Virus record (IMG/VR): IMGVR_UViG_3300035494_000146
DNA: 64,000 nt
Strand: one strand, 5' to 3'
DNA from: a virus
The position numbers and the translations under genes were made by a program. Positions 1-64,000 of the stretch are shown here, one piece after another. A model generated the notes under the pieces. The model was not told the origin of the DNA. It did not search any database and worked only from the letters and a program-made list of their open reading frames with translations. Numbering within the stretch: position 1 is the stretch's first letter; the number at the start of each line of letters is the position of its first letter.

Positions 1-2865
1 TTCACGTGCAATAATTTTATTGTCAGAGAGAAAACCCACCGACATCGGCACGGATCCAGCAACAGAACCGCGGGCGCCGGCAAGATCCACCTCGTTACTG
101 TAGCTAAACGTTATTCGTTTAGTTGCAGCGCTGAGGTGGTCAAACTTGCTCACCGTCCCGTCGTTTTTGGAGAATGGTACCACCTTCGGAATCATGTAAG
201 TTCGATGGTAAGCGACCGCACACATTCGGTCACCCGCGTCGATTACGCCAGCCAATCGGTCCACGTTACCATAAGGCATTGCGGCCCATTCACCGCTCGG
301 CGCGATCGCCGTCGTCTCGGCACCAGTAGGCTTAATTTTAATTGGGAAGGCACTACGATCATCTAAGTTAACAACCCCAGTTTTAAAATCAACGCGGTAA
401 CTATAACTAACTCGGTGATGTCGGGATTCGGTGGCATTTCTCAGATACACAGTCGTGTAGTTGAACACCCTGACCTCATCCTCTCGAATTGCGATGTCGT
501 AGTTATTTAACGACCTGACAGGCATAACTGTGGTCCAAGTGCCGTTATCTTCACGTAGTGCGTACGGTTTATCTGAAATGTTACTTGACACATTTACGCG
601 AGACAGGGGGGCAATATCTACGTTAGCGAAAGCGTCGCCATAAATATCGATGCCAGACAGCTTAACCGCCGCAGGCGCTAATGCCACCCCACGCTCGACG
701 TCACTAACTGACACACGCCACAACCTGACGGATAAGCCCAACCCACGGCCAACTTCTTGATGTAAGATATAAACATATTCACCGGCAATGAATGGAATCG
801 TATTCCAGTTCATCCACCATTCACCCAAAAGCGGTGAGCCGACATGGTGCTCGCCATCCATAGTGCCTCGGGTAAGTACCAAATGTGCATTACCGTCCGA
901 CATCTTGGCAATAAACACACCGGCACTGCCGCGGGATGCGGCCAGCACCCGAACACCGAACGGTAAGTAGCGAGGTCGATACTCAGCCGCTGTGTTGATA
1001 AACCTTGAGAAACCGCCCGATCCGTCAAGGTCACCATACGAATAATATACACCGCTGTCAATAACGTCCGCACCATTACGAAGTAGAACTAACCTACCGC
1101 CCACCTCGAACTCACCAACAACTGCATAATTGCTGATATTTACCCCGGCTGCAGGATAGCTCCCGCGGGCAGGAATGGGAAGATAGCTTGCATCGCCGTA
1201 CTTTTGAATGTCAAACGCTTCACTTGGGATGGTTTCGAACAGGTCGTTTTCAACGGCCTCTGTCCGGTCGTCCAGTCCTGCAGCCACTGCGGTGGTGATC
1301 ACACTGTCCGTCGCACTACTGATGTCGGTAGCTAATTTAACCAGCCCCCGACTCTCAGGTCCCGCAGCCTCCAACCCTTCCAGATCAGCCAGGGTGTGTG
1401 TATGATCCACTGCCGGCTTCGCAGCAGCAGCTGTCTTGAATGCGTTACTGGCAGGTTTGCTATTGGGATGGGTGTTGTCCACACGACCCAGGCCAAAGTC
1501 AGTCTTGCTGAATGTCAGGTTGCCAGTTAAAGCACGTCCATTCACCATACGCGAGGTGGGCACCAGCGTCGCCAGTAGGTCATGGATTGCTTTCAGGGCG
1601 CTCGGTGTGGCTGCCTTGTCCGTGTCGTTAGACACTGTTGATGTCGACAAGCTAAACAGACCGTCAGCGGTAGCGGTGGCGATGGGGAACGACACATCAC
1701 CAGTCAAAGGGCGAGACGGTGTGCCAATACCGCGTAAAGTAATATGGTCGCCAGCGCCCGTATATACCTGCTGACTACTACTACCTTGATCAGGTACGTA
1801 ATCGGCGATATTACCTGCATGGATCACATAGAAGCCGTTATACACCAGTGGGTCAGTCACGTCGTGGCTGTAACTGCGGTGAAGTGATAACGAGTTCTGG
1901 CCAGATTGCAGACCAATTGCGGTTTTGTCTTCGGTGCCGTTTGACGTCAGAGTCACGTTACCTGTAGCGACCAGTGCCAAATCCCCAGTCTTCAGGTCCA
2001 AGGTACTGGCACCGCCCTGACCCTGAATCACGCAAGTATCGCCCTCGAGCCGCAGCCGCCCTTGCAGTTGGTCACCGATCAAATCCGCCAAGCGTTCCTT
2101 GTCACTAATTTCAATCGCAGCACTTTCCACAAAGGCCACAAACTGTGCCAGTGTGAGTCCGTACGCTTTCAGTGCATCAACCGCAGTACCGTCCTTCTTG
2201 ATGGCGTTAAGCTGAGTGTAAGTAACTGCATGGGGGTATGTGCGATCTTCATGCACTGCCACATCAAACGTATGGATTTTATCACCCAACGCTGCAATGC
2301 TAGCCATGACATTTTCGTAAGCTTGACGTTCCTGCTCTGCCAGTTGGCGCAATGTCGCAGCCAATTTATCCAATTTCCCAGTAATGGCGTCATCGCGAAT
2401 GGCCCCATTGATGTCATCAGGGGCAACGATCACCGGCACCATGCGTGGGAACTTCATTACATCAACCCAGTCTGCGTTGCGCGGATCAGGGTTGTCTTCG
2501 CGTGCCAGGTAGTTCAGTGCTTCTTCAAACGGGATGGTGTGGGGACCGCCCAGCGTCCGATACTGCTTAAATTCCACTTCGCCTGCCAGGCTGCGATCCA
2601 ACAACATGATGCTGCCGTACACTGGCATTTTGTTCGCAGTGGAGGCCTCAGCGAAACGATGACCGAGGTAGTAGTCGATCCCCTCCAATAGCGTACGGCC
2701 AGAAGGACGATGCCGCACCACCAGGTCTTTACGGTAAAAGGGGGCAAATTTAGGGATGACTGACCCCCACTTATTCGGGTAGTCAGCCAAGGCGTGCCGC
2801 TCGTCCACGACCAAGTTAGCGGCAGACGAAGCAGTTGAATCGTACGGATAGGCGTAATCGGCCAT
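1..2865 (-). CDS. Tail fibre / tail-associated protein, paralog 3 (partial, 3' end beyond window start; missing from ORF track)
   Basis: ATG at 2865 with GAGG RBS; frame checked codon by codon as open over 1-1680, with no stop noticed in the rest. N-terminus MADYAYPYDSTA...ERH...VIPKFAPFYRKDLVV...LLEGIDYY matches the N-termini of the two neighbouring fibre genes; contains VPTSRMVNGRALTG and ATATADGLFSL fibre motifs. Confidence 0.8.
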   Translation of the reverse strand, partial: MADYAYPYDSTASSAANLVVDERHALADYPNKWGSVIPKFAPFYRKDLVVRHRPSGRTLLEGIDYYLGHRFAEASTANKMPVYGSIMLLDRSLAGEVEFKQYRTLGGPHTIPFEEALNYLAREDNPDPRNADWVDVMKFPRMVPVIVAPDDINGAIRDDAITGKLDKLAATLRQLAEQERQAYENVMASIAALGDKIHTFDVAVHEDRTYPHAVTYTQLNAIKKDGTAVDALKAYGLTLAQFVAFVESAAIEISDKERLADLIGDQLQGRLRLEGDTCVIQGQGGASTLDLKTGDLALVATGNVTLTSNGTEDKTAIGLQSGQNSLSLHRSYSHDVTDPLVYNGFYVIHAGNIADYVPDQGSSSQQVYTGAGDHITLRGIGTPSRPLTGDVSFPIATATADGLFSLSTSTVSNDTDKAATPSALKAIHDLLATLVPTSRMVNGRALTGNLTFSKTDFGLGRVDNTHPNSKPASNAFKTAAAAKPAVDHTHTLADLEGLEAAGPESRGLVKLATDISSATDSVITTAVAAGLDDRTEAVENDLFETIPSEAFDIQKYGDASYLPIPARGSYPAAGVNISNYAVVGEFEVGGRLVLLRNGADVIDSGVYYSYGDLDGSGGFSRFINTAAEYRPRYLPFGVRVLAASRGSAGVFIAKMSDGNAHLVLTRGTMDGEHHVGSPLLGEWWMNWNTIPFIAGEYVYILHQEVGRGLGLSVRLWRVSVSDVERGVALAPAAVKLSGIDIYGDAFANVDIAPLSRVNVSSNISDKPYALREDNGTWTTVMPVRSLNNYDIAIREDEVRVFNYTTVYLRNATESRHHRVSYSYRVDFKTGVVNLDDRSAFPIKIKPTGAETTAIAPSGEWAAMPYGNVDRLAGVIDAGDRMCAVAYHRTYMIPKVVPFSKNDGTVSKFDHLSAATKRITFSYSNEVDLAGARGSVAGSVPMSVGFLSDNKIIARE

Positions 2866-2899
2866 GACGAGAAACCTCAAGTTAGATACATACAAAAGA

Positions 2900-2921
2900 T
2901 GGCCGTCCCTAAGGACGACCA
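2900..2921 (-). terminator. Intrinsic terminator candidate between fibre genes
   Basis: Minus strand TGGTCGTCC-TTAG-GGACGGCCA followed by TCTTTT. Confidence 0.5.
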
Positions 2922-2938
2922 CCTGATTCATTATGGGT

Positions 2939-5900
2939 TTAGATGTCGCGATATGCGATGATCATGTAGTTTAACGTGCCGGGATGGGTGGCTGCTGCGG
3001 CGGCGCCCTCCGACTCGTACTTGGTTTTGATTGTCAGCGTGTGCGTCTTGAGGGTGTCGGCCCCCTGCACCAGCCTGGATGTGATGTCTGCATCACTCTC
3101 CGCCGGACGCGACAGTCGAATGTCGAAGCCGTCGATACCAGGACCCGTTCCGTTACTCGCAGCGCCCGCGGTACCGATATCGCCAAAGCCATACAACACC
3201 ACATACCGTGAACATGGAGGTGGTACTGGGAGCGTGCCTGTTGTCTGACCGGTCAGTATCATGACGTTCGCGTTGGTTTTAATGGCATTATACGCAGCCT
3301 CGGCAGTTAAGTACTCCTGCGACTGCCCTAACGCGCTGTCCCCAACGCAGTTAATGGTAACCTCCGACTGCCACGGGCCCGACCCTGCGCCGACGCGTGG
3401 CCCTACAGTGAGACCAAACACATCCGGCCCAACCACATCACGCAAACCTGCAGACGCACCAACACTTTCAACCGTCACCGCGTTGGTGGTGTATACAGGA
3501 ATTGAGCCAGCCGCATACGCCGTGCGCTCCACATGAAACTCCAAATTGATCCCTTTACGTACTGTACAAGTCACCTCCCGGTACGTATTGCCGTGTGCCA
3601 TCGTGACTGTGATCACAAACGGAGTATCGCCATCTTTATTGATCGTGGTTTTGACATGGTACGGGATGTTGGCAGGCATCTGGCTATCGCCGGTCAATAA
3701 TACCGTGATTGGAATCAGTTGGAAGCCGCCGTCTTTTACTATCACCTCGAACGTAACGTCGCCGCTATTGTGAATGCCAACCACTACCACTGCCGGGGTG
3801 TTGTTAATAACTCCCTCACCAACACAAATCCCGACTGCGGTCTGATTCGCTGTACCGCCCGGTTCGATCACGTACGAAACAGTACGCTGACGTATGTTGT
3901 CGTCCCACTGCGGCATCCGACTATAAAGGATCGTGTGTCCGTTCTGCGTGACCTGACTGGACATTATGGTTCCCATCGCTGCTGTAGACCCCCCTACTGA
4001 GATTAGTCGCTTACTAAACGCCACATCACTGTACGTGGTCACGATATCCCAACGGTCCAGGTTATCGTGCGAGTAAATCGACACCCCGTCAGATGTCGGT
4101 ACGTTCTTCAACAAGTCAAGTCCCAGTTGGGTCAGACCGTCGTTGGCACCGCCGCCATGAGGGAGTGTTTCATCAAGGTGGGCTTCCAGTTCTGAAAACA
4201 TCCCCACGGACGTGACAGGCTGTACATGCAGAATGCCGTCAGACGGCACCGCAAAACCATAACCACTACCGGCAGTGAGTGTGGTGCCATCGGTCTGCAC
4301 AGCAAACAAGAAACACTCACTGTTTGATTCTACAACCTTACGGGAGGTGAGTGCGACATAGTCAATGTTACCGTTAACCATCTGCATGTAGATGTAGAAT
4401 GTACGGTACTTATGATTGGTTGGGAACAGCGTCGCCAAATCTAACGTAGCGCCATTAACGGTTCTGGAGCGATCGATGGTAAAATCCACTTGGTTAAGGT
4501 AGACCTTAGCACCGGCAGGAATCGTGATCACAAACCCACTGTACGTGATAATCGGTTCCTCGAAACCCACGGCATCATCCAACGTCCACCACTTGAGGTT
4601 CAACGTCGATGAATGCTGCAACGCCCCGGTGTCATATTCCAGTTCCTTGATCACTGCGTCAATTTCCGACGCCACCTGTGGTGTCGCACCACCTCGCATT
4701 GACGTAATCACCTCAAGGTCATTCACCATGGACATGATACCGGCGGTGGTCTCGTCGGCGATGGGAACCTCGATCTCACCCACCGGGTGTTTGTGACCCG
4801 GAGCGGCATATCCGGCTAACAACTGCTGTTGCGGTGTGGAGATCGGCTTTTCCAAATCGTTGGTGTTGTCAACGCGGTCCAGATTAAGATCTGCAGTAGT
4901 GACGGTTACGTCCGCCGTTAACTCTTTTCCATTGACGCGTCGAGACGACGGCACGTAATTGTTAACCTTCAGTCTCAGATCGTTGATGGCTTTTGGTGTG
5001 GCGGCCACGTTTTGTCGCGTGCCAGTCAAGCTGCTGGATAAACGGGTGATCCCCCGCCCCGTAAGGGTGGCTGCTGGTAACCGCAGGTTCGCCACCAGAG
5101 GTGCCGCCTCCCAGCCAGCGCCAGACATCTCCACGTACTGTGTGTTAGCAGTTACAATCCGCGATGGTCCAGCACCAATCCCCAACAGCTCGGCACGAAT
5201 GTTCTTGGTGGTGTAGACCATCTTGCCGTTGTACTTCAGGGACGTTTCAGCACGCACACTACCATCACTGATTATTTCCAGCACGTTCTTGCCGGCCTTT
5301 AGCCGGTTAGGAATCGCTGAGGTCAACACACCCACTGCCGCCGCCAACTCGATCATTCCGGGTGCATTCAGCACCACATCCCCACTCGCCAGGTTAAGGG
5401 TCACATTGCCTAGCTGGTTGCGCAGTACCGCTTGACCGTCTTGCAGCGTCAGCGTGTCTGACAGTGTCTGACTGGTGACCTTATGCAGATAAAGGTCCAT
5501 ATCGGCCTGAGTGATACCTCGCACGTTGATGTATTCAGCCAACTCCATCAAGGTCTTGTTAAACGCCAAGAACGTGTCTTGCGCAGCCTGATGCGCCGGG
5601 AGCGCCATGGCCTGCACTGCGGTAGTGGCATGTGGGTTGGTCTTATCAACAATATGCAGGTCGTAACGGTACTGGTTCAGCAACGCGTTCAATGCCACAA
5701 CGCGTTGCTCCAGGTCCGCCACTGCGACCGCGGCTTCGTTTGCACTAGCATCAAGAATCGCTTGATTAAGGTCCTCCAACGCATCCGCCACCCCTTCTTT
5801 GTTAAGAAAGTCAGCGTAGTGCATTTCGTGCTCGTGTGGAGTGTAGTATTCGGGACGATCAATAATCCGCTCAAAGGGTGTCTTCACCGGATCAGTCAAG

Positions 5901-6268
5901 TGATTCGCCAAATACGTCATGATCTCAGACCGCACCCCCACGAACGTGGAGCCAACGGTTCGGTAATTCAAGGTGAACTCCCCAAACAGGTTAGGGTTGA
6001 TCAACACAATAGTGCCAAACAGTGGAGAACTGGCGATCGCTTTCACGCTAGTCAGTTTATTGCCGAGGTAATAGTCCACCCCCTCTTTTAATACGTGGGC
6101 GGAGGCCGTATGCACGACCTCCAGATCCTTCCGAAAGAACGGCGCCAGTTCCGGTGCAATCACCCGATACGTGTTGTTGTTGGTGGTGATGACGTGGCGC
6201 TCGTCCTTGATGCGACATTCTTCCCGAGACCCATCGGGGTCGTATGGGTAAGCGACGACAATAGACAT
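2939..6268 (-). CDS. Tail fibre protein, paralog 2 (~1109 aa)
   Basis: ORF 2939..6280; better start at 6268 (GGAG RBS). Shared N-terminal YPYDP/APFF/LKEGVDYY domain, H-x5-PH motifs (HIVDKTNPH, HLDETLPH), PAATLTGRGITRL and VPSSRRVNGKEL...DLNLDRVDN fibre repeats. Confidence 0.8.
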   Translation of the reverse strand: MSIVVAYPYDPDGSREECRIKDERHVITTNNNTYRVIAPELAPFFRKDLEVVHTASAHVLKEGVDYYLGNKLTSVKAIASSPLFGTIVLINPNLFGEFTLNYRTVGSTFVGVRSEIMTYLANHLTDPVKTPFERIIDRPEYYTPHEHEMHYADFLNKEGVADALEDLNQAILDASANEAAVAVADLEQRVVALNALLNQYRYDLHIVDKTNPHATTAVQAMALPAHQAAQDTFLAFNKTLMELAEYINVRGITQADMDLYLHKVTSQTLSDTLTLQDGQAVLRNQLGNVTLNLASGDVVLNAPGMIELAAAVGVLTSAIPNRLKAGKNVLEIISDGSVRAETSLKYNGKMVYTTKNIRAELLGIGAGPSRIVTANTQYVEMSGAGWEAAPLVANLRLPAATLTGRGITRLSSSLTGTRQNVAATPKAINDLRLKVNNYVPSSRRVNGKELTADVTVTTADLNLDRVDNTNDLEKPISTPQQQLLAGYAAPGHKHPVGEIEVPIADETTAGIMSMVNDLEVITSMRGGATPQVASEIDAVIKELEYDTGALQHSSTLNLKWWTLDDAVGFEEPIITYSGFVITIPAGAKVYLNQVDFTIDRSRTVNGATLDLATLFPTNHKYRTFYIYMQMVNGNIDYVALTSRKVVESNSECFLFAVQTDGTTLTAGSGYGFAVPSDGILHVQPVTSVGMFSELEAHLDETLPHGGGANDGLTQLGLDLLKNVPTSDGVSIYSHDNLDRWDIVTTYSDVAFSKRLISVGGSTAAMGTIMSSQVTQNGHTILYSRMPQWDDNIRQRTVSYVIEPGGTANQTAVGICVGEGVINNTPAVVVVGIHNSGDVTFEVIVKDGGFQLIPITVLLTGDSQMPANIPYHVKTTINKDGDTPFVITVTMAHGNTYREVTCTVRKGINLEFHVERTAYAAGSIPVYTTNAVTVESVGASAGLRDVVGPDVFGLTVGPRVGAGSGPWQSEVTINCVGDSALGQSQEYLTAEAAYNAIKTNANVMILTGQTTGTLPVPPPCSRYVVLYGFGDIGTAGAASNGTGPGIDGFDIRLSRPAESDADITSRLVQGADTLKTHTLTIKTKYESEGAAAAATHPGTLNYMIIAYRDI

Positions 6269-6283
6269 GCTTGTCTCCATGGA

Positions 6284-9200
6284 TTAATTGTTGGTGTACA
6301 TCCGCACATCGTTGAAGATGGTGATAACATAGGCAATTTGATTGATAGACCAACCGGTGTCCTCGGTCACCTCCACTCGGTTGTTATACTTGGTGAATGT
6401 CAAGGTACCGGTCTTAAGACCGCCGTTTGTATCTTGGATCTTGGTGTGCCCCAACCAGACGTGATAACTGGCAGGATCAACCACCCGTGGTAGTGGGATG
6501 GAATACGTGCCATTGACGTTATTCACCGCGAGCTTGCCGGAAATTACCGTGGTACGCACTCCCCATGAGTAGTTCTGGGCAAGGAGCTTGCCATCGGCGT
6601 AGTAGTTACCCACACTCTCGTCAGGGCGTTTGATATTCCGCCATGTAGAATAGGCTTGGGATTGAGCAGTATACCCAAACCGCGTAGAGCCTCGAAACTT
6701 TTCAAGGTCTCCAGTGAGTTCTACGGTATAAGTGGCGCCCACACTTTCTGACGCACCGCTAAAAGGGGAGAACTCCAGATCAATCCTATTACCCACCTTA
6801 ACTGCTCGGATGGTGCACTCGCCCAACTCATCCCAACCTTTGCGAAGTGGTTGGTTGAATTGCCACAGCACTCTACCACCGTGCAACGACTGCGTGTAGT
6901 TATATGCCACGAAGAAAGAGTAGTCCCTAGTATCGGTCCCGGTGGCATATGCAATGAGCGTATGCTCAACCCCATCAATAATGGCGAAACCCAGCACAAT
7001 GCCGATATGGTCATCGTCCGCATTGGTTGATGAGACTGCACACTCGAACTCGTAGTCTCCGACCAGTGAGTTACTAACCATCCCCACGCAGGACGATGAA
7101 TTGGTCAGGTTACGTATGCTGTCAGTGGCGGGCAAATATTCCCATGTGGTTGTTTCAGCGGGCAGTGATGGGTACACGCCGTCACTGCGATGTGAAAACC
7201 GATACCACGTATCGAAGACCTCCCGAAACGACGGAATCACCAGGCTCTCCAAGAGTGGCTTGTTCTCCACTAGACCCAGTCCGACATCCTGAGGGGTAAC
7301 TGACTCAGCATCGAACCCGTGCGCACTGCGTGCCTCGATATGGTCGGTTAGTTCCCGGAACTGCCCCAGCCGACATCTGCGCAGCACCTCCACCGTTACA
7401 ATGCCAGTACTGTTGGTGGTGAGCTTACCAATCCGTAACATAGCGGCAGAATCCACCACAAAATCACCCCTAAGGACATATCTAGCGCTGCCCCCCACCA
7501 CCTCCACGTAGATGTAGAACGCGGTGTTAAACCGCGTAGTGGGGAACAGCACCGCCAGATCCAGTTCAGTGATCGGTAACGTATATTGCACCTGCCCAGT
7601 GTAGTAAGGCTGAGTTTGGGTGAAGGTCAACTTCCACCCATTCTTGTTTACCGCAATTGGAGACGTACCATAACCACCAAAGTGGGACACGTCGATAAGG
7701 TTCTTCGGCAGGCGGGTGAAGATCTGACTCACTGCAAAGTTTGCGCGGTCGGCAATCTCCGCCACCTTAATACTGTCCGCCACGTCAGTGTTGTTGGGTG
7801 CAGACAGATCTTCCGTTACTCGCGCCACGCCCTTTACGGTAGTGGTGGCTGTCGGCACTGCGAAATCCTCGATACCATGCTCATGCACAGCTGGTGCCTT
7901 GTTCTCCAACAACAGTGTATGGTTGGGGTTTGCAGGCAGGCCCGTGTCAGGCACGTTCACCACATTGCCCAACCCAATACTGTCAGCAGTTAAAGTCACG
8001 TCACTCGACAAAGGCTGTCCATTGATCGTGCGCGTCTTGGGCACCTTGTTGGTAAACTCATCGTTGGTCAACTTAACCGCGTGCTCGCTGATTGCACGAT
8101 CGGTTTGGGTTCCCGACTGGCTTGTTACGGTGGCGATGCCTGGCAAGCCAAGGCCCGATTGCGGTATCATAGCCTCGATCTTGAGGGGGCTGGCTACTGT
8201 TCCTAATCCGCTGAATTTCAGCACGAGGGTGTCAGCTGTACGTAAGTCGACGATATACGTACCTACCGAGGGGATATGATCGGTAAGGTTTCCTTCATGC
8301 ACCACAGGGTGGCCGTTGAGACGCAAGTTATCCTTTTCTTGCACACCACCGGAAGAAATCACCTCCAGTACGTTAGTGCCAGCTTGCAGCTTCACTCGTT
8401 TGCCAGGTTGATTAGCGTTCTTGTCAGCGGTGACTGCCACCCCCTTCTTACTGTCAACTGCAGCATTGCCGCAATCAAGACTCAACACCACTCCAGCACC
8501 ATTCTTCATACCCTCAATCAACATGGCACCGTCGCGCAAGCGCAAATCACCTGTCACGGTTTTCCCACCACGGAGTTTGATGTAGGCGTCCAGATGCGCT
8601 TGGGTAATGCCTCGAGCATTCACATATGCGGTCAATTCAGCCAAAGTTTTTCCGTAGGCTTTTGCTGAGTTCGCAGCAACCCCATCCACCTTCAATGCGT
8701 CGGCATGGAACCATTTAGTGCCGTGTGGGTTGTTTTTATTGGTCAGGTGAGCAATCATCGGTGAGGTGTGTACTACCCGCTCCAGCTCCCGCAACCAGCG
8801 ATCGAGGAACTGGTAAAGTTCGTCCTCTTTCGGGTCCTTGGCGCTGATGCCGTCGGCCAACGTACGGATGCTGGCGGACAACACCTGTTCGTCGTAGTAT
8901 GCGGGACGATCAAACTTGATCTCCACAGGTGGGATGAACATTGGCTGACCCATGACATCAATCCAGTCTGCCTGTTGTGGGTCAGTCAACTCATTGGTCA
9001 GGTATTGCGTAATGCGTGATCGCGGTAGGGTGTATTTGTCACCTACTGTGCGGTAGTCAATGCGAAACGTCCCGGCGCGTTTGTCGTCAATCAACCAGAT
9101 GCCACCGAACACCAACTGGCCGAATCGATGACTGGCTTCCCGGTACGCAATGCACAGGTAATAGTCTCGTCCTTCAATGAGCTCCTCGGACCCAAGACGG

Positions 9201-9346
9201 ACCACCAGGTCCTTAAAAAAGAAAGGAGCGAATTTAGGGACAAGCACACGACGCTGGCCAGTAACCGCCGTCGGATGCTCCTCGCCCAGAATCCAGTTCT
9301 CCGGCGCCGACGCGTGCGGGTCGAAATTATAGTCGTACTGGGGCAT
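6284..9346 (-). CDS. Tail fibre protein, paralog 1 (~1020 aa) with lectin-like C-terminal region
   Basis: ORF 6284..9544; true start likely ATG 9346 (GAGGTG RBS, MPQYDYNFDP). Same N-terminal domain and motifs (HLTNKNNPH, VPKTRTINGQPL...IGLGNVVN, PTATTTVKGVARV). Confidence 0.8.
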   Translation of the reverse strand: MPQYDYNFDPHASAPENWILGEEHPTAVTGQRRVLVPKFAPFFFKDLVVRLGSEELIEGRDYYLCIAYREASHRFGQLVFGGIWLIDDKRAGTFRIDYRTVGDKYTLPRSRITQYLTNELTDPQQADWIDVMGQPMFIPPVEIKFDRPAYYDEQVLSASIRTLADGISAKDPKEDELYQFLDRWLRELERVVHTSPMIAHLTNKNNPHGTKWFHADALKVDGVAANSAKAYGKTLAELTAYVNARGITQAHLDAYIKLRGGKTVTGDLRLRDGAMLIEGMKNGAGVVLSLDCGNAAVDSKKGVAVTADKNANQPGKRVKLQAGTNVLEVISSGGVQEKDNLRLNGHPVVHEGNLTDHIPSVGTYIVDLRTADTLVLKFSGLGTVASPLKIEAMIPQSGLGLPGIATVTSQSGTQTDRAISEHAVKLTNDEFTNKVPKTRTINGQPLSSDVTLTADSIGLGNVVNVPDTGLPANPNHTLLLENKAPAVHEHGIEDFAVPTATTTVKGVARVTEDLSAPNNTDVADSIKVAEIADRANFAVSQIFTRLPKNLIDVSHFGGYGTSPIAVNKNGWKLTFTQTQPYYTGQVQYTLPITELDLAVLFPTTRFNTAFYIYVEVVGGSARYVLRGDFVVDSAAMLRIGKLTTNSTGIVTVEVLRRCRLGQFRELTDHIEARSAHGFDAESVTPQDVGLGLVENKPLLESLVIPSFREVFDTWYRFSHRSDGVYPSLPAETTTWEYLPATDSIRNLTNSSSCVGMVSNSLVGDYEFECAVSSTNADDDHIGIVLGFAIIDGVEHTLIAYATGTDTRDYSFFVAYNYTQSLHGGRVLWQFNQPLRKGWDELGECTIRAVKVGNRIDLEFSPFSGASESVGATYTVELTGDLEKFRGSTRFGYTAQSQAYSTWRNIKRPDESVGNYYADGKLLAQNYSWGVRTTVISGKLAVNNVNGTYSIPLPRVVDPASYHVWLGHTKIQDTNGGLKTGTLTFTKYNNRVEVTEDTGWSINQIAYVITIFNDVRMYTNN

Positions 9347-9453
9347 TTCACACCTCAAATAACTAGAGTAATAAGATAAGATCCAAGACATACTATTTGT
9401 CGGGGCCGATAGTATGTAAGTCGCAGACACCATGATCTCAAGGAGCTTTATAC

Positions 9454-10689
9454 ATGCACGGTCATTATCAATTGGCGGGATTAGCAGTGGCCAAGACCCG
9501 TCAAACGCGACGGTGGGATACCATCGACATCGAACTAACACCACTAAACGAACTCATCGCCAACTATCGCCAACTGGAGGTCCCGCTGACGGACTTCTAC
9601 GGGGCGGACAAGACCCTCGATTTGTTCCAGTATGAAGGGCGAATTCGAGACAGTCGTCGGACACTCCCACAGTGGCTCAACGACATCGGCCATGAGGCAT
9701 TGCAACTGACTGACGGCCATCCTTCTTTAATCATTGGGGAAACGCGTTACGTGCCACTCACGCTGCGTAAAGGCACCTTTAAGATGGCCAAGGCCGGATA
9801 CCACCCCTCACACGAGGTGGCCGTCGAAGATTACGATGATTTGGTCATCACGTACGACGACATTGCTCCGGCTGACTTGCATTATAAATGCCTGTTCACC
9901 ATCAATGGGCTAGTGGTCCCCACTACCTATCACCAATACGGCTGCCGGTTAAAGTACGCTGGCGATATCATCCGCAAGTCGGGTAGGATGGACGCAGGCC
10001 TGCTGTCATTTGAGCATATCGGCACCATAGCCCAGGTTCCGATCACTGCCGATAACATCCACAAGGTCAGCGAGCAGCACACCTACTTCGATCGCATCCT
10101 GATCGACGTTCGGCAGAACATCAACCGGAAGACGGTCGGGTTGGTACTGGGCGGTCATTTACACTTGCTCGATAATGTAGTGTCGGTGATTGGTGACAAC
10201 ACCATCGCGATAACGTTGCGGAACAGTCGTTATGTCGAGCGGGTGCTGGAGACCCAAGACACGTTGGACTTGGAGATGATGGGACTGGATGACATCGACA
10301 GTCAATCTGTGATGAGTCATGTCACTAGCGACAACGCCATCCACAAGTACCTGACGTCACCCTACAGTTTTCTGGTACTGATTGACAATCCGGACCTGAT
10401 GGTGGATAAAACCGGCGTGAGTCTGAGTGCCAAGATGGGAAGCTACGTGGTCCCGATCGATCGCACCCATTCTCGTTTAGTGGATCATTTGGGGCGGGGG
10501 ATTGAGTATTGGCCAGTGCGCGGAGAGTTCGTCTGGGCGCTGTGTGGCGTGGAGTCACATCGACAGACCTACATGCACCACGACACCGACTGGCTGCAGC
10601 TGGTCCGAATGAATGGCGGAGCTGCACCCTACCGGCCAGTGATGGAAATTGAACCAACGATGATTCATTACCGCGCACGCATCAAATAA
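9454..10689 (+). CDS. Conserved virion structural protein of phiKZ-like phages (gp163-like by synteny)
   Basis: 411-aa ORF with GGAG RBS; sits next to the spike and SbcC genes as in phiKZ-like genomes. Confidence 0.55.
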   Translation: MHGHYQLAGLAVAKTRQTRRWDTIDIELTPLNELIANYRQLEVPLTDFYGADKTLDLFQYEGRIRDSRRTLPQWLNDIGHEALQLTDGHPSLIIGETRYVPLTLRKGTFKMAKAGYHPSHEVAVEDYDDLVITYDDIAPADLHYKCLFTINGLVVPTTYHQYGCRLKYAGDIIRKSGRMDAGLLSFEHIGTIAQVPITADNIHKVSEQHTYFDRILIDVRQNINRKTVGLVLGGHLHLLDNVVSVIGDNTIAITLRNSRYVERVLETQDTLDLEMMGLDDIDSQSVMSHVTSDNAIHKYLTSPYSFLVLIDNPDLMVDKTGVSLSAKMGSYVVPIDRTHSRLVDHLGRGIEYWPVRGEFVWALCGVESHRQTYMHHDTDWLQLVRMNGGAAPYRPVMEIEPTMIHYRARIK

Positions 10690-10690
10690 C

Positions 10691-10720
10691 CGTGCAGGGA
10701 GGCATGTGCCTCCCTGCACG
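10691..10720. terminator. Bidirectional terminator hairpin between convergent genes
   Basis: CGTGCAGGGAGGCA-TG-TGCCTCCCTGCACG, 14-bp perfect inverted repeat. Confidence 0.7.
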
Positions 10721-10732
10721 CAGTTGTGTCAA

Positions 10733-11638
10733 TTAATGTGGTCCGTGGGATTTAAAGTTAGCAGTGTCTGCGGTCATGGATTTGGCATTGATGGCGCCTG
10801 AGGCATCCACACTCCCAAATTGACCACCGTTCGTGCAGCTCATTGAATCGGCCTTTACCAGCCCAGTGAAGGTGGCGACTGGCGTATCGGCCAAGAAGTC
10901 GTTGGTCTTGATCTTCAAGCTGTCGGCGGCTTGGATTGACATGGTCTGACATTTGAAGCTCACGTGTTTCACAGCGGTCCAGTGTATACTGTCCGGCGCG
11001 TAGGCCTCGATGTTCTTGCGGTTGAGACGGAGAAACGTTTTGTCAGCATTGATCATGCCAATGTCCGTGCGGGAACTATCCATGTAGATACGGTTCCCGG
11101 CTGTGTCCTCTAACACCACCTTACCGTCTTTGGTGTTGAATTGATGCACATAACCGAATGGCTCGCCATTGGCCCGGGAGGTAGTGAACGTAACCAGACC
11201 ACCATGCGTGGATATTTCTAGCCGGTACGCATTAGAGAGGTCGTCTTTAATGGGGTTGTTGGGATCGCCTGACCATGCCCACACGGCCGTTTCCAGTCGC
11301 TTTACATTGGCGATATTAAAGTCCATCCAGTAATACTGGTCAGTGTTGCCCATGCGTAAGATGATGACGTCGTCATTACGTCGAACGTTGGGCGGGGTGA
11401 CTCGGTTACCGTTAAGATTAAGCCACTGACAGGGGACGGCACCGTTGTGGAAAACCTTGACAGTTTCCATCCCGTCCTCAGACGGATAGGTGACCACATC
11501 CTCCTGTGGGTTATCAATCACCACCTCTTTATGGCCGAACCGGTATTCAACCGGCACCACACTCACCACCTGCTGACCGATCGCAGCGTTTTCAGCCACT
11601 AACCCCCAGGAATGAAAGTGCAAATGTGAAAGTTCCAT
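10733..11638 (-). CDS. Baseplate central spike / puncturing protein (phiKZ gp164-like)
   Basis: Start likely ATG 11638 (GGAG RBS). N-terminal OB-fold-like region (WLNLNGNRVTPPNVRRNDDV), beta-helix-like repeats, terminal His pair SHGPH typical of metal-binding spike tips; adjacent to SbcC. Confidence 0.65.
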   Translation of the reverse strand: MELSHLHFHSWGLVAENAAIGQQVVSVVPVEYRFGHKEVVIDNPQEDVVTYPSEDGMETVKVFHNGAVPCQWLNLNGNRVTPPNVRRNDDVIILRMGNTDQYYWMDFNIANVKRLETAVWAWSGDPNNPIKDDLSNAYRLEISTHGGLVTFTTSRANGEPFGYVHQFNTKDGKVVLEDTAGNRIYMDSSRTDIGMINADKTFLRLNRKNIEAYAPDSIHWTAVKHVSFKCQTMSIQAADSLKIKTNDFLADTPVATFTGLVKADSMSCTNGGQFGSVDASGAINAKSMTADTANFKSHGPH

Positions 11639-11730
11639 GGACTGACTCCGATTTAGTTTGCGTCTATAGGATGCCTGATTTTTTACCGCCATGGGAAATG
11701 ATATAGAACCTCAACCATGGTCCGAACAAC

Positions 11731-14232
11731 ATGTACCTCATTGAATCAATCGAACTGAAAAACTTCGACGGCATGTGGCTGAATAAAATAGAAAGCTTTA
11801 AAATGACCATCGAGGAAGCCATCACCATTATCCTTGGTCGTAACGGCTGCGGTAAGTCACGTCTAATTGCGATGTTGAGTCCGCTGGCACCGACTCGGTT
11901 TGACATCTTGGCAGACGGACACAAAGCTCAAGTGGTGCGGCTGGACAACGTACGCTACGAATTGCGCAGTGTGAATCGCAACGGCCATATCAAGAACACC
12001 CTGATCAACTTGACCGATAACGTAGTGCTGGTTAAAGACGCCAACAGTGCGGTGTTTAACAAGCTGATCAAACAACTGTTCAATTATGACAAAGACCTGC
12101 ACGATTTGCTCACCGGACGCGTCAAGCTGACTTCGATGTCAGTAGGCGATCGGAAGAAGTGGTTTAGTTCGCTGTCAGAATCTGACCTGTCGTACGCGCT
12201 TACCTTCTACAAGAAGACCAAAGAACACCACCGCGACCTGACGGGTAGTATTAAGTCGCTACAATACACCATTGGCGAGTTGCGTCCGCGAGTGGTGGCG
12301 TCGGAGGAAGAACGCAATGCCCTTCGAACGCGGCTACAAGAACTCCAGCAGGACATCTCCGCCCTTGATCGAGAGATTGACCGCTGTCAATCCAACCCCG
12401 ACGTATCTATCACGAACCTTGAACGAGTGGAAGCCAAGCTCCAACATATTCACAACGAAGTGATGAAGTTGGACATCGCTGTACCACGTAGTTTACAGGC
12501 CCTGTCAACGCGTGAGTTGGAACAGGAGCTGGTAGCCATCGACGCACACTACCAACAAACCCTGGAGCGGTTAGAGGACCTGCAAGGCCGACTTAACAAG
12601 GCCATCCAGGTGACACAGATCGACGTTGGTGAACTGCGCATGCAAGAACAAGAGCTCATGCGCACCAAACAGACACTGGACAACGAATTAGGACAGTTGT
12701 TGTTCCCGGACTTACTCCAATACACTTTGGCTGAACTTTCACACGCCGAAGAAAGCACAGGCAGCTACATTGAAACGCTGGTGAATGGTCTTAAAGCATT
12801 TGCCGTGGACTTTTCCGTTGCGGATTTGCAGGGACAATATACGGCCAAGCAGCAAGAAGTGGCGGTCCTGGCTAATCAACTGACGCAGCTGGAGCGACGT
12901 GAGCATGAGTTAACCATGCGACTCAAAGCATATCACGAGGCCAAAGAAGTAGTTTGTGACCACTGCAACCACACCTTCAAGCCAGGAATGCGTCAGTCAG
13001 ACGTGGCGAGGTTACAGCACGAACTGTCTATTGTCGCCAATGACTTAGCAGTGGTACGTGAAGGGCTGAAGACTGGGGAGAGTGCGCTGAAACAATTAGG
13101 TGAGTTACTGCATGTTAAAGACCGCATCAATGACGTGGGGCGGTATTTCAAATCCTCACGGCCCGTGATGAGCCTATTTAGCTACCTGTCGGTCAATGAC
13201 GCCTTCTCCAAGGATCCGCTGTCCTACTTGCCCAGCATTCAACGATTCCAGACCGAACTGTCTGCCATGGCACGCCGTGCCAATATAGACGCGCGTATAG
13301 AACGCATCGCTGACGAGATCAAGCTGGCAGAGGCCACGCAGGCTGAAGATGTGGATCAGCTCAAGCAGCTGGAGACCGAGCTCAACCAACGCATCAACGA
13401 CTTACTGTCGCGTAAGCACGTTGCCAAGACCCACCTTCAGCTATTCCACGATGTGGAACTACGGCAGCGGCGAGCGGCCGAACTGGAAGCCGAGCACCAG
13501 CGCTATTTGGACGAGCATCAGCGGCTGAGTGATGTGGTGGTGGCTAACATTAAGCAAGAGCTACTGGCTGAGCACCGCCAACAACTCTGGGACCTACTCA
13601 TCACTTGTCGGCAACGTTACGATGAGATGGAACGGGAGCGACTGCGTCTGGAAGACCAGGAGCAGCAGCTTGCGACCCAAGCCACGCGCCTCAATGCGGT
13701 CAAGCACATCATGGAGTCCATGTCTCCCGATTCTGGGGTCCTGGCTAAGTATCTTTACCAATGTATTGAACGCATCACCAACCTGATGACAGAATACGTA
13801 GAGCAAATATGGGGCTATCGTATGCAGGTCCTGCCCTGTGACGTGTCCGATGCCGATATGGACTACAAGTTCCCATATTGGAGCGGCGACGACTCTCGAC
13901 CCAAAGCGGACATTTCCCTCGGGTCGGTAGGGCAGAAGGAAGTGTTTGACTTCGTGTTTGTGTTGGCAGTGTACCGTGCCCGCGGGTTGGAGCGTTACCC
14001 GCTGTTCTTGGATGAGCTGGGTAGTGGTTTCGACCAAGGCCATCGCGCATCCATGATTGACTTTGTGAAGGGGTTATTGGGTGGTGGATTTTGTAGTCAG
14101 GTGTTTATGGTTAGCCACGATCCTGCCAGTCATTTTAAATTGGCTAATGCGGCAAACGTGGTCATTGATCCGGAAGGCATTACGTTGCCACAATCGTACA
14201 ACGAACGCGTCACCATCACGTACGCAGGATGA
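11731..14232 (+). CDS. sbcC: SbcC/Rad50-like SMC ATPase
   Basis: Walker A GRNGCGKS, long coiled coil, Zn-hook CDHC, signature SLGSVGQ, Walker B PLFLDELG, H-loop VSHD. Confidence 0.92.
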   Translation: MYLIESIELKNFDGMWLNKIESFKMTIEEAITIILGRNGCGKSRLIAMLSPLAPTRFDILADGHKAQVVRLDNVRYELRSVNRNGHIKNTLINLTDNVVLVKDANSAVFNKLIKQLFNYDKDLHDLLTGRVKLTSMSVGDRKKWFSSLSESDLSYALTFYKKTKEHHRDLTGSIKSLQYTIGELRPRVVASEEERNALRTRLQELQQDISALDREIDRCQSNPDVSITNLERVEAKLQHIHNEVMKLDIAVPRSLQALSTRELEQELVAIDAHYQQTLERLEDLQGRLNKAIQVTQIDVGELRMQEQELMRTKQTLDNELGQLLFPDLLQYTLAELSHAEESTGSYIETLVNGLKAFAVDFSVADLQGQYTAKQQEVAVLANQLTQLERREHELTMRLKAYHEAKEVVCDHCNHTFKPGMRQSDVARLQHELSIVANDLAVVREGLKTGESALKQLGELLHVKDRINDVGRYFKSSRPVMSLFSYLSVNDAFSKDPLSYLPSIQRFQTELSAMARRANIDARIERIADEIKLAEATQAEDVDQLKQLETELNQRINDLLSRKHVAKTHLQLFHDVELRQRRAAELEAEHQRYLDEHQRLSDVVVANIKQELLAEHRQQLWDLLITCRQRYDEMERERLRLEDQEQQLATQATRLNAVKHIMESMSPDSGVLAKYLYQCIERITNLMTEYVEQIWGYRMQVLPCDVSDADMDYKFPYWSGDDSRPKADISLGSVGQKEVFDFVFVLAVYRARGLERYPLFLDELGSGFDQGHRASMIDFVKGLLGGGFCSQVFMVSHDPASHFKLANAANVVIDPEGITLPQSYNERVTITYAG

Positions 14233-14247
14233 TAGGAACTAGCTCCA

Positions 14248-14601
14248 ATGAAAGCAAAGAACTTCAATCGTATTCCAGCCGACATTTATCAGCAACTGAT
14301 TGGTGAGGCACGTCGACTGAACTTTAGCCGTGTCAGTTTGGCGACCAATATCCCGACCACTGACAACGTCAACCTGACGGTGGCGGTCATGGACGACAGT
14401 GATCTGATGGTGCTCTACAACGATGAGAGTGGTCGTTGTCAATACATCAACAATGCTCGCAGTCTGATGCGTGTATTGACCCACCCGAACACACGACCTC
14501 AAGTCACGGCCAATGCACGCCGACTGCTGGCAATAGAGGCGCCCACCATCCTTGCACATTTGGACAGTAAGGTAACTCATGCACACCGTTCGGTCGCGTG
14601 A
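14248..14601 (+). CDS. Hypothetical protein
   Basis: 117-aa ORF with AGGA RBS, in operon with flanking genes. Confidence 0.6.
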   Translation: MKAKNFNRIPADIYQQLIGEARRLNFSRVSLATNIPTTDNVNLTVAVMDDSDLMVLYNDESGRCQYINNARSLMRVLTHPNTRPQVTANARRLLAIEAPTILAHLDSKVTHAHRSVA

Positions 14602-15046
14602 CGCATTGCCAGGCCGCGACATCCTTAACGCTCCAGAACAAACGGTGCTGATCACCATCAACGTGGTCGGCGCTATGGGGCGCGGTGTGGCATTGTCGCT
14701 GCGGGAGCGGCACCCCGCCATTTACCAACACTACCGCAAGCGCTGCAAAGCCGGGCTAGTATTACCAAACAGCCTAATGAGTTATCGTGTGTCAACCGAG
14801 CGGAGGATCTTGTTGTTTCCTACGAAGATTGACTGGCGGGACCCGTCCCCGCCAGAACTGATTATTGACAATCTCCATAAACTGGCAAACCATTACCCCA
14901 CGTTAAAAATCACCTCGCTGGCACTACCACCTCTAGGGCAGCTCAATGGCCGGCTGGCAGGTGAGGATAAGACGAGGGTACGGCAAGCCATTCATGATGT
15001 GCTTTCAGACATCCCCCTGGACAGCGTGCTCTATCAGGACGAGTGA
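14579..15046 (+). CDS. Macrodomain ADP-ribose hydrolase (DarG/TARG1/Poa1p-like)
   Basis: INVVGAMGRGVA glycine loop, FPTKIDWR, SLALPPLGQLNGRL macrodomain motifs. Confidence 0.85.
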   Translation: MHTVRSRDALPGRDILNAPEQTVLITINVVGAMGRGVALSLRERHPAIYQHYRKRCKAGLVLPNSLMSYRVSTERRILLFPTKIDWRDPSPPELIIDNLHKLANHYPTLKITSLALPPLGQLNGRLAGEDKTRVRQAIHDVLSDIPLDSVLYQDE

Positions 15047-15053
15047 ATTTTAC

Positions 15054-15070
15054 CTCAGGTATATATCATC
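15054..15070 (+). promoter_or_regulatory. Candidate early promoter motif (TATATATCATC)
   Basis: Instance of the recurring TATATnTnATY motif, ~40 nt upstream of ATG 15109. Confidence 0.5.
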
Positions 15071-15108
15071 TTCTTGAATTAGCGCGTGTATCATCAAGGA
15101 ACTTTGAT

Positions 15109-15684
15109 ATGTACCATCCTCACTTCACTGAATACGTAAACGAGTACCTGGATTTAACCCTGCGTGACCTGGATTCGATTCATGTCACGGTTCCTATTTT
15201 TAATACCCCAACAGGCGAACCGCAGCTGTATATATGCAGTGTTGAAATTGGCCATGGGTTTACGGACGGACACCGTGATGTGGCAAGCCGCCTGTTCGAG
15301 CACTACGTGCGTGGACTCGAGCGCAAGAGTATGTCACTGTCAAAGAAGTTGTCTGGCGCCGATCCTGAACAATACAAACACACTAGAGCAAGGCTCACAC
15401 AACACTACCCGCGACCAACCCAGCTGTCCTTGGACATTTGTATCGACACTGACCTGGGTCGTCAATGTGATTCCGAACTAACGTCCTGTGAGCGTACGCA
15501 TTTAGGCGCGCTCTATTCTGCAATCTTTAATGGTGGTTACGTGCTCCACAAAGGCCGGGTCGCCACCTTTAAATCATCGTACTTTGGCCACTTCCCTCAT
15601 TTTAAATTGAAGAAAGTTATTAACGTTATTCCCTATCCGAAAAAGAAAGTACAGAAAAACGAAGAAGCGGCAACCGTCGCATAA
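15109..15684 (+). CDS. Hypothetical protein
   Basis: ORF 15043..15684; ATG 15109 preceded by AAGGA RBS is the more likely start. Confidence 0.65.
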   Translation: MYHPHFTEYVNEYLDLTLRDLDSIHVTVPIFNTPTGEPQLYICSVEIGHGFTDGHRDVASRLFEHYVRGLERKSMSLSKKLSGADPEQYKHTRARLTQHYPRPTQLSLDICIDTDLGRQCDSELTSCERTHLGALYSAIFNGGYVLHKGRVATFKSSYFGHFPHFKLKKVINVIPYPKKKVQKNEEAATVA

Positions 15685-15715
15685 CCAAACCAGACCAGAA
15701 ATCTTGGAGAGACTT

Positions 15716-16564
15716 ATGCTTAACTTGTACACCGTCTTTATTTTCGTGACTACATTGTTCACCAGCAGTATGGCTTCCGCCAATTGGCATCGTGTGGCCG
15801 ACGACATCGTTCGTGCCAGCTTAGACAGCAACACCAACGTGGAAGAGTTGGCCGCCTTTGCGGCCATTGAGTCATCGTTCCGACCAACCGTAAAGAACGA
15901 TCAATCAACCGCCACCGGACTGTTCCAATTCACCAACCGCACTTGGCGGGTGACTGTGCAGCGTTACGGTCACCAGTATGGCATTGCGCGAACTGCTAAT
16001 CGTCGAGCAGCGTACGATAACGCAGTGATGGGGGCCGAGTACCTTAAAGAGAACCGGCGAACGTTACGTAACTACCTCGGACGCGAGCCCACACTGACCG
16101 AGGTGTATATGGCACACTTGCTCTCCCCACGCCGGGCCGCTGAGATCGCTCGCGCCCCCTGGCATCAGAACGTGGCCGATATGTATCCCAAGCTGGCTGC
16201 TGTCAATGGTCGCCTGTTCTACCGCGAAGGTCGAGCGCGTAACGTTGCCCAATTCATTGGTGTATTGAAAGCCAAGATTGATAAGGCACGCAGTACCTAT
16301 GGACCAATGGCCAAGGAAGCGTTAGTGGCATATCTGGATCGCCAAGAGGAGAGGCGACGCTGGCAACAGGAGTTAGTGCTGGCCATGCAATCCACCTGCA
16401 TGCCTGCAGTATTAACCAAACCTGACGTGCGCCTGACACCTACATCCACAATGGTACACAGCACATTCAAGGTCCATTGCAAGTTCCAATCCAAGCGCGA
16501 TCCGCTTGCTCCCGACTGGAACCTGCAAGATGCCGTGATACGTGATCGCGAGTTAGCAGCATAA
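15716..16564 (+). CDS. Endolysin, lytic transglycosylase (phiKZ gp144-like catalytic domain) with N-terminal signal peptide
   Basis: AAIESSF catalytic Glu, TATGLFQF, GAEYL, YMAH motifs; hydrophobic N-terminus LYTVFIFVTTLFTSSMASA; GGAG RBS before ATG 15716. Confidence 0.85.
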   Translation: MLNLYTVFIFVTTLFTSSMASANWHRVADDIVRASLDSNTNVEELAAFAAIESSFRPTVKNDQSTATGLFQFTNRTWRVTVQRYGHQYGIARTANRRAAYDNAVMGAEYLKENRRTLRNYLGREPTLTEVYMAHLLSPRRAAEIARAPWHQNVADMYPKLAAVNGRLFYREGRARNVAQFIGVLKAKIDKARSTYGPMAKEALVAYLDRQEERRRWQQELVLAMQSTCMPAVLTKPDVRLTPTSTMVHSTFKVHCKFQSKRDPLAPDWNLQDAVIRDRELAA

Positions 16565-16569
16565 CACCA

Positions 16570-16612
16570 CCGTGTGGGGGCAACCCCACACGGCAGACTT
16601 TCTTTTTTTTTT
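16570..16612. terminator. Terminator between convergent genes
   Basis: CCGTGTGGGG-GCAA-CCCCACACGG, then long T tract. Confidence 0.8.
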
Positions 16613-16613
16613 G

Positions 16614-17252
16614 TCAGTCGGCAACGAACTCAGGCCGGCTGGCGATGATAGCCATCAACTCATCCACCTGCCTGGTCAGCTCGTCGTTTCTTGCGGTCAG
16701 CGTAGCGTTCTCTTCAACCAGGGAGGTTCTTAGAGCAAGGGCGCCTCGTCGGGCACCTTCTAGCTGCTGATGCTCTTCATGGGTCAGTGGACTCTCCAAC
16801 GGTACCACTGCAACTGTTGCCTTAGCGGACGTGCCTGATGCAGACGATACTAATGACTCCACTTCCGGCAGCAGATAAGTGACATCAGCAGATTCTGGCA
16901 GTGGACCCATCTCAACCACCAACACCGTACGTTGATACGACACCCCAGACATGCCGGGATATGCTTCAATGTACGTGTTAGGGACGTAAACAAACTCGCC
17001 TTCAGAGGAGATCAAGGTGACGATAGAAGCATTGAGGTCCAAGTCTTTCTGGTAGTCGGCCTCACTGATTCCAAACGGTTTGTAGTAGGTGACATAGACA
17101 TCGATGTCGCGTTTGGCCAATTCGCTAAAGCTACGAATGGCGTCGCACCGGTACGTCAATCGATCGCTAAGTACAAACGGCTGATACACTTGGTAAAAGC
17201 CGGACGTATTAATTGGCGGGGTGACTGTACGGCGCGTGGTTAATTGTGCCAT
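16614..17252 (-). CDS. Conserved hypothetical / virion protein
   Basis: 212-aa ORF, GAGG RBS, C-terminal coiled coil. Confidence 0.65.
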   Translation of the reverse strand: MAQLTTRRTVTPPINTSGFYQVYQPFVLSDRLTYRCDAIRSFSELAKRDIDVYVTYYKPFGISEADYQKDLDLNASIVTLISSEGEFVYVPNTYIEAYPGMSGVSYQRTVLVVEMGPLPESADVTYLLPEVESLVSSASGTSAKATVAVVPLESPLTHEEHQQLEGARRGALALRTSLVEENATLTARNDELTRQVDELMAIIASRPEFVAD

Positions 17253-17267
17253 TTATCCTCCTACGAG

Positions 17268-18590
17268 TTAGCCAGCGTTAGCAGCCAGACCTTCCAACAG
17301 CGCGTTGCGTGTCAAGATCAAGTACAGCACGTTCTCATGCGAGAAGCCGATGTACATGTTTCCGTCACGTTCAATGCGCGAAAACTCCACATCAACGTAA
17401 GAATACTCATCCATCTCCTCAGCAGTAATCACCGCCCGCACAAACATGGTCATCCATTCCACAGTGTCCGCCGACATCCGATTGAATTCGATAGATGTGC
17501 TCGGGATCAGGGCATAGTCCGGGAAATAAGCGCTGAGATTAAACACCGCATTCCGGTTATCTTGGCCACCCACCACGGTGAATGCCAGCGATTTAAAATG
17601 CACTGTACCAAACTCTAAATTCTCCTGCACATGCCCGGCTTTAGTGTATTTCACGAACATGTTAGTGACTGCGAGCGCATCATTATATGAAACCAAAGGA
17701 GAGTACAAGGACCCCCTTACTGTTTCATCGGGAATGCTGTTACGGTGCCACATCGGAACGAACACGAACTCGGTGGAGGTGAAGATATCCGGAAACACCG
17801 GTATCCAATCGGGACGACCATACGCGGAATTCTCAAGGATGTAGTCGGCGATGGCTTCTTTGATCACAATCGGGTTTCTACCAGCGATTCCATACACCGC
17901 CACCGACCAGGTGGTGGGAAGGGTCGCAGTTGGATCTTCACGATCGTACCAGTCGTATTCTTTCGAGATCAGGTAGGTGTACGGTACCCCATCTGTCTTT
18001 TCCAGCACTTTGAGGAGATGGTCTGGTTGGTTAAACGTCGCCAACGCGGTCTGTACCACTGACTTAACTTTCTGGAATGTGTCCACGGGCTCAATGGGCG
18101 GAATGACAATGATTTCGTAATCATCATACTGGTTTTGGAACGCTTCGTCAGCAAACCAAATTCGGATGGTGTTTTCTTCGACGCCGGCTTTATCCAGTGT
18201 CCATTGAATATAAGAGGGCATCCAGTTGGATTTGGCCACCACCATCTTACCCACTTCCACGTTTTTAATGTCGACGCCGAATTGGGTGAGTAGTAGTTGA
18301 CGAAACGCTTCAGGATCGTCGTTGATGGTATTACTGACTGCGTTATTAAACACCCACTGAGCAATCGTCAGGACGTGACTGTGAAACGCGGCCGGTGTGG
18401 TGATCACATTACCGTCTCGTTCACTGGTGAACGTTACCAGCTGAACATTCGGCGCGTCCGCTTTGTTATAGAAGCCCTTTTCGCGGGCGTAACTTTCTGA
18501 TACGCTCGACAATTCACCAAGAGGAGACACGAGGTTAGGCGTGTTGTTTGCCAACGCAGTAATGGATATAAACCCTTTCAAGGTAAACAT
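17268..18590 (-). CDS. Conserved virion structural protein of phiKZ-like phages
   Basis: Start at ATG 18590 (GGAG RBS; MFTLKGF...SPLGELS), an N-terminus I recognise from phiKZ-like virion proteins. Confidence 0.6.
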   Translation of the reverse strand: MFTLKGFISITALANNTPNLVSPLGELSSVSESYAREKGFYNKADAPNVQLVTFTSERDGNVITTPAAFHSHVLTIAQWVFNNAVSNTINDDPEAFRQLLLTQFGVDIKNVEVGKMVVAKSNWMPSYIQWTLDKAGVEENTIRIWFADEAFQNQYDDYEIIVIPPIEPVDTFQKVKSVVQTALATFNQPDHLLKVLEKTDGVPYTYLISKEYDWYDREDPTATLPTTWSVAVYGIAGRNPIVIKEAIADYILENSAYGRPDWIPVFPDIFTSTEFVFVPMWHRNSIPDETVRGSLYSPLVSYNDALAVTNMFVKYTKAGHVQENLEFGTVHFKSLAFTVVGGQDNRNAVFNLSAYFPDYALIPSTSIEFNRMSADTVEWMTMFVRAVITAEEMDEYSYVDVEFSRIERDGNMYIGFSHENVLYLILTRNALLEGLAANAG

Positions 18591-18649
18591 AAATGCACTC
18601 CAAAGCCATTTTTTAATAGGTAACACATGAAATAGAAGGTAAAACTGAT

Positions 18650-19066
18650 ATGGGAGCCTTATCTTGGATAAAAGTACTTCTTCCGATTCTCTTGGAGTAC
18701 GGCAAAGAGATCCTCAATCCTCAGGCAGAGAACAAGCGCAGTACGGTACTGGAACGCGTTAGCGTACTGGTGATCGTCAGCCTGTTCTGCATGCTGGTGT
18801 ATGTTGGTGAGCAGTTCTTCGTCTTGCATGGCGAGAACGTCCGGCTGAACACCACCATCGCGCACCTGAATGACACCGTCGAGGCTCAACAACTGCGTAT
18901 CGGCGAATTGGTGCATGCGCATTCACGATCAGCTGTTGAAGAGCCGCCTAAGACGCCCGAGCCATATGATAAACGCGGTGACCGCAATCGGCTCGTTGTC
19001 AGAGAGGAGGATACACGGACAGTGAATCAGGATCGGATGATCGACTGGATCAACGGAACAAACTGA
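18650..19066 (+). CDS. Inner-membrane spanin (Rz-like) candidate
   Basis: Single TM segment VSVLVIVSLFCMLVYVG followed by coiled coil; directly upstream of a lipoprotein gene. Confidence 0.6.
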   Translation: MGALSWIKVLLPILLEYGKEILNPQAENKRSTVLERVSVLVIVSLFCMLVYVGEQFFVLHGENVRLNTTIAHLNDTVEAQQLRIGELVHAHSRSAVEEPPKTPEPYDKRGDRNRLVVREEDTRTVNQDRMIDWINGTN

Positions 19067-19070
19067 GGTA

Positions 19071-19520
19071 ATGATGAGATTACTTTTGGCGTTGCTCATA
19101 GTGGCGCAGTTGGGGGGCTGCGTCCTAAACCGAGATACGACCACTATCCCTATCGGTATAGTTACCCAACCACCCCAATTAATCACGCAGAGGGAAGACT
19201 CACCCACGCGTGAAGAGATCCGCCAGTACGCAGATGACATGAACCTGTACTTGGGTTATTTATTTGCTTACACGAAAAACCTGAACCAGTACGCAGTCAG
19301 CTTAGGATGGACGCCCCCTGCCGATCCAGCGCTCTGTCGTCTCACTGAACCGCCGCAGCTGGAGCCATTCCCCACGTTTGAGCGACGCCGTCAAGGACGT
19401 CGTGACGACTTCGAGTGGGACCTGACCGACTTTATTCGCGAGTTGCGACTGCGTCATAATCGCGACGTGGTCACAGTGCGCAGGGCCTACCAGACCCAAT
19501 TAAAGTTTTGCGTATATTAA
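19071..19520 (+). CDS. Outer-membrane lipoprotein spanin (Rz1-like) candidate
   Basis: Signal MMRLLLALLIVAQLGG-C with lipobox LGGC; Pro-rich mature part, extra Cys. Confidence 0.65.
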   Translation: MMRLLLALLIVAQLGGCVLNRDTTTIPIGIVTQPPQLITQREDSPTREEIRQYADDMNLYLGYLFAYTKNLNQYAVSLGWTPPADPALCRLTEPPQLEPFPTFERRRQGRRDDFEWDLTDFIRELRLRHNRDVVTVRRAYQTQLKFCVY

Positions 19521-19528
19521 CCAACGTG

Positions 19529-19562
19529 CGATGGGGACTTCGGTCCCCATCGTTATTTTTAT
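19529..19562 (+). terminator. Intrinsic terminator
   Basis: CGATGGGGAC-TTCG-GTCCCCATCG plus T-rich tail. Confidence 0.85.
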
Positions 19563-19615
19563 TTATTACTAAGTTATCGATACTATAGACCCCGCTAACT
19601 TTGGATTAGTTCATT

Positions 19616-20326
19616 ATGCGTATAACGATTCCCAGATACACAGTCGGCGCGGACATTGAGACCAAGGACACTGAAGCCTCTGCCTACCTCCTGTCCGTTG
19701 GTGCGGTGATGTTCGATAACTACACCTTGAAGCCGGTTAGTGTGCTAAACGTGACCTTCGATCCCGAGGACCCTGAACAGGCCAGTCGCACTAGCAGCCC
19801 TCAGACCCTCGACTGGTGGGCCGGGCGCGGCGAAGGCCACCCCACACAGTTGGCACACGACATGACCTGGCATGGACGCACGACCTTCAACGAAGGCATG
19901 AAACAGGTCGACAGTTACTTCCGATCGCTTCCTTACGGCAAGTTTGCCATGCCGATGAAGGGGCCGGACTTTGACTATGTGATTCTTCGCCATGCGTTGC
20001 GGCAGTTAGGTATGTACCGTACCCCACTCCATGCCCGCCCTCTAGACTCATCTCGGACCGTGGAGCGTGTTAATCACGGTCTGGAAATACCCCCGATTAG
20101 TGACATCGAAATACAGCGATTCTGGAACTACCCGGAACGGATTCCGCATGTGGCGGTATATGACGCCGGCTATGAAGGGTACGAAACTGCACGCATGTAC
20201 CATTGTCTGCACTTAATAAAAACCATCGGTTACGATGGTATGTTAAAAGAAGTCGAAAAGTGGACTTCTGTTTCTGACAGTATTATTCCGATAGTGGAAC
20301 CTGAGCATGATAACCCAACCTCTTAA
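19616..20326 (+). CDS. DEDDh 3'-5' exonuclease (DnaQ/RNase T superfamily)
   Basis: ADIETKD (Exo I), KGPDFD (Exo II), HVAVYDA (Exo III). Confidence 0.8.
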   Translation: MRITIPRYTVGADIETKDTEASAYLLSVGAVMFDNYTLKPVSVLNVTFDPEDPEQASRTSSPQTLDWWAGRGEGHPTQLAHDMTWHGRTTFNEGMKQVDSYFRSLPYGKFAMPMKGPDFDYVILRHALRQLGMYRTPLHARPLDSSRTVERVNHGLEIPPISDIEIQRFWNYPERIPHVAVYDAGYEGYETARMYHCLHLIKTIGYDGMLKEVEKWTSVSDSIIPIVEPEHDNPTS

Positions 20327-21935
20327 ATACAAATACGCAGTGATGTACACTGACGGTGGTCGACGTGAAGGAACTCATCGTGGCTCCGGCGGCTCCGGTA
20401 TTCATGGTTACCTATATAACGAACTTCCCACCGTCCGTTACAGTAAAGTACCCAACATCATCACCCCGACAGGTTACCATCCCAAACCAACCGGCCCGGA
20501 GCTGAAAGACGAAAAACACAACCCGACCTATGAGCAGTGGGATCAGAAAATCAGTTTGAAAGCCGATGATGGTGTCTGTAGAGTTACTAAAGAGGGGGCT
20601 GACATCGCTATCGTCGATGCCTGGATTTCTTTCCCCGACGGCACCTCTCAAGTAGGGGAATTGGAAGCATTGTGCCAGGTCCTGGAAACTGACAAACTGG
20701 ATGTGGAGTACATGTTAGTATATTCCGACAGTCAGTATCTGGTCGACGGCATTCGTCGCGACCTGGTCAACTGGAAGGCGCGCAATTGGTGCAGAGCAGA
20801 CGGGACTGAAATTAAGAACCTGGAAATCTGGCAACGCATCGATAAGTTGCTCGAGGTATGGAAAGACCGGCTGGAAGTGAAAAAGATCAAGGCCCATAAA
20901 GGGCACTTCGGAAATGAGTCGGCGGACCGCAACGCCACCTTTGCTGTCGTGGCCGGTATTAACGGCAAGCCGACTAACCACTGGATCGCCACCGACGTGC
21001 ACGACCAGGACTACTGGGAGCCGGAGAAACCAGTACCGCCCATGCTGCACCAAAAGTGGTGTTATGCGTTAACGTCGGAAGAGCGGCAGCAGGTTGATAT
21101 CGATGGCGAAACCTACCATCAGTATTTCTTGGGCGACCATTCTAAGAACAAAGATGACGTTGAACTGCTAGGTAAGATTATCCCCGATGCGGGCTTCTCT
21201 GTGGTATTGTCAAAGGAGCGGCCTGCGTTAATCGATGAGCTGTTAGATTATCATCGGAACAACATGTGGACCACACAGTGTGAGATGTATCAGTCGGCCT
21301 TGGTCGGCATGGTCAACGTGTCGTCGATCATGTCGCCGCGGATTATCTGGGAGTTGAAGCGTGCGGGCAGAGAGTGCCTGTGGATGGGCAATGACCATGA
21401 CGACCTGTTAACTATCGACAAGGAGCTGGTGGCGAAAGTGCAAAGACCGCCGCGATTATCGTACCGGGTGTTGGACGAAGAGCGTAACCTGCGGGACATT
21501 CTCAATGCTTACCTGATGACTAAGGGTTGCATCGTGGATGGCGACGACAACCCCTCACAGACCAAGATTGCGCTGACCGACCTGACTGACGCGTTTTTCC
21601 AGCAGGAGGTCAAGAAGAACGGAGAGGCGGGTGCTGTCAAGCTCACTGAGTTCTACACCAACGTCGACCGCTCCATCGAGGTCCAAGCGAATCTGGACGG
21701 AGTAAGCAAGCCGGTGAAGTTAATCCTGGCGCGGGGAATCGATTTGCCGTCACGAAACATGCTGGCAAAGCTTACCGACAAGAACCCCAAAGTTTATATT
21801 GTGACGTGGAAGTTCTCACGCATTCTGTACAATTATGGTTTTGTACTTGATTGCGATGACGGCGTGGGCATTTGGGCCGGCGTGTATCGCAATAAGCGTA
21901 TCTTGTCTACTGAGGAGCAAGCATGGATACTGTAA
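20307..21935 (+). CDS. rnhA: Ribonuclease HI with long C-terminal extension (phiKZ gp155-like)
   Basis: YTDGG, GELEAL, YSDSQY, KNLEIW, IKAHKGHFGNESAD motifs. Confidence 0.9.
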   Translation: MITQPLKYKYAVMYTDGGRREGTHRGSGGSGIHGYLYNELPTVRYSKVPNIITPTGYHPKPTGPELKDEKHNPTYEQWDQKISLKADDGVCRVTKEGADIAIVDAWISFPDGTSQVGELEALCQVLETDKLDVEYMLVYSDSQYLVDGIRRDLVNWKARNWCRADGTEIKNLEIWQRIDKLLEVWKDRLEVKKIKAHKGHFGNESADRNATFAVVAGINGKPTNHWIATDVHDQDYWEPEKPVPPMLHQKWCYALTSEERQQVDIDGETYHQYFLGDHSKNKDDVELLGKIIPDAGFSVVLSKERPALIDELLDYHRNNMWTTQCEMYQSALVGMVNVSSIMSPRIIWELKRAGRECLWMGNDHDDLLTIDKELVAKVQRPPRLSYRVLDEERNLRDILNAYLMTKGCIVDGDDNPSQTKIALTDLTDAFFQQEVKKNGEAGAVKLTEFYTNVDRSIEVQANLDGVSKPVKLILARGIDLPSRNMLAKLTDKNPKVYIVTWKFSRILYNYGFVLDCDDGVGIWAGVYRNKRILSTEEQAWIL

Positions 21936-22315
21936 GGAAGCCGTACTATGTGGTGATGAGTGGTCCGGACGCGGGACGATTGGAGTACGAGCAAGTTCCC
22001 ATGTCGCGAAAGGCAGAGGGTAACTGGTTATGTAAAGTGGAGTATGCCGAAGTGTACAATAACTTGGGTGTGTTGCTGGAACCACCGCGGGTAGTGCCAA
22101 AGCGACTTACACTTACGCAGCGGGTTATCAACGGACTCTGCCGGAAGACTAAATGGAAATGGCCCGTACGCTGGTGGACGCCGCAATACGTACCAAACCC
22201 ACACTTCCGTAAGGATGCCTTTCGGCTGCCCGACTGGCGCACTGATGACATGATCGATCTGATTTTGCGGCAAACTGCGTGGAAAGAACAACGGCAAAAG
22301 ACAACAATATCCTAA
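21923..22315 (+). CDS. Hypothetical protein
   Basis: 130-aa ORF overlapping the RNase H stop; GGAG RBS. Confidence 0.6.
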   Translation: MDTVRKPYYVVMSGPDAGRLEYEQVPMSRKAEGNWLCKVEYAEVYNNLGVLLEPPRVVPKRLTLTQRVINGLCRKTKWKWPVRWWTPQYVPNPHFRKDAFRLPDWRTDDMIDLILRQTAWKEQRQKTTIS

Positions 22316-22322
22316 CCGCCAT

Positions 22323-22354
22323 CAGGGACCTTCGGGTCCCTGACCGGTTTTTAT
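22323..22354 (+). terminator. Intrinsic terminator
   Basis: CAGGGACC-TTCG-GGTCCCTG followed by T tract. Confidence 0.8.
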
Positions 22355-22371
22355 TTCAGTTATATGTTATT
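22355..22371 (+). promoter_or_regulatory. Candidate early promoter motif (TATATGTTATT)
   Basis: TATATnTnATY instance just after a terminator and upstream of GTG 22401. Confidence 0.55.
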
Positions 22372-22400
22372 ATCATGAACTAACTATCTTGGAGTTTGTC

Positions 22401-22829
22401 GTGAGTAACGATTATCGTGTCATTGACGTCACCATAGACATCCCGCCGGATGTGCGTGACAACCTGCGAAGTTTATACTCCGCTGGGGTATTAGAGCTGG
22501 GACTGTCGGAAGGGGACCACATGCACAGTCTGTACACGAGGGTGTTTAGGTTGGCCATTGAGGAATGTATCGACACAATGCTGAGCTATGACATGCCCAC
22601 TGCACGGTTTGCAGATTTCGCCAGTGTGTGGCGCGAGGTTGGCTCACATGAGAGTCTGTCTGACTTCTTTGGTCACACCATCCCAAGACCGGCAGAGCTA
22701 TGTATGTTGTTAGCTCCATTACGGAAACTTTACGAACGGTCAGTACCTGATGATGCATTGGCCATCGATCGAGTGTACGTCAGTCCAGCACTAAACTATG
22801 TTAGGGTGAGGGTGGAGACATGGAAGTAA
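22401..22829 (+). CDS. Hypothetical protein
   Basis: ORF 22389..22829; GTG 22401 follows GGAG RBS. Confidence 0.6.
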   Translation: MSNDYRVIDVTIDIPPDVRDNLRSLYSAGVLELGLSEGDHMHSLYTRVFRLAIEECIDTMLSYDMPTARFADFASVWREVGSHESLSDFFGHTIPRPAELCMLLAPLRKLYERSVPDDALAIDRVYVSPALNYVRVRVETWK

Positions 22830-23401
22830 CTTTAAACTTGGGACGGCGATCCCGTGATGCGATTCGTCGACTTTGGACGAAAATAGAATCCGATCATGAC
22901 CTGGGGGTATTTTCTGATGCCGCACGACAGCTAGTGTACGATTGTTTCATCATGCAAGTTGAGGAGCTGATTTCATACATCATGAACGGCAGTTACAACA
23001 TGCACCGCTACCGGGCGCTATTGGACATCACCGGACCGTTGGTGTTTGCAGAAGGTGCGTACATCGAACTGAGCCCACAAGACCTGCAAGAGTTGGCGGA
23101 AGATGGTAGTCGACTTGCCGCGGGAATGTTGGAGACCATTGACGACGAGGATGACCCGTACGGACCCAACGACCTCTCACCTGTAACCGTCGCGTGGATG
23201 GTGCAGGAGTGTCTACCGCACTTCGACGCCTATGCTGAGATCGAGAACGTCATTACAGCAGATCTGTACCGGCTGGGTTTGTATGATGTGGACTGCGATG
23301 TTACAGTTCGACGTGGCGGTGCTACACTGACCCTGACTGGCATCACACGGGAAAAGTTGCGCGGTATAGGTCCTAGGTATAAAAAGGCAGGGCAGCGGTA
23401 G
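22820..23401 (+). CDS. Hypothetical protein
   Basis: 193-aa acidic ORF, GGAG RBS, overlaps the previous stop. Confidence 0.6.
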   Translation: MEVTLNLGRRSRDAIRRLWTKIESDHDLGVFSDAARQLVYDCFIMQVEELISYIMNGSYNMHRYRALLDITGPLVFAEGAYIELSPQDLQELAEDGSRLAAGMLETIDDEDDPYGPNDLSPVTVAWMVQECLPHFDAYAEIENVITADLYRLGLYDVDCDVTVRRGGATLTLTGITREKLRGIGPRYKKAGQR

Positions 23402-23478
23402 CCTTCGTCATATCTGGCTATCGTCAGTAACAGTAATCTCAGATATATAGTCTGATCGTTCGGTATCTGCACAAAACG

Positions 23479-23527
23479 CGGGAGGACGCTAGCCCTCCCG
23501 ACGGTTCTTTTTTTTTTATTTTTTTGA
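23479..23527. terminator. Terminator between convergent units
   Basis: CGGGAGG...CCTCCCG hairpin with long T tract. Confidence 0.6.
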
Positions 23528-24367
23528 GATCTTTTTCAGTTTCTTCACACTGTCTTCCAGTGCAGTGCTCAACACCAGCACCTGACGTTGGTAGACAGCA
23601 AAGAACTCTACCCACACCGCGCATTGGTACAGCTGATCGGAGATCATTCCACCCATCTTCGGTGAGAGCGATTGATAGCGCTCATCGTCTTTCATTTGCG
23701 TTACCAGCTCATCGGCCAGCTGTATCAACTGTCGCATGTTGCGCTCGACAGCTTGCATATGGCTGAGTGGCAAGTTGTCCTGGAGTTGAGCCAGTCGCTG
23801 CACGGTCACGGACAGGTCTTGGTTTCGCTTCAGCACCTGTTTGTATTTGGCGGTGTCATCGCGGCTCGCTGCATCGAAACACTTGCTGATTTCTTTGGCC
23901 ACGTCTTCCGGCTTAACCCCAAACAGTTTGCCAGTGAAGGCAGTGCCTTTGAGACCGGATTTGGACGCCGCCAGGCCGGGATTGTTGATCAGCACACCCA
24001 CGGTCTCGATGGCTGGCTGGAGTAGCTCTTCGTTCAGCTTGAGAATATGCGGCAGTGCATTTTCCAGTGCGTCCAAGTACTCCAGGTACGTCACTTTCAG
24101 ACCGACTGGTACAAACAGTGTCACATCGCCCAGTACCATATAAGACTCCCGGTCCGCCCACGCAAGCAGATCTTGCTCAACCCTTGGCGACCAGCTGTAA
24201 TGACTGGCCATGTTCTTGCCGAACAGTTCGCTAACCCGTTCAGACATGCGCCCAAATAGGGAGTTTTTAAACACCCGTGCGAAGTTCTCATAAAAGCTGG
24301 ACGCGGCCTCGTGTTCGATCGCAACATTGAGTCGTTGGAGCTCAATGAGCTTAGGTAACGTTTGCAT
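23516..24367 (-). CDS. Conserved virion/head protein (phiKZ gp153-like by synteny with UvsX)
   Basis: 283-aa helical ORF divergent from uvsX; GAGG RBS. Confidence 0.55.
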   Translation of the reverse strand: MQTLPKLIELQRLNVAIEHEAASSFYENFARVFKNSLFGRMSERVSELFGKNMASHYSWSPRVEQDLLAWADRESYMVLGDVTLFVPVGLKVTYLEYLDALENALPHILKLNEELLQPAIETVGVLINNPGLAASKSGLKGTAFTGKLFGVKPEDVAKEISKCFDAASRDDTAKYKQVLKRNQDLSVTVQRLAQLQDNLPLSHMQAVERNMRQLIQLADELVTQMKDDERYQSLSPKMGGMISDQLYQCAVWVEFFAVYQRQVLVLSTALEDSVKKLKKISKK

Positions 24368-24460
24368 CAGGTTAGTACCTCACAAAAAGTTTATTTTTTA
24401 GGATAGGACATCATCTTTTGAATGAACCACACATAGAATGATTAAAGGGGAAATGATAAC

Positions 24461-25912
24461 ATGGCTGGACCTAGCTCACGCGTTCGTGCGAAAACCATCC
24501 GCCCACGGTTTAACGTCTTCTCCATCTTGGACTTGATGACCGGTCGTTTTCTGAAAGGAAAAGATAACCTCTGGTACCTCGATGGCGGGTATGGACAAAT
24601 CATGGGCTTCGGCGGACGCGGCAATACGTTCAAGTCAGCGCTGTCGTGTACACTGGCCTCCACTGCCTCATTGCGGTACCAGTTCGAATACACCGAGTTT
24701 TACGATTCAGAACTGTCAATGAAAGTTGGACGCATACAAGACTACATTGACAGCGTAGTACGCGACCATCACTGGGAAGAGCGGCCTGACATCCTTCAGT
24801 TGCTGGACGACCCTGACACCCCGTGGAACATGACCAACTCCGCGGTACAGCCGGGCGAGCTGTGGTGGCGGGACAACTGTCGGGGTGAACTGGCCAACCG
24901 TGAAAAAATCAAAGAGAAAGATCATCGCATCACTCCATTCAAAGAAATGGACGGCACCTACGCCACCATGCTCAACCCGTGGATCTTTACCGTCGATTCC
25001 TTGTCAGAATTCCACACTGGCTCCGTTGAGAAGAAGTACGACAAAGGCACCGTGGGTGAGTCTGACCTGAACACTGAAGCTATGGATGATGCACGCTCCA
25101 AAGCACAGCTGATGAAGCAGATGCCTACCGTGGCGGCGCGTGGTAACTACTACTTTGGCCTGATCGCTCACGCGGATGACGAACTGAAGATGGACATGTA
25201 CGCCCCCTCCCAGAAGAAGTTGGAAGGGTTGAAAGGCAACCTGAAGTTCAAAGGCGTACCTGGACGCGGATTTAGTTTCCTGCCGAACAGTGTATTGTTG
25301 GCCACCGGGTTTCGTAACGGTCTCAACAAATCCGATAAGATGCCAGAATACCCCCACCCGGACGTGGAACCGCGTGTGGGCGACACCGACTTGCGGTTCA
25401 TTGAATTCACTGAACTGCGAGGCAAATCCGGTCCAACTGGCGCCAGCATCGAAATCGCTTTTTCACAAATCGAAGGCCTACTGGTCGGTGTAACTGAATT
25501 TAACTACATTCGCGAACATGCGAAGGAGTTTGGCGTGACATCCTCCGGCTCAGGTGGGGCGTTCAAGAAGCTCGATATCTACCCGGAGGTAACATTCACC
25601 CGGAAGAACCTGCGCGAGCTGCTCGAGGCCAATGCCAAGTTCAAACGAGCCATGGCCATCACTGCGTCTCTGGCATATATCAACATGAACTGGTTCCACC
25701 TTGACCCTGAATATCGGATGAGTGCGCAGGAGCTGTACGACAAAATCAAAGAACGGGGCTTTGACTGGAACCAGATCCTCCAAGACACGGTTGAGTACTG
25801 GTACTTCCAAGACCAAGAGGAAGAGATTGGCAAGCCCACTATCACCATTATGACACTGTTGGACATGGCATTGGGCAACCTTAAACCTAAGATGCTCTCC
25901 TGTTCAAAGTGA
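24461..25912 (+). CDS. uvsX: UvsX/RecA-like recombinase
   Basis: Variant Walker A GRGNTFKS, DSELSM, Walker B FTVDSLS, MDDARSKAQLM; AAAGGGG RBS. Confidence 0.85.
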   Translation: MAGPSSRVRAKTIRPRFNVFSILDLMTGRFLKGKDNLWYLDGGYGQIMGFGGRGNTFKSALSCTLASTASLRYQFEYTEFYDSELSMKVGRIQDYIDSVVRDHHWEERPDILQLLDDPDTPWNMTNSAVQPGELWWRDNCRGELANREKIKEKDHRITPFKEMDGTYATMLNPWIFTVDSLSEFHTGSVEKKYDKGTVGESDLNTEAMDDARSKAQLMKQMPTVAARGNYYFGLIAHADDELKMDMYAPSQKKLEGLKGNLKFKGVPGRGFSFLPNSVLLATGFRNGLNKSDKMPEYPHPDVEPRVGDTDLRFIEFTELRGKSGPTGASIEIAFSQIEGLLVGVTEFNYIREHAKEFGVTSSGSGGAFKKLDIYPEVTFTRKNLRELLEANAKFKRAMAITASLAYINMNWFHLDPEYRMSAQELYDKIKERGFDWNQILQDTVEYWYFQDQEEEIGKPTITIMTLLDMALGNLKPKMLSCSK

Positions 25913-25920
25913 CAACAACG

Positions 25921-25938
25921 GGCGGGGTAGTCCCCGCC
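25921..25938 (+). terminator. Hairpin after uvsX
   Basis: GGCGGGG-TAGT-CCCCGCC; no strong U tail. Confidence 0.45.
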
Positions 25939-25949
25939 TAGGAGTTATT

Positions 25950-26288
25950 ATGACTGGACGCATTATGCGGGAATTGGAACTGGAGATCCAGTACCAATAT
26001 CCTGAACTCAGTTGCGAGCTGCGCGAAGCCTACCACGATTGGAAGTCGCGCACCCGTTCTATTAATACCCACTGGCACGAAGAAGTGCGAGATATCAACA
26101 GTTTTCTGAACTGGCAGTTGTTGTCCCGTTATCGTGAGCATCGTGGACGTGATAATCAGCGACTGCACGAAGAAGTTCGTCGAGCCCGCAATAGCCTGGG
26201 GACTTTGAACCGGTCCCAAGATGTAGCTGGTTGGATCCGCAACTTGATGGACCGCTATTTCCCCACTTATATTAAGTTGGATAGATAA
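25950..26288 (+). CDS. Hypothetical protein
   Basis: 112-aa ORF, AGGAG RBS. Confidence 0.6.
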   Translation: MTGRIMRELELEIQYQYPELSCELREAYHDWKSRTRSINTHWHEEVRDINSFLNWQLLSRYREHRGRDNQRLHEEVRRARNSLGTLNRSQDVAGWIRNLMDRYFPTYIKLDR

Positions 26289-26797
26289 TGCGCAATCCCA
26301 TCTTTGACAAGCTACTTGACACCTTGGAACACGGTGGGTTATTTTCGCACACAAACGTCGGTCATGCAGAACTGTTTTTTGCAGGACTTGATCCTGACAC
26401 CATGGACCAGGTGTCTGTCGCCATCACAGGCGATAGCGATCTGACAGATAAAGCGGCGGTATCCAACTGCATTACTTCTATCTTGTCTATTTTTGAACGC
26501 AAGGTCAATGTGCGCATTCAAACTGGGCAACATGACGGCGTTGAAGCTATTGTGCGTCAATATGCAACACGCAATCACATTGAGGTGGACATACACGACT
26601 CTGGTCAAATCGAAGAGTGGACCCAACCGTCTGTGCGCTTAACCAAAGCGCGCGATCGGCGCATGGTGGCCGCATCCCATGTCGTCGTTGTGATCACCCA
26701 AGGGTTAAGTAAGGAATGTAAGTATATCACCGAGCAAGCGATCCAGGAAGGGCGCCTGGTCACGGTGAGAAAAATAAAGCAGGGGAAAACCACATGA
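26288..26797 (+). CDS. SLOG-superfamily protein (DprA/YspA/DUF2493-like)
   Basis: IQTGQHDGVEAIVRQYA and ARDRRMVAASHVVVV...SKECKYITEQA resemble SLOG G-x-x-GAD and RN-x-x-M motifs. Confidence 0.6.
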   Translation: MRNPIFDKLLDTLEHGGLFSHTNVGHAELFFAGLDPDTMDQVSVAITGDSDLTDKAAVSNCITSILSIFERKVNVRIQTGQHDGVEAIVRQYATRNHIEVDIHDSGQIEEWTQPSVRLTKARDRRMVAASHVVVVITQGLSKECKYITEQAIQEGRLVTVRKIKQGKTT

Positions 26798-26985
26798 GTA
26801 ACGTTAGTGTGAAAACCGACATCACTGACAAGGGCGTCGTTACCACTATTTATACCGAAGTCCACGATCGCATCCAGGTCGATCGGTTACGAGCGGCCAT
26901 TGTTCGGGCCGTTAGTGAGGAACTCACCGCCATCCTCAGCGAGCCACGCACGCAAGGAACCCAGTATGAAACCGCAAACCCGTAA
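26794..26985 (+). CDS. Small hypothetical protein
   Basis: 63-aa ORF coupled to its neighbours; AGGGG RBS. Confidence 0.5.
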   Translation: MSNVSVKTDITDKGVVTTIYTEVHDRIQVDRLRAAIVRAVSEELTAILSEPRTQGTQYETANP

Positions 26986-27628
26986 GAAAATCGAGGCGTT
27001 TATCCTCGATTATGTACACCAGGTCGACCCCTCAGGGGAAAACAAACGACTGTACCAAGAAAAGATCTTCCCCCGCCTTGACGATAAGGCCCTGGAAGCA
27101 TTTATTGCACGGCCAATCCCAATCTATGCGCCCAATGGCGGTAAGGTGAGGATCGACCACATGCGCAACGTAGAGATCATGCGAAAGCTTGGGTATGAGC
27201 CAGAGCAGAAGTGTTGGTTGACGGACCCACGTACAGGGGTGACTTCCCTGACACGCAAGAAGCATATCGTGCTGCCGTTGCCGGTTCGCCGACAAACTCA
27301 GATGATCGATAAAAAGATCTCCATCGCCGACCACAACCGGACGATTGACAAGACCACGGGTCAGGCCACTGGTGCGTCGAAAGGTTCTTCCTTTTCATTT
27401 CCGCAGATCTACGTTATGGCCACGAAAGGATATAAAGAAACCATTCGCGAACTGATCAAGATCCGTGGCGGCGATAACAAAGCCCGCCAGGCGGTTGATC
27501 GGCAGTTACGTCAGTTTGGTAGCGCCTCCCAATCCTTCGAAGGGGCGGATAAAACCCGCACCAAGTCGGTGGTCACCACTGGCATCATTTTCCGCTGCAT
27601 GCACATCGGCACTAACCTGGGATACTAA
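26966..27628 (+). CDS. Virion RNA polymerase beta subunit, C-terminal piece (phiKZ gp149-like)
   Basis: LPVRRQTQMIDKKIS...IDKTTGQATGASKGSSFSFPQ aligns by eye with bacterial beta C-terminal L-x-H-x-V-x-DK...TQQP-x-GGK...G-x-RFGEME; start ATG 26966 (AAGGA RBS). Confidence 0.75.
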   Translation: MKPQTRKKIEAFILDYVHQVDPSGENKRLYQEKIFPRLDDKALEAFIARPIPIYAPNGGKVRIDHMRNVEIMRKLGYEPEQKCWLTDPRTGVTSLTRKKHIVLPLPVRRQTQMIDKKISIADHNRTIDKTTGQATGASKGSSFSFPQIYVMATKGYKETIRELIKIRGGDNKARQAVDRQLRQFGSASQSFEGADKTRTKSVVTTGIIFRCMHIGTNLGY

Positions 27629-27630
27629 CG

Positions 27631-28092
27631 ATGAACACGTCATCCATTTATCAGTACGCGCTCAATCTCGTCCGCGATCAAATACGGCAAGAGCTCAACA
27701 CAGCTGACGACACTTCGGGACGTATCGAACAGTTCGCAGGGGTTTTTGGCTCGGTGACGCTGTCGATCTTCACTCATGAAGGCTACCAAAATATCCTCCA
27801 GGGTATCGATGCGCAGCAAGCAGCCACCCAGGCATACCTCACCAACTTCATTGCACGGACGGCAATACACCTGCGGATGGATCTTGACACCATGGGTCCA
27901 GATGTGAGTTTCAGTAAACTGCAGAATGTATTCTCCGAGACCTTAGGAGATCTTGGTGTTATGGAGTTGTTCGATACTCAGGTAACGGACCGCATCGACC
28001 ACAGTCTGATTGAAAGTGGTGGACCGCTGGTGATCTATTTAATCACGGCGGCCTTCCGCTCCGTTCTGAGTGAGTTGTCTGCTGGAGTGTGA
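27631..28092 (+). CDS. Hypothetical protein
   Basis: 153-aa ORF tightly coupled to its neighbours. Confidence 0.6.
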   Translation: MNTSSIYQYALNLVRDQIRQELNTADDTSGRIEQFAGVFGSVTLSIFTHEGYQNILQGIDAQQAATQAYLTNFIARTAIHLRMDLDTMGPDVSFSKLQNVFSETLGDLGVMELFDTQVTDRIDHSLIESGGPLVIYLITAAFRSVLSELSAGV

Positions 28093-28093
28093 T

Positions 28094-28801
28094 ATGCAAT
28101 CGCAAGATGTGTTAATTGACCTTGATTCCCTGCTCGACACCCGTATTGGTTTATTGCGGGCCCGATTTCCCTCGCGCGTACCCACGGTTGATATGGCAGC
28201 ATATGTCAACCGCTATAAAGACAATTTGCCTGAATTATTTGGCGTAAATAAAAATGAATGGGATTCGGCCTGGGCAGAGCGGGACCTCAGCGTGATTAAG
28301 TCATCACACGCTACCGTGTTTGCAAAAACCTTAGGGCGTCTCCTAGCGCCACATAAGGTCCGTGGCGACGTTTCTCCAATACATGACCGGTTACACCTAT
28401 TCATTAACTACTGGCCGTACAGACTCACTGAGGAGCTTCAGGACGAGTTTGTGGCGGCTATTAGCGAACTGGCTATCGAAGGTACGTTAGTGTCCATGGT
28501 GTCACACCCCGTGACTGAGTTAACGCCCAAACTGGTTGGCGATCGCTATAGCGCCATGATCATGTATAATGCTATCCCGTGGATGGACGCACAAAAAGAA
28601 GCGTTAGCGTCACACCGCATTCCGCGGGTGACGCTGTATACGCAAGGGGTTATTATCGATGATGACCCTGAACTGCTAGCCCACATTGAACGGGAATCGA
28701 TCGACCCGTTCGTTCGGGTGAAGCAACAACTGGCGGAATACTTCAGCCTGCATTGGTGGAAGCCGAGTTATTTCAGTCTTCCGTTATCCCCTTCAGCTTA
28801 G
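28094..28801 (+). CDS. Conserved hypothetical protein with HAD-like N-terminus
   Basis: VLIDLDSLLDTR resembles HAD motif I; start ATG 28094 after GGAG. Confidence 0.55.
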   Translation: MQSQDVLIDLDSLLDTRIGLLRARFPSRVPTVDMAAYVNRYKDNLPELFGVNKNEWDSAWAERDLSVIKSSHATVFAKTLGRLLAPHKVRGDVSPIHDRLHLFINYWPYRLTEELQDEFVAAISELAIEGTLVSMVSHPVTELTPKLVGDRYSAMIMYNAIPWMDAQKEALASHRIPRVTLYTQGVIIDDDPELLAHIERESIDPFVRVKQQLAEYFSLHWWKPSYFSLPLSPSA

Positions 28802-29213
28802 CACGACCCTCGGCCACAATTTGGTCGAGGTCAACCACATCACCCACCTGACTCGTCTCGCCTTGGGTCAAGTTAAAGTCAGGCAACTGGCCACGACTGA
28901 TATCAGGACCACGCACGCTACGCTCAGCGTTGCGGTCGATGCGCGGTGCTCGGTTCAACACCTGATCCAACAGCTCGGCAGCACGACGGTCGTTCTCAGC
29001 ACCGATCTCATCAACAGTCAGGCGTTTCTTCGTGAACACGGACGAGTCGCTGTCTTTCAGCAGACTTTTCACCAACGTCAGGGCATCCAGGTCATCTGGG
29101 ATATTGCGCTTGCCGTCTTTGTCCGAGATCAGGTGATTGATGATGTCGTGACGCAACGTCTGGTTTTGTAGCAGGCGATCATCATCGGGATCTTTTACAA
29201 TGTCTTCAGCCAT
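28773..29213 (-). CDS. Conserved hypothetical protein
   Basis: ORF 28773..29231; ATG 29213 has a GGAGG RBS. Confidence 0.6.
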   Translation of the reverse strand: MAEDIVKDPDDDRLLQNQTLRHDIINHLISDKDGKRNIPDDLDALTLVKSLLKDSDSSVFTKKRLTVDEIGAENDRRAAELLDQVLNRAPRIDRNAERSVRGPDISRGQLPDFNLTQGETSQVGDVVDLDQIVAEGRAKLKGITED

Positions 29214-29229
29214 TGGATTCAATGCCTCC

Positions 29230-29736
29230 ATGAAAAAGTTTTTAGGATATATTTTATCTCCACGTAAGCGACGACTGTGGCTTGCAGAGAAACGTCTTCA
29301 TAAAATGAAGCAGGTCGGGGAAATCGTGTATGCCGATGCACTTTACCAGTTTCTATTGGAGTACCGTGAATTGCCTACCTTGGCAGAACAACGTCAGGTT
29401 AATATTGACATGCGGGCACATGATATTGGCGAGGTGGTGCAAGCGCTGGCGACGTTCCGTAATTGCGTGATTGCGGACAGTCCGAGCCAGAAGTACTACA
29501 CTCAAATGCCAGATTGGTACGCGGATACCCCCACCCCAACCACACTCATCGAGTTTATGGTTGATCGTGGATATCTGCTTAACATTGAGGAGATCATCGA
29601 AACCATCGCTATTCAATTGCAGGAGATCCGACATGCCATGCCTGCGACCGTAAACGCAGAGCTGGTTACGTATTACCAAAAGAAGTCTCGTCGATTGTAT
29701 CAAGAAGTGATACGCTTTGGCGAGGCATTGTTATGA
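29230..29736 (+). CDS. Hypothetical protein (start uncertain: 29230 or 29305)
   Basis: ORF 29200..29736; a promoter-like motif at 29248 suggests the later start. Confidence 0.55.
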   Translation: MKKFLGYILSPRKRRLWLAEKRLHKMKQVGEIVYADALYQFLLEYRELPTLAEQRQVNIDMRAHDIGEVVQALATFRNCVIADSPSQKYYTQMPDWYADTPTPTTLIEFMVDRGYLLNIEEIIETIAIQLQEIRHAMPATVNAELVTYYQKKSRRLYQEVIRFGEALL

Positions 29737-29781
29737 GCTCGTCCATTTAGGACGCGATGTTGTTAAGCATCAGAGGTCACT

Positions 29782-30204
29782 ATGTCAAAGAAACGGGCCA
29801 GAGAGGCCACGGAAAACCCACAACGTCAGATTGAATTATCTCACGGCAACTTACTCGGCAAATTGTTTTGGACCATCATCGATCGGGCCAACATCACCTA
29901 CCCGCAATGGGATAGGTACATGACCAAGTTTGTGAATAACCCGCAGAACGTGCCCGAGCAAACGCCGGACCGGCGGAGCGAACGGCGATCTAACCTGATG
30001 GCTGCCCTGACTAAATATGACCGCCTGAGCTGGAATCGGTTTATCGAGGGGTTGAAGTCAGCCGGTTTTTCTGAGATCGAGCTGACCATCAAGGTTCGAC
30101 GCAAGCGCGGTATAGAACCCGTCGAGGTGACGTTGATTTCCGACCTCATGGATATCGATACCCGTCACGACCACAGCAACACAAAGGACGATGATCATGA
30201 GTGA
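29782..30204 (+). CDS. Conserved hypothetical protein of phiKZ-like phages
   Basis: LLGKLFWTII...RSNLMAALTK...LSWNRFIEGL pattern; GAGG RBS. Confidence 0.6.
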   Translation: MSKKRAREATENPQRQIELSHGNLLGKLFWTIIDRANITYPQWDRYMTKFVNNPQNVPEQTPDRRSERRSNLMAALTKYDRLSWNRFIEGLKSAGFSEIELTIKVRRKRGIEPVEVTLISDLMDIDTRHDHSNTKDDDHE

Positions 30205-31192
30205 GGTCAGACCCCTCATCTTTAACACGGACCCGAAAAAGGTGCCGACGGTGGTGGACGTGTTTCGCGAGGACGTCCTCCAGAAAAAGAACCAGTTAAT
30301 TGGCGATGACCCGCTTCGCAGGGCGGCGGCCAACTACCTGAAACAAGACGTATTGGACCCAGATAAAGTGCTGGCTACACTCACCACTCGAGCAGACAGC
30401 TTTCTGGAAAACATCTCTTCTGAGTTTTCTAACGTCCAGTCGCAACTTGAGCAGGCATTTGACATTCCCAACCTGGATCGGCTAGTGGGCGATTTGGAGA
30501 AAACCGAGTTAGTGCAGGCAGTTAAGAACTTTGACGGTCTGAATCAAGTAAAGGTTATGTATAATGGCGTTGCTCAGTATGTGGACAGTGCCATCGATGC
30601 GATTAACGTGGGACCCATGGTGGAGCTGGTAAACTCTGCCATCGGGAAAACCTCAGACATGCTGTTTTCGGTGGTGGACGTGACCGGACAGTCGGCGCTG
30701 GTGCGCGGGCTCACCGCCAGCCTACTGGCGTGGAAGGCACCGCAGTTGGTCGAGCTGCTGATCGACTCGATTGAGGATGACAAAGCTAAAGAGGATCTGT
30801 GGCAGGAAAATGCGGTACGTGCTGCCAACATGGGCGACCTATCCCAAACGAACCGGTTTCTCGACAAGCTGCCCACCTCCCGCACACGACAGGTGGAGAT
30901 AGAACTCATCCGCGGCATGTTAACCAGCTACCGCCGCCCGCTCAATGACACCCGCTCACTGAAGGAAGTCGGTCAGGAACTTCTGGCGTTTTGCAGTCGC
31001 ATCAATCCTCAGTGGGACGTGCACCCTTCCGGCGCTGCTGAACTGGCACCCTACATAGGTGCCAGCGAAGACACATACGCGGCGCTATGTCACACAGACC
31101 GGTGGGCGTTAGCCACTGCTGGTCAGAACGTCAAGGTGGAGCGCTTTGACACTTTATTTAATCGACTCTTCCCTCAATTCACTAAGGAGTAA
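30191..31192 (+). CDS. Probable virion structural protein
   Basis: 333-aa ORF, AAGGA RBS; no recognisable motif. Confidence 0.55.
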   Translation: MIMSEVRPLIFNTDPKKVPTVVDVFREDVLQKKNQLIGDDPLRRAAANYLKQDVLDPDKVLATLTTRADSFLENISSEFSNVQSQLEQAFDIPNLDRLVGDLEKTELVQAVKNFDGLNQVKVMYNGVAQYVDSAIDAINVGPMVELVNSAIGKTSDMLFSVVDVTGQSALVRGLTASLLAWKAPQLVELLIDSIEDDKAKEDLWQENAVRAANMGDLSQTNRFLDKLPTSRTRQVEIELIRGMLTSYRRPLNDTRSLKEVGQELLAFCSRINPQWDVHPSGAAELAPYIGASEDTYAALCHTDRWALATAGQNVKVERFDTLFNRLFPQFTKE

Positions 31193-31194
31193 AC

Positions 31195-31845
31195 ATGCAA
31201 ACCCTTGAAATCAATAACGTAACCCTTACTGTCGGCGACCACCTCCGCATCAGTCGACTGGCGGCAGGCGACACGGTAGTTGAACTGCCAGACGATCATC
31301 CGGTCAAGCTGATTCGTGACGGTAACCAAATTCGTGTTACTCACACTTACAACGAACGGCAGGTGCTGACTATTCCAACATCGCCGGAAGCCGTAGAATC
31401 GATCGCGGTGTATGTCACGGACCCAGTGACTACGTATCGGACGGTGCTGCAGTCCAACCACGAGGTCCTGACCAGAGTGCGTGGTTTGTTTTCCAGCTTC
31501 GTATTGTACGGCAGTCAAGGGCTCCAAAAAGAAACCACCGACCGCCTCAGCTTTGCGTATCGCGTCATCGGCAGTCTGTTTGACCCTGCCATTGTGAAGC
31601 GTGTTGCTGAGAACGAGCATCAGGTACTGCCGACTCTGGCCGCCAAGGATAAACTCCGTCCGCTGATTGCTCGGGTACTGGAGCTGCATTACGGATATAT
31701 CCTGAAACCCAAGGATGGGGTCGATCTGATGGATGCGCCGATTGAGAACATTATCTCGGGGCGAGCGCCGGACACCCTGACCGATTGGGCACTGGCCGTG
31801 GGACTGATTGACCAGGAGCAAGCCATTCGCGCAAAATCCTTCTAA
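31195..31845 (+). CDS. Hypothetical protein
   Basis: 216-aa ORF, AAGGAG RBS. Confidence 0.6.
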   Translation: MQTLEINNVTLTVGDHLRISRLAAGDTVVELPDDHPVKLIRDGNQIRVTHTYNERQVLTIPTSPEAVESIAVYVTDPVTTYRTVLQSNHEVLTRVRGLFSSFVLYGSQGLQKETTDRLSFAYRVIGSLFDPAIVKRVAENEHQVLPTLAAKDKLRPLIARVLELHYGYILKPKDGVDLMDAPIENIISGRAPDTLTDWALAVGLIDQEQAIRAKSF

Positions 31846-31869
31846 TGTCACTGGCAAAAGGAACCTGTC

Positions 31870-32748
31870 ATGATCCGAGTACATACTGCACAAATGAACG
31901 TAGGAAAGTGTATTCCGCGAAACGGTAACGTGGTGTTCATAGACACCACAGTCAGTAGCGGGACTGAGATGGTCAGGGAGAACATCGCCCCCACCTGGGA
32001 GATGGTTCGATCCTTTAAGGCAGGTAAGCTGAGCGAGCGGGAGTACACTGACCTCTACCGGGATCGGCTGTCGCACATGACCGATGTTTGCCGTCACCGG
32101 TTTGAGCGCCTGGCGCTTGGTGAGAACGGCATCACCGATATTATCCTCGGTTGTTATTGTGCGCCTGGCACGTTCTGCCATCGATTGCTGCTACAGACGT
32201 GGCTAATCGATACCTTTGACTTTGTCCGCGGCTGGGAAGTCAGTCGTGAGATGGTGAACACTGTGGAAAAGCCCAACGGATCCGTGATCAGCATCACGGA
32301 CTCAGGGATGCGGACAGTCGACGAGCTGCGACAAATCCTCAGTAAGGAGATGGATGCAGGCCACCTCCGGTTCGTGGATCGGGATAATCTCGGGGCGGAC
32401 TTTGACTTGCCGGCTGCAGAAAGTGCCTACGATCAAGCCCTGACCGGGTTCGTGAGCCTGTCTCATCTGTTCCGGGCACGGAGTACCGACCCGCATGACA
32501 AAGTCACGTGTGTGGATGTGACGTATCTGGCAGCCAGCATGTACGATGTGGGCTTCCTTGAGAAAGGAGGGGAGTACCTGATGAAGGCCAACCCCACCAC
32601 TACCGCAGGCGGGTTAGTGGGGGAACACTTCAACGGTCAGCGGGGCTGGCATGTTATTCGGATCACTGACGATATGTCCGATGATGATGTGCGTAAAATA
32701 ATTCGACATCGCGGACTTCAATCGGTCGTAACCATAGGGAGTTCTTAA
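31870..32748 (+). CDS. DUF488-like N-terminal domain fused to an uncharacterised C-terminal domain
   Basis: APTWEMV...EREYTDLYRDRL...LGCYCAPGTFCHRLLL matches the DUF488/YeaO pattern. Confidence 0.6.
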   Translation: MIRVHTAQMNVGKCIPRNGNVVFIDTTVSSGTEMVRENIAPTWEMVRSFKAGKLSEREYTDLYRDRLSHMTDVCRHRFERLALGENGITDIILGCYCAPGTFCHRLLLQTWLIDTFDFVRGWEVSREMVNTVEKPNGSVISITDSGMRTVDELRQILSKEMDAGHLRFVDRDNLGADFDLPAAESAYDQALTGFVSLSHLFRARSTDPHDKVTCVDVTYLAASMYDVGFLEKGGEYLMKANPTTTAGGLVGEHFNGQRGWHVIRITDDMSDDDVRKIIRHRGLQSVVTIGSS

Positions 32749-32754
32749 TAATCC

Positions 32755-33291
32755 ATGGCTGTTGTAACTATTGACGGTACTGATTACCGCGTGGGCGATG
32801 ATGGCGTCACGCACCTGAACGTGTATTCCCAAGCATCTACTGAATTAGGTCGTTGGTTATCTAACTTCACCCGAACTGAGCTGGACTTGCCGGAAGGTCA
32901 GTTCGTGTCTTTAGAAGGCTATTACCATTACCTGAAAATTCAACAGGCGCTGACGGAACACGGACATGTCCCAAACAACATGTTGCAGCGCCGCATCGAA
33001 CGCCTTAAACAACTTACCGGCAAAGTCGCTCAGACGTGGGGACGCGATGTAAAGCAGCAACTGCTGCAACTGGGGCTACGTACGCCCAACCGTCCGTCTG
33101 ACGACACGAACCGTGCATTTGAAGCAGCACTTCTGCAAAAACTGGAACGTAATCCAGAAATGGCCGAGCGGCTTTCTTTGGTGCTGGAGGACGGAGTGCC
33201 GCTGGTGCACTACTACGTATTGCCTGACGGTACTGCCTTCTATAAGAAACGGTTTGATTGGCTGTGTGAACGTATCTACGCGGTACTGTAA
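32755..33291 (+). CDS. NADAR-domain protein (YbiA-like)
   Basis: WLSNF...FVSLEGYYHYLK and ALLQKLERNPEMAERL match NADAR LSNF..E-x-Y-x-x-x-K and KF-x-QNP-x-L motifs. Confidence 0.65.
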   Translation: MAVVTIDGTDYRVGDDGVTHLNVYSQASTELGRWLSNFTRTELDLPEGQFVSLEGYYHYLKIQQALTEHGHVPNNMLQRRIERLKQLTGKVAQTWGRDVKQQLLQLGLRTPNRPSDDTNRAFEAALLQKLERNPEMAERLSLVLEDGVPLVHYYVLPDGTAFYKKRFDWLCERIYAVL

Positions 33292-33294
33292 AGT

Positions 33295-33319
33295 GCATGG
33301 AGGGGATGCCCCTCCATGC
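33295..33319 (+). terminator. Hairpin terminator candidate
   Basis: GCATGGAGGGG-ATG-CCCCTCCATGC, 11-bp stem. Confidence 0.6.
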
Positions 33320-33350
33320 TTCCATCTTTGATCAATGAGACTATTTCCCA

Positions 33351-33866
33351 ATGTTAAGCCCCGACACTAAGAACGCATGTCATTTTATTATCGACACCTG
33401 CGCTTTATTTTTGGCTCTTGGCCAATACGCCACAGCGGCAGAACGACGCACTGCGACCCAGTTATCTTTGCGTGCAAAGTGGCACTTGCGACAGCATCCA
33501 GACGTCTATCCGACGAAGCTGATGCGGGAGCGACTGCGCATCGCGGGTTACGGTCGCCGTGCCCGTGTGCTTAAGTCTCTTGTGGATAAATTACCCGAGG
33601 TGACTGAGTCATCTAAACTCACGTTTCAAAACAATCAATACGCTGTCGACATCGAAAACGTCATGGGCGGGTTTTTTATTGCAGGTACCGTAGGCGCGCG
33701 TCGGCCTGATCTCAGCACCACCATTGTTGCGGCCATCTCTAAACGAAATCATGAGCGGGAAGGGCCGTACGACAACTCCACACTTCGGGAAGTGATCCGT
33801 GGCGCGCAAGCGTACAACCTGCAGTTTGATGCCGGCATGGTGCTTCACCGAGAGGTGTCTGTATGA
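33351..33866 (+). CDS. Hypothetical protein
   Basis: 171-aa ORF. Confidence 0.55.
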   Translation: MLSPDTKNACHFIIDTCALFLALGQYATAAERRTATQLSLRAKWHLRQHPDVYPTKLMRERLRIAGYGRRARVLKSLVDKLPEVTESSKLTFQNNQYAVDIENVMGGFFIAGTVGARRPDLSTTIVAAISKRNHEREGPYDNSTLREVIRGAQAYNLQFDAGMVLHREVSV

Positions 33867-34366
33867 ACTACCCTGAACAGGCATTGTTGAACGGCCTACT
33901 CGCCAACGTGGAATCATCAGTCAACTTGCACGAAGCGGTCGGCATTCTCACACGTCTAATCGCACGGCCCAATCTGGAATACAGCTCGGTACATCTGAAA
34001 CTGCAGCGCCTGCTCGGTTATTGCTTACGCCGCATTCGCCTTCACGGACCCAACCTCACACCACGATTTAGGCGTGAGTGGGCGAACGTGCAATGGCAGC
34101 TTCGCAACGTGGCATTTGCTGAGTGCCTTACTGCTAGCACCACAGTACCAAAGTGCGACCAACATCACTATGAGGTTGCCGAGGACGGCCACGCGGTATT
34201 GGTAATTTATGGCATCACGCCACAGCACCAGCGCACCATCAAACACTGGGTGCCGAGAACACTACCATTCGATACCATGCAGTATTGCCCAGACCTGTGC
34301 ATTTACAGTTTGTCGATTTTGCGCGGTCGACTGCGTTGCTGCGATGAAGTCTGGAATGCGATGTGA
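33863..34366 (+). CDS. Hypothetical protein
   Basis: 167-aa ORF, GAGGTG RBS, ATGA overlap. Confidence 0.6.
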   Translation: MNYPEQALLNGLLANVESSVNLHEAVGILTRLIARPNLEYSSVHLKLQRLLGYCLRRIRLHGPNLTPRFRREWANVQWQLRNVAFAECLTASTTVPKCDQHHYEVAEDGHAVLVIYGITPQHQRTIKHWVPRTLPFDTMQYCPDLCIYSLSILRGRLRCCDEVWNAM

Positions 34367-34368
34367 CG

Positions 34369-34411
34369 CAAAAAAGGAGGAGGGCAGTGCCCTCCTCGGT
34401 TCTTTTTTTTT
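34369..34411. terminator. Bidirectional terminator
   Basis: A tract - GAGGAGGGC-AGT-GCCCTCCTC - T tract between convergent genes. Confidence 0.85.
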
Positions 34412-34414
34412 GCC

Positions 34415-36538
34415 TTAGCGGGACGAGCTGGCCGAGAAGGCCTTCAGCACGTTGATGGGGAAAGTGTTAGCAAACGAGTTGGTAATCCGTCCTTCCATGA
34501 ATGCGGACTTCCACGATTGTTTCCACTTATTGGCGTTGAAAATCATTTTCTCCACACTTGAGGTCATTTCCTGCAACGACGCTCCGCCGATGGTGGCCAT
34601 GTAATCCGTATACATGTTGTCATCGTCGAACATACCAGGATCTTTCAAGATCGGCATATGCATGACTTTCGACAAGTCCTTCACATTGAAAGTCACGTCG
34701 CATGACAACATCTTACCATCCGACCGCCACCCCACGTTACCAGTACCGCGTTGAATACTGACCGAGTCGATAATGCCCAACCGAATGTTCTGTCGGCCAC
34801 GGGAATACAGCTCCACCAAGAACGGGCTGGTGTGGGTCTGCTTGCCAGTAGCAAGCGGCAAACAGCCCGCCAGGATGAAACACAACGGCAGGGTGATGTT
34901 CTGGAAGATGGCCAAGTCGTTACCATAGGGGGTACGCAACTGGATCGTAAACGATTCCGTCCCCACTTGGGCAGTGGAGGCGTCCCATACTTCCGGGATG
35001 TCAATGATGGAGCTGCCGTAGATTGCCGCCAGACCGGTAATGTGGAACGCTTCCAAGGCGCCGCCTACGAAGTCTTTTACCCCCGACATTGCCTGATCGA
35101 CGATATCGAAGCCAGTTTTACCGCCGGACGTATTGACCTCCAACGAGCGGGCCGCTGACGACAGGCTATTCATCGTACTGGCAATCTCAGGTTCGCGAGT
35201 ACTGTTAGAAAACGAATCTGACAGAGTCGTTTTGGCGTCGACACGGAACGTGATCCAGTCACCCCCCTCCTTCAGTTCCGAGGCCAACATGTCTCCAGCT
35301 CGAGCCACGGTAGATGCTGCTGCTTCGTTACCATCAACCGCCCATTCCCACAGGCCAGACCAAAACGAACTGTTGGTTTGGTTAGGATCCACCCCCGACG
35401 ACGCAGACGTTGTGGCTGTGTCTGCGATTTGTCCTTCTTCCTGCTCGTTGACGATGTTGATGCCGCTGATGCCCGATTGTGAAGCGGCATGGGCCTGTAC
35501 CGCGTCCCACGTTTTGGCCTCTTCCCGTTCTTCATCAGCGTTCTGCTGATACATCGGGTTATTGGCGTACGACATGGCCAGCGCTTTCAGTGACATTTCC
35601 CGTTCAGTCACCTGACTCTGCATAACGTTGGTACGTTTAACCTGGTCAACGTATGCCTGCAGTTTGAACAGGTACTCATCCTCACTTTTAGACTGCCGGT
35701 AGATGCGCTCAACCTCTTCCGCCTGGTAATTCGCCAACACCTGGAACCGGTTAACTGCACGGAACACGTCAAACTTACCGTTGGCCTTCCAAATGTCGGG
35801 CAGTGACTCATACAGCTCTTCGATCTGGCTATTCAAGACATTACCAGATTCCGTCACGTCCTGCTTTCGATCCATGCCAAAAGGCTCGCTGTACGGCACC
35901 AACTTACTATGCAGTAGTTGCGTATCCGCCATCACCTGCACGGCCTGCAAATACAGGTTCGGTGTCGGTTTCAGGTAATAGTACTTAGAGGGCTTCTTTC
36001 CCGTTACCATTTTCAACACTTGTGAGGTAACAATGAGTGGGATCAGTACTCCCAGCGGGATTAAGGTAAACATCGCCCCCAGACCAGCAGCGCGACCCAG
36101 GTCCCGCATGGCACTGGAGTACTTACCGGTTTTAGCCAGACGGGCGGCGTCTCGATCGTACATGTTAGCGAAGAACGCAATCATCCCGGTGTACTTGGGT
36201 ACACCAAAGCGCATGTGAACGTACTGCGAGTTATCGTCAATAACTTCGGAGTAGAACCGTCCCATGCTGTAGCTACCCACCCGATCTTCCCGTTTAATGA
36301 GTTTACTCTGGTACGCCTCGCTCAGATCGGCACGCGTCAGCAACCCACCCACCTTCGGGTCCGCAAATCGGGTGTGTTGCGGAGGTGGGTTCAATGCTTG
36401 GTTGCCGCCCAGTGAGGTGTCTGCAAATTTAAACTCAGCACTGGTGCGGGGACGACTGCTCGTTCGTCGACCGCGGGCAGTTGGCGCTAAACCAAAAGCC
36501 CCGCGTATCCAGCGTGTGTCCTCCATTCGGATTGCCAT
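34415..36538 (-). CDS. Baseplate hub-like virion protein (phiKZ gp182-like)
   Basis: 707-aa ORF directly downstream of the tape measure; C-terminal YSRGRQNIRLGIIDSVSIQRGTGNVGW pattern of tube-like hub proteins. Confidence 0.65.
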   Translation of the reverse strand: MAIRMEDTRWIRGAFGLAPTARGRRTSSRPRTSAEFKFADTSLGGNQALNPPPQHTRFADPKVGGLLTRADLSEAYQSKLIKREDRVGSYSMGRFYSEVIDDNSQYVHMRFGVPKYTGMIAFFANMYDRDAARLAKTGKYSSAMRDLGRAAGLGAMFTLIPLGVLIPLIVTSQVLKMVTGKKPSKYYYLKPTPNLYLQAVQVMADTQLLHSKLVPYSEPFGMDRKQDVTESGNVLNSQIEELYESLPDIWKANGKFDVFRAVNRFQVLANYQAEEVERIYRQSKSEDEYLFKLQAYVDQVKRTNVMQSQVTEREMSLKALAMSYANNPMYQQNADEEREEAKTWDAVQAHAASQSGISGINIVNEQEEGQIADTATTSASSGVDPNQTNSSFWSGLWEWAVDGNEAAASTVARAGDMLASELKEGGDWITFRVDAKTTLSDSFSNSTREPEIASTMNSLSSAARSLEVNTSGGKTGFDIVDQAMSGVKDFVGGALEAFHITGLAAIYGSSIIDIPEVWDASTAQVGTESFTIQLRTPYGNDLAIFQNITLPLCFILAGCLPLATGKQTHTSPFLVELYSRGRQNIRLGIIDSVSIQRGTGNVGWRSDGKMLSCDVTFNVKDLSKVMHMPILKDPGMFDDDNMYTDYMATIGGASLQEMTSSVEKMIFNANKWKQSWKSAFMEGRITNSFANTFPINVLKAFSASSSR

Positions 36539-36561
36539 GGATGAACTCCTTATGAAATGGG

Positions 36562-36583
36562 GGTGGTGGGCGTACCCACCACC
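36562..36583 (-). terminator. Hairpin between tape measure and hub genes
   Basis: GGTGGTGGG-CGTA-CCCACCACC. Confidence 0.55.
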
Positions 36584-36586
36584 GGA

Positions 36587-39500
36587 TTAAAAATACTCAC
36601 GCGCCATGGAGATCACTCCCCGTTGGTGTGTAACTGCAGGCTCGGCTTTCACTTTGCCCTGACTGGACGCCACAGTAGGTGGGGCGACAGGCGATTTTGG
36701 TGCATTCGATGATTTTAGTAACTGGTCACGAATACTCAGGAGGGTGGCGGCCATCTCCCGCTGAACCAGCAACTGTTCATTGAGGATACCGTTGGTTGCC
36801 TCAGCCATGGCTCGCTGTTGGCGTGTAATGGAGGCCATTACTTCCGACAAGTTCATGGCAGGCGCTACCGTGTTGGTCATCACCTCGTCTTTAACCGCGG
36901 TCTCATACCGTTCCATGTCGACGCGGTGGGGACCATCACCTACCTTTTTACGCATGGCGCCAACCGTGCGCTCGGCAATGCTGGACCCCACTGACGGTGC
37001 CTCAGACGGTATGATAGTAGACACCGCACCCTGGTTGCGTTCTGCTGTTACTTGACGAACGTCTTGCTTGGCTTTTGCAACCGTCACCGCTTCTCGTTGT
37101 TCTGGCGTGGATGACTCGGGCAGACCACTATCTGCTGCTGGCGAGGGCATCGCCCCACCGCCCATGTTCGGTGCTGGAGTATCCACCACATTGCCAGAAA
37201 CCGAGGCTGAAGCCACCGACGCTGCCTCGGGCGATGAAGGTGGGGCCATTGGCGGCTCGATCGCCTTCTGACCCGGAACCGAAGCATACTGACTCACGGA
37301 GTTAAAGGCGTTCCGGGCACGCCGCTGCAGTTCCATGTACACTTCTCGGTAGCTGCGCGGACGGTTGCCCGCGTAGAACACCCAGGTATTTGCCTTGGCT
37401 TGTTTCTGCCATTCTGGCAACACGCTTTTATCTGGATGTTTCTTCAGACCACGCAAGAACGTTCGTGCACCGCCCGGCCCAAGGAAATGGGACAGGTACA
37501 GGTCCACTGGTGTGGCCTTACCGCTCGGCGACAAGTTCCCAACCGTTCGTGCACCCAACCGCAGATACTCCGCCCCCAGGAGGGCGTTAGCCACCGGATC
37601 GAACGCACTGGCATTAGACGGAATGCCGTACTTGTTGGCGTGGGCACGCAATTGCTCGCCCCAAGTCCCGCTCTTGCCGTCCTTACCCACCAAGAACTGA
37701 TACAGGCCTTTGGCAGACGATGTTGTCGCACCTGCATTTGGATTCAATGACGATTCCATCATGGCTACTGTCAACATCAGGTTCTCGTCCATCCCTGTCG
37801 CTTTGGAGACCTCACTGATCATCTTGGCCACGTCGCCGCGACTATGCGAAGCCAGCTTGATCTTGGCATATGCACCGTTTGGATCTACCGGGTCAGATAT
37901 ATCTCCTATCGGAATACCGCTACTAGAGATAGGGCCGCCGCTGTTACCGCCTGGACCACCCACCTGCCGGTTATTCCAAGCGTTGTCGATGGCGCTACTT
38001 ACCTGCTGCCGCTGTTGGTCAGCCGACCCCGCAGTGACCACCGGTCCAGTACCACTACCGCTGTCGGCGCGTGGCCGGTTGTTAGTGCCGGCGGTCAGCA
38101 CTTGTGCGGTTGGCCGGTTTGGATCGATGGTCTTCTCTGCCAGTTCGGCTGCAGCCTTACGGCTCTCCAGAAACTCGATGTTGCCCTGGGTCGATTTCGG
38201 ATCCGTGTTGATCGGGTCTTTGTCGTTCCAGGGGTTAAACATCACAGACCACACCCCAACGTTTTCACCTCCTATTTCAACCCTGGCCCACGTCAGCGAT
38301 TTAGCCACGTCGGCAAGGTACGGGGTTGTGGACGACTCAACGATATCGAACGGGCGCGCGTTTGGCGCGTGCATGTTGAGTACAGATAGGTATTTCAGCA
38401 AGATCGGTAAGAAGCGGTGCGTGAACCACCCTCTCCATGCGGTCTGTTGTTCGGCATCGTCGTAGTTACTGCCAAACTCGGGCATGTGGACTTTTGCAAA
38501 CTCTTCCACACTTCCTTTAAATTTGGCAATGCCGCGACTGATCACGATGTGCTCATGTGCATCCAGCTCCAATGCCATCAAGGTTAATACCTTTGATGTT
38601 TTCAGTTTGGTTAAGCCGTATGCACGCATCCGCACCGCCTCAGTGGCAGACAGTTCGATGATACCCATGCGGAAGTTGCCCGAGGCAGCATCCAACATGA
38701 TCTCATCGACGCTGGCAGTTGAGGATTTTTTATTGTCGGTGTCGTGGTTAGGGTTCGCCGATTTCTTGACCGTTACCACACTGCCTGAACCTGAATCGGT
38801 TGGTGCAGGGCTCTTTATTGCGACCACGGTCGTGTCCTTCTCGGCTGACGCAAGAACCTTGTCTTTGGCTTTCTCAGCTTTCTTTTTCAAGTCGCTGAGC
38901 AGGTCCAAATGGATGCCGCGTACCTTAGTGCCAGACAGCAGGTCATCCCGACCAAACCAACCAGGCTCGAACGGCGACACCATTACGTTGAAGACTGGAT
39001 GAGTCTCGGGCAACAGTGTTCGTTGGGCCATCTCCGCACGAATCTTGGCATCAGTTACGGTCTTTTCCAATTCACCCATGGTCGATGATGGCGATAACTG
39101 CCGAAGACGACTGGCCCACAACAGGTAGACAGAACAGAAGCGGCCGTAGAACCAATCTTCGTATGCCTGCAAGTCCTCTGCATTATCGACGTCAACGCCA
39201 AAGCCAGCCGCCACCTGAATGGCGGTTTCATCAGCAAAGCCACGAATGGAAGCCACCCCATCCTTATTGTAAGCAACGTACTTACCGACCTCTGCCTCTA
39301 AATACCGGATCTTGGCAACTTCGTCATGTTTGGCATCGTCGTAATCCTCCAGACCATATTGCGCAAAACGAATCTGATCCAACGGACCATTGTCCTCGCT
39401 TGTCGCAATGCGGTACGCAAGGTAACCAAGCCCCCCTACGGCGATGGCCCCCAACACCACAGGTGCGGTCAAGAACGACCCCACGGCGGCCGCACCAGAT

Positions 39501-42500
39501 GCGACGGCACTACCTACGCCAGCCATCGAGATGCCTGACGCGGCGGCAGTCACGCCGGCAGTGGCCGCCATCCTACCTCCCTGTATAACAGCCTGACGTG
39601 CGGCAGTTTGGGCCGCCGCGCGGGAAGCGGTTTGTGTGGCGGCCTTTGCGGCGGCACGCTGGGCCATCTTTTCGGACACTTTGGAGGTGGCGCGCTTAGC
39701 GGCGTTCTTCGCTGCATTACCGCCACGGCGAAGTCCATCACGCATACGGCCACGACGACCTCCGCGCCTACGACCCTCCCGTTCCAAGTCGATGTCTCCC
39801 GCAGTGTCCAGCACCTCCCCTACGGTATCTGCGGCTTGCTTACCAGCCATCGCTGTAGCAACCCAGCCAGCAAACTTGGCAGCGAGCTTGCCAAACCCGT
39901 CGGTAAGACCGCCCAACACCTTGGTCACGAAGAATGTAGAAGCAGTACCCATCAGACCCATGAACTTGTCTGCCACGAAGCCGCCAACACCCATCAATGC
40001 GCCCAGTATTTTGCCGAGAGGCGATTTCTTATCGACATCCTCCGGGCGATTGGGTACCTCGTTCTTTTCAGCGGCGGCGGCCCGAGCCTCCCGACGACGG
40101 CGGAAGATGTCCCGGAAACTGTTGTCACGAACACCGTCGCCGTCGGCATCGCCAGCAACTTTCTCCTCCGGCTCGGACTTCTCACTACCGCCCGGCAGGC
40201 GCTCGTCAAGCAGCTCGTAGATGTCCGTCAGAACTGTCTTGATGCCTTTGACATCCTCCGTGGTGACGAAACCTTTGAAGAAACCACGAATCCCTTCAGC
40301 GCCCGCACCAAGCAAGTCAGCCGCGAAACCAACAGCGCCAGTAACTGCCCGCTTCCCGAATCGATAGACACTGCCGACTTTATCGACCGCCTTACTAACC
40401 ACTGACTTAAAGGGTTCACCGTTCACGTCCACTAGTTGGAAATTCGGATCTGCCAACTCACTGGCGCTGATAACCTCATGCCCCTCCCCCGTCACAACTG
40501 GACCGCCGATATCGTCTACGTCACGGATGACTTTGCCGGTCTTCTTGTCGAAGTAAAACCCCTTCAGCATCAGGTGGCGTTTCAGACGCGGCTCATCCTC
40601 CCCTTTCACGTAAATGTCACCTGACGTGCGGAGACTGTTGAGGACGCCGCCGCCCTGGTCTTTAAGGAACCGAGCTACGTTTTTAGGGATGGAGACAACC
40701 CGATTGGCCGCACTACCAACACCGCCACCGACCATCTCGGACAGCTTGCGCCAACCCTGTTTGGTGTAGTAGGTATACTTACTGGCGTTGCGAAGAACCT
40801 CCTCGGCAGACAGTACAATGTTGCCATCGCGATCATAAATCGCACCCTTGATGTCTTTAAGGGTTTTGATAACCTTCCCGTCCGCATCAAAATACTGACC
40901 CATCTTGAGGATTCGACCAGACAACACGACATTACCCTGATCGTCGTAGATGTCCCGAGTGCCAGTTAAACCACGCCAGGCTGAACCTACAGTGTCAGTC
41001 ACTGTATCCTTAAGTGCACCAATGGCCTTAAACGGACTGCCGATTTTACTCTTAAGCCAGTCTTTTCCTTTACCTAACTTCTCCCTGCCCCAAGTATAAC
41101 CCGACACCACCTTGTCAACGGTTTTGTCCTTGGTACCCCTCAAGTGCTGTCCGAACTTCCCAAAGTAGCCAGGTTTTTCACCTTCTGGTTGTTCGTACGT
41201 ACCGATACCTGAAATAGCCATGTGCTCGATCAGGTCAAGGATAGCATCGACCTGTGGGGAAATGTCGTTGGCCACCAGTTGCGCATGAATACGTTCTACA
41301 ACGCTCTCTAACGCACCACGATCGCTTTGATCATTCCCCTTTGCTAATTCCCCACATGCGGTAGCGATCACCGTATAAAGGTTATTAGGCCGGTCTCTGT
41401 CGTATAACACGTCAGATAGGACACTGTACATGTTCGGGTCGCTATAGTACAGTGCATCGCGGACCCCTGTGTAGATCTCAGCAGTGTAGTCCCGGTCCTC
41501 CTCCGTCTTGGGTTGAGCTACCGACACGACGGTGCTGGCCAGCGGGGTACTGGGCGGACGGTGGGCCAACATGGCGTCCTTGAGCACCATGTACAGGTTG
41601 GGCTCACTCTGGTACAGTGCGTCCTTGACACCTTGGTACACGTCCGCGGTGACGTCGCGGATATTGACTTCGACAGTTGGGTCCAGGATAACCTTGCCGA
41701 CTTCTTCCACCACCTTAGCTACCCGAGCGCGAGCTTCTGGCGATGCCGGGTGAATGTCCGCCACATTACTGTACGAGTCCACCATGGCCTTGTTGAGCGA
41801 CAGATCTTGATCCAGCACGCCGGAGTTAGCCACGGCATTGTGGCCGTACAAACCGGTCATCTCATCGACGGCCGCTTGTACTGGCGTAATCGACTCCCGC
41901 AAGCGCCGCAACTCGTCGGAGATCTCAATGTTGAGCTTCTCCTGATGCGGCTTGTCGTACTCGATCTGACCAAAGTGGGTCATCAGATCCATGACGTCAT
42001 GGTTATAACCTGCGCTACCGTACGCGTCGTAGCTGTTGGCCAAATCGCGAACGTCGAATGACTCCACTTTACGGATCTTCTCATCCAACACCCGGCCCAG
42101 CACTGTACGGTCTTGTGCAGACAGTTCCTTGTCCGGATCGATGATGTCGACCAGCCGATCGATTTCTTGACGTACGTACTCTCGTGTCTCCTGGTCACCT
42201 ACCGTGTCGCGGATACGATTGCGAATCACGTCAGTTGAAACGAACTGCTTGGTAGTATGATCGTATTGCTCATCCACCCCAGTCAGGGCACCGTGGATCT
42301 TGGACAGCCAGCCAGGTAACACTTCGTTCAGGGTCAAGTCACTGCGCCGCGACCACGGCACAGCGCGTTCCAACTCTTCCCCGGTTACGTCAGTGACGCC
42401 CACGGTATCGCCGTCGTACGACGGCATGATATCCTGAAGCAATGCAGCCAGTGACCCCAACCACCCATGCTGCCCCTCGTAGTTGTTGTCCTTGGCGTAC

Positions 42501-43696
42501 GTGTTCAGGATCTCCGGCAAGTTAGTGAGATTATAACGTGCGCGACGACCAAAGCTAGCCAGCGCTTCATTACCCTCACCCTGCTCGCGCAGCTTCTCCT
42601 GAATCTTGCGAATATGTGGCTGGATATATTTCCTGGCAAGCATGCCGCCAGCCATACCAGCGCCGGTTTGTGCTGCCTTAAGTCGTTTCTGGGCAGGTGA
42701 CAAATGTGAATCGTCTTCTGACGAGTCATCCCCCATCATTCCGACCACACCACCCACCATGCTGATGTTGTCCCGCACACCACTGCCGAAATCACTGAGG
42801 GCGCGGCGGGCATTAGTGCCGAGTTGCGACAGGTAGGATCTCGCAAACTCAGCCGGCGACAATGCAGACAGTATCTTCCGCTTCAGCATTGCTTGACCAA
42901 TTTCCAAGAACTCTTCCTTGGCATAGTCAGGCAATGCGGTGTTGCGTACGATTGATTCTGAGGCCGGGACCAGCTTCTCCATACTGGATTTGGTGATGTC
43001 CAGCAGATCCGTCAAGGCGTAGTACTGCCGGTAGTTGATTTCCAGCATCTTCCTGCGGTAGTTGGTGGTGACAGTCTGGTACCCCACCATTGCATCCGTG
43101 TTGGCATGTACGCCGGCCAGCGATTCATGCAGACGGTTTTGCCGCAAGATGTCTGCTGACTCTTTCAGCTCATCCTCGGCCCGCTCTTTCAGTTTTTCCT
43201 TACGGGCCTCCTCTGACTTGACCTGGAAGGTGTCGCTAAGTGCGGCATCAATTGCCGCTTGACGCTCATCGACATGTGCATAGTTGCCAGTGCTGCTGTC
43301 GTCTTTGGTCCATTTTTCTACCCGCTTGGTGAGCGATTCCGGCAGGTACTGTTTGAGCATCGGCAGCGCTTCCCGCCCTGCCTTTTTCAGCTCTATCTTG
43401 GTCTGACGGAGTTGATCCTTCGCCTCCCGATACACCGCGGTGCCTTCGCTGGCGATGTTATCATATGCATCCGCCGCCACCGTGTAATCTTTGGGAAGTG
43501 AGTCCAGGATCAGCTTCCGACGTTTGCCCTCACCAGCAATCGTCGAGGCAGCACTCGTCACCGCCTTGGCGGGGATGGACATGACGGCTTCGCGACCGGA
43601 CGGTGGCGCCATTGACGGGGGCTCGAAGTCCGCATCGAAATCTAACTCATCGTCGAGATCCCAATCGTCGAGCTCCAAATCTTCTTTTTTTGCCAT
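36587..43696 (-). CDS. Tape-measure-like tail protein with lytic transglycosylase domain (phiKZ gp181-like), 2369 aa
   Basis: Very long helical ORF; hydrophobic Ala/Gly segments; SLT motifs AMMESSLNP, AKGLYQF, GAEYL, YLSHFLGPGGA at ~37330-37800; divergent from vRNAP beta' as in phiKZ-like phages. Confidence 0.88.
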   Translation of the reverse strand: MAKKEDLELDDWDLDDELDFDADFEPPSMAPPSGREAVMSIPAKAVTSAASTIAGEGKRRKLILDSLPKDYTVAADAYDNIASEGTAVYREAKDQLRQTKIELKKAGREALPMLKQYLPESLTKRVEKWTKDDSSTGNYAHVDERQAAIDAALSDTFQVKSEEARKEKLKERAEDELKESADILRQNRLHESLAGVHANTDAMVGYQTVTTNYRRKMLEINYRQYYALTDLLDITKSSMEKLVPASESIVRNTALPDYAKEEFLEIGQAMLKRKILSALSPAEFARSYLSQLGTNARRALSDFGSGVRDNISMVGGVVGMMGDDSSEDDSHLSPAQKRLKAAQTGAGMAGGMLARKYIQPHIRKIQEKLREQGEGNEALASFGRRARYNLTNLPEILNTYAKDNNYEGQHGWLGSLAALLQDIMPSYDGDTVGVTDVTGEELERAVPWSRRSDLTLNEVLPGWLSKIHGALTGVDEQYDHTTKQFVSTDVIRNRIRDTVGDQETREYVRQEIDRLVDIIDPDKELSAQDRTVLGRVLDEKIRKVESFDVRDLANSYDAYGSAGYNHDVMDLMTHFGQIEYDKPHQEKLNIEISDELRRLRESITPVQAAVDEMTGLYGHNAVANSGVLDQDLSLNKAMVDSYSNVADIHPASPEARARVAKVVEEVGKVILDPTVEVNIRDVTADVYQGVKDALYQSEPNLYMVLKDAMLAHRPPSTPLASTVVSVAQPKTEEDRDYTAEIYTGVRDALYYSDPNMYSVLSDVLYDRDRPNNLYTVIATACGELAKGNDQSDRGALESVVERIHAQLVANDISPQVDAILDLIEHMAISGIGTYEQPEGEKPGYFGKFGQHLRGTKDKTVDKVVSGYTWGREKLGKGKDWLKSKIGSPFKAIGALKDTVTDTVGSAWRGLTGTRDIYDDQGNVVLSGRILKMGQYFDADGKVIKTLKDIKGAIYDRDGNIVLSAEEVLRNASKYTYYTKQGWRKLSEMVGGGVGSAANRVVSIPKNVARFLKDQGGGVLNSLRTSGDIYVKGEDEPRLKRHLMLKGFYFDKKTGKVIRDVDDIGGPVVTGEGHEVISASELADPNFQLVDVNGEPFKSVVSKAVDKVGSVYRFGKRAVTGAVGFAADLLGAGAEGIRGFFKGFVTTEDVKGIKTVLTDIYELLDERLPGGSEKSEPEEKVAGDADGDGVRDNSFRDIFRRRREARAAAAEKNEVPNRPEDVDKKSPLGKILGALMGVGGFVADKFMGLMGTASTFFVTKVLGGLTDGFGKLAAKFAGWVATAMAGKQAADTVGEVLDTAGDIDLEREGRRRGGRRGRMRDGLRRGGNAAKNAAKRATSKVSEKMAQRAAAKAATQTASRAAAQTAARQAVIQGGRMAATAGVTAAASGISMAGVGSAVASGAAAVGSFLTAPVVLGAIAVGGLGYLAYRIATSEDNGPLDQIRFAQYGLEDYDDAKHDEVAKIRYLEAEVGKYVAYNKDGVASIRGFADETAIQVAAGFGVDVDNAEDLQAYEDWFYGRFCSVYLLWASRLRQLSPSSTMGELEKTVTDAKIRAEMAQRTLLPETHPVFNVMVSPFEPGWFGRDDLLSGTKVRGIHLDLLSDLKKKAEKAKDKVLASAEKDTTVVAIKSPAPTDSGSGSVVTVKKSANPNHDTDNKKSSTASVDEIMLDAASGNFRMGIIELSATEAVRMRAYGLTKLKTSKVLTLMALELDAHEHIVISRGIAKFKGSVEEFAKVHMPEFGSNYDDAEQQTAWRGWFTHRFLPILLKYLSVLNMHAPNARPFDIVESSTTPYLADVAKSLTWARVEIGGENVGVWSVMFNPWNDKDPINTDPKSTQGNIEFLESRKAAAELAEKTIDPNRPTAQVLTAGTNNRPRADSGSGTGPVVTAGSADQQRQQVSSAIDNAWNNRQVGGPGGNSGGPISSSGIPIGDISDPVDPNGAYAKIKLASHSRGDVAKMISEVSKATGMDENLMLTVAMMESSLNPNAGATTSSAKGLYQFLVGKDGKSGTWGEQLRAHANKYGIPSNASAFDPVANALLGAEYLRLGARTVGNLSPSGKATPVDLYLSHFLGPGGARTFLRGLKKHPDKSVLPEWQKQAKANTWVFYAGNRPRSYREVYMELQRRARNAFNSVSQYASVPGQKAIEPPMAPPSSPEAASVASASVSGNVVDTPAPNMGGGAMPSPAADSGLPESSTPEQREAVTVAKAKQDVRQVTAERNQGAVSTIIPSEAPSVGSSIAERTVGAMRKKVGDGPHRVDMERYETAVKDEVMTNTVAPAMNLSEVMASITRQQRAMAEATNGILNEQLLVQREMAATLLSIRDQLLKSSNAPKSPVAPPTVASSQGKVKAEPAVTHQRGVISMAREYF
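41411..41659 (-). repeat. Two diverged 84-nt (28-aa) repeats within the tape measure
   Basis: RDVTADVYQGVKDALYQSEPNLYMVLKD (41576-41659) vs RDYTAEIYTGVRDALYYSDPNMYSVLSD (41411-41494), 18/28 identical. Confidence 0.8.
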
Positions 43697-43718
43697 AACT
43701 ACCTCGGAAAAAATTAAT

Positions 43719-45155
43719 ATGGATTGGTTAACGTTTTATCTGCTCAATGTGGATAAGTCGGTAGTGTCTAAACTCCGGCCAGTGACCACCCTCGACACCT
43801 TCGAAGGTGCCACGAAAAACTTTCATTCAGAAGGTCTCTACTCCACCACCACTTTTGGTCCTGTAGGTAGCGAGCAGCGCGACCTGACATACTCGTACAT
43901 CGATGTTAACATCGACATTATCTCTCCGGCGATTGCCTTGACGCTGTTCGAACTGAAGCGCCTGTATAAAGAGGTGATGAGTGGGAAACGGTACGCGGTG
44001 TGGGACGAAAAAGAAAAGGACTTCCACCCGGCCGCCCCAGGCGACGCGGGGGCGGGGACAGGGTACAGTTTCTTTATCAGTAAATTTCACGACCTCACAC
44101 CGAAGGAAACCGCCAGCAACGACCGTAAGGAGTCGATTAACCTCCTTAACAAATTCCGATCGATCGCACTCGGCCGATACGTATTGGTAATGCCAGCCGG
44201 CTTGCGTGATTTGGAAGTTAAGCCAGACGGACAAGAACAAGAATACGACATCAACCCGTTGTATCGTAAACTGCTCTCTGTCAGTAAAACCATCCCCAAT
44301 GTCGGTAACAAAAACAACCCCCTGCTAGATAACGCCCGGTGGCGTCTGCAGGAAACGTTTTGTGAGATCTATAAGTACTTCTTCGAGTACCTGGATGGTA
44401 AGAAGGGCGGCATTCGTGGCAAGATGACCTCACGACGTATCTTTAACGGTACGAGAAACGTGATCTCCTCCATGGATGCCTCTAGTCCCGTGATGGACCG
44501 GGAAGACGAGATTCGTCCCACCGACACCCTGATGGGGATGTATCAGGGGATGAAGTCGTTGCTACCGGTGGCGATACACGCGGTCCGTACTCGCTACCTG
44601 CCACCAGTCGACGCAGGTAACGGGGCACTATACCTTATCGACCCGAAATCACTAAAACGCGACATGGTGATGGTGTCGCCGGAAGACTACGACCTGTACA
44701 CCACCGACGAGGGGGTGGAGAAGCTCATCACTGACTTCCACCACACAGAAGACAAACATCAACCGTTGAAGGTTGACGGCAGATACATCGCCCTGATCTA
44801 CGATGATGGTAAACAGTTCCGGGTATTTCACGATATTCAGGAATTCCCGGAGACACTTGATCGTTCGAAAGTGAGCGGCATCACGTACGCTGAGTTGCTG
44901 TATTTGAGCGGCTACGATAAGTGGAATGACTATTTCACCATGGTCACCCGCTACCCCGTAACTGGTCAGGGCAGTACGTACTCCTCTACTATAAGATTGA
45001 CCACCACTGCCAGAACCAAGATGAAGTGGGAGCTGGATGCGGACTGGGAAACACGAAAGACAAAACCGGCCATCGATTTCCCAGATCGTACCGTAACTGA
45101 ATTTGTTACCTCTATGGCACCACACCCGAGCAACCTGGTGGAACTCGGTGCTGAT
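43719..45155 (+). CDS. rpoC: Virion RNA polymerase beta' subunit (phiKZ gp180-like), exon 1
   Basis: VLVMPAGLRD, GKKGGIRGKMTSRRIFNGTRNVIS, RYP motifs of beta'; ends ...ELGAD before the intron; start ATG 43719. Confidence 0.9.
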
Positions 45156-45624
45156 TAACTGTATCTGTAAAAGATGCCCTAGTCCCACTGGGGAGTAATT
45201 CCTAGTTGGTAACCTCCTTAATTGCTGGAAGATGCTAAAGTCCAACACACAACAACGTGGTCCGAAAGGGCGAGCGTGATTGTAGCCGAAAGGCGGAAAA
45301 AAGTCAAACGTCTCGCCTTGGAGACGGGTTGGAATGACCTACGCTAACACATAACAAGCGACGGCTGAGAAGTCCTCGCGCTAAGGGTCGATGCAATGCT
45401 TAAATCAGCAGCTGATTCCCTAACGTCTATTGACCACGGGACGAGTTCAACGACTAACCGGTAGCGCGGTGTAGAGCAGCAAGCCAATGGCTGTTCGAAA
45501 TAGGAGGCCCCTCACCGAGGGTGATAAGATAGTCTAGTATCCACCTGTAATGGGTGGGAAGTTCGGGTCGTTGGGAAACGACTGTCGAGAACTGTGTCGG
45601 GGCTGCGTCCGACATGAATGCACG
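45156..45624 (+). ncRNA. Group I self-splicing intron (IA-like, ORF-less, 469 nt) in the vRNAP beta' catalytic motif
   Basis: Exon ends in U (GAT) and intron ends in G; P1 GAU|UA with UAGUC (45180-84) gives a U-G pair at the splice site; P2 hairpin 45187-45206 with GUAA loop; P AATTGCTGGAA 45220-30; Q AATCAGCAGC 45403-12; R GTTCAACGACTA 45445-56; P3 CCTCCT/AGGAGG; P7 GACTA/TAGTC (45530-34); removal restores GADFDGD. Confidence 0.95.
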
Positions 45625-45798
45625 TTCGATGGTGACACTGGATCTGGTGATTCCGTCTACACCGACGAAGCACTGGAAGAAAACCGCAAACAAATGCAAA
45701 AGGCATCGTTCTGGGTGAATGGTGACCGTCTAAAGATTGATGTCAACACCGACTTGATTGAACGTACCATGTTTAACCTGTTGGCTGACCCTGAATAA
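45625..45798 (+). CDS. rpoC: Virion RNA polymerase beta' subunit, exon 2 (FDGD...; spliced product ~536 aa)
   Basis: Begins TTC GAT GGT GAC = FDGD, completing the catalytic ADFDGD motif in frame. Confidence 0.92.
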   Translation, partial: FDGDTGSGDSVYTDEALEENRKQMQKASFWVNGDRLKIDVNTDLIERTMFNLLADPE

Positions 45799-45826
45799 TT
45801 CTTACCGATAGGCAAGGAAGGACAGA

Positions 45827-48800
45827 ATGTTACTTCGCAACTTTAACCGACAGTTTTCAGTGATTCGGGTCGAACAGTTCGGCAATCCACGTATCGCATC
45901 ACTGTCGAAGCTCGAACTACCCAGGGGTAGTATTCTGCACTACATCCCGACCGATGGGGTGTCTGAAATTGGCCCGCCGCAGAATCACCCGATTTTGGAG
46001 AAGGCGGAAAAACTGATTCAGGTTAACCACGTACTGCACCTGGCCGAACATGGCACTGTCGGCCGACCCCGTCGTGTGGAGACCGCCATTGCTCGCGACG
46101 TGATTCAATATCATCGGATCAACAAACGTCTGCGGATGATGCACAATACCAAATTGGTGGAGCGTGACGATCGGGTCATGATGGTGGAGAACTATGCTCC
46201 GTTGCGTCGGGTTTATCGTTACCCCGAAACGTTGATGTCGTGGTATGAGCGCTGGTACAACTTGTTCCTAACTGTGGTTACCCAGCTGGGCCACGACAGC
46301 TCTACTTTCCAACGACAGAACTACCTACTGTTGACCATTCCGACCAAGTTGCCGTCCATTGCTAAGTTGCGTAAGGCGGAGAAGCGACGCGACCTCAACA
46401 CCCTCGACAGTATGCGTGACGATAACGTACTGTTCTTCCTGGAACTATGGACTTGGTTTGGTCCTAACCGTGACCGCGGCATGTTGGGTAAACTCACGGC
46501 AGAGCAACTCAAGCGGATCAACGTGATCGTGTCGTTCAATGATCGATTCATCAACATGAACTTGGGTGAGTTGGATTTCTGGCGTAAAGGCGACACCGGT
46601 GGACGCATTGATCCTATCCAAATGCAGCGGCGTCTGTACAAGTCCATCATCCAACTAGCAACGGAGCAATTACCGGAAGAGGTGAAGTCCACCCAACCGG
46701 TGTCTGTACGTGAGGATGCTGATGGCGAGATCGTCGAGACCGAGCTGCTGGAAGACAGTGGTGAATTCGATCCGCCTGAACTTACTGATGGTGACGATCG
46801 CTCGGTTGAAGAGGAGATTGAAGCGTTTGATGAGCAGGTTGACCTTGACGAAGAGGAAGATTTTGAGATAGTCCAGACTACCGATGAGGTCGAGGTGGAG
46901 GATGTCAAACACACCACTATCACTATTGACAACGGCATCAAGCGAGAAAGCCTGCGTTATATCGAGGCCGGCCAACTGACCACCAAGGAATACCAGCGGA
47001 TGCTGGATCAGTCAGAAAGCTACAAGGCCATCCCTAACCCGTTTGGCGAGGGGACGCTGGCTGATATGCTGGAGGTCACGTCCGAGGAAGTGGCGTTGGA
47101 GGAAGAGTTGTTGCTCGAGGATCCGGTATTGTTGGATCCTGGTCTAGCGAAGAGTACAGTCACGAACCTCAACCGCAAATACATACAGAAAGTGCTGCCG
47201 AAAGACATTTGTAGTTCAATCATGGCTGTGCAGAAAATGGGCATAGTTGTCAATGACTACAAAGCCGAGGAAGTAGTGGACGCTGCCAACGGTCTGGTAT
47301 ACCACACCCTCAAAATCACTCCGGTGAAGGGTGAGTCGTCCACGATCCATTTCCCCACACCACTATTTGATGATGAAGGGTATTGGACAGCGAACGACGT
47401 GCGCTACACCATGAGGAGGCAGCGGGTCGACCTCCCTATTCGAAAGACTGCGCCAGACACCGTCGCACTCACTACATTCTACAATAAGAACTTCATTCGG
47501 CGTAGTGACAAGGTGGTGAATGATTGGCCCAAGTGGCTGACCAACAACATCATCACTGCAGGCATTGATGCCAGTAACCTGAGCGTGAGCGATTTGCGGT
47601 TTGCTAATGTTTTCGACCCTACTGTGGAGTTACCACGCGACTACACTTCCGTATCGCAGCGACTCTCCGGTTTCACCTCACAAGGCATCGTGTTTAACTT
47701 CGATTACAGCACGGTGGATAAAACCTTCGGTGTGGAGAAGGTGGCCGAACTGAAAGAGCAGAAGCTGGTACCTGTCGGTAAATCACGTGGCGCCACTTAC
47801 GTCATGGATCCGTTTAACATGATGTACAAGGAAGACGGCAAAGGCCTGACCGAAGTGGGGACTCTCGCAGAAGTGCTTGGCTTCGATATCAGCAAGGCGC
47901 CGAAAGAACACAGTGAACTGTCGATGATGGGGAAGGCAATTCCAACCGGGCTCGTGATTGCGTACTACTACGGGCTGGAGAGTGCGCTGAAGGAGTTCGG
48001 CGTCGACTATCGTCTGGCGGAAGCAGGTGAGCGTGTCAAGGCCGATGAAGGCGATCTGATAATTCCCTGCAGAGACGGTAAATACGTTATCACCTACGCA
48101 AACCAGGAGCAAGCACTGATCTTCAATGGTCTGCGTCATTACGTCAAGATCACGCGCGACTTCTCCATGGAAGACCTGAACCGTCAAGACGTGTATCTGA
48201 ACCTGATTCAGAAAGACGGGTTGACGGTTAGGTATCTGCTGGAGCTGGATCAGATGGACGCCATGTACGTGGATCCAATCAGTGAACGCATCTTGAAAAA
48301 GATGGGCGAACCGACCACGTTTAGGGGACTTATCCGACGTGCGAACGAAATGTTGACCTATGACCAACATCCGCACGAGACCGATATGGACAGCATGCAT
48401 ATCTACGGACATCAGCGCATTGCTGGGGCAGTGTATGGGCAGTTGGTTAAAGCAATTCGAGACTCCCGCAATAAACCAGGTAGTCGGAAGAAGATCATCT
48501 TACCGCCCAACCAAATCTGGAGCGCGATTGCACAAGACCCGTCGGTAATGCCGGCATCCGACTCCAACCCAATTCAGTCTATCAAAGAAGCTGATGTCGT
48601 GACTTTCGGCGGGACCGGCGGACGCTCTCGCAGATCGATGGTGAAGAGGACGCGGGTGTTCGGTAAGAACAACCTGGGAGTGATCTCCGGCGACAACGTT
48701 GACAGTGGTGACGTTGGCATTACCGAGTACCTGACTAACAACCCCATCTTTGATGATGTTGATGGGTTGATTAAACCGCTGGACCGTGACAACTTGGAGG

Positions 48801-48856
48801 TGAACCAATACCTGTCATTTTCTAACCAGTTAGCACCGGGCATTATGCACGACGAT
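45827..48856 (+). CDS. rpoB: Virion RNA polymerase beta subunit, N-terminal/main piece (phiKZ gp178-like), exon 1
   Basis: RRQRVDLPIRK, NPIQSIKEADVVTFGGTGGRS, GVISGDNVDSGDVG, PGIMHDD beta motifs; AAGGAAGG RBS. Confidence 0.9.
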
Positions 48857-49326
48857 GGACATAAACGTCGCCTCTACGAGTGATTGTGGAGTGATAACTT
48901 TCTTAATTGCTGGAACACCCTAAAGCTCAACTCGCTACAGCATGGTCCGAAAGGACGAGTGCGATACGCGGTCGAAAGACAGAAAAAAGTCAAAGGCTTC
49001 CTGAGGAGGCCAGTTGAGATGCCCTACGCTTAAAGGAGTGCCTGTCGGGAGACGCGCCGCTAAGGGGTTATGCAATGGACAATCGAGCAGCGAAGCTCCT
49101 ACCGGCGTCGGGAGACGCACCAAGGAGAACGTTCAACGACTAGAGGGGTCGCCCTCGTACTGGCCAAGTGGCTAGGAAAGAGAAAGCTCTCATCGTAGCG
49201 CATTAGGTGCGCTTGTTAAGGTGAGATGATAATATAGTCTGGACATCTGGGGAAACCCCAGAGCAGCGTCGCCGACCGGGAGGTCCGTGATAGCGGGAGT
49301 GATTAACGACCACTCTGAACATTTCG
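48857..49326 (+). ncRNA. Group I self-splicing intron (IA-like, ORF-less, 470 nt) in vRNAP beta
   Basis: Exon ends GAT; P1 CGAU|G with CGUCG (48866-70) gives a U-G pair; P AATTGCTGGAA 48905-15; Q AATCGAGCAGC 49081-91; R GTTCAACGACTA 49131-42; P3 CTTTCT/AGAAAG; P7 GACTA/TAGTC (49235-39); P9.0 GGA/UUC before terminal G 49326; removal gives HDD-GKRASF. Confidence 0.93.
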
Positions 49327-50460
49327 GGAAAACGAGCAAGCTTTGTTGGAATTCAGCATGGCTCAGGCATGTCTGCCAACGGATATGAAGTCACCGCATT
49401 CCGTACTGGGGCGGAGAAGTTAGTGGCCCACCGTACGGGGAGCAGTCAGGCAGTAGTGGCTGCAGAGTCCGGTAAAGTCGTCGAGATGGATGAGTATGGT
49501 ATTACCGTGGAATACGACACCAAGCCCAAGACCACTAAGTCATACCCTGTCGGAAAAACCTTCGGTCGACATGAGGGCGGGGTCTTCCCGCATGTGTTGG
49601 TTCCTAATGTTAAGGTTGGTCAGAAGTTCGCCAAGGGTGATGTACTGACCTACAACGAGAAGTTCTTCGAGGTCGATCCTGTTACGCCTAACCAGGTCAA
49701 CTGGAAAGCGGGAGTGATGGCTAACGTTGTCCTACTGGAAGGCACCGACACCCTTGAAGACTCCAGCGCGATCTCGCCAGCTTTGTCGGAGAAGCTAACC
49801 ACACAGATCTCCAAGGTGAAACATATCACGGTGCGTTTCGATCAAGCCATACATGACATGGTGAAGGAAGGTAAGAAGCTGACCCCCGACACTGTACTCT
49901 GCGTGATCGAAGATGCGGTCTCTGCTGGTATGCAAGGCTTCAGCGATAAATCCATTGAAACGCTACGTAAGTTGGCAGCTAAGGCACCTCGCGCCAAGCT
50001 CAACGGGGTGGTGGATCGTATCGAGATCTTCTACCACGGCGATTATGAAGACATGTCGGAATCCGTTCGGGCACTAGCAGAGTGGGGCGATCGTAAGCGT
50101 AGGCGGGAAGCCAAACGCAGTCCCAAACGGCTGGCGGAGCATGGTCGGGTTGACAGCTCTCTGCGGATTGAAGGTAATCCTGTAGAGCTGGAGACTATGG
50201 TCATCCGTCTGTATATGACGCAGGAAGTGCCGGCCATTGGTGGCGACAAGGCCGTGTTTGCCAACCAGTTGAAATCAACCTTTCGACGCGTCATGGTTGG
50301 CGTTAATGAAACCGAAACGGGTCTACCTATTGACGCCATCTTTGGACGCAAATCGGTCGATGCGCGGATCGTGTTGTCAGTGTACCAGATCGGCACCACG
50401 AACAAGGTTTGTCAACTGATCTCTGAGGGCGCACAAGCGATTCTGAAAGAGGGCGGTTGA
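49327..50460 (+). CDS. rpoB: Virion RNA polymerase beta subunit, exon 2 (spliced product ~1387 aa)
   Basis: Frame open upstream of ATG 49369 to GKRASFVGIQH; contains LEDSSAIS and GDKAVFANQLKSTF...PIDAIFG (beta GDK...HGNKG-equivalent). Confidence 0.9.
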   Translation, partial: GKRASFVGIQHGSGMSANGYEVTAFRTGAEKLVAHRTGSSQAVVAAESGKVVEMDEYGITVEYDTKPKTTKSYPVGKTFGRHEGGVFPHVLVPNVKVGQKFAKGDVLTYNEKFFEVDPVTPNQVNWKAGVMANVVLLEGTDTLEDSSAISPALSEKLTTQISKVKHITVRFDQAIHDMVKEGKKLTPDTVLCVIEDAVSAGMQGFSDKSIETLRKLAAKAPRAKLNGVVDRIEIFYHGDYEDMSESVRALAEWGDRKRRREAKRSPKRLAEHGRVDSSLRIEGNPVELETMVIRLYMTQEVPAIGGDKAVFANQLKSTFRRVMVGVNETETGLPIDAIFGRKSVDARIVLSVYQIGTTNKVCQLISEGAQAILKEGG

Positions 50461-50478
50461 TTCCTTATTGCACTACGT

Positions 50479-50499
50479 GGGGTGGGTCGCTCCCACCCC
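50479..50499 (+). terminator. Hairpin after vRNAP beta
   Basis: GGGGTGGG-TCGCT-CCCACCCC. Confidence 0.5.
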
Positions 50500-50528
50500 T
50501 CTAACTTTAAAACACTCCGGAGAATGAC

Positions 50529-50723
50529 ATGCACGTTTCAAATGAACGGCGTAATACCATTACCCTGGCCAATGCTGTAGAATTGGCCGTACGTGCTCAG
50601 ATGCACACCATGCGACAGCATGGCAACAAGACCTCGGGCGGTAACAAACTGACCCGCCAAATCCTGGCTGACGCCACCGTCGCCAAATTCCGTGTCCGGC
50701 TTGACGACCACCTGCGAGGCTAA
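50529..50723 (+). CDS. Small conserved virion protein candidate
   Basis: 64-aa ORF, GGAG RBS, between the beta gene and the gp177-like gene. Confidence 0.55.
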   Translation: MHVSNERRNTITLANAVELAVRAQMHTMRQHGNKTSGGNKLTRQILADATVAKFRVRLDDHLRG

Positions 50724-50728
50724 TACCC

Positions 50729-52183
50729 ATGATCAGTATTGAAGTTCTTACCGCCATTCACCCCTTGGCAGATCAGATCAACCAAGCCTGTTATCGACTG
50801 GCGACCACCGAACAGTCCCCAGTTGGTGCGTTGAACAGCGCCAGTTTCACTCCGCTGATTGACACTTATGAAGGCGACTCCGGTTTCATTGAGGCCTGGC
50901 AACACACCCTGACACGACACCCGGTCACTGGCGGCACTGAACCGGTGACTGATGACGCCGACGGCGACGAGATCGTACTACTGCCACAATCACTCCATTC
51001 TCTGTCCATGGATGAAGCGGTGTCATTCGTGGCCACGGGCGCCATGAACGCCCGAAGTCATGCCCAGAACGTGGCTAAGCCGGTGATCAACTCCATGCTG
51101 GACAAGATGGAGACTTATATCGATCACAGCACTGCCATCGTGGAACCGTTCGAGCTGGTAGAAGTTGGTCTGTTGGATGCCTGGACCAACCCCATCGTAC
51201 GCACTGCGTTGGACAACCATCCGTTCCGCGGTCGACTGAGTCCGGTGGAACGCGCCGCTATTCCGCGGATTCCGGTGCCCGCCAACGTTGATTCACTGGT
51301 TGTCACCGGTTCGTCCAACATCGACGGTGTCTTTGCGGCCCTGCTGCGCGAGACCGGCATGTCTGCAACTGATGTGTTCAACCTGATCTTCAATGGTCGT
51401 CAGGATGCCGGCAGACTCACTCACCCGGTGTACCTGACTCGCAACGAATCGCTGTTGTGCTACCTGTTTGCGAACGTGCTGTTGGACAACCCGGTGGAAG
51501 GCAGCGGTCTGGAATTGCAGACTTGGGAAACATTGCTGCACAAACTGGTGACGGCGTATGCCGATGCCTGCAACATGATCCTGAGCATCTACGAGACCGA
51601 ACTGAAAAGCCGAATCGTGTTCCATGGCATCAGTGACGATGGACGTATCCTGTATTTGAACAGTCCGGTGTACGATCAGTGGTTGGATGCCGGCGGCAGT
51701 CCGGAAATACTCTTCGGCGCCCACATGAACCGCAAGTCGTCTGGCGATATGAACTTCCAAGTCATGCTCGACAATGCGCAGGTTAATCAGACCGCCTGGT
51801 CCAACTACCACAACAGTCAAAAGCGCCTGCAAGAGACCGAACGGCTGCGCAAGGTCAAGGACGCGATGTACTCCTGCGTCCTGTCTGAAATCGACGACCT
51901 GGACCCACGCTACTACCCGCCCGGAATGGAAAAGGTCAAGGTGATTGCGCGTGCCAAAGACGTGCTGGCAGATATTCGCCCGACCGATCTTAACGACGTG
52001 GGCGCGATCTGCATGAAGTACGTGTGCGATGTGCTGTTCCCACACACCAACGCGTACCGCTTCCTGTCTGAGATCAGTCGTAAGGTTGAAATGGGAATGG
52101 ACGTTGAGGAAGCAGCCACGGAAGTCACCAACGAGTACATCACCGACTGGATTATCTCTGGTCTGTTAATTTACAAAGGGTAA
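50729..52183 (+). CDS. Virion (head) protein, phiKZ gp177-like by synteny
   Basis: 484-aa ORF between vRNAP beta and the gp176/gp175-like genes. Confidence 0.6.
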   Translation: MISIEVLTAIHPLADQINQACYRLATTEQSPVGALNSASFTPLIDTYEGDSGFIEAWQHTLTRHPVTGGTEPVTDDADGDEIVLLPQSLHSLSMDEAVSFVATGAMNARSHAQNVAKPVINSMLDKMETYIDHSTAIVEPFELVEVGLLDAWTNPIVRTALDNHPFRGRLSPVERAAIPRIPVPANVDSLVVTGSSNIDGVFAALLRETGMSATDVFNLIFNGRQDAGRLTHPVYLTRNESLLCYLFANVLLDNPVEGSGLELQTWETLLHKLVTAYADACNMILSIYETELKSRIVFHGISDDGRILYLNSPVYDQWLDAGGSPEILFGAHMNRKSSGDMNFQVMLDNAQVNQTAWSNYHNSQKRLQETERLRKVKDAMYSCVLSEIDDLDPRYYPPGMEKVKVIARAKDVLADIRPTDLNDVGAICMKYVCDVLFPHTNAYRFLSEISRKVEMGMDVEEAATEVTNEYITDWIISGLLIYKG

Positions 52184-52190
52184 TTGAGCA

Positions 52191-52907
52191 ATGGATATCT
52201 CCAAACTCACCAGAAATGCGAACACCATTCACCAAAACCTGGTCAGCAAGGACGGGCAGGTGCTCACCAAAGCAGCATGCAAGATTTCAATCCCGGCGAA
52301 CTACACCAACTATTCGTTGGCGCTGCTGTCGGCGGAGATATCCATTCTTGGCGTTTATGCCATCGTCATTGGCAATCACTACGGGGTATCCTCAGCATCG
52401 GGCATGCTGACGTTAGGACCTTGTAGCATCGACAATGTCCAAATTGAAGGTGAGGATTACTTGGAGTTCTCGTTTCAACCTGGAGACGTGGTCATCAAGA
52501 ACACATCCGTGGTTAAGAACAAAAAGTTCGTCAACGAAATCATGAACTATTTTGTTGACTACGCACGGGTCCCCTGGTTCATGGACATGGTGGACCATGC
52601 GGAGCTGTTTAAGAATGCCAAGTACTTTAATGACCTGTCGATGGCGCGCAGTCAAGCGATTTTGGATATCATTACCGCCAAGCTGTGTCGCGATCCGGCT
52701 AACGTGAAGCGATTGTATCGTTACACACTTAAGTCGGATAGTGACGTACGCACCCAACCGAATATCATTCCACTGCGAGACATTCCCAACAACACGGCGT
52801 CTAACCTGGCTCGGATCAACGGCTCCGAACTCCAGGTCGGGATCCGTACCGCTATGTTGGCTGAACCGACGCGGAAGGATATGCTTGAAGAGTTATTTAT
52901 GGAGTAA
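52191..52907 (+). CDS. phiKZ gp176-like protein, probable C-terminal beta' piece of vRNAP
   Basis: IIPLRDIPNNTASNLARINGSELQVGIRTAML resembles beta' C-terminal ASL-x-T-x-SFISAASFQET; position immediately upstream of the protease. Confidence 0.55.
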   Translation: MDISKLTRNANTIHQNLVSKDGQVLTKAACKISIPANYTNYSLALLSAEISILGVYAIVIGNHYGVSSASGMLTLGPCSIDNVQIEGEDYLEFSFQPGDVVIKNTSVVKNKKFVNEIMNYFVDYARVPWFMDMVDHAELFKNAKYFNDLSMARSQAILDIITAKLCRDPANVKRLYRYTLKSDSDVRTQPNIIPLRDIPNNTASNLARINGSELQVGIRTAMLAEPTRKDMLEELFME

Positions 52908-52912
52908 CGATC

Positions 52913-53665
52913 ATGACGTTAAAATACGCCTGTTCTGCGTTGGTGGGCACCAACAAAGAAGGCATCATTAAACCTGACGCCAATGGCTACTATCGGCTGT
53001 GCATTGGTGCGCTCAACATCTACAACTCGGCTGGGATCTGGTACGATTACGAAGCCAGTAAACATCTGTTTGACAATTCTGCCAGTTTCATGCGGCGGAT
53101 GTCGGCAGGCAATTTGTACTCTGAAGAAGATCACCCGCAGTGGCCCATCGGTGGGAAGTTCGAGGATTACGTCGCCCGTATCAAGCGCATCGATCCGAAG
53201 AACATCTGTGCCCACATCCGTGACATTGAAATCGTTCCGGGCGAGATCATTGCCGGCAAGCAGGTGATGCTGATCTATGCGTCGGTCAAGCCAGACCGGG
53301 AACGCGGACATCTTCTGAAGGCAGCGCTGGACAACCCCGACCAAAACGTGTGTTTCAGTATCCGCGCCCTGTGCGACGACCAATACATCGGTGGCCGCGT
53401 AGTGCGTACTCTGACCGATGTGGTGACGTTCGACTGGGTGGTAGAGCCCGGTATCAGCAAGGCGCACAAGTACAACTCTCCGGCATTGGAGGCGCATAGC
53501 GACATCGCTATCCCCGTCGAAGCGGTGATGAATGTGATCAACACCGCCACCGCACACCGTGGGTACGGGCTGGAGTCAGCAGACATCGACGGTCTGCGTG
53601 AGGTCGTGGCACGCTATCAGCGACCAGCCACTAGCCTGACACGGCCTGGAGCCATGCAATGGTAA
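52913..53665 (+). CDS. Prohead (head maturation) serine protease, phiKZ gp175-like
   Basis: EEDHP (His), CFSIR (Ser), TFDWVVEPG (Asp) motifs. Confidence 0.85.
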   Translation: MTLKYACSALVGTNKEGIIKPDANGYYRLCIGALNIYNSAGIWYDYEASKHLFDNSASFMRRMSAGNLYSEEDHPQWPIGGKFEDYVARIKRIDPKNICAHIRDIEIVPGEIIAGKQVMLIYASVKPDRERGHLLKAALDNPDQNVCFSIRALCDDQYIGGRVVRTLTDVVTFDWVVEPGISKAHKYNSPALEAHSDIAIPVEAVMNVINTATAHRGYGLESADIDGLREVVARYQRPATSLTRPGAMQW

Positions 53666-53674
53666 GGGGACAAT

Positions 53675-54349
53675 ATGTCGCGGCTAACCACGTGGATTAG
53701 CAAACAAAACCCAACAGCAGCGAAGGGTATGACTGCACTGAAGGACATCGACGCTCTTCACATCAGCACCAATCCCCGGCTTGGCACTTTAGTGCCCCGC
53801 ATCGGTAGTCGTCAGACCAAAACCGAAGACCGCACCATTCCCCGCGTCTGCTGTTCCGAAACGGTGGTAGGTTGCATCTATGGTCACTCTACCGTGCGAG
53901 ACGTCAGTGTCGAAAAGGAGGTGTTTACCGGAACTGAATGGCAAGATCTACAATGCCCGGTGTTTTACATCTACCGGCTAAATGTGGAGGAGCTCGTTCG
54001 TCCTAGTAAAAAGTTAGTGATGGATGCGGTACGTACGCGGGAGCTGTGGGTGGTACCATACGCGCCGGAAGCCTGCGCGGTTAAGCCGGAACGTGTGGGT
54101 CAGCTTTTACTACGTAAAGCAGTGGATGTACACGACCAAGGGCGCCATTACCAGCTCAACACCTTTGTAATGAAAGTGGTTAAACCAATCAAGCTTGAAG
54201 ATGAGTTGCTTCACCCTGGTCATTATCAGTTTGACTTACACGGCTCTCTTTCGGTGGTGGGTGGCGGAACCACAAGTCCCGTTGAAAAGTTAAAGGTCAT
54301 CTCCGGTGCTGAATTCCAAACCATTGTTGATAATCACGCCAAAACGTAG
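53675..54349 (+). CDS. Virion protein, phiKZ gp174-like by synteny
   Basis: 224-aa ORF directly after the protease; LHISTNPRL...PRIGSRQ...EDRTIPRVCCS pattern. Confidence 0.55.
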   Translation: MSRLTTWISKQNPTAAKGMTALKDIDALHISTNPRLGTLVPRIGSRQTKTEDRTIPRVCCSETVVGCIYGHSTVRDVSVEKEVFTGTEWQDLQCPVFYIYRLNVEELVRPSKKLVMDAVRTRELWVVPYAPEACAVKPERVGQLLLRKAVDVHDQGRHYQLNTFVMKVVKPIKLEDELLHPGHYQFDLHGSLSVVGGGTTSPVEKLKVISGAEFQTIVDNHAKT

Positions 54350-54382
54350 TCATTCACAGCAGGTATTCTCGGTGTGCGCCGT

Positions 54383-54393
54383 TATATTTGATC
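54383..54393 (+). promoter_or_regulatory. Candidate early promoter motif (TATATTTGATC)
   Basis: TATATnTnATY instance in the intergenic gap upstream of ATG 54420. Confidence 0.5.
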
Positions 54394-54419
54394 TGTGAAG
54401 CAATTTAATGAGGCGTGCC

Positions 54420-54734
54420 ATGGTTGTAACGCACAACGTAGAAATACCGCTGACCATACAACGTCTTGGCAACGCGGACGTCGAAGACCTGATCATTACC
54501 GGGTTAGAGCGACCGATTAGTCGAGATGATGTACATTGGTTGCTGGAGCGAAGGTATCCCAACCGACGTCGGGCCGCAAGGGCTGTGTTACGCATTGTGA
54601 CCGACGAAGACTTGGATACTTTCAACGATGAATTGGATATGCTGCGGGCTAGTGGCGTCACACGGAGAACGAAGTTCACCATGCGAACGTCTTATGCACG
54701 TGGTATTTGTACTATCCGTGTCCTAGGAGGATAA
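54420..54734 (+). CDS. Hypothetical protein
   Basis: GAGG RBS before ATG 54420. Confidence 0.6.
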   Translation: MVVTHNVEIPLTIQRLGNADVEDLIITGLERPISRDDVHWLLERRYPNRRRAARAVLRIVTDEDLDTFNDELDMLRASGVTRRTKFTMRTSYARGICTIRVLGG

Positions 54735-54738
54735 TTGA

Positions 54739-55266
54739 GTGAGCACGACGATATGTTACGTGGATCTGGACGGCGTGGGTGCCAACTGGCAAAGCTATGT
54801 TATTTCTCGGCATTTTAAAGGAATGTCAATTGACGAGCTGAACCAACATCCAGACCGTTTACAGTTGCTGCGGCAGATGTACAAGCGCGAACCCAGACTG
54901 TTTCTTAACCTGCCAGTTATTCCGCAGTACGGTCAGTTTCTGGATGCGTTGACTGCCCGTGACATTCCGTGGAAAATACTGACTGCTGCCGGGGATGATC
55001 ATCCGGTGTATGAGACTGTGAAAAACGATAAGTTGCTGTGGTTGAAGCAGCGCTTTGGGATCGAAGAAGACCGGGTGATCATTACGCAGGCATCAAGTGA
55101 CAAACACCAGTATGCGCACGAGCAGGCTGTATTGGTAGATGACTTCGTGTCTAACTGCAGACAGTGGGAAGCGGCAGGTGGCATCGCTGTACATGTCGAT
55201 CGTGTTTGGTATTGTCCAATTGGATTGGCGGATCAGGTGGCTGCCAAGTTGCCAGCGATGGCCTAA
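54739..55266 (+). CDS. HAD-superfamily 5'(3')-deoxyribonucleotidase
   Basis: YVDLDGV motif I, ILTA motif II, K motif III, LVDDF motif IV; AGGAGG RBS. Confidence 0.85.
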   Translation: MSTTICYVDLDGVGANWQSYVISRHFKGMSIDELNQHPDRLQLLRQMYKREPRLFLNLPVIPQYGQFLDALTARDIPWKILTAAGDDHPVYETVKNDKLLWLKQRFGIEEDRVIITQASSDKHQYAHEQAVLVDDFVSNCRQWEAAGGIAVHVDRVWYCPIGLADQVAAKLPAMA

Positions 55267-55270
55267 ACCG

Positions 55271-55300
55271 TAGGGGTCCATGGACCCCTATCTTTTTTTT
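55271..55300 (+). terminator. Terminator built on a perfect 20-bp palindrome
   Basis: TAGGGGTCCATGGACCCCTA followed by T tract; contains the ATG the ORF track used as a start. Confidence 0.75.
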
Positions 55301-55315
55301 GCGTTGGTGTGGAAT

Positions 55316-56029
55316 ATGTTGATTATATTACGTTACTTGTTTATCGTAGTTGTAGTTGTCGGTGGGGCGAAAGTGTTCGCTGAAACCAAACTGGCCGTCT
55401 CTAGTAATAAATGCCACGATATCACATCGCCTTATTACTCGAATGTACAGCACTACATTAGCTACGATAGTCTGGATGCATGTGCTAGTAACATTGGCTA
55501 CGGCACGGTCGACGACTGTGTCGCTGCCGGCATGTGTTATGTCCGTGATGTCAACACAACGAACTACGACCGAGAGGGTAACTTTGGGCGGTGGACTGAT
55601 GAAGACAGCAACTGCCTGAACACCCGACACCAGTTGCTGGCAATCGCTTCTCGAGGAAACGTCATTATTCGAGATTGTAAAGTGGTAGGCGGGTTGTGGA
55701 TGTCACCATTTACCAACAACCACATCACCGACCCGTCGGTGTTGGAGATAGACCACATCGTGCCCTTAAAACACGCATGGATGCACGGAGCGGACCAGTG
55801 GGATCACACAACGCGCGTCCAGTTCGCCAACGACACCGATAACTTATGGCCAGTTGAAGGTAACTTGAATAGTCAAAAATCGGATCAGGGGCTGGAATGG
55901 TTGCCGCCGCAGAACCAATGTCAGTATATCCTTAAGTTCCTATCAGTAGCACACAAGTACCGCCTGACGTACACGCCTGAGGAGAAAACCAAACAGCAAG
56001 CTTTGCGACAGCGCCACTGCCGGTTTTAA
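55316..56029 (+). CDS. HNH-family nuclease (DUF1524-like) with N-terminal signal peptide
   Basis: EIDHIVPLKHAW, ANDTDNLWPV, NSQKSD; hydrophobic leader MLIILRYLFIVVVVVGGAKVFA; multiple Cys. Confidence 0.8.
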   Translation: MLIILRYLFIVVVVVGGAKVFAETKLAVSSNKCHDITSPYYSNVQHYISYDSLDACASNIGYGTVDDCVAAGMCYVRDVNTTNYDREGNFGRWTDEDSNCLNTRHQLLAIASRGNVIIRDCKVVGGLWMSPFTNNHITDPSVLEIDHIVPLKHAWMHGADQWDHTTRVQFANDTDNLWPVEGNLNSQKSDQGLEWLPPQNQCQYILKFLSVAHKYRLTYTPEEKTKQQALRQRHCRF

Positions 56030-56032
56030 CGC

Positions 56033-56058
56033 GTCTGGGTAGGCGAACTTACCCAGAC
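56033..56058 (+). terminator. Hairpin after the HNH gene
   Basis: GTCTGGGTA...TACCCAGAC. Confidence 0.55.
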
Positions 56059-56089
56059 CCTTGCTTGTGTGTTTAAAATAATTCAGAGG

Positions 56090-56100
56090 TATATGTTATT
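56090..56100 (+). promoter_or_regulatory. Candidate early promoter motif (TATATGTTATT)
   Basis: Identical to the copy at 22361; upstream of ATG 56141. Confidence 0.55.
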
Positions 56101-56140
56101 GGGTGAGGCTTCGTCACTCATTGGAATAAAGGAGTACCTC

Positions 56141-56368
56141 ATGGCTGTAATTTACACAGTAACTATGGATGACCATCAGACGAGTGTTGTAAAGCGGGGG
56201 CGCAGGGCAACCTCACTCAAGAGAATGGATGAAGGAGTAACGCGTTCACGTTCCGTAATGTTGGGGAGGACATCCAAAGAACCGCTCTGTCCGCCATTCG
56301 CATGCAAGTTCATTTATTCGGGGACGGCGTTCAATGCGGGTGAAACCACTATACACTTCAAGGAGTAG
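56141..56368 (+). CDS. Small hypothetical protein
   Basis: AAGGAG RBS before ATG 56141. Confidence 0.6.
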   Translation: MAVIYTVTMDDHQTSVVKRGRRATSLKRMDEGVTRSRSVMLGRTSKEPLCPPFACKFIYSGTAFNAGETTIHFKE

Positions 56369-56373
56369 CTGTT

Positions 56374-56619
56374 ATGAACAATTGCAACATCCACTCAGAC
56401 CAACATCAAGTCTCCCTATCCATCGTAGGTGAAAAAACCTATCCCTTGGAGACAGTTCGAAACGGTGCCAACTTCGTCACTAAGTTGCTGATTCACGATG
56501 TGAAGGCGGACCCGCTGAACGATAACTACGATTGTCCTGCACCAGACAGCATCCTGGCACAAGGCATCATAGAAGAGCTTAACGACGCATGTGAAGGTGA
56601 GCAACATGGCCACGTTTGA
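56374..56619 (+). CDS. Small hypothetical protein
   Basis: 81 aa, AAGGAG RBS. Confidence 0.6.
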   Translation: MNNCNIHSDQHQVSLSIVGEKTYPLETVRNGANFVTKLLIHDVKADPLNDNYDCPAPDSILAQGIIEELNDACEGEQHGHV

Positions 56620-56869
56620 TATAGGTAAGGGGCGACATCAGCTCGCAATGACTATTCGCGATATTGATGCGCACAGTCTCGAAGAAACTAAGGATGCGAT
56701 GGACCTCATGTCTGAGATATCGTCATCGATAGACAACGACGACTTCGATGACTTTCAGGACATGATGCACTGCTACGACGACAGTGTACTTGACGACATC
56801 GTCGAAGAGGTGTTGGGGATTGGCGGAGACCTCTTCCGGCCAAGCCTGCGGCTGCACCTGATTAAGTAG
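56606..56869 (+). CDS. Small acidic hypothetical protein
   Basis: Start ATG 56606; Asp-rich. Confidence 0.55.
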   Translation: MATFDIGKGRHQLAMTIRDIDAHSLEETKDAMDLMSEISSSIDNDDFDDFQDMMHCYDDSVLDDIVEEVLGIGGDLFRPSLRLHLIK

Positions 56870-56892
56870 CCTTTAATCAAAAGCAAAACAAG

Positions 56893-56903
56893 TATATTTT
56901 ATC
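56893..56903 (+). promoter_or_regulatory. Candidate early promoter motif (TATATTTTATC)
   Basis: In an AT-rich intergenic gap upstream of 56981. Confidence 0.55.
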
Positions 56904-56980
56904 GAAGTGACGTAGCCGGTAAAATCTTATCAGCACGATCTATTATCTGAACCAACAAACCCAATAAGGAAATCAGTACA

Positions 56981-57433
56981 ATGGCTAATACTAACAAATC
57001 CGCTGAAGCTCAAGCCACCGCCATGATCGAGCGCCTGCGTGCCAATACCAAGGCCAATGAAAAGAACGCAGTGGACATGCCGGACGGCTTCGACGTGTTC
57101 AAGGACACTCTACCGAAGGGTGTGACCACTGAACTGCTGGAGAGCATTGCCGAACACCACCGTCAATTCGATGTGGCCTACCAGACCGTGGCCGGTGAAA
57201 CCTGCATCAACCACATGAAGTCCAACAAGGACGTGGCCAATATGGAACACCGCCTCCACACTCCGCTGATCGATTTCGGCTTCAGTGTGGCCCGTCTGGA
57301 CCTCAAGGATGGTCAGAAGCCGACCCGTGAACAAGCACGCTCTTCCTTCGCGTTCCGCCACGAAGTGAAGCTGTCCGACCAACTGTCTGGTGTTGAAGAA
57401 CAACTGCTCAGCCTGTATGACCTGGCTGACTAA
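56981..57433 (+). CDS. Hypothetical protein, probably highly expressed
   Basis: 150 aa, TAAGGA RBS, strongly C-ending codon usage, own promoter motif and terminator. Confidence 0.7.
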   Translation: MANTNKSAEAQATAMIERLRANTKANEKNAVDMPDGFDVFKDTLPKGVTTELLESIAEHHRQFDVAYQTVAGETCINHMKSNKDVANMEHRLHTPLIDFGFSVARLDLKDGQKPTREQARSSFAFRHEVKLSDQLSGVEEQLLSLYDLAD

Positions 57434-57456
57434 CAAGAAACAAAAACAATAACAAC

Positions 57457-57484
57457 GATGGGGATTCGTCCCCATCTTTTTTTT
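57457..57484 (+). terminator. Intrinsic terminator
   Basis: GATGGGGA-TTCG-TCCCCATC plus T tract. Confidence 0.85.
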
Positions 57485-57499
57485 GGGACTGTTTGTACC

Positions 57500-57709
57500 A
57501 TGAGTAAATTGGATTTAACGATTGCCCGCGACATCGTTTTCACAGCTATGTCTGACCTAGAAGCAGGCAAGACTGAGATGGATGGCGTGGTTAAACAACG
57601 ACTAACTGGAACCATCGCTACCATACACCAACTCGACGAGGAAGAGTCTCAAGCACTGCTTGACAAAACTTACCGGCGGGCCAGGCAATCGGTGGGGTGG
57701 TTCTACTAA
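57500..57709 (+). CDS. Small hypothetical protein
   Basis: Start ATG 57500 after the terminator. Confidence 0.5.
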   Translation: MSKLDLTIARDIVFTAMSDLEAGKTEMDGVVKQRLTGTIATIHQLDEEESQALLDKTYRRARQSVGWFY

Positions 57710-57732
57710 CCTATACGGTAGGACAAAACGCC

Positions 57733-57927
57733 ATGAATAAGCAACCGGAGTATCTAACTGAGTCTTGGTCCGACAACCATCAGACCTCAGTTTGCGTTCG
57801 CTCTAAAAACAGAACTTTCAGTCATGACGATATGGAAAGACTGATCAAACACACGGAACCGTTTCAGTATGTCGCATCAAACGGGCTTATGGGCGCCATC
57901 TCTCGACGGGCGGACAGAACACATTGA
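57733..57927 (+). CDS. Small hypothetical protein
   Basis: AGGA RBS before ATG 57733. Confidence 0.5.
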   Translation: MNKQPEYLTESWSDNHQTSVCVRSKNRTFSHDDMERLIKHTEPFQYVASNGLMGAISRRADRTH

Positions 57928-57930
57928 CAC

Positions 57931-57978
57931 AAAAAACAGAGACCGGCAAGTGCCGGTCTCTGGATTCTTTTTTTTTTG
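57931..57978. terminator. Bidirectional terminator
   Basis: A tract - CAGAGACCGGC-AAGT-GCCGGTCTCTG - T tract. Confidence 0.85.
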
Positions 57979-57980
57979 TC

Positions 57981-58835
57981 TTAGCCGACAACAGAAGCCG
58001 CTTTTTCTGCCGCACCGTCGTTCCAACCACCCTTAGTGGCCTGGACGTCTGCATCAATGGCAGACCGTACAGAACGCTGTGCAATGGAGTTGAAACCACC
58101 ACGGTTGGTCTGATCAAGCAGTTCCTGCGCCCACAGTTTCACACCGTAGCTGGTCTGCTGCAGACCGGTGAACTGAATCGGCAGCTCCACTGACTCGCCG
58201 GAAGACTCGGGGTCTTTACGGTAGTCGTCAGGACCGGCGCTTTCCGGCGCCATATTGGTCACCAAAAACGCGTCTTGCACATAGCGGTGCAGCGGGTCCG
58301 GCTCAAAGTAGATCACTGAGCAGGAGTAGAGGTCCGGCAGGGCATCGGTCACTTCAGGGTTGAAGATCGACACCAGCGGCACGCCACTCAGGTGATCACC
58401 CATACCAAAGCGGAGCCAGTGCTCGAACAGGGTACGGAAGTACCGGCCGTACTTTTCCACCGCAGTGTGCGTGATCACGGACTGCGCTTCCACGGTCTTG
58501 GCGAAGTCGGCCTGCTGGTGACCAGACGGACCGATCGGAGTACGAACGAATTCCGCGGTCAGGGCCTTGTTGAGACCATCAACCTTGGTCTGGGTTTCAA
58601 ACCAGGATTTGATGGCTTCCCGGTAAGGCTGCGGGTTGGGCATGTAGGAAATCCACTTGGGATACTCCACAACACGTACCATTACGTTCTTGCGAACATA
58701 GTGCGCGTTCTGGACGTACTTGCCCACGTCGATGAGGGAGCCCATCTGGGCTCCCGGCACGGCGTTTACCATCGGTGCAGTGGCGAACTGGCTGTAGTTC
58801 GGATCCACCAACCGATCACGAAGAGAAGTTGACAT
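57981..58835 (-). CDS. Tail tube protein (phiKZ gp30-like)
   Basis: 284 aa, directly downstream of the sheath; strongly biased codons; EPDPLHRYVQDAFLVTNMAP pattern. Confidence 0.8.
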   Translation of the reverse strand: MSTSLRDRLVDPNYSQFATAPMVNAVPGAQMGSLIDVGKYVQNAHYVRKNVMVRVVEYPKWISYMPNPQPYREAIKSWFETQTKVDGLNKALTAEFVRTPIGPSGHQQADFAKTVEAQSVITHTAVEKYGRYFRTLFEHWLRFGMGDHLSGVPLVSIFNPEVTDALPDLYSCSVIYFEPDPLHRYVQDAFLVTNMAPESAGPDDYRKDPESSGESVELPIQFTGLQQTSYGVKLWAQELLDQTNRGGFNSIAQRSVRSAIDADVQATKGGWNDGAAEKAASVVG

Positions 58836-58838
58836 CGA

Positions 58839-60878
58839 TTAGCCCTCCAGGTTGCGGTGTGCAACCACAGTTGTTTTCATTACGGTCTTCATGACGGCAC
58901 CATACAAGTGCAGGTCCACGGAGATACTGTATCCATTGGACTTGTCCTCCGGAGTGAAGTACGCATCCGGCACGATGGTAACAACGCCGTCGTAAATACC
59001 TTCGGTCTTCTCGGTCAGCTTCCGGTTTACCATGGCCACCACTTCACCATCGGTCATGTCACTGACACCGGTGATCTCAGCCCAGGTTTGTTGTGCCAGG
59101 TAGTTCAAGTGGGCCACGATCAGGGCCACCAGGAAGTTGTTACACACGGAACGGTCGTTCTCGTACACAGTGTACAGGGCCGGGAAGTGGTAGCGGTACT
59201 GGTCATAGGACCGGATACTGATCAGGCCAGTTTCCCAGTCGGAGCTGTACACTTCGTGCGGCTTGTACCGCAGGTTCAGATCGAAGCCTTCGTCAATGAT
59301 TGCCAGCTCGCCGCGGGAGAACTTGTACTCGGACTTAAAGCGACCCTGTCCGGCACCGGCGTAGGAAGCGACCTTGGCGGCCAGTGAGTACGAGGCTGGC
59401 ACATAGTGCTTGTAACCGTTGTTGTGCAGGCGCATGCTGTGGCCGACGACCACGCCACGCATGGTGCCAGTACCATAGCGCACGGACTCAGGATGGGCGC
59501 GCGCCATGGCAGCCACGGCCACCTTCATGGACTCTTCTTCCTGCATGGTGTTGGGACCATGACCATGGATGTGGGTGGACCAGCACACGTTGGTGGTTTT
59601 CAGGCGACCGATGAAGTTACCGATGGCTTCTTTGGTTTCGATACTGAAGCCAGTATCCCAGAAGAAGTTACAGGGGTATTTCAGGATGTTCAGGTAGTTA
59701 ACCTTACCTTCGCCGAACTCCAGCATTTCCCGACGCACTAACGCATCGAACGTTTCGGCGTTCATGGTACCATCGCTACCACCAATCAGGTAGTGGACAT
59801 GGCGCTCGTTCAGGATCTCGCCATCGTTCGCACCGTCGTCCACGACCACACCATTATATGGATTGCCATAGACATCGAGACCACTGAAGATATCGACCAT
59901 ATACGGGTCGGTCAGTTCCGGATCTGCGATTGCAGTGAGTGCCAGGTTAGCGATCAGCTCGAGGTTGTCACGGTAGACGTAGAAGTCTTTAACCGGACCC
60001 AGTTCCGGAGTGTAACCCGTATCCGGATTCATTTTCCGGTAGTTGGCCATGACTACGTCGTCTGCATCCAGTTCCATCCGCATTGGCGCGTAGTACGCAC
60101 CTGGCTTGAACGAGAAGTTCACGGAGGTCTGACCAGACAGCGTACGAATGATAGACGGAGACTGACCTTTGACTCGCTGATCGTAGAACTGGATGGTCAT
60201 GACCCGAGCACCAATGGACGACACGATGTCAGCATTCACCGGCACGGTCGACTTGATGTTGGGACAGGACAGGGAGAAACCGAAGTCGGACGGTTTGGCA
60301 CCAACGTACGGGGCCGGCATATCCAGAATCGGGTAGATCTTGGATACGCCGCCGGACGCATTGGTCAGGGTGCCATCAAACACTTTGCCGGCACGGAACA
60401 GGCCAGACAGCTCGTTGATTTCACCAGCACGCCAGACGATCAACACACCGTCAACTTCGCCTGATTGTTTGGGTTGGCCTTGCGCATCATACTCGATGGA
60501 ACCGTCCGGATTGCGGAGGTAATTCGGTACTTTGGTTTCCAACACCTCTGCAAACAGACGAAACGAGGCGGTGGTGGCGTCATCCGCCACCAGTCGCTGA
60601 ATCATCATTTCGTTCGCTTTACGATTGAACAGTTCAATGTAAGGGGTGTTGATGGTCGCGTACGGGGACTTAGGATCCAGGATCTCATCGCCGAACATTT
60701 TTTTCATGGCATCGCCAGAAACGACGTATGCTTCGCCCGGATCACCTTTGGCGCTGAAGGTAAACATCAGCGGCAGGTGGATCGGGGTACCGGCACGATT
60801 TGCCACCAGCGGGGGGATCGAGCGATCATCCACGCCGTACATCACGTGCTGTGGTGTACCGTTCTTAACTATAGACAT
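58839..60878 (-). CDS. Contractile tail sheath protein (phiKZ gp29-like)
   Basis: 679 aa; N-terminal NGTPQHVMYGVDDRS...PIHLPLMFTFSAKG; C-terminal YPCNFFWDTGF, FPALYTVYENDRS. Confidence 0.85.
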   Translation of the reverse strand: MSIVKNGTPQHVMYGVDDRSIPPLVANRAGTPIHLPLMFTFSAKGDPGEAYVVSGDAMKKMFGDEILDPKSPYATINTPYIELFNRKANEMMIQRLVADDATTASFRLFAEVLETKVPNYLRNPDGSIEYDAQGQPKQSGEVDGVLIVWRAGEINELSGLFRAGKVFDGTLTNASGGVSKIYPILDMPAPYVGAKPSDFGFSLSCPNIKSTVPVNADIVSSIGARVMTIQFYDQRVKGQSPSIIRTLSGQTSVNFSFKPGAYYAPMRMELDADDVVMANYRKMNPDTGYTPELGPVKDFYVYRDNLELIANLALTAIADPELTDPYMVDIFSGLDVYGNPYNGVVVDDGANDGEILNERHVHYLIGGSDGTMNAETFDALVRREMLEFGEGKVNYLNILKYPCNFFWDTGFSIETKEAIGNFIGRLKTTNVCWSTHIHGHGPNTMQEEESMKVAVAAMARAHPESVRYGTGTMRGVVVGHSMRLHNNGYKHYVPASYSLAAKVASYAGAGQGRFKSEYKFSRGELAIIDEGFDLNLRYKPHEVYSSDWETGLISIRSYDQYRYHFPALYTVYENDRSVCNNFLVALIVAHLNYLAQQTWAEITGVSDMTDGEVVAMVNRKLTEKTEGIYDGVVTIVPDAYFTPEDKSNGYSISVDLHLYGAVMKTVMKTTVVAHRNLEG

Positions 60879-60896
60879 GTCTAAAGTCTCCTAATA

Positions 60897-61847
60897 GTGT
60901 TCAAAAACGACATATCGTCATATGTATTTGTTAATTTAAACCAGAGGTTTAATATGAGCTTAGCCCACGCGTACGATTCGAAGCTGACGAAAGGCTTTAA
61001 AGTGTCCGACATCTTGCTGGAAATTTCCAAAAGTCAGCTTAAAATGTCCGGCGACCCGCAACGTGATATTCAGCAAATCACTGAACAGTTTGACGTGTCT
61101 CCTTTTTTTTACCCTCTTTACGATAAAGAGCACGATCGTGTGCACGTTGACATTCGCCCGTTCAGTTCTTTACAACGCGACGGGTCGGTCAAAATCACCA
61201 ACAGCCTCGATGAAGAGTTGTACCAACTGCTGGCCAGACTGGAGTTGGTGTGGAACCGCACCGACCGTCCCGACCAAGTATACAGCTCCCTGATGTTTGC
61301 CAACGAGATCTTCATTCGTTGGCTGTCCGACACCATCGGACGTCGCCATGGTCTCACGCCATATCAATCCAGTCGCCTGACTGCCCTTTGTGGCATGTAC
61401 TGCATTGGCCTTTATCAAAATAACCTGGATGATGAACTGGCCATCGATCGTCACCTCCAGAACCTGACTCGCCACGTACCCGTGGACTTCCAGGTCATGA
61501 AAGAAGTGGCTGAGCGTGTTGAGAACCACTTCCCGCGCGACATCGACGAATTCGTCGAGGCGGTACGTAAGCTTGACCTCGGCCCTCGGCTGAAAGACTT
61601 CAACAGCACCATTCTTTATAACTTGTTGAATGGTAGCTGGTGGGCCAACGTCAACTCGCCGCAACTGGTAGCGTTGGGGCTTGAATACCCTCCCGCCTTT
61701 GCTGGCATGGTATACATGGCGACGCGACACAGCTTTTATAAGCGGACAGCCATCGGCGATCGCACAGACCGTGCGAACCGGGGCTCCAACTACACCAACT
61801 TCCACCGGGCACTGAAACTGCTGATTGAGAAGTACACCACGGAGTAA
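60897..61847 (+). CDS. Conserved virion protein (phiKZ gp28-like by synteny); start may be ATG 60953
   Basis: ORF divergent from the sheath; GAGG RBS before MSLAHAYDS. Confidence 0.6.
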   Translation: MFKNDISSYVFVNLNQRFNMSLAHAYDSKLTKGFKVSDILLEISKSQLKMSGDPQRDIQQITEQFDVSPFFYPLYDKEHDRVHVDIRPFSSLQRDGSVKITNSLDEELYQLLARLELVWNRTDRPDQVYSSLMFANEIFIRWLSDTIGRRHGLTPYQSSRLTALCGMYCIGLYQNNLDDELAIDRHLQNLTRHVPVDFQVMKEVAERVENHFPRDIDEFVEAVRKLDLGPRLKDFNSTILYNLLNGSWWANVNSPQLVALGLEYPPAFAGMVYMATRHSFYKRTAIGDRTDRANRGSNYTNFHRALKLLIEKYTTE

Positions 61848-61851
61848 CCAC

Positions 61852-64000
61852 ATGAAGAACTGGTTAGTCGCACACGCCCACGAACACATCTGGTGTCACC
61901 CGTACAACGACCAGTTGTATCTGGTGGAACCGCGCCGGCTATCTGCCACTCACGGCGAGATGTTCGGCATGATGGTGACTGAGTACAGCATTCGCTTGCC
62001 GAAGAAGCTGACTTGGTTCCATGTGTTTCAACTGGGCAACATTGATCCAGAAGCACTCGGCATTGCACTGGACAACCGGTGGCGTAACCTGAGCGACCTG
62101 GTGAATGCTACCGGAACCCTGTTTAAGCTGTACAACGAAGTGGGTCGGACGCTACCGCTTGGTTACGCCTGGCTGCGTCAATTACCTAACCGCAACGTCA
62201 TCATCGCAGTAGAGATGGTAGAGCAACAAGCAGACTTCTCACATGATCAGCTGTTTATCAGCGTTTATGGTGGTTTCTACCGACAAACCAACAGCTACGA
62301 CGTGCAATTTAACGCCACGGTGAAGGGCGATATTGTTCGTAATCCCGCAGACCGGTTCGCCATGGTTCAGTATTATCAACAACAGCGTATGTTGAGTGGA
62401 CACACTGCCGCTTACATCAACGGTCATTACACCGACAGCCTCAAAGAAACCGACATTACCTTGTGGGATTATGTTGAGGTAGTTCGCGACGGTACTGTCA
62501 GGGCGGCGCATTATTTTAATGTGAATGAACTGCGTACGTTCCACAGCCAGTTGGATGGTCGGCGAAAGTACTTGCTTCACCTGCCAAAGCAAATTACAGA
62601 CATCCATTTCAGTAACGATCTGGAGCTGTACGTTCTCAATAACAATACCGGCCGCATCTACCATCAGCATCGGGCAGACTCATTGCGGCAGGTGACGCAC
62701 AATGACTACGCCATCAGCGTGGCGCGGGTCATGGATTATATCCATCAACTCGACGACTGGCACAACTTGGACGATCTGGACATCCTGGTACTGGTCCGTC
62801 ATAGTGGATTGGAACGACCACTGACGCATGAAGCTCACCGCATTCGCGAGCTATATAAACTGTCAGACGAGCAAATCGTCGAGGCCTTGGTCGGCATGAA
62901 TGCACAAGTGCCAGAATGGCAGGCGGCCACGTTAGAACGATCGGCCTATAACCGCATCATGGCGGCTCGGTACACCACCATCACTAACGAGTTGGCGACC
63001 GAAGCTTATGGCTATAACGCAGTCAGTCGGTATGCGGGCGATACACCACAGCGTCCAGAATTGTTAGGTGGGGTGCTACAAGTCAAGCTTTCGCCGTTGC
63101 TCGCAAAGGTCTGTACCGTTTATGAATACGATGTACAAGGACGTCTACTGGGTTACTATAACCACACATCCGACGTGTCTGACTATTACGTGTGTGCCAA
63201 TGACGACACTGCTCTGGTTGAAGTCATTCAAGGTGAGGGCGGTCAGACGCTAGACATTCGCGAAGGTGCTGACTCTACTGTCCTGGATCGTGCGAACAAC
63301 TACCGGTTCTATCTGAACAAATTGTCCAGCGGCACCCCTACCCAGGTTTACGAGGACGTAACGGGATCTGACGCTTACACGCTGTTGGATGACGGTACCT
63401 TAAGCTGGTCGGTGGACCTGACACGCCGGTTACCTACAGTGGTCAGCGACCTCAAATTCCTCACGTACGGGTTTGAGGCTGATCTGCGCAATGGTTTGAT
63501 TCGATTCACAGTCACACACCTGGTCACGCCCACACTGGCGATGCCGATGCCGTTTGTTCCGGAAACGGTGGAGTTGTGGATGAATGGACATGCCTTGATC
63601 CAAGACATCGATTACCACATTGAGTGGCCTGAGATCATCGTTTACAACAAGACCTACCTAGAGGATGGTAACATGCAATACCGTCCATGGATTGACGTGC
63701 GATGTCGTGGTCTTGCTGACACCATCCGTAAGGCAGAAACCGGGTTTGTGGTGAATGGCTTACTGAGTAACAACACCGAGTATGATTTGCGCGACGACAA
63801 GGTGGTGCGGGTTACCGTAGGTGGCGGCGTGTTCCATCGCGACAACCTCCAGTTCCGTGAGGATCATCTGGTGGGTATCGACAGCAACCTCAACGGTCTT
63901 CCTTACTCTGTAGACGACCCAACAGTTCCGCTACGTGGGCTAGTATCGGCAGACACCTACCAATACCGTGACGTTAGTCGCGAGCTCGATAAACGGGTAG
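61852..64000 (+). CDS. Large conserved virion/baseplate protein (phiKZ gp27-like), partial; missing from ORF track
   Basis: ATG 61852 after GGAG; MKNWLVAHAHEHIWCHPYNDQ...; frame runs off the window end (checked at both ends only). Confidence 0.7.
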   Translation, partial: MKNWLVAHAHEHIWCHPYNDQLYLVEPRRLSATHGEMFGMMVTEYSIRLPKKLTWFHVFQLGNIDPEALGIALDNRWRNLSDLVNATGTLFKLYNEVGRTLPLGYAWLRQLPNRNVIIAVEMVEQQADFSHDQLFISVYGGFYRQTNSYDVQFNATVKGDIVRNPADRFAMVQYYQQQRMLSGHTAAYINGHYTDSLKETDITLWDYVEVVRDGTVRAAHYFNVNELRTFHSQLDGRRKYLLHLPKQITDIHFSNDLELYVLNNNTGRIYHQHRADSLRQVTHNDYAISVARVMDYIHQLDDWHNLDDLDILVLVRHSGLERPLTHEAHRIRELYKLSDEQIVEALVGMNAQVPEWQAATLERSAYNRIMAARYTTITNELATEAYGYNAVSRYAGDTPQRPELLGGVLQVKLSPLLAKVCTVYEYDVQGRLLGYYNHTSDVSDYYVCANDDTALVEVIQGEGGQTLDIREGADSTVLDRANNYRFYLNKLSSGTPTQVYEDVTGSDAYTLLDDGTLSWSVDLTRRLPTVVSDLKFLTYGFEADLRNGLIRFTVTHLVTPTLAMPMPFVPETVELWMNGHALIQDIDYHIEWPEIIVYNKTYLEDGNMQYRPWIDVRCRGLADTIRKAETGFVVNGLLSNNTEYDLRDDKVVRVTVGGGVFHRDNLQFREDHLVGIDSNLNGLPYSVDDPTVPLRGLVSADTYQYRDVSRELDKRV

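Follow-up and report, generated by a model that had tools for sequence, protein, structure and literature searches.

The window, a 64,000-nucleotide stretch of viral DNA, contains between positions 43,719 and 50,460 two adjacent genes for subunits of a virion RNA polymerase (RNAP), each interrupted by a group I intron without an open reading frame (ORF). What appear as four ORFs in annotation are in reality two genes, arranged as follows.

43719–45155, plus strand: gene 1 exon 1, 479 aa of a beta'-like virion RNAP subunit ending ...GAD (phrog_2986, E 4.8e-193; alignment to pVa-21 gene 166)
45156–45624, plus strand: intron 1, 469-nt ORF-less group I intron, first triplet TAA, last base G (RF00028; pVa-21 junction)
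45182–45184, plus strand: guide core GUC of intron 1 (invariant aligned columns in three introns; pairing read from sequence)
45625–45798, plus strand: gene 1 exon 2, 57 aa and stop, starting FDGD (phrog_2986 profile positions 484–538; pVa-21 alignment)
45799–45826, plus strand: intergenic gap, 28 nt, with a AAGGAAGGA ribosome-binding site and without a terminator-like hairpin
45827–48856, plus strand: gene 2 exon 1, 1010 aa of a beta-like virion RNAP subunit ending ...HDD (phrog_3148, 1133 bits; alignment to pVa-21 gene 167)
48857–49326, plus strand: intron 2, 470-nt ORF-less group I intron, last base G (RF00028; pVa-21 junction)
48867–48869, plus strand: guide core GUC of intron 2 (aligned invariant columns in three introns)
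49225–49287, plus strand: 63-nt block (P7 3' strand, P9 and P9.1) exactly identical to the DNA-polymerase intron
49327–50460, plus strand: gene 2 exon 2, 377 aa and stop, starting GKRASFVGIQ (phrog_3148 profile positions 1065–1422; pVa-21 alignment)

The sequence examined extended to 174 kb, about 75% of the phage genome, and its source is, judged from its genes, an uncultured nucleus-forming jumbo phage of the phiKZ-like type (Chimalliviridae). Family matches (phrog_2986, phrog_3148) and gene order identify genes 1 and 2 as the virion RNAP genes of this family, gene 1 being the orthologue of phiKZ gp180 and PhiPA3 gp212 and gene 2 that of phiKZ gp178; by analogy with these orthologues, both subunits would be packaged in virions. 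The neighbouring tail-fibre, gp180-like, gp178-like and gp177-like genes stand in the same order as in PhiPA3, 201phi2-1 and phiKZ, where the RNAP genes likewise adjoin a divergent tail-fibre/transglycosylase gene, and gene 1 is syntenic with PhiPA3 gp213, gp212 and gp211. A chimallin-like shell gene, which a PHROG profile located and tblastn with FishSpeaker chimallin did not find, adjoins the gene for the beta' subunit of the non-virion polymerase (nvRNAP). Megablast of the entire region against phages gave no match, and the RNAP pieces had no match in Pfam, the gene identities coming from PHROGs. Between the gene 1 stop (45796–45798) and the gene 2 ATG (45827), the gap holds AAGGAAGGA 5' of the ATG, and a scan of 43400–50900 found a sole plus-strand terminator-like site, at 43900, away from the gap; the two genes are probably co-transcribed as one operon.

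Aligning the proteins with those of Vibrio phage pVa-21, whose corresponding genes have no introns, gave the exact junctions. Removal of intron 1 joins ...LVELGAD to FDGDTGSGDSVY..., and removal of intron 2 joins ...GIMHDD to GKRASFVGIQ..., restoring GAD/FDGD and HDD/GKR (the slash marks the insertion point) as they stand in the intron-less alleles of pVa-21, CR5 and the IMG/VR relative L009. Site 1 thus follows the Asp codon of GAD/FDGD in the beta' subunit, and site 2 follows the second Asp of HDD in the beta subunit (E. coli RpoB D675). Both introns are in phase 0, follow an exon ending in GAT (Asp) and end in G (G45624 and G49326); they lie 3232 nt apart in adjacent same-strand genes. The first-pass annotation had described this layout, including a gap free of terminators, and the alignment and scan bear it out. 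The junction of intron 2 can be slid by 1–3 nt with the product unchanged, and only the junction given here combines an exon ending in U with an intron ending in G; an in-frame TGA lies 8 codons past its 5' splice site. Since the NADFDGD-type and HDD-x-x-R motifs are both restored only by intron removal, making the two subunits would need two splicing events, as had also been proposed.

RF00028 matches intron 2 at 48843–49263 with 50.5 bits (gathering score 50) and intron 1 at 45171–45557 with 32.2 bits (E 4e-6), which falls short of that score; intron 1 is homologous to intron 2 and to a third intron of this genome (nhmmer E 5e-128, against a profile that includes intron 1). The P1 helices are short, 5 bp each, and pair exon GAU with intron GUC at invariant columns in all three genomic copies. 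In intron 1, GUC and the flanking U45180 and A45181 pair with exon G45153, A45154 and U45155 and intron U45156 and A45157, giving just three exon pairs and two intron-side pairs with the splice-site U.G pair at U45155 and G45182. In intron 2, exon C48853, G48854, A48855 and U48856 and intron G48857 pair with C48866, G48867, U48868, C48869 and G48870, and the U.G pair is formed by 48856 and 48867. RNAalifold predicted 121 pairs across the three copies, 49 of them with compensatory double changes (limited statistics, from three sequences), including pairs in P2, P3, P4, the P5 extension, P6, P7.2, P9 and P9.1. P7 (ACGACUA with UAGUCU) is invariant in the genomic copies and covaries in Goslar (GACCA with UGGUC). 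Insertions of 34–42 nt between the P7 5' strand and the P3 3' strand fold into hairpins at the P7.1/P7.2 position, which points to subgroup IA. No convincing P10 pairing of a 3' exon with the guide region was seen in any copy. We have high confidence that both elements are endonuclease-less group I introns of the IA type.

The introns have relatives within the same genome. A third homologous ORF-less intron interrupts the DNA-polymerase gene, outside the window, and a fourth, unrelated intron in the thymidylate synthase (td) gene carries an I-TevI-like endonuclease; Rfam gave no match to the td intron that surrounds this ORF. The first-pass annotation had spoken of twin introns: the pair is real, but it is not a closed set of two. 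Introns 1 and 2 are 52% identical overall and about 62–69% in the core, whereas intron 2 and the DNA-polymerase intron are 71% identical and have the 63-nt exact block in common. Judged by identity, intron 2 has its nearest paralogue in the DNA-polymerase gene and not in intron 1, and the exact block suggests sequence exchange between intron copies within the genome.

The family search and trees (nhmmer and FastTree) gave moderate, partly unstable support, with a topology that differs between two trees of different sampling. The three genomic copies did not fall in unrelated clades, the outcome that the first-pass annotation had named as counting against it, but in one (a wider clade at about 0.9 in one tree, their own clade at 0.88 in the other). 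The introns that Pseudomonas phages carry at sites 1 and 2 likewise group together (0.86), and the cores group weakly by phage lineage and not by insertion site. As a separate observation, metagenome assemblies break at the 63-nt block.

The GAU exon end common to the two RNAP introns had been taken as compatible with one having seeded the other. On such a reading, one intron would have transposed into the other RNAP site of this genome by reverse splicing guided by GUC and GAU, the pair being parent and offspring. All three copies have the GUC guide and an exon GAU while their exon contexts have nothing else in common, which fits guide-limited targeting, and the single clade of the three copies and the clustering of the Pseudomonas-phage introns favour the same reading. 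We nevertheless consider it unlikely. Intron 1 is less similar to intron 2 than the DNA-polymerase intron is, tree topology shifts with sampling, and selection for splicing competence gives the same signature after any DNA-level insertion. The GAU–GUC pairing recurs in six of the eight inspected family introns of other phages (phiKZ, PhiPA3, 201phi2-1, and the metagenomic L117, L069 and L056) and therefore singles out neither RNAP intron as the seed; on this comparison, GAU at both exon ends reflects the guide of the intron family and is not specific evidence for a parent and its offspring. Endonuclease-bearing occupants are known at each site elsewhere, so that ordinary homing followed by ORF loss suffices.

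On either strand, the largest ORF wholly within intron 1 has 47 aa and that within intron 2 has 62 aa, in agreement with the earlier statement that a cis homing endonuclease is absent; neither intron carries the endonuclease ORF that defines a mobile intron. The suggestion that a free-standing endonuclease might act in trans found no counterpart: across the 174 kb (about 75% of the genome), searches turned up neither free-standing genes of the HNH, GIY-YIG or LAGLIDADG type nor a partner for collaborative or trans homing. There, the profiles HNH_3, LAGLIDADG_3, NUMOD4, T5orf172 and Endonuclease_7 had no match, nor had tblastn of PhiPA3 gp210 and Goslar gp69, and the HNH profile matched once, weakly (14.3 bits), within an ORF that is GmrSD_C-like. 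The only endonuclease in the 174 kb is the I-TevI-like GIY-YIG/NUMOD3 protein inside the td intron. The nearest relatives (68–70% aa) are all without introns, a pattern that does not order gain against loss; in IMG/VR the search for close relatives gave a single locus, 68% identical in aa and likewise without introns. Four DNA runs, from tar pit and hydrocarbon metagenomes, had no contig with a joint skipping either intron; this yields no intron-less variant but cannot show absence.

Introns 1 and 2 are very probably ORF-less group I introns at two classic homing sites of phiKZ-like virion RNAP genes. Both RNAP sites are already-known intron sites, and the two introns are an ordinary, if tidy, new example that does not overturn current understanding. 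Each pre-mRNA would self-splice, by guanosine attack at the U.G pair of exon GAU and intron GUC and then exon ligation after the terminal G, to yield an intact catalytic motif. The introns would represent the ORF-less stage of a homing cycle, selfish elements whose precise deletion from an active-site codon is hard. Because each intron interrupts its homing site, the homing literature leads us to expect that HNH nucleases of the gp179 or gp210 type, brought in by co-infecting phages, should be unable to cut these alleles. Together with the DNA-polymerase copy, the two form one family with signs of sequence exchange within the genome. More tentatively, this family may not be bound to single homing sites in chimalliviruses. 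Within one phage lineage, copies may pass from one Asp codon ending in GAU to another in essential polymerase genes, either through reverse splicing limited by the guide or through ectopic insertion with GUC–GAU pairing as the filter; gene conversion would then partly homogenise the copies, and the ORF-less ones would persist as armour of active-site codons against the weaponised HNH nucleases of competitors. With both known virion RNAP homing sites of one uncultured phage filled by endonuclease-free introns, and a third paralogue besides, the genome is a compact natural setting in which to ask whether an ORF-less intron gives protection from intron-endonuclease warfare of the PhiPA3 versus phiKZ type, and whether group I introns hop between sites with only a 3-nt guide match in common.

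Two proposals that the first-pass annotation derived from this arrangement, a splicing checkpoint and an in-frame chimera made by skip-splicing, are arithmetic or speculation. At a checkpoint, splicing of both introns would be rate-limiting and condition-dependent and would gate the packaged RNAP, hence the infectivity of progeny virions. Both RNAP subunits do require splicing, T4 intron splicing is reported to depend on translation and growth state (reviewed in PMC3073962), and the chimallin-like shell gene implies that transcription may take place apart from ribosomes, which could alter splicing kinetics. Such a role is nonetheless improbable: the relatives pVa-21, L009 and CR5 make the same enzyme without either intron, occupancy of the sites is sporadic across phages, and the endonuclease-bearing mobile introns at the same sites in phiKZ and PhiPA3 explain the presence of introns without host benefit.

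There is still less reason to see the genes as merely split, with pieces translated separately and the ribozyme-like sequence a dead relic. Jumbo-phage RNAP subunits are frequently split (PMC7598289), an in-frame ATG at 45550 and an ATG at 49369 could start the downstream pieces, and intron 1 scores under the Rfam threshold. The breaks, however, fall inside DFDGD and HDD-x-x-R and not at domain borders, the compensatory base changes indicate a maintained structure, the sequence retains its terminal G, the U at -1 and an intact guide pairing, and proteomic and read support for splicing is reported for the 201phi2-1 intron at the same site (PMC11512511). Least probable of all is functional skip-splicing from the 5' site of intron 1 to the 3' site of intron 2 into an 856-aa beta'(N)-beta(C) chimera with its own role. 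The join is in frame as claimed (a trivial consequence of two phase-0 introns, with matching phases expected by chance in one case out of three), the intron 2 guide GUCG could pair with gene 1 UGAU via a U.G pair, 3' exon choice is not fixed by a strong P10, and group I exon skipping is reported in Twort (Landthaler and Shub 1999, cited by PMC3073962 and PMC11620839). The chimera, however, would have neither FDGD nor residues 1–1010 of beta and would not be a polymerase subunit. The skipped 3.2 kb includes a stop codon, the intergenic gap and a start codon, whereas Twort's skipped piece was a single exon between introns of one gene (PMC3073962).

The closest known counterpart of intron 1 is the intron of phiKZ gp180, which has the identical insertion point, GAD/FDGD, in the orthologous gene. 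There gp180 ends ...LGAD with GAT/TAA, gp179 (HNH) and an RF00028 core of 92.2 bits follow, and the exon resumes at FDGD. As in intron 1, the exon ends in GAT, the intron starts with TAA and the core is of the IA type, and the 3' ends are similar (…GAACAUAACG versus …GAAUGCACG). In contrast to ORF-less intron 1, the phiKZ intron has a 357-aa HNH ORF that separates the 5' splice site from the core; it is without the long P5 extension, and the cores, only about 55% identical over the columns that they share, belong to separate subclades.

Site 2 is occupied in the orthologous beta genes (phiKZ gp178 family) of PhiPA3 (gp211, gp210 and gp209) and 201phi2-1 (gp273/274), with the same GAU–GUC P1 pairing as intron 2. 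PhiPA3 gp211 ends ...NDD, the intron being inserted directly after two conserved Asp residues (RpoB D674/D675), at D675 (PMC11620839), and this intron, unlike intron 2, encodes the nicking HNH gp210 used in inter-phage competition (Birkholz et al. 2024, PMC11620839). The 201phi2-1 gene, annotated as joined and 'interrupted by a mobile...', reads HDD/MKR; earlier proteomic indications and two spliced reads are reported for this site (PMC11512511). Its intron is small and ORF-less, intron 2 being larger owing to the P5 extension. Intron 2 groups with the introns of its own genome, not with the PhiPA3 or 201phi2-1 copies. Metagenomic phages also have ORF-less introns at the same codons (L117 at site 1, L069 and L014 at site 2).

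Unannotated introns of the same family, matching intron 2, interrupt the same catalytic motif in the nvRNAP beta' genes of Shewanella phage FishSpeaker and Klebsiella phage Miami (RF00028, 72.5 and 42.9 bits), and the FishSpeaker copy is ORF-less. Unlike intron 1, they lie in the paralogous non-virion gene beside chimallin, three codons later (DFDG/D), with a guide GCCG that pairs with exon CGGU. Public records still contain the same kind of error: exon 2 of phiKZ gp180 and the nvRNAP beta' genes of FishSpeaker and Miami are either split or lack annotation.

More broadly, several related IA-type group I introns per genome are also found in T4 (td, nrdB and sunY), Twort and Bastillevirinae, at conserved codons of nucleotide-metabolism and polymerase genes as in this phage, some of them ORF-less or with defunct endonucleases; there too, stops lie close behind the 5' splice site. 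Trans homing has been reported for T4 mobE (PMC2790892); in contrast to those systems, a helper endonuclease was not found here within the 174 kb. A further difference lies in the targets, which in this nucleus-forming phage are the genes of a multisubunit virion RNAP.

The two RNA polymerase (RNAP) genes at 43.7-50.5 kb of the window are interrupted by what are very probably ordinary self-splicing group I introns at an ORF-less stage of the homing cycle. The virus contig (G000:C1, 174 kb, ~75% complete) derives from tar pit metagenomes (IMG/VR); the window corresponds to G000:C1:78477-142476, with 3 of 64,000 positions differing. The nearest cultured relatives are the Vibrio phages pVa-21 and pVp-JHP1101, at ~68-70% amino-acid identity. 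Both genes match jumbo-phage RNAP families among the PHROG profiles, while Pfam returned zero matches on the RNAP pieces. The pair is divergent from an adjoining 2369-aa tail-fibre/transglycosylase gene and is followed by a phrog_3841 gene, an order common to PhiPA3 (gp213, gp212, gp211-210-209, gp208) and also seen in 201phi2-1 and phiKZ (gp181, gp180, gp179, gp178, gp177). These families and this gene order identify the pair as virion RNAP subunits, gene 1 being beta'-like (gp180 type) and gene 2 beta-like (gp178 type).

Interrupted genes and introns of the virus contig
Gene 1, + strand: beta'-like RNAP gene, phrog_2986 (E 4.8e-193), profile match broken into two ORFs
45156-45624, + strand: intron 1, 469 nt, joins …LVELGAD to FDGDTGSGDSVY…
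Gene 2, + strand: beta-like RNAP gene, phrog_3148 (1133 bits), profile match broken into two ORFs
48857-49326, + strand: intron 2, 470 nt, joins …GIMHDD to GKRASFVGIQ…
G000:C1:28163-28682 (L010:4164-4683), outside the window: intron 3, 520 nt, ORF-less, phase 2, in a B-family DNA polymerase gene
G000:C1 ~172.3-174.3 kb (L013:416-2417), - strand, outside the window: split thymidylate synthase gene with a ~1.2 kb interruption, running off the contig end

Junctions were set by aligning the genes with the pVa-21 and CR5 proteins, which are uninterrupted. The Rfam group I model RF00028 matches intron 2 at 48843-49263 (50.5 bits; gathering score 50) and, in a local search, intron 1 at 45171-45557 (32.2 bits, E 4e-6). 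Intron 1 splits the established Mg-binding motif of beta', (N)ADFDGD, and intron 2 the beta motif HDD-x-x-R, so that splicing of each would restore a catalytic motif. For the beta site, RpoB D675 has been named (PMC11620839). Both introns lie in phase 0 after a GAT codon and end in G; the first triplet of intron 1 is TAA, intron 2 reaches TGA after 8 codons, and an ORF scan found no ORF of more than 62 aa inside either. They are spaced 3232 nt apart, and the 28-nt gap between the genes holds a ribosome-binding site, with no terminator-like site near it in a terminator scan; the two genes are presumably co-transcribed. The features observed in the first-pass annotation, namely the spacing, the gap, phase 0, the GAT codon, the missing terminator and the lack of an intron-borne endonuclease, are all borne out here.

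The two RNAP introns are not a closed pair, contrary to the description "twin". A genome-wide search gave a third RF00028 match (51.4 bits) in the DNA polymerase gene (phrog_3011), where alignment to the pVa-21 polymerase shows intron 3 joining MTQWI to VTLPAHM after an exon ending in …TGGAT, and nhmmer finds exactly three copies in the 174-kb contig. Intron 2 has its closest paralogue in intron 3 (71% overall identity, vs 52% between introns 1 and 2 and 55% between introns 1 and 3; for each of the latter two pairs the core is about 62% identical). Introns 2 and 3 have in common an exact 63-nt block (49225-49287) with diverged surroundings, at which metagenome assemblies break; the simplest explanation is that copies recently recombined or underwent gene conversion. 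At 49225-49296 the assemblies fork into three paths, namely intron 2, the DNA polymerase intron and an unknown sequence; this third path has ~7-fold higher depth, and its flank (…TGCACGTAATGGTGCGGG…) is similar to the phiKZ gp180 intron around P9.1. Either the sample contains another intron-bearing entity, or the portion of the genome outside the contig holds a further copy.

In the consensus fold predicted for the three copies, 49 of the 121 pairs show double compensatory changes, and P2, P3, P4, a long P5 extension, P6, P7.2, P9 and P9.1 are recovered. Assignment to subgroup IA follows from hairpins situated between the 5' strand of P7 and the 3' strand of P3. The P5 extension (45241-45333 in intron 1, 48926-49018 in intron 2) is large and multi-hairpin, with GAAA tetraloops and compensatory changes in its helices; it is partly present in the DNA polymerase intron, Goslar and the metagenomic locus L056, and absent from the phiKZ, 201phi2-1 and L117 introns.

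FastTree phylogenies, computed from 236-314 core columns that the introns share, place the three copies in a single clade together with the introns of Goslar, L056, FishSpeaker and Miami (support ~0.9), and in a larger sample they form a clade of their own (0.88). Same-site introns of L117, phiKZ, PhiPA3, 201phi2-1 and L069 lie elsewhere in the tree, and those of Pseudomonas phages at sites 1 and 2 cluster with each other (0.86). Core identities agree with this grouping, at 66-69% among the three copies and 55-67% between them and same-site introns of other phages. Clustering thus appears to follow phage lineage rather than insertion site, a pattern we regard as suggestive only because sister relationships shift with sampling. 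Introns 1 and 2 do not fall in unrelated clades, the outcome that would have spoken against the first-pass reading; direct seeding of one RNAP intron by the other does not follow from the trees.

The shared GAU exon end had been called compatible with such seeding. An invariant GUC just 5' of P2 in all three copies (45182-45184 and 48867-48869 in the window) is predicted to pair with the exon GAU, with the splice-site U opposite G and 1-2 more pairs on each side, and the three exon contexts have nothing in common beyond GAT. The same GAU/GUC combination recurs in introns of phiKZ gp180, PhiPA3, 201phi2-1 and the metagenomic loci L117, L069 and L056; FishSpeaker and Miami differ (exon CGGU, guide GCCG). 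The shared Asp codon therefore stems from a guide that is common in the family and is no parent-offspring signature. It fits guide-limited transposition, and equally well an insertion of any type followed by selection for the ability to splice.

A free-standing endonuclease acting in trans, one of two routes of spread proposed beside reverse splicing in the first-pass annotation, did not emerge from the 174-kb contig (~75% of the genome): HNH_3, LAGLIDADG_3, NUMOD4, T5orf172 and Endonuclease_7 profiles gave zero matches there, and tblastn with PhiPA3 gp210 and Goslar gp69 likewise found nothing. The one HNH match is sub-threshold and inside a GmrSD_C-like ORF. A 249-aa ORF at 55280-56029 (+ strand) lacks a PHROG match; it has a C-terminal restriction-endonuclease domain of the GmrSD_C family (E 5e-10). 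The sole GIY-YIG/NUMOD3 gene is an intron-borne I-TevI-like ORF (272 aa; GIY-YIG, NUMOD3 and I-TevI DNA-binding domains) flanked by thymidylate synthase pieces at the contig end, as in T4 td. This arrangement implies a putative fourth intron, unrelated to the other three, whose core Rfam did not detect.

Joining the 5' site of intron 1 to the 3' site of intron 2 would, arithmetically, give an in-frame product, but FDGD and the larger part of beta would be missing from it; the only support comes from the precedent of exon skipping in Twort, within a single gene, and from the lack of a clear P10. The speculative proposal that two splicing events gate virion RNAP production as a double checkpoint sits poorly with intron-less relatives building the same enzyme.

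Both RNAP insertion sites are already known. At site 1 of phiKZ, gp180 ends …LGAD (GAT|TAA); next come gp179, an HNH gene, and a group I core of 92 bits, before the coding sequence restarts at FDGD in an exon 2 that RefSeq leaves without annotation. At site 2, PhiPA3 gp211 ends …NDD|, followed by HNH gp210, and gp209 restarts at (x)KRVGF; this intron, inserted after two conserved Asp residues, was described by Birkholz et al. (PMC11620839), according to whom its nuclease introduces nicks into phiKZ gp178 and puts phiKZ at a disadvantage during co-infection. Introns 1 and 2 would occupy the homing sites of such gp179-type and gp210-type HNH endonucleases, and each would be expected to render its own allele uncuttable by them. 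Both are absent in the closest relatives, pVa-21 and the IMG/VR phage L009.

The phage also encodes a chimallin-like nuclear shell protein (phrog_4795, E 1.5e-28) and is therefore of the nucleus-forming type. Directly downstream of the shell gene, in the same stretch outside the window (G000:C1:51957-55513, locus L123), lies an uninterrupted non-virion RNAP beta' gene (phrog_2987), whose DFDG|D site is empty here and occupied in FishSpeaker and Miami. Public records of phiKZ (L128:14159-14660, NC_004629), FishSpeaker (L007:4036-4360) and Miami (L008:4014-5406) either leave intron cores and downstream exons without annotation or list them as small ORFs of their own; examples are exon 2 of phiKZ gp180 and the non-virion beta' exon 2 of FishSpeaker and Miami. 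Two IMG/VR contigs of 170-200 kb (3300045988_156249 and _160472; L088 and L071) carry 4-5 family cores within ~13 kb and represent unusually intron-dense phages.

At least 108 IMG/VR contigs carry the family core motif, some of them five cores within 13 kb, and the metagenomic phages L117, L069 and L014 carry ORF-less introns at exactly the same codons in proteins just 27-31% identical. The 201phi2-1 site 2 (HDD|MKR) likewise holds a small ORF-less intron, within gp273/274, whose annotation joins the two parts into one CDS 'interrupted by a mobile…'; this intron was reportedly indicated by earlier proteomic analyses, and two spliced reads were found there (PMC11512511). Elements of this kind have thus already been described, supported proteomically and studied functionally in model phages.

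Follow-up and report, generated by a model that had tools for sequence, protein, structure and literature searches.

The window analysed here, a 64,000-nt stretch of IMG/VR virus record IMGVR_UViG_3300035494_000146, carries two group I introns in genes encoding RNA polymerase subunits. Intron A interrupts a vRNAP beta'-like gene (phrog_2986), with a flanking ORF encoding an RNAP subunit, and intron B interrupts a vRNAP beta-like gene (phrog_3148), for which the profile match covers positions 2-1051 and resumes past the intron gap at positions 1065-1422. Neither intron contains an ORF. The sequencing runs containing window DNA were solely tar-pit and hydrocarbon metagenomes, and the RNA runs listed had 4-6% of sampled words in common with it. 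Intron B was at the gathering score of the generic Rfam group I model (RF00028, 50 bits), while intron A fell below it because of its large P5 and P7.1/7.2 insertions, yet was aligned full-length over P1-P9. In the Rfam alignment, the P7 5' strand and P3' of both introns are separated by an additional 34-42 nt. Extra sequence at this P7.1/P7.2 position is typical of subgroup IA and the introns were assigned as IA-like by inspection; they have this insertion instead of the features of subgroup IC1 and thus fall outside the latter. The features of both introns are listed below, where R1 denotes a covariance model built from 35 phage introns, all from outside the window.

45171..45557, plus strand, group I ribozyme core of intron A (RF00028, 32.2 bits, E 1.7e-5)
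45241..45333, plus strand, copy A of the P5 extension domain (sequence, fold, R1 match of 69 bits at 45229-45313, pair counts)
45241-45246 with 45328-45333, plus strand, P5a of copy A
45249-45283, plus strand, hairpin A of copy A
45285-45294, plus strand, hairpin B of copy A
45296-45303, plus strand, A-rich strand of copy A
45304-45308, plus strand, UCAAA of copy A
45309-45326, plus strand, hairpin C of copy A
45337..45388, plus strand, arm 2 of the P5 three-way junction of intron A (11-nt-type GAAA receptor ACC-UACGC ... GCUAAG-GGU; asymmetric internal loop in the fold)
48843..49263, plus strand, group I ribozyme core of intron B (RF00028, 50.5 bits)
48926..49018, plus strand, copy B of the P5 extension domain (sequence, fold, R1 match of 64.4 bits at 48914-49002, pair counts)
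48926-48932 with 49012-49018, plus strand, P5a of copy B
48934-48969, plus strand, hairpin A of copy B
48971-48980, plus strand, hairpin B of copy B
48982-48989, plus strand, A-rich strand of copy B
48990-48994, plus strand, UCAAA of copy B
48995-49011, plus strand, hairpin C of copy B
49022..49067, plus strand, arm 2 of intron B (receptor motif CCC-UACGC ... GCUAAG-GGG)

A first-pass annotation had described two 93-nt copies of a multibranch domain inside P5 of these introns, each formed by a closing stem and hairpins A, B and C that were kept by compensatory changes, and this description held. The sequence bears out both copies, and the Rfam group I alignment agrees with their placement: cmscan revealed in each intron a P5 loop enlarged by ~190 nt, with the 93-nt domain between the P5 5' and 3' strands, which is also consistent with the P4-P5 fold of intron A. 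Minimum free energy folds of both copies recovered the closing stem and all three hairpins (z-scores -3.2 and -4.75). When the two copies were aligned with a third hairpin-C-bearing copy from an IMG/VR contig (L071:3008-3096), 97.5% of the cells paired, compared to 29-39% with the partners slid, and both sides had changed in 12 of 27 pairs, including three of six in hairpin C; copies A and B are paralogues of one genome and hence non-independent samples in these counts. The invariant linker GAAAAAAGUCAAA (45296-45308 and 48982-48994) and the trailing AUG(A/C)CCUACGCU were likewise present as described, and CGAAAGNNNGAAAAAA occurred in the window at only two sites, both within the domain copies, against 0.06 expected by chance.

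Independent support for the structure came from the 35 other introns underlying R1, in which 86.7% of the cells paired versus 28-37% when slid and double changes were observed in 19 of 22 pairs. This model recognized copy A with 69 bits (E 3.8e-13) and copy B with 64.4 bits (E 4.2e-12), leaving the P5a 3' strand unaligned since hairpin C is inserted in front of it. R1 also matched a third copy of the domain in the DNA-polymerase intron of the same phage, intron 2 of nrdE in Staphylococcus phage Twort (49.6 bits), the gp178/gp180 vRNAP intron of Pseudomonas phage phiKZ (38.1 bits) and 93 sites in 100 IMG/VR loci. BLAST added phages Goslar, Miami, ACP1 and pAEv1810 as well as Thomasclavelia phage TR-TP1, where the match overlaps an annotated tape-measure CDS. 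Without hairpin C, the domain thus occurs in introns of RNA polymerase, DNA polymerase, nrdE and tape-measure genes of phages with both Gram-negative and Gram-positive hosts. The group I introns of T4, SPO1 and PhiPA3 were not matched by R1, and when genome_contigs was scanned for the pattern of the family motif, nearly all matches were due to chance, with a clear R1 match in one of 80 loci, a Lachnospiraceae MAG. The family consensus is a three-way junction: P5a is followed by a long hairpin that ends in a GNRA loop and contains two conserved internal loops (5'-CA/GA-3' and 5'-UR/RAG-3'), then by a short hairpin whose GAAA loop is invariant, and finally by the A-rich strand. The window copies are four-way junctions.

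The covariance-model search had been set beforehand as the test of whether the domain is a widespread, ordinary P5 element, and the matches across phages largely indicate that it is; its wide recovery in other phage introns means that it is not special to those of the window. We did not find a paper naming or describing this P5 extension, and GISSD and a 2014 review of bacterial introns provide subgroup lists in which it is undescribed, so that the label "ordinary" rests on distribution and motif content and not on a published assignment. The signature of P5a, hairpin A, GAAA hairpin, A-rich strand and subsequent receptor arm serves as an annotation mark for a large family of phage group I introns, to whose members the generic Rfam model assigns scores close to or under its threshold (32-51 bits among the introns scanned).

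The likeness of the two window copies could in principle result from nothing more than a recent duplication or gene conversion between co-resident introns, with no selected structure. In arm 2 as well as in P9 and the 3' tail, intron B matches this phage's DNA-polymerase intron at 92-100% identity, but it shares hairpin C and the upper hairpin-A stem with intron A, a mosaic that points to exchange. However, every helix was kept by compensatory changes, the structure is maintained across at least 35 divergent introns, and covariation throughout the family contradicts such an origin as the whole explanation, which we regard as very improbable.

The trailing AUG(A/C)CCUACGCU proved to be the 5' half of arm 2, a side arm following directly after the domain, which in intron B has a nearly identical counterpart in this phage's DNA-polymerase intron. 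Both this arm and its receptor motif are conserved across the family; among 37 distinct receptor arms, the core UA-x-G-S ... S'-CUAAG was retained and the flanks covaried. Sequences with the GAAA hairpin B carried a structurally framed 11-nt receptor arm in 45 of 57 cases, compared to only three of 53 sequences without this hairpin, two of these three being parsing errors (raw counts that ignore phylogeny). Both window introns follow the pattern and combine a GAAA hairpin B with an 11-nt-receptor side arm. When folded alone, arm 2 was no more stable than shuffled sequences (z -0.9 and +0.75), and its support is comparative, not thermodynamic.

We consider it probable that the domain is the distal part of the P5 peripheral extension that defines this family and serves as a self-organizing folding and stabilizing module. 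The identity of the motifs and their co-occurrence suggest that hairpin B would dock its GAAA loop into the 11-nt receptor of the adjoining side arm and thereby lock the P5 junction. The A-rich strand may form A-minor contacts as does the A-rich bulge of P5abc, and the GNRA loop of hairpin A, again by its motif, may reach another helix. Together these contacts would hold the P4-P6 scaffold such that the core could fold without protein.

Among the functions offered by the first-pass annotation, a tertiary-folding aid fits these data, whereas a ligand or protein sensor and a co-regulation of both vRNAP subunits are unsupported. The proposal of a riboswitch-like module that senses a ligand and gates splicing of both vRNAP subunit mRNAs drew on the invariant, unpaired purine-rich nucleotides on a covarying scaffold and on the precedent of a natural allosteric group I ribozyme in Clostridioides difficile, which is mentioned in PMC3984707. 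The unpaired bases are indeed conserved, but they correspond to standard motifs (GNRA/GAAA loops, an A-rich strand and half of an 11-nt receptor) that account for their conservation without a sensor, and the modules are gained and lost as a tetraloop/receptor pair. A check against Rfam for another RNA family yielded RF00028 alone at E<=1 in 44800-49600 and no known aptamer family. The same domain without hairpin C also resides in nrdE, DNA-polymerase and tape-measure introns, in unrelated genes of phages that infect widely different hosts, which speaks against co-regulation of the vRNAP subunits. The known allosteric ribozyme, moreover, has its aptamer 5' of the ribozyme and not within P5. Taken together, ligand sensing appears exceedingly improbable, and the domain points to no new regulation of phage RNA polymerase.

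The feature setting the window copies apart is a 22-nt insertion consisting of UCAAA and hairpin C, which was encountered in only three introns, the two in the window and the one in L071. Against this phage's DNA-polymerase intron, the 22 nt at 48990-49011 stand out as a clean insertion, the neighbouring sequence being 92-100% identical. The stem of hairpin C covaries, its loop is different in each copy (GCCUUG, UGA and GAAA), and the 13-nt strand GAAAAAAGUCAAA is identical in all three. All three introns reside in vRNAP genes, two at the beta' site (window and L071) and one at the beta site (window). For hairpin C, rarity is established within IMG/VR only; a metagenome scan for the linker GAAAGNNNGAAAAAAGUCAAA produced, among the matches listed, A-rich chance matches and one true match, the contig already found in IMG/VR. 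A visual search of the rest of the introns for a sequence that could pair with UCAAA identified UUGAC in intron A only, and this candidate was dropped.

Confinement to vRNAP genes and the identical linker could indicate that UCAAA and hairpin C, with or without the A-rich strand, form a docking site specific to vRNAP introns for a protein such as a splicing factor of phage or host origin, a protein of the homing-endonuclease or maturase type, or an RNA-handling factor of phiKZ-like jumbo phages, and L071 carries HNH and LAGLIDADG ORFs. On the other hand, the loop and stem sequence of hairpin C are unconserved, the window introns have no ORF, other lineages carry different, unrelated hairpins at the same junction, and shared ancestry explains the identity of three copies, two of which lie in one genome with signs of exchange. 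We therefore consider such a docking site very unlikely. The four-way variant with GAAAAAAGUCAAA and hairpin C, so far found in vRNAP introns of phiKZ-like jumbo phages only, might also have been selected because it binds a phage factor or a metabolite and so couples the splicing of both vRNAP subunit mRNAs to the stage of infection, which we judge highly unlikely.

Under the preferred reading of a P5 folding arm, UCAAA and hairpin C would be a lineage-specific 22-nt decoration that converts the three-way into a four-way junction, with hairpin C probably providing an extra stacking helix or being nearly neutral. The identity of GAAAAAAGUCAAA exceeds the conservation that a neutral spacer needs and counts against this reading, as does the location of all three hairpin-C copies in vRNAP genes. 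The domain is the usual add-on of its intron family plus one rare extra hairpin, and only this hairpin with its UCAAA linker is unusual. The family as a whole forms a stepwise series from a minimal form to a tetraloop/receptor-pair form and an extra-helix form, a tidy natural system for the study of modular RNA folding.

The C. difficile tandem of c-di-GMP-II riboswitch and group I ribozyme, with the aptamer 5' of the ribozyme, is alike in that a structured RNA is attached to a group I intron, and the C. difficile element affects splicing. Its aptamer belongs to a recognized riboswitch class, whereas the phage domain is internal to P5, consists of standard tertiary motifs and matches no aptamer. 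A minimal class of the extension, with no GAAA hairpin B, receptor arm or hairpin C, is found in Twort nrdE intron 2, which carries an annotated HNH endonuclease ORF, and in the phiKZ gp178/gp180 intron, whose host gene is, as in the window, one for virion RNAP. Common to these two and the window copies are P5a, a hairpin A that keeps the internal loops and ends in a GNRA loop, and the A-rich strand leading back to P5a. The introns of Goslar, Miami, ACP1, pAEv1810, TR-TP1 and ~35 IMG/VR contigs exhibit the full three-way-junction form with receptor arm and strong covariation; in contrast to the window copies, none has UCAAA and hairpin C.

The first-pass annotation had seen no match to P5abc, but the topology is P5abc-like. 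In P5abc of the Tetrahymena thermophila LSU intron (IC1), P5a is followed by two hairpins and has an A-rich strand on its 3' side, and the GAAA tetraloop of L5b docks into an 11-nt receptor located in J6a/6b of P6. The phage family consensus likewise has a P5abc-type three-way junction (P5a/P5b/P5c) with the A-rich strand 3' of the hairpins, extends P5 in the same order of elements, and employs a GAAA tetraloop and 11-nt receptor; both systems are expected to stabilize P4-P6. In contrast to P5abc, however, the receptor resides on the P5 side arm directly after the domain instead of in J6a/6b of P6 (as far as a non-exhaustive search of P6 indicates), the GAAA loop caps the short second hairpin, the host introns are IA-like with the P7.1/P7.2 insertion and without IC1 peripherals, and the window copies carry a fourth helix. 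The likeness considered here is one of topology.

Both introns were recovered as full-length alignments to the Rfam group I model:

45171-45557, intron A, in the beta'-like vRNAP gene, 32.2 bits
48843-49263, intron B, in the beta-like vRNAP gene, 50.5 bits

Both introns lie in multisubunit RNA-polymerase genes of the jumbo-phage type, which match phrog_2986 and phrog_3148, respectively, with Vibrio phage pVa-21 as the nearest phage. Neither intron contains an ORF, and in the Rfam alignment both exhibited an insertion at the P7.1/P7.2 position. Among public sequencing runs, tar-pit metagenomes contained the DNA of the window at full word share and a hydrocarbon metagenome did so in part, while no RNA run exceeded 6% of the sampled window words.

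The two 93-nt segments described in the first-pass annotation as a covarying domain within P5 were located exactly at 45241-45333 (copy A) and 48926-49018 (copy B), each as part of a ~190-nt insertion between the two P5 strands in the Rfam alignment. Single-sequence folds reproduced the closing stem as well as hairpins A, B and C (z-scores -3.2 and -4.75). The compensatory changes were confirmed in an alignment of both copies with a third from IMG/VR contig L071 (IMGVR_UViG_3300004097_000040), in which 12 of 27 pairs were altered on both sides and 97.5% of cells paired, compared to 29-39% with partners slid. The P5 stem and junction pair 45231-45240 with 45395-45401 in intron A and 48916-48925 with 49074-49080 in intron B; they read GCUAAAG ... 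AAUGC in intron A, whereas intron B shares CCUAAAG ... AAUGG with most of the family. In both introns this stem and junction themselves look like a split 11-nt receptor. L9 is GUAA in intron A (~45547-45550) and GAAA in intron B (~49248-49251). These differences in L9 and P5 hint at matched L9/P5 docking variants.

The domain, initially noted as common to the two vRNAP introns, was found not to be special to them. When the introns were searched against phage genomes with BLAST, matches to its 5' half turned up in Goslar, Miami, ACP1, pAEv1810 and Thomasclavelia phage TR-TP1, the last overlapping an annotated tape-measure CDS, and a pattern scan of IMG/VR yielded ~35 distinct introns with one common layout. 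This layout consists of CCUAAAG, an 8-bp P5a, RCUACAACG-UR and a 4-bp stem with GNRA loop and return stem, followed by RAG-CGUGAAUGY, a GAAA hairpin of 3-4 bp, GAAAAAA, the P5a 3' strand and AUG. With the window left out, 86.7% of cells paired in 35 introns (28-37% when slid) and double changes were present in 19 of 22 pairs. A covariance model built from these 35 introns (R1) matched both window copies (69 and 64.4 bits), Twort nrdE intron 2, the phiKZ gp178/gp180 virion-RNAP intron and 93 sites among 100 further IMG/VR loci, while the domain was not found in T4, SPO1 and PhiPA3, which also have group I introns.

The phiKZ intron (186396-186717) lies between gp180 and gp178, which encode virion RNAP subunits, and contains gp179 as an internal ORF. 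Since its P5 extension is the minimal form of the same domain, the vRNAP genes of phiKZ-like jumbo phages distant from each other repeatedly host this intron family. Several IMG/VR contigs (L337, L373, L375, L054 and L045) carried two to three R1 matches within a few kb, indicating that phage genomes commonly carry more than one member of the family. The phage studied here has a third group I intron outside the window (G000:C1:28292-28379; locus L068, ~1405-1900), which splits its DNA-polymerase gene (phrog_3011) at profile positions 468/469 and carries a standard three-way domain without hairpin C, likewise matched by R1.

Sorting ~110 distinct family members by what separates hairpin A from the P5a 3' strand resulted in three classes:

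Class 1: A-rich strand alone (UUUGAAAA-like), P5 closing straight after P5a; includes Twort and phiKZ
Class 2: A-rich strand plus hairpin B, capped by GAAA, plus a second arm at the P5 junction
Class 3: class 2 elements plus UCAAA and hairpin C

Arm 2, the second arm, bears a classic 11-nt GAAA receptor (UAUGG/CCUAAG, UAUGC/GCUAAG or UACGC/GCUAAG) framed by covarying pairs. The AUG(A/C)CCUACGCU reported to follow the domain is indeed present and represents the junction together with the 5' half of this arm. Structurally framed receptors were far commoner with hairpin B (45 of 57 sequences) than without it (3 of 53, two of these three being parsing errors), although the counts lack phylogenetic independence. 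Such joint appearance of GAAA tetraloop and receptor is what a tertiary clamp predicts. In some members hairpin B is replaced or supplemented by other extra hairpins at the same junction (L342:1159-1275, L358:1999-2101, L413:2601-2698 and L406:6828-6922).

The domain is most likely a peripheral module that folds and stabilizes P4-P6. The GAAA loop of hairpin B would probably dock into the arm 2 receptor, the A-rich strand may make A-minor contacts like those of P5abc, and the GNRA loop of hairpin A would dock into a further helix. The sensor role suggested in the first-pass annotation received no support: no aptamer family in Rfam matched, the host genes of domain-bearing introns are mutually unrelated and the conserved bases are accounted for by standard motifs.

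The linker plus hairpin C form occurred only once more in IMG/VR, on L071. The intron there (L071:1900-4350) follows a beta'-like ORF (phrog_2986) and precedes a beta-like ORF (phrog_3148) as in the window, with an HNH ORF upstream and a LAGLIDADG ORF downstream of the ribozyme core, and is probably an orthologue of intron A. Intron B and the DNA-polymerase intron were 92-100% identical in arm 2, P9 and the 3' tail (48857-49326 versus L068:1400-1900), intron B differing by a clean 22-nt insertion of exactly UCAAA plus hairpin C, while the upper stem of its hairpin A, its linker and its hairpin C correspond to those of intron A. Intron B thus looks mosaic, which suggests recombination or gene conversion within one genome; the co-resident introns have probably swapped parts. 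The hairpin C stem covaries and each of the three copies has a different loop (GCCUUG, UGA and, in L071, GAAA), while a 13-nt strand is identical in all three, which may reflect common descent of related copies. Hairpin C could conceivably be a protein dock, the one observation in favor being that all three copies reside in vRNAP genes. A tolerated or mildly useful decoration fits better than a recognition element, given the clean indel, the variable loop and the unrelated hairpins at the same junction in other lineages. This junction is a hotspot of lineage-specific decoration.

Introns with the minimal form have long been public in phage genomes (Twort nrdE, phiKZ), and no published name or analysis of this P5 extension was found in the literature searched. 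A 2025 survey described phage IA2 introns as heterogeneous and the role of their peripheral elements as unclear (PMC11878797). Tetrahymena P5abc shares the element order of the phage domain (P5a, hairpin, hairpin, A-rich strand), whereas the location of the receptor differs, as does the intron subgroup, the phage introns carrying the P7.1/P7.2-position insertion. The four-way form in the window belongs among the P5abc-type peripheral domains, as a variant.

Follow-up and report, generated by a model that had tools for sequence, protein, structure and literature searches.

A predicted endonuclease-free group I intron within the catalytic loop of a jumbo-phage virion RNA polymerase beta' gene

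How does a jumbo phage make a subunit of its virion RNA polymerase (vRNAP) when 469 nt that open with an in-frame stop codon lie among the codons of the catalytic loop? The question arises at positions 45156-45624 of the window, the 64,000-nucleotide stretch of DNA analysed here, where an earlier note made from the letters alone had placed a group I intron. Our analysis indicates that the insertion, which interrupts the codons of the (G)ADFDGD loop in the beta'-N gene, is very likely a functional group I intron without an endonuclease, with a splicing activity that we infer from the sequence and from its comparison with relatives.

A virion RNA polymerase gene in two pieces

The window is part of a 174-kb IMG/VR viral record (completeness ~75%), and the same DNA was found in tar-pit and hydrocarbon metagenome runs. 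By protein identity, the nearest cultured relatives are the Vibrio phages pVp-JHP1101 (73%) and pVa-21 (72%), followed by the SPN3US, CR5 and phiEaH2 group, and the phage carrying the insertion is an uncultured pVa-21/SPN3US-like jumbo phage of tar-pit metagenomes. A megablast search of the region against the phage collection gave no match. The features of the interrupted gene, and a second intron to which we refer below, are as follows (a slash within a motif marks the insertion point).

43719..45155, + strand: exon 1 of vRNAP beta'-N, 479 codons, from MDWLTF... to ...LGAD
45156..45624, + strand: ORF-less group I intron, 469 nt, phase 0, beginning with an in-frame TAA and ending with omega-G
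45625..45798, + strand: exon 2, 57 codons plus stop, FDGDTGSGDSVY...LLADPE, matching residues 480-537 by tblastn and PHROG 2986 positions 485-538
48857..49326, + strand: second ORF-less group I intron, in the vRNAP beta gene at HDD/GKR, Rfam 50.5 bits, same family

The borders proposed in the earlier note held in full. Exon 1 ends ...GGT GCT GAT at 45155 and is followed by the TAA at 45156-45158, while exon 2 starts TTC GAT GGT GAC at 45625, making G45624 the last base of the insert; the catalytic DFDGD motif is therefore split as GAD/FDGD, in phase 0, at the boundary between its first Asp and the Phe. The 537-aa protein of pVp-JHP1101 is uninterrupted here and reads ...LTADFDGDTSSGDSVY..., and in tblastn its residues 1-479 match 43719-45155 (73% identity) and its residues 480-537 match 45625-45795, with no loss and no duplication. 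The same contiguity over the junction is seen with PHROG 2986, to which exon 1 aligns at positions 8-484 (E 6e-193) and exon 2 at positions 485-538, and the gene is in one piece with an identical junction in three intron-free relatives (L001, L002 and L007). Removal of the intron thus gives an unbroken frame that is colinear with the intron-free homologues. Shifting the borders by +1 leaves the joined sequence the same, but the insert then ends in T and its terminal G is lost, so that 45156-45624 is the sole placement with both U(-1) and omega-G.

Identifying the gene product called for a profile. A Pfam search with the exons returned nothing, and phmmer with a full-length homologue found no match in the PDB, whereas a profile built from 23 intact homologues matches the AR9 nvRNAP beta' subunit (7S00_d, E 7e-13) as well as plastid/cyanobacterial beta'/gamma and bacterial beta' subunits. 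In this profile search the LGADFDGDT (GADFDGD) stretch aligns with the catalytic loop of beta' subunits, and D480, D482, G483 and D484 are invariant among the 23 homologues. The earlier note had remarked on a motif reading GADFDGD rather than NADFDGD; the G is correct, but it is no peculiarity, since the residue preceding ADFDGD is G, T, V, N, Q or A across the homologue alignment and GADFDGD is therefore ordinary for the beta'-N family.

The beta'-N protein also matches PHIKZ180 and PhiPA3 gp212 in tblastn, and the gene order is kept, beta'-N having an oppositely oriented gene for a giant SLT virion protein upstream of it and beta directly downstream. In SPN3US, both gp240 (beta'-N) and gp241 (beta-N) were detected in virions by mass spectrometry (PMC5105663), and the sequence record of phiKZ annotates gp180 as a structural head protein. 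These comparisons support the view, already put forward in the earlier note on the motif, that the split gene encodes a vRNAP beta' subunit, namely the jumbo-phage beta'-N subunit homologous to SPN3US gp240 and phiKZ gp180. Its place in the virion is likewise supported by the homology to PHIKZ180 and PhiPA3 gp212, the SPN3US virion mass spectrometry and the conserved gene order. We infer that the gene pair corresponds to SPN3US gp240/gp241, taking length, gene order and the 56-57% identity to SPN3US-like phages together rather than gene by gene.

The insertion misleads gene calling. The mechanical ORF begins with a TTG at 43491, which lies 76 codons upstream of the conserved ATG (MDWLTF) and is too far upstream for exon 1 of beta'-N, and an 82-codon ORF at 45550-45798 that begins inside the intron's P9 and runs on into exon 2 is spurious. 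Automatic callers thus deliver a truncated 479-aa product and a spurious 82-aa ORF, so that the model of this gene, which encodes an essential virion enzyme, has to be corrected.

Architecture and conservation of the predicted ribozyme

The Rfam group I model RF00028 matches 45171-45557 over its full length with 32.2 bits (E 3.5e-6 in a 1-kb search), a score below the curated gathering cut-off of 50. The shortfall is explained by two large insertions, one of ~120 nt within P5 and one of 42 nt following P7, and not by missing core elements; same-site relatives that do not have the P5 extension score 76-92 bits. Helices were derived by comparison with relatives, from the Rfam alignment and with RNAalifold, and column numbers below are those of the alignment.

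45153..45157, + strand: 5' strand of P1, exon GAU plus intron UA, splice site after U45155; partner 45180-45184
45180..45184, + strand: internal guide sequence UAGUC, with G45182 in a wobble pair with U45155
45188..45205, + strand: P2 hairpin, CUGGGGA with UUCCUAG (45188-94 with 45199-205), GUAA tetraloop; compensatory pairs
45213..45218, + strand: 5' strand of P3, CCUCCU, pairing with AGGAGG 45502-45507; columns 33-38 with 336-341
45223..45228, + strand: 5' strand of P4, UGCUGG, pairing with UCAGCA 45405-45410 (Rfam alignment, RNAalifold)
45229..45404, + strand: J4/5, short P5 and large P5 extension with GNRA-capped hairpins and an A-rich GAAAAAAGU stretch
45411..45445, + strand: P6, P6a and small P6b, UCCC 45417-20 with GGGA 45438-41; columns 244-247 with 272-275, three compensatory cells
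45452..45456, + strand: 5' strand of P7, GACUA, pairing with UAGUC 45530-45534; guanosine-binding helix, in a pseudoknot with P3
45457..45496, + strand: P7.1 (ACCG with CGGU) and P7.2 (GAGCAGC with GCUGUUC); columns 291-304 and 308-330, compensatory changes in both
45502..45507, + strand: 3' strand of P3, AGGAGG
45509..45521, + strand: P8 hairpin, CCCUC with GAGGG; columns 343-346 with 373-376
45530..45538, + strand: 3' strand of P7, UAGUC, and J7/9; G45537 U45538 form the 5' strand of P9.0
45541..45614, + strand: P9 (45541-45 with 45553-57), P9.1 (45561-64 with 45589-92, enclosing another hairpin) and P9.2 (45595-600 with 45609-14)
45622..45624, + strand: 3' strand of P9.0 (A45622 C45623) and omega-G (G45624)

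Every element listed in the earlier note (P1 with a U-G pair, P3, P4, P7, P9.0 and the terminal G) could be located in this way. Its assignment to the group I class is likewise borne out by the full RF00028 alignment, the catalytic core P3-P4-P6-P7-P8, the P3/P7 pseudoknot, the U-G pair of P1 and the omega-G. P7.1 and P7.2 are peripheral helices typical of subgroup IA, and by these helices the architecture appears IA-like, with a large P5 extension that is atypical of IA2. P1 is just 5 bp long and includes three A-U or G-U pairs, P5 is a weak helix of 2-3 pairs, and there is essentially no P10, a combination that suggests that efficient splicing might need help. An alternative 9-bp P1 between the exon end and UAGUUGGUA at 45203-45211 was rejected because it overlaps the 3' strand of P2 and because the guide of the relatives always lies 5' of P2. 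The folding energy of the single sequence is not unusual (z = -1.5).

Covariation was assessed with RNAalifold on four introns at the same site (this one, L068, L074 and L070), a set that replaced MAFFT plus RNAalifold on 47 diverse family members, whose alignment was too gappy (739 columns) and recovered only P4, P6 and P7. With the four introns, 35 of the 93 predicted pairs show compensatory two-sided changes, the covariation term is -14.4 kcal/mol, and P2, P3, P4, P6a, P7.1, P7.2, P8, P9, P9.1 and P9.2 are all recovered. In P3, two of the four sequences carry double-sided changes at two pairs, with more variants in L071, L073 and the second intron, and the P2 helix is retained with wholly different sequences in the same three. 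Compensatory changes also mark the P5 extension (columns 61-67 with 147-153, 75-83 with 88-97 and 105-107 with 112-114), a domain that is present in the second intron as well, and the P9 region relative to L068, L074 and L070 (columns 396-401 with 423-428 and 472-479 with 486-493). P9.0 covaries, pairing GU with AC here, UU with AA in L071, GG with CC in L073 and GA with UC in the second intron. P7, by comparison, fits the Rfam consensus GUUCAACGACUA ... AUAGUCU and is invariant in the 60 viral contigs found by this motif, and each of the eight introns compared ends in G. The guide AGUC lies 3-4 nt upstream of P2 and is conserved in all same-site introns, while the paralogous intron at 48857 sits at a different exon sequence, CGAU/G, and has its own matching guide, CGUCG, so that P1 covaries with its context.

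The rate of change points the same way. The intron is 84-87% identical to its closest orthologue, that of L068, while exon 1 is 74% identical (84%, 92% and 47% at first, second and third codon positions). The excess of intron identity over the 47% at third positions means either that the intron is constrained much more tightly than silent sites or that it was exchanged more recently than the gene, and either would fit an active ribozyme. As judged by the 92% identity at second positions, the exons are intact and under purifying selection.

Related introns and the missing endonuclease gene

Interruption at this point is not peculiar to one phage. A protein search with exon 1 gave 1708 homologues in all, and thirteen of the 120 best homologue clusters listed, the window's own protein included, stop exactly at ...AD (...GD in P0119), so that the site is filled in roughly one in nine of the nearest metagenomic clusters; the thirteen span 84% down to 42% identity, and one further cluster ends ...GADF. 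Seven contigs were fetched, of which L072 is cut off inside the intron and L069 ends 84 bases past the exon, and all five with complete DNA carry an intron at the same point (539 nt in L068, 420 in L074, 353 in L071, 373 in L073 and 1508 in L070). The 5' border reads GAT/TAA in each of the six same-site metagenomic introns that could be read (L068, L070, L071, L072, L073 and L074), and 3' ends, where read, have a G before TT(C/T)GA. Same-site introns score 92.2 (phiKZ), 85.5 (L071), 76.5 (L073), 43.6 (L074), 43.1 (L070) and 33.5 (L068) bits with RF00028. A string search with P4 and P7 yielded 60 viral contigs with the same spacing, and the members checked are group I introns by Rfam. In phiKZ, T2P, OMKO1, Goslar, PDCC-1 and others the tblastn match over the junction stops at the D of GAD, and at least 80% of the query is found in one piece in only 243 of 293 records. 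Going by these alignments, the AD/FDGD intron is already known in kind, with phiKZ and many relatives occupied at the identical site, and the AD/FDGD codons of jumbo-phage vRNAP beta' are a widely occupied homing site (phiKZ, Goslar, PDCC-1). A literature search found no paper joining a group I intron with DFDGD.

The closest named counterpart is phiKZ gp180/gp179 (AF399011), in which the insertion point is identical: PHIKZ180 ends ...GAD (...GCGGAT), followed by the intron's TAA, PHIKZ179 (HNH), the 92.2-bit core, ...AACG and an exon 2 reading FDGDTVSF.... The phiKZ intron belongs to the same family (guide AGUCC; AATTGCTGG, GTTCAACGACTA and ATAGTC in the core), and its gene order of SLT giant protein, beta'-N and beta is also the same. 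It is, however, 1443 nt long, because the gene for gp179, an HNH endonuclease, is inserted downstream of the 5' splice site and ahead of the guide, whereas the window intron has 469 nt, no ORF and a large P5 extension. As cited in PMC10914365 and PMC11512511, prediction of the gp180 intron goes back to the 2002 paper on the phiKZ genome, and the predicted phiKZ introns given there involve gp56, gp72, gp179 and the RNAP subunits gp55 and gp180. Escherichia phage Goslar has a similar layout, with a beta'-N match (Goslar_00231) that stops at the D of GAD, an ORF179-like Goslar_00230 and beta next, and its record already annotates the intron RNA (ncRNA 'Intron_gpI', Goslar_00229). Photobacterium phage PDCC-1 shows the same layout again, with a 416-aa ORF after GAD, then an RNA core, then beta. 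Both differ from the window in having an ORF in the intron, in their hosts and phage genera, and in a protein that is just ~30-45% identical.

The earlier note had compared the intron with that of phiPA3. That comparison stands insofar as the intron of PhiPA3 gp210 also belongs to group I and interrupts an active-site motif of a chimallivirus vRNAP gene, and its 3' core is 72% identical to the window intron over 133 nt. Its position, however, is behind the conserved DD of the beta gene, gp211/gp209 (Birkholz et al. 2024, Science; PMC11620839), which differs from the AD/FDGD site and is instead the site of the window's second intron (48857-49326); the proper comparator is phiKZ gp180/gp179. PhiPA3 gp210 itself is a nicking HNH endonuclease that acts in phage-phage competition against phiKZ (PMC11620839). 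The T4 td, nrdB and sunY, Twort and SPO1 DNA polymerase introns have the same P1-P9 core, P7.1/P7.2 and splice-site U-G, and these classical IA phage introns, some of which encode an endonuclease while others do not, are likewise inserted where essential genes encode conserved catalytic sites (PMC12908238); they differ in host genes and sequence family, and we liken them here by description only.

As the earlier note had stated, the window intron has no homing endonuclease ORF, the longest open stretch in all six frames being 61 codons. In its relatives, a single place in the P1 loop, between the 5' splice site and the guide, holds a 324-aa ORF with weak HNH_3/NUMOD-like matches (L070), a 328-aa ORF (a contig of P0011) or a 69-nt insertion (L068). 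The presence of ORFs or an insertion at that place suggests that the ORF-less state is probably a loss of the endonuclease rather than an original absence, in a comparison that is unrooted. According to this view, the intron lineage would home into the AD/FDGD site by means of an HNH endonuclease encoded in the P1 loop (phiKZ gp179, Goslar, PDCC-1, L070), and the window copy and L068 would have lost the gene or never had it. Having no endonuclease gene, the window copy is probably immobile and inherited with its host gene. Endonuclease-bearing and endonuclease-free forms of one lineage document the gain-and-loss cycle of homing introns, and the series provides natural substrates for the study of intron-based phage competition.

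An intron of the same family lies at ~2920-3420 of L058 (IMGVR_UViG_3300004097_000040), with P2 and J2/3 sequence in common (GGGAGTAATTCCTAGTTGGT). It carries a LAGLIDADG-type ORF (motif GFVAGMILGDGHLS) after P7 and no HNH gene in P1, so that one ribozyme lineage is associated with different endonuclease families.

The second intron of the window shows up as a tblastn gap between 48856 and 49330, and its site coincides with that of the PhiPA3 gp210 intron and with the one targeted in phiKZ gp178 (D1072). A third ORF-less group I intron (Rfam 51.4 bits) lies outside the window at ~28190-28700 of G000:C1 (~1376-1886 of L004), where it splits a DNA polymerase gene between PHROG 3011 positions 30-468 and 469-568. 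In its 3' part (GGACATCTGGGGAAACCCCAGAGCAGCGTCGCCGACCGGGAGGTCCG) it hardly differs from the 48857 intron, which suggests recent exchange between introns within the genome. Over 49148-49374 the contig depth is tripled (45.6 as against 15.3), and at 49254-49258 several assemblies come to an end, their loose ends running on into other sequences. The repeat shared with the DNA-polymerase intron is the apparent cause, and assemblies of this phage are fragile at its introns. Further insertions nearby include a second Rfam-positive intron in the beta gene of L071 (7521-7936, 46.7 bits), a DUF723-type ORF after a 554-aa beta fragment in L070 (from 8335) and a LAGLIDADG ORF downstream of the beta'-N gene in the P0011 contig. 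Introns are thus concentrated in the beta'-N/beta pair, a hot spot for their insertion.

One doubtful idea is that the endonuclease-free introns persist not just for want of a clean way to lose them but because they act as immunity alleles at the AD/FDGD, HDD/GKR and DNA-polymerase sites. If so, their occupancy would destroy the recognition sequences of the HNH enzymes of co-infecting relatives (gp179- and gp210-type) and protect essential genes from nicking-based interference of the PhiPA3-versus-phiKZ type, and the present phage, whose three "disarmed" introns all come from one family, would represent a resistant genotype in an intron arms race.

Predicted splicing and its alternatives

Should the intron behave as others of its class do, the GAU at the exon end of the pre-mRNA would pair with the guide UAGUC as P1, the U45155-G45182 wobble marking the splice site, and a free guanosine bound in P7 would attack after U45155. 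G45624, placed by P9.0, would then enter the same site, and the exons would be joined as ...LGAD-FDGDTG.... On unspliced RNA, translation would stop at the opening TAA, and the resulting 479-aa product would contain a single catalytic Asp instead of three; splicing would thus be necessary for infective virions. The finding leaves the known working of such introns unchanged.

That the insertion is instead an assembly artefact or chimera is scarcely credible. Intron repeats do confuse assemblers in this phage, as seen from the breaks at ~49254-49258 in the neighbouring intron, where the depth is tripled. Nevertheless, single contigs span both borders of the 45156-45624 insertion with no differences (X1 record 1, 43700-49254; X4 record 6, 43700-45753), a hydrocarbon-metagenome contig from 2013 covers the 5' border, and the orthologous intron occupies the same place in an unrelated run (L068). 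The intron-containing junction is present without differences in the DNA contigs of five samples (four tar-pit and one older hydrocarbon), and no intron-free joint was seen among the source-sample DNA contigs, although contigs cannot prove its absence. We also consider it very improbable that the ribozyme is dead, whether because the gene is a pseudogene or because the two exons are translated apart, exon 2 from the ATG at 45550, and reassembled. The 82-codon ORF is indeed in frame with exon 2, but its ATG lies inside the P9 hairpin without a Shine-Dalgarno sequence, and a cut at this point would split the metal-binding loop. Moreover, an intron more constrained than silent sites and rich in compensatory changes, flanked by exons under purifying selection, argues against decay, and the same arrangement exists in the viable cultured phages phiKZ, Goslar and PDCC-1.

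The reading of a functional intron can be modified rather than replaced by supposing that splicing is non-autonomous or non-constitutive, with a protein or translation-coupled helper or with the intron as a timing gate on vRNAP production. The 5-bp P1 with its three A-U or G-U pairs, the weak P5 and the unconvincing P10 lend some weight to this possibility, as does the presence in one genome of three ORF-less introns of the same family in essential genes (beta'-N, beta and DNA polymerase). A short P1 is a common feature of group I introns in phages, however, and this counts against a helper or timing role. The full catalytic core is present and conserved, and the sequence gives no pointer to a regulator. 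On balance we find it quite unlikely, while noting that a long-read transcriptome study reported no spliced reads for the phiKZ introns under its conditions (PMC10914365).

This phage was found in DNA runs only. The RNA runs listed contained just 4-6% of the words, and the matching contigs of one of them, X6, are less than 90% identical, come from other introns and are without the spliced joint. X6 is a gut metatranscriptome, and its contigs are 80-90% identical to both intron cores (45171-45565 and 48966-49142), so that related introns are present in RNA libraries of a quite different habitat.
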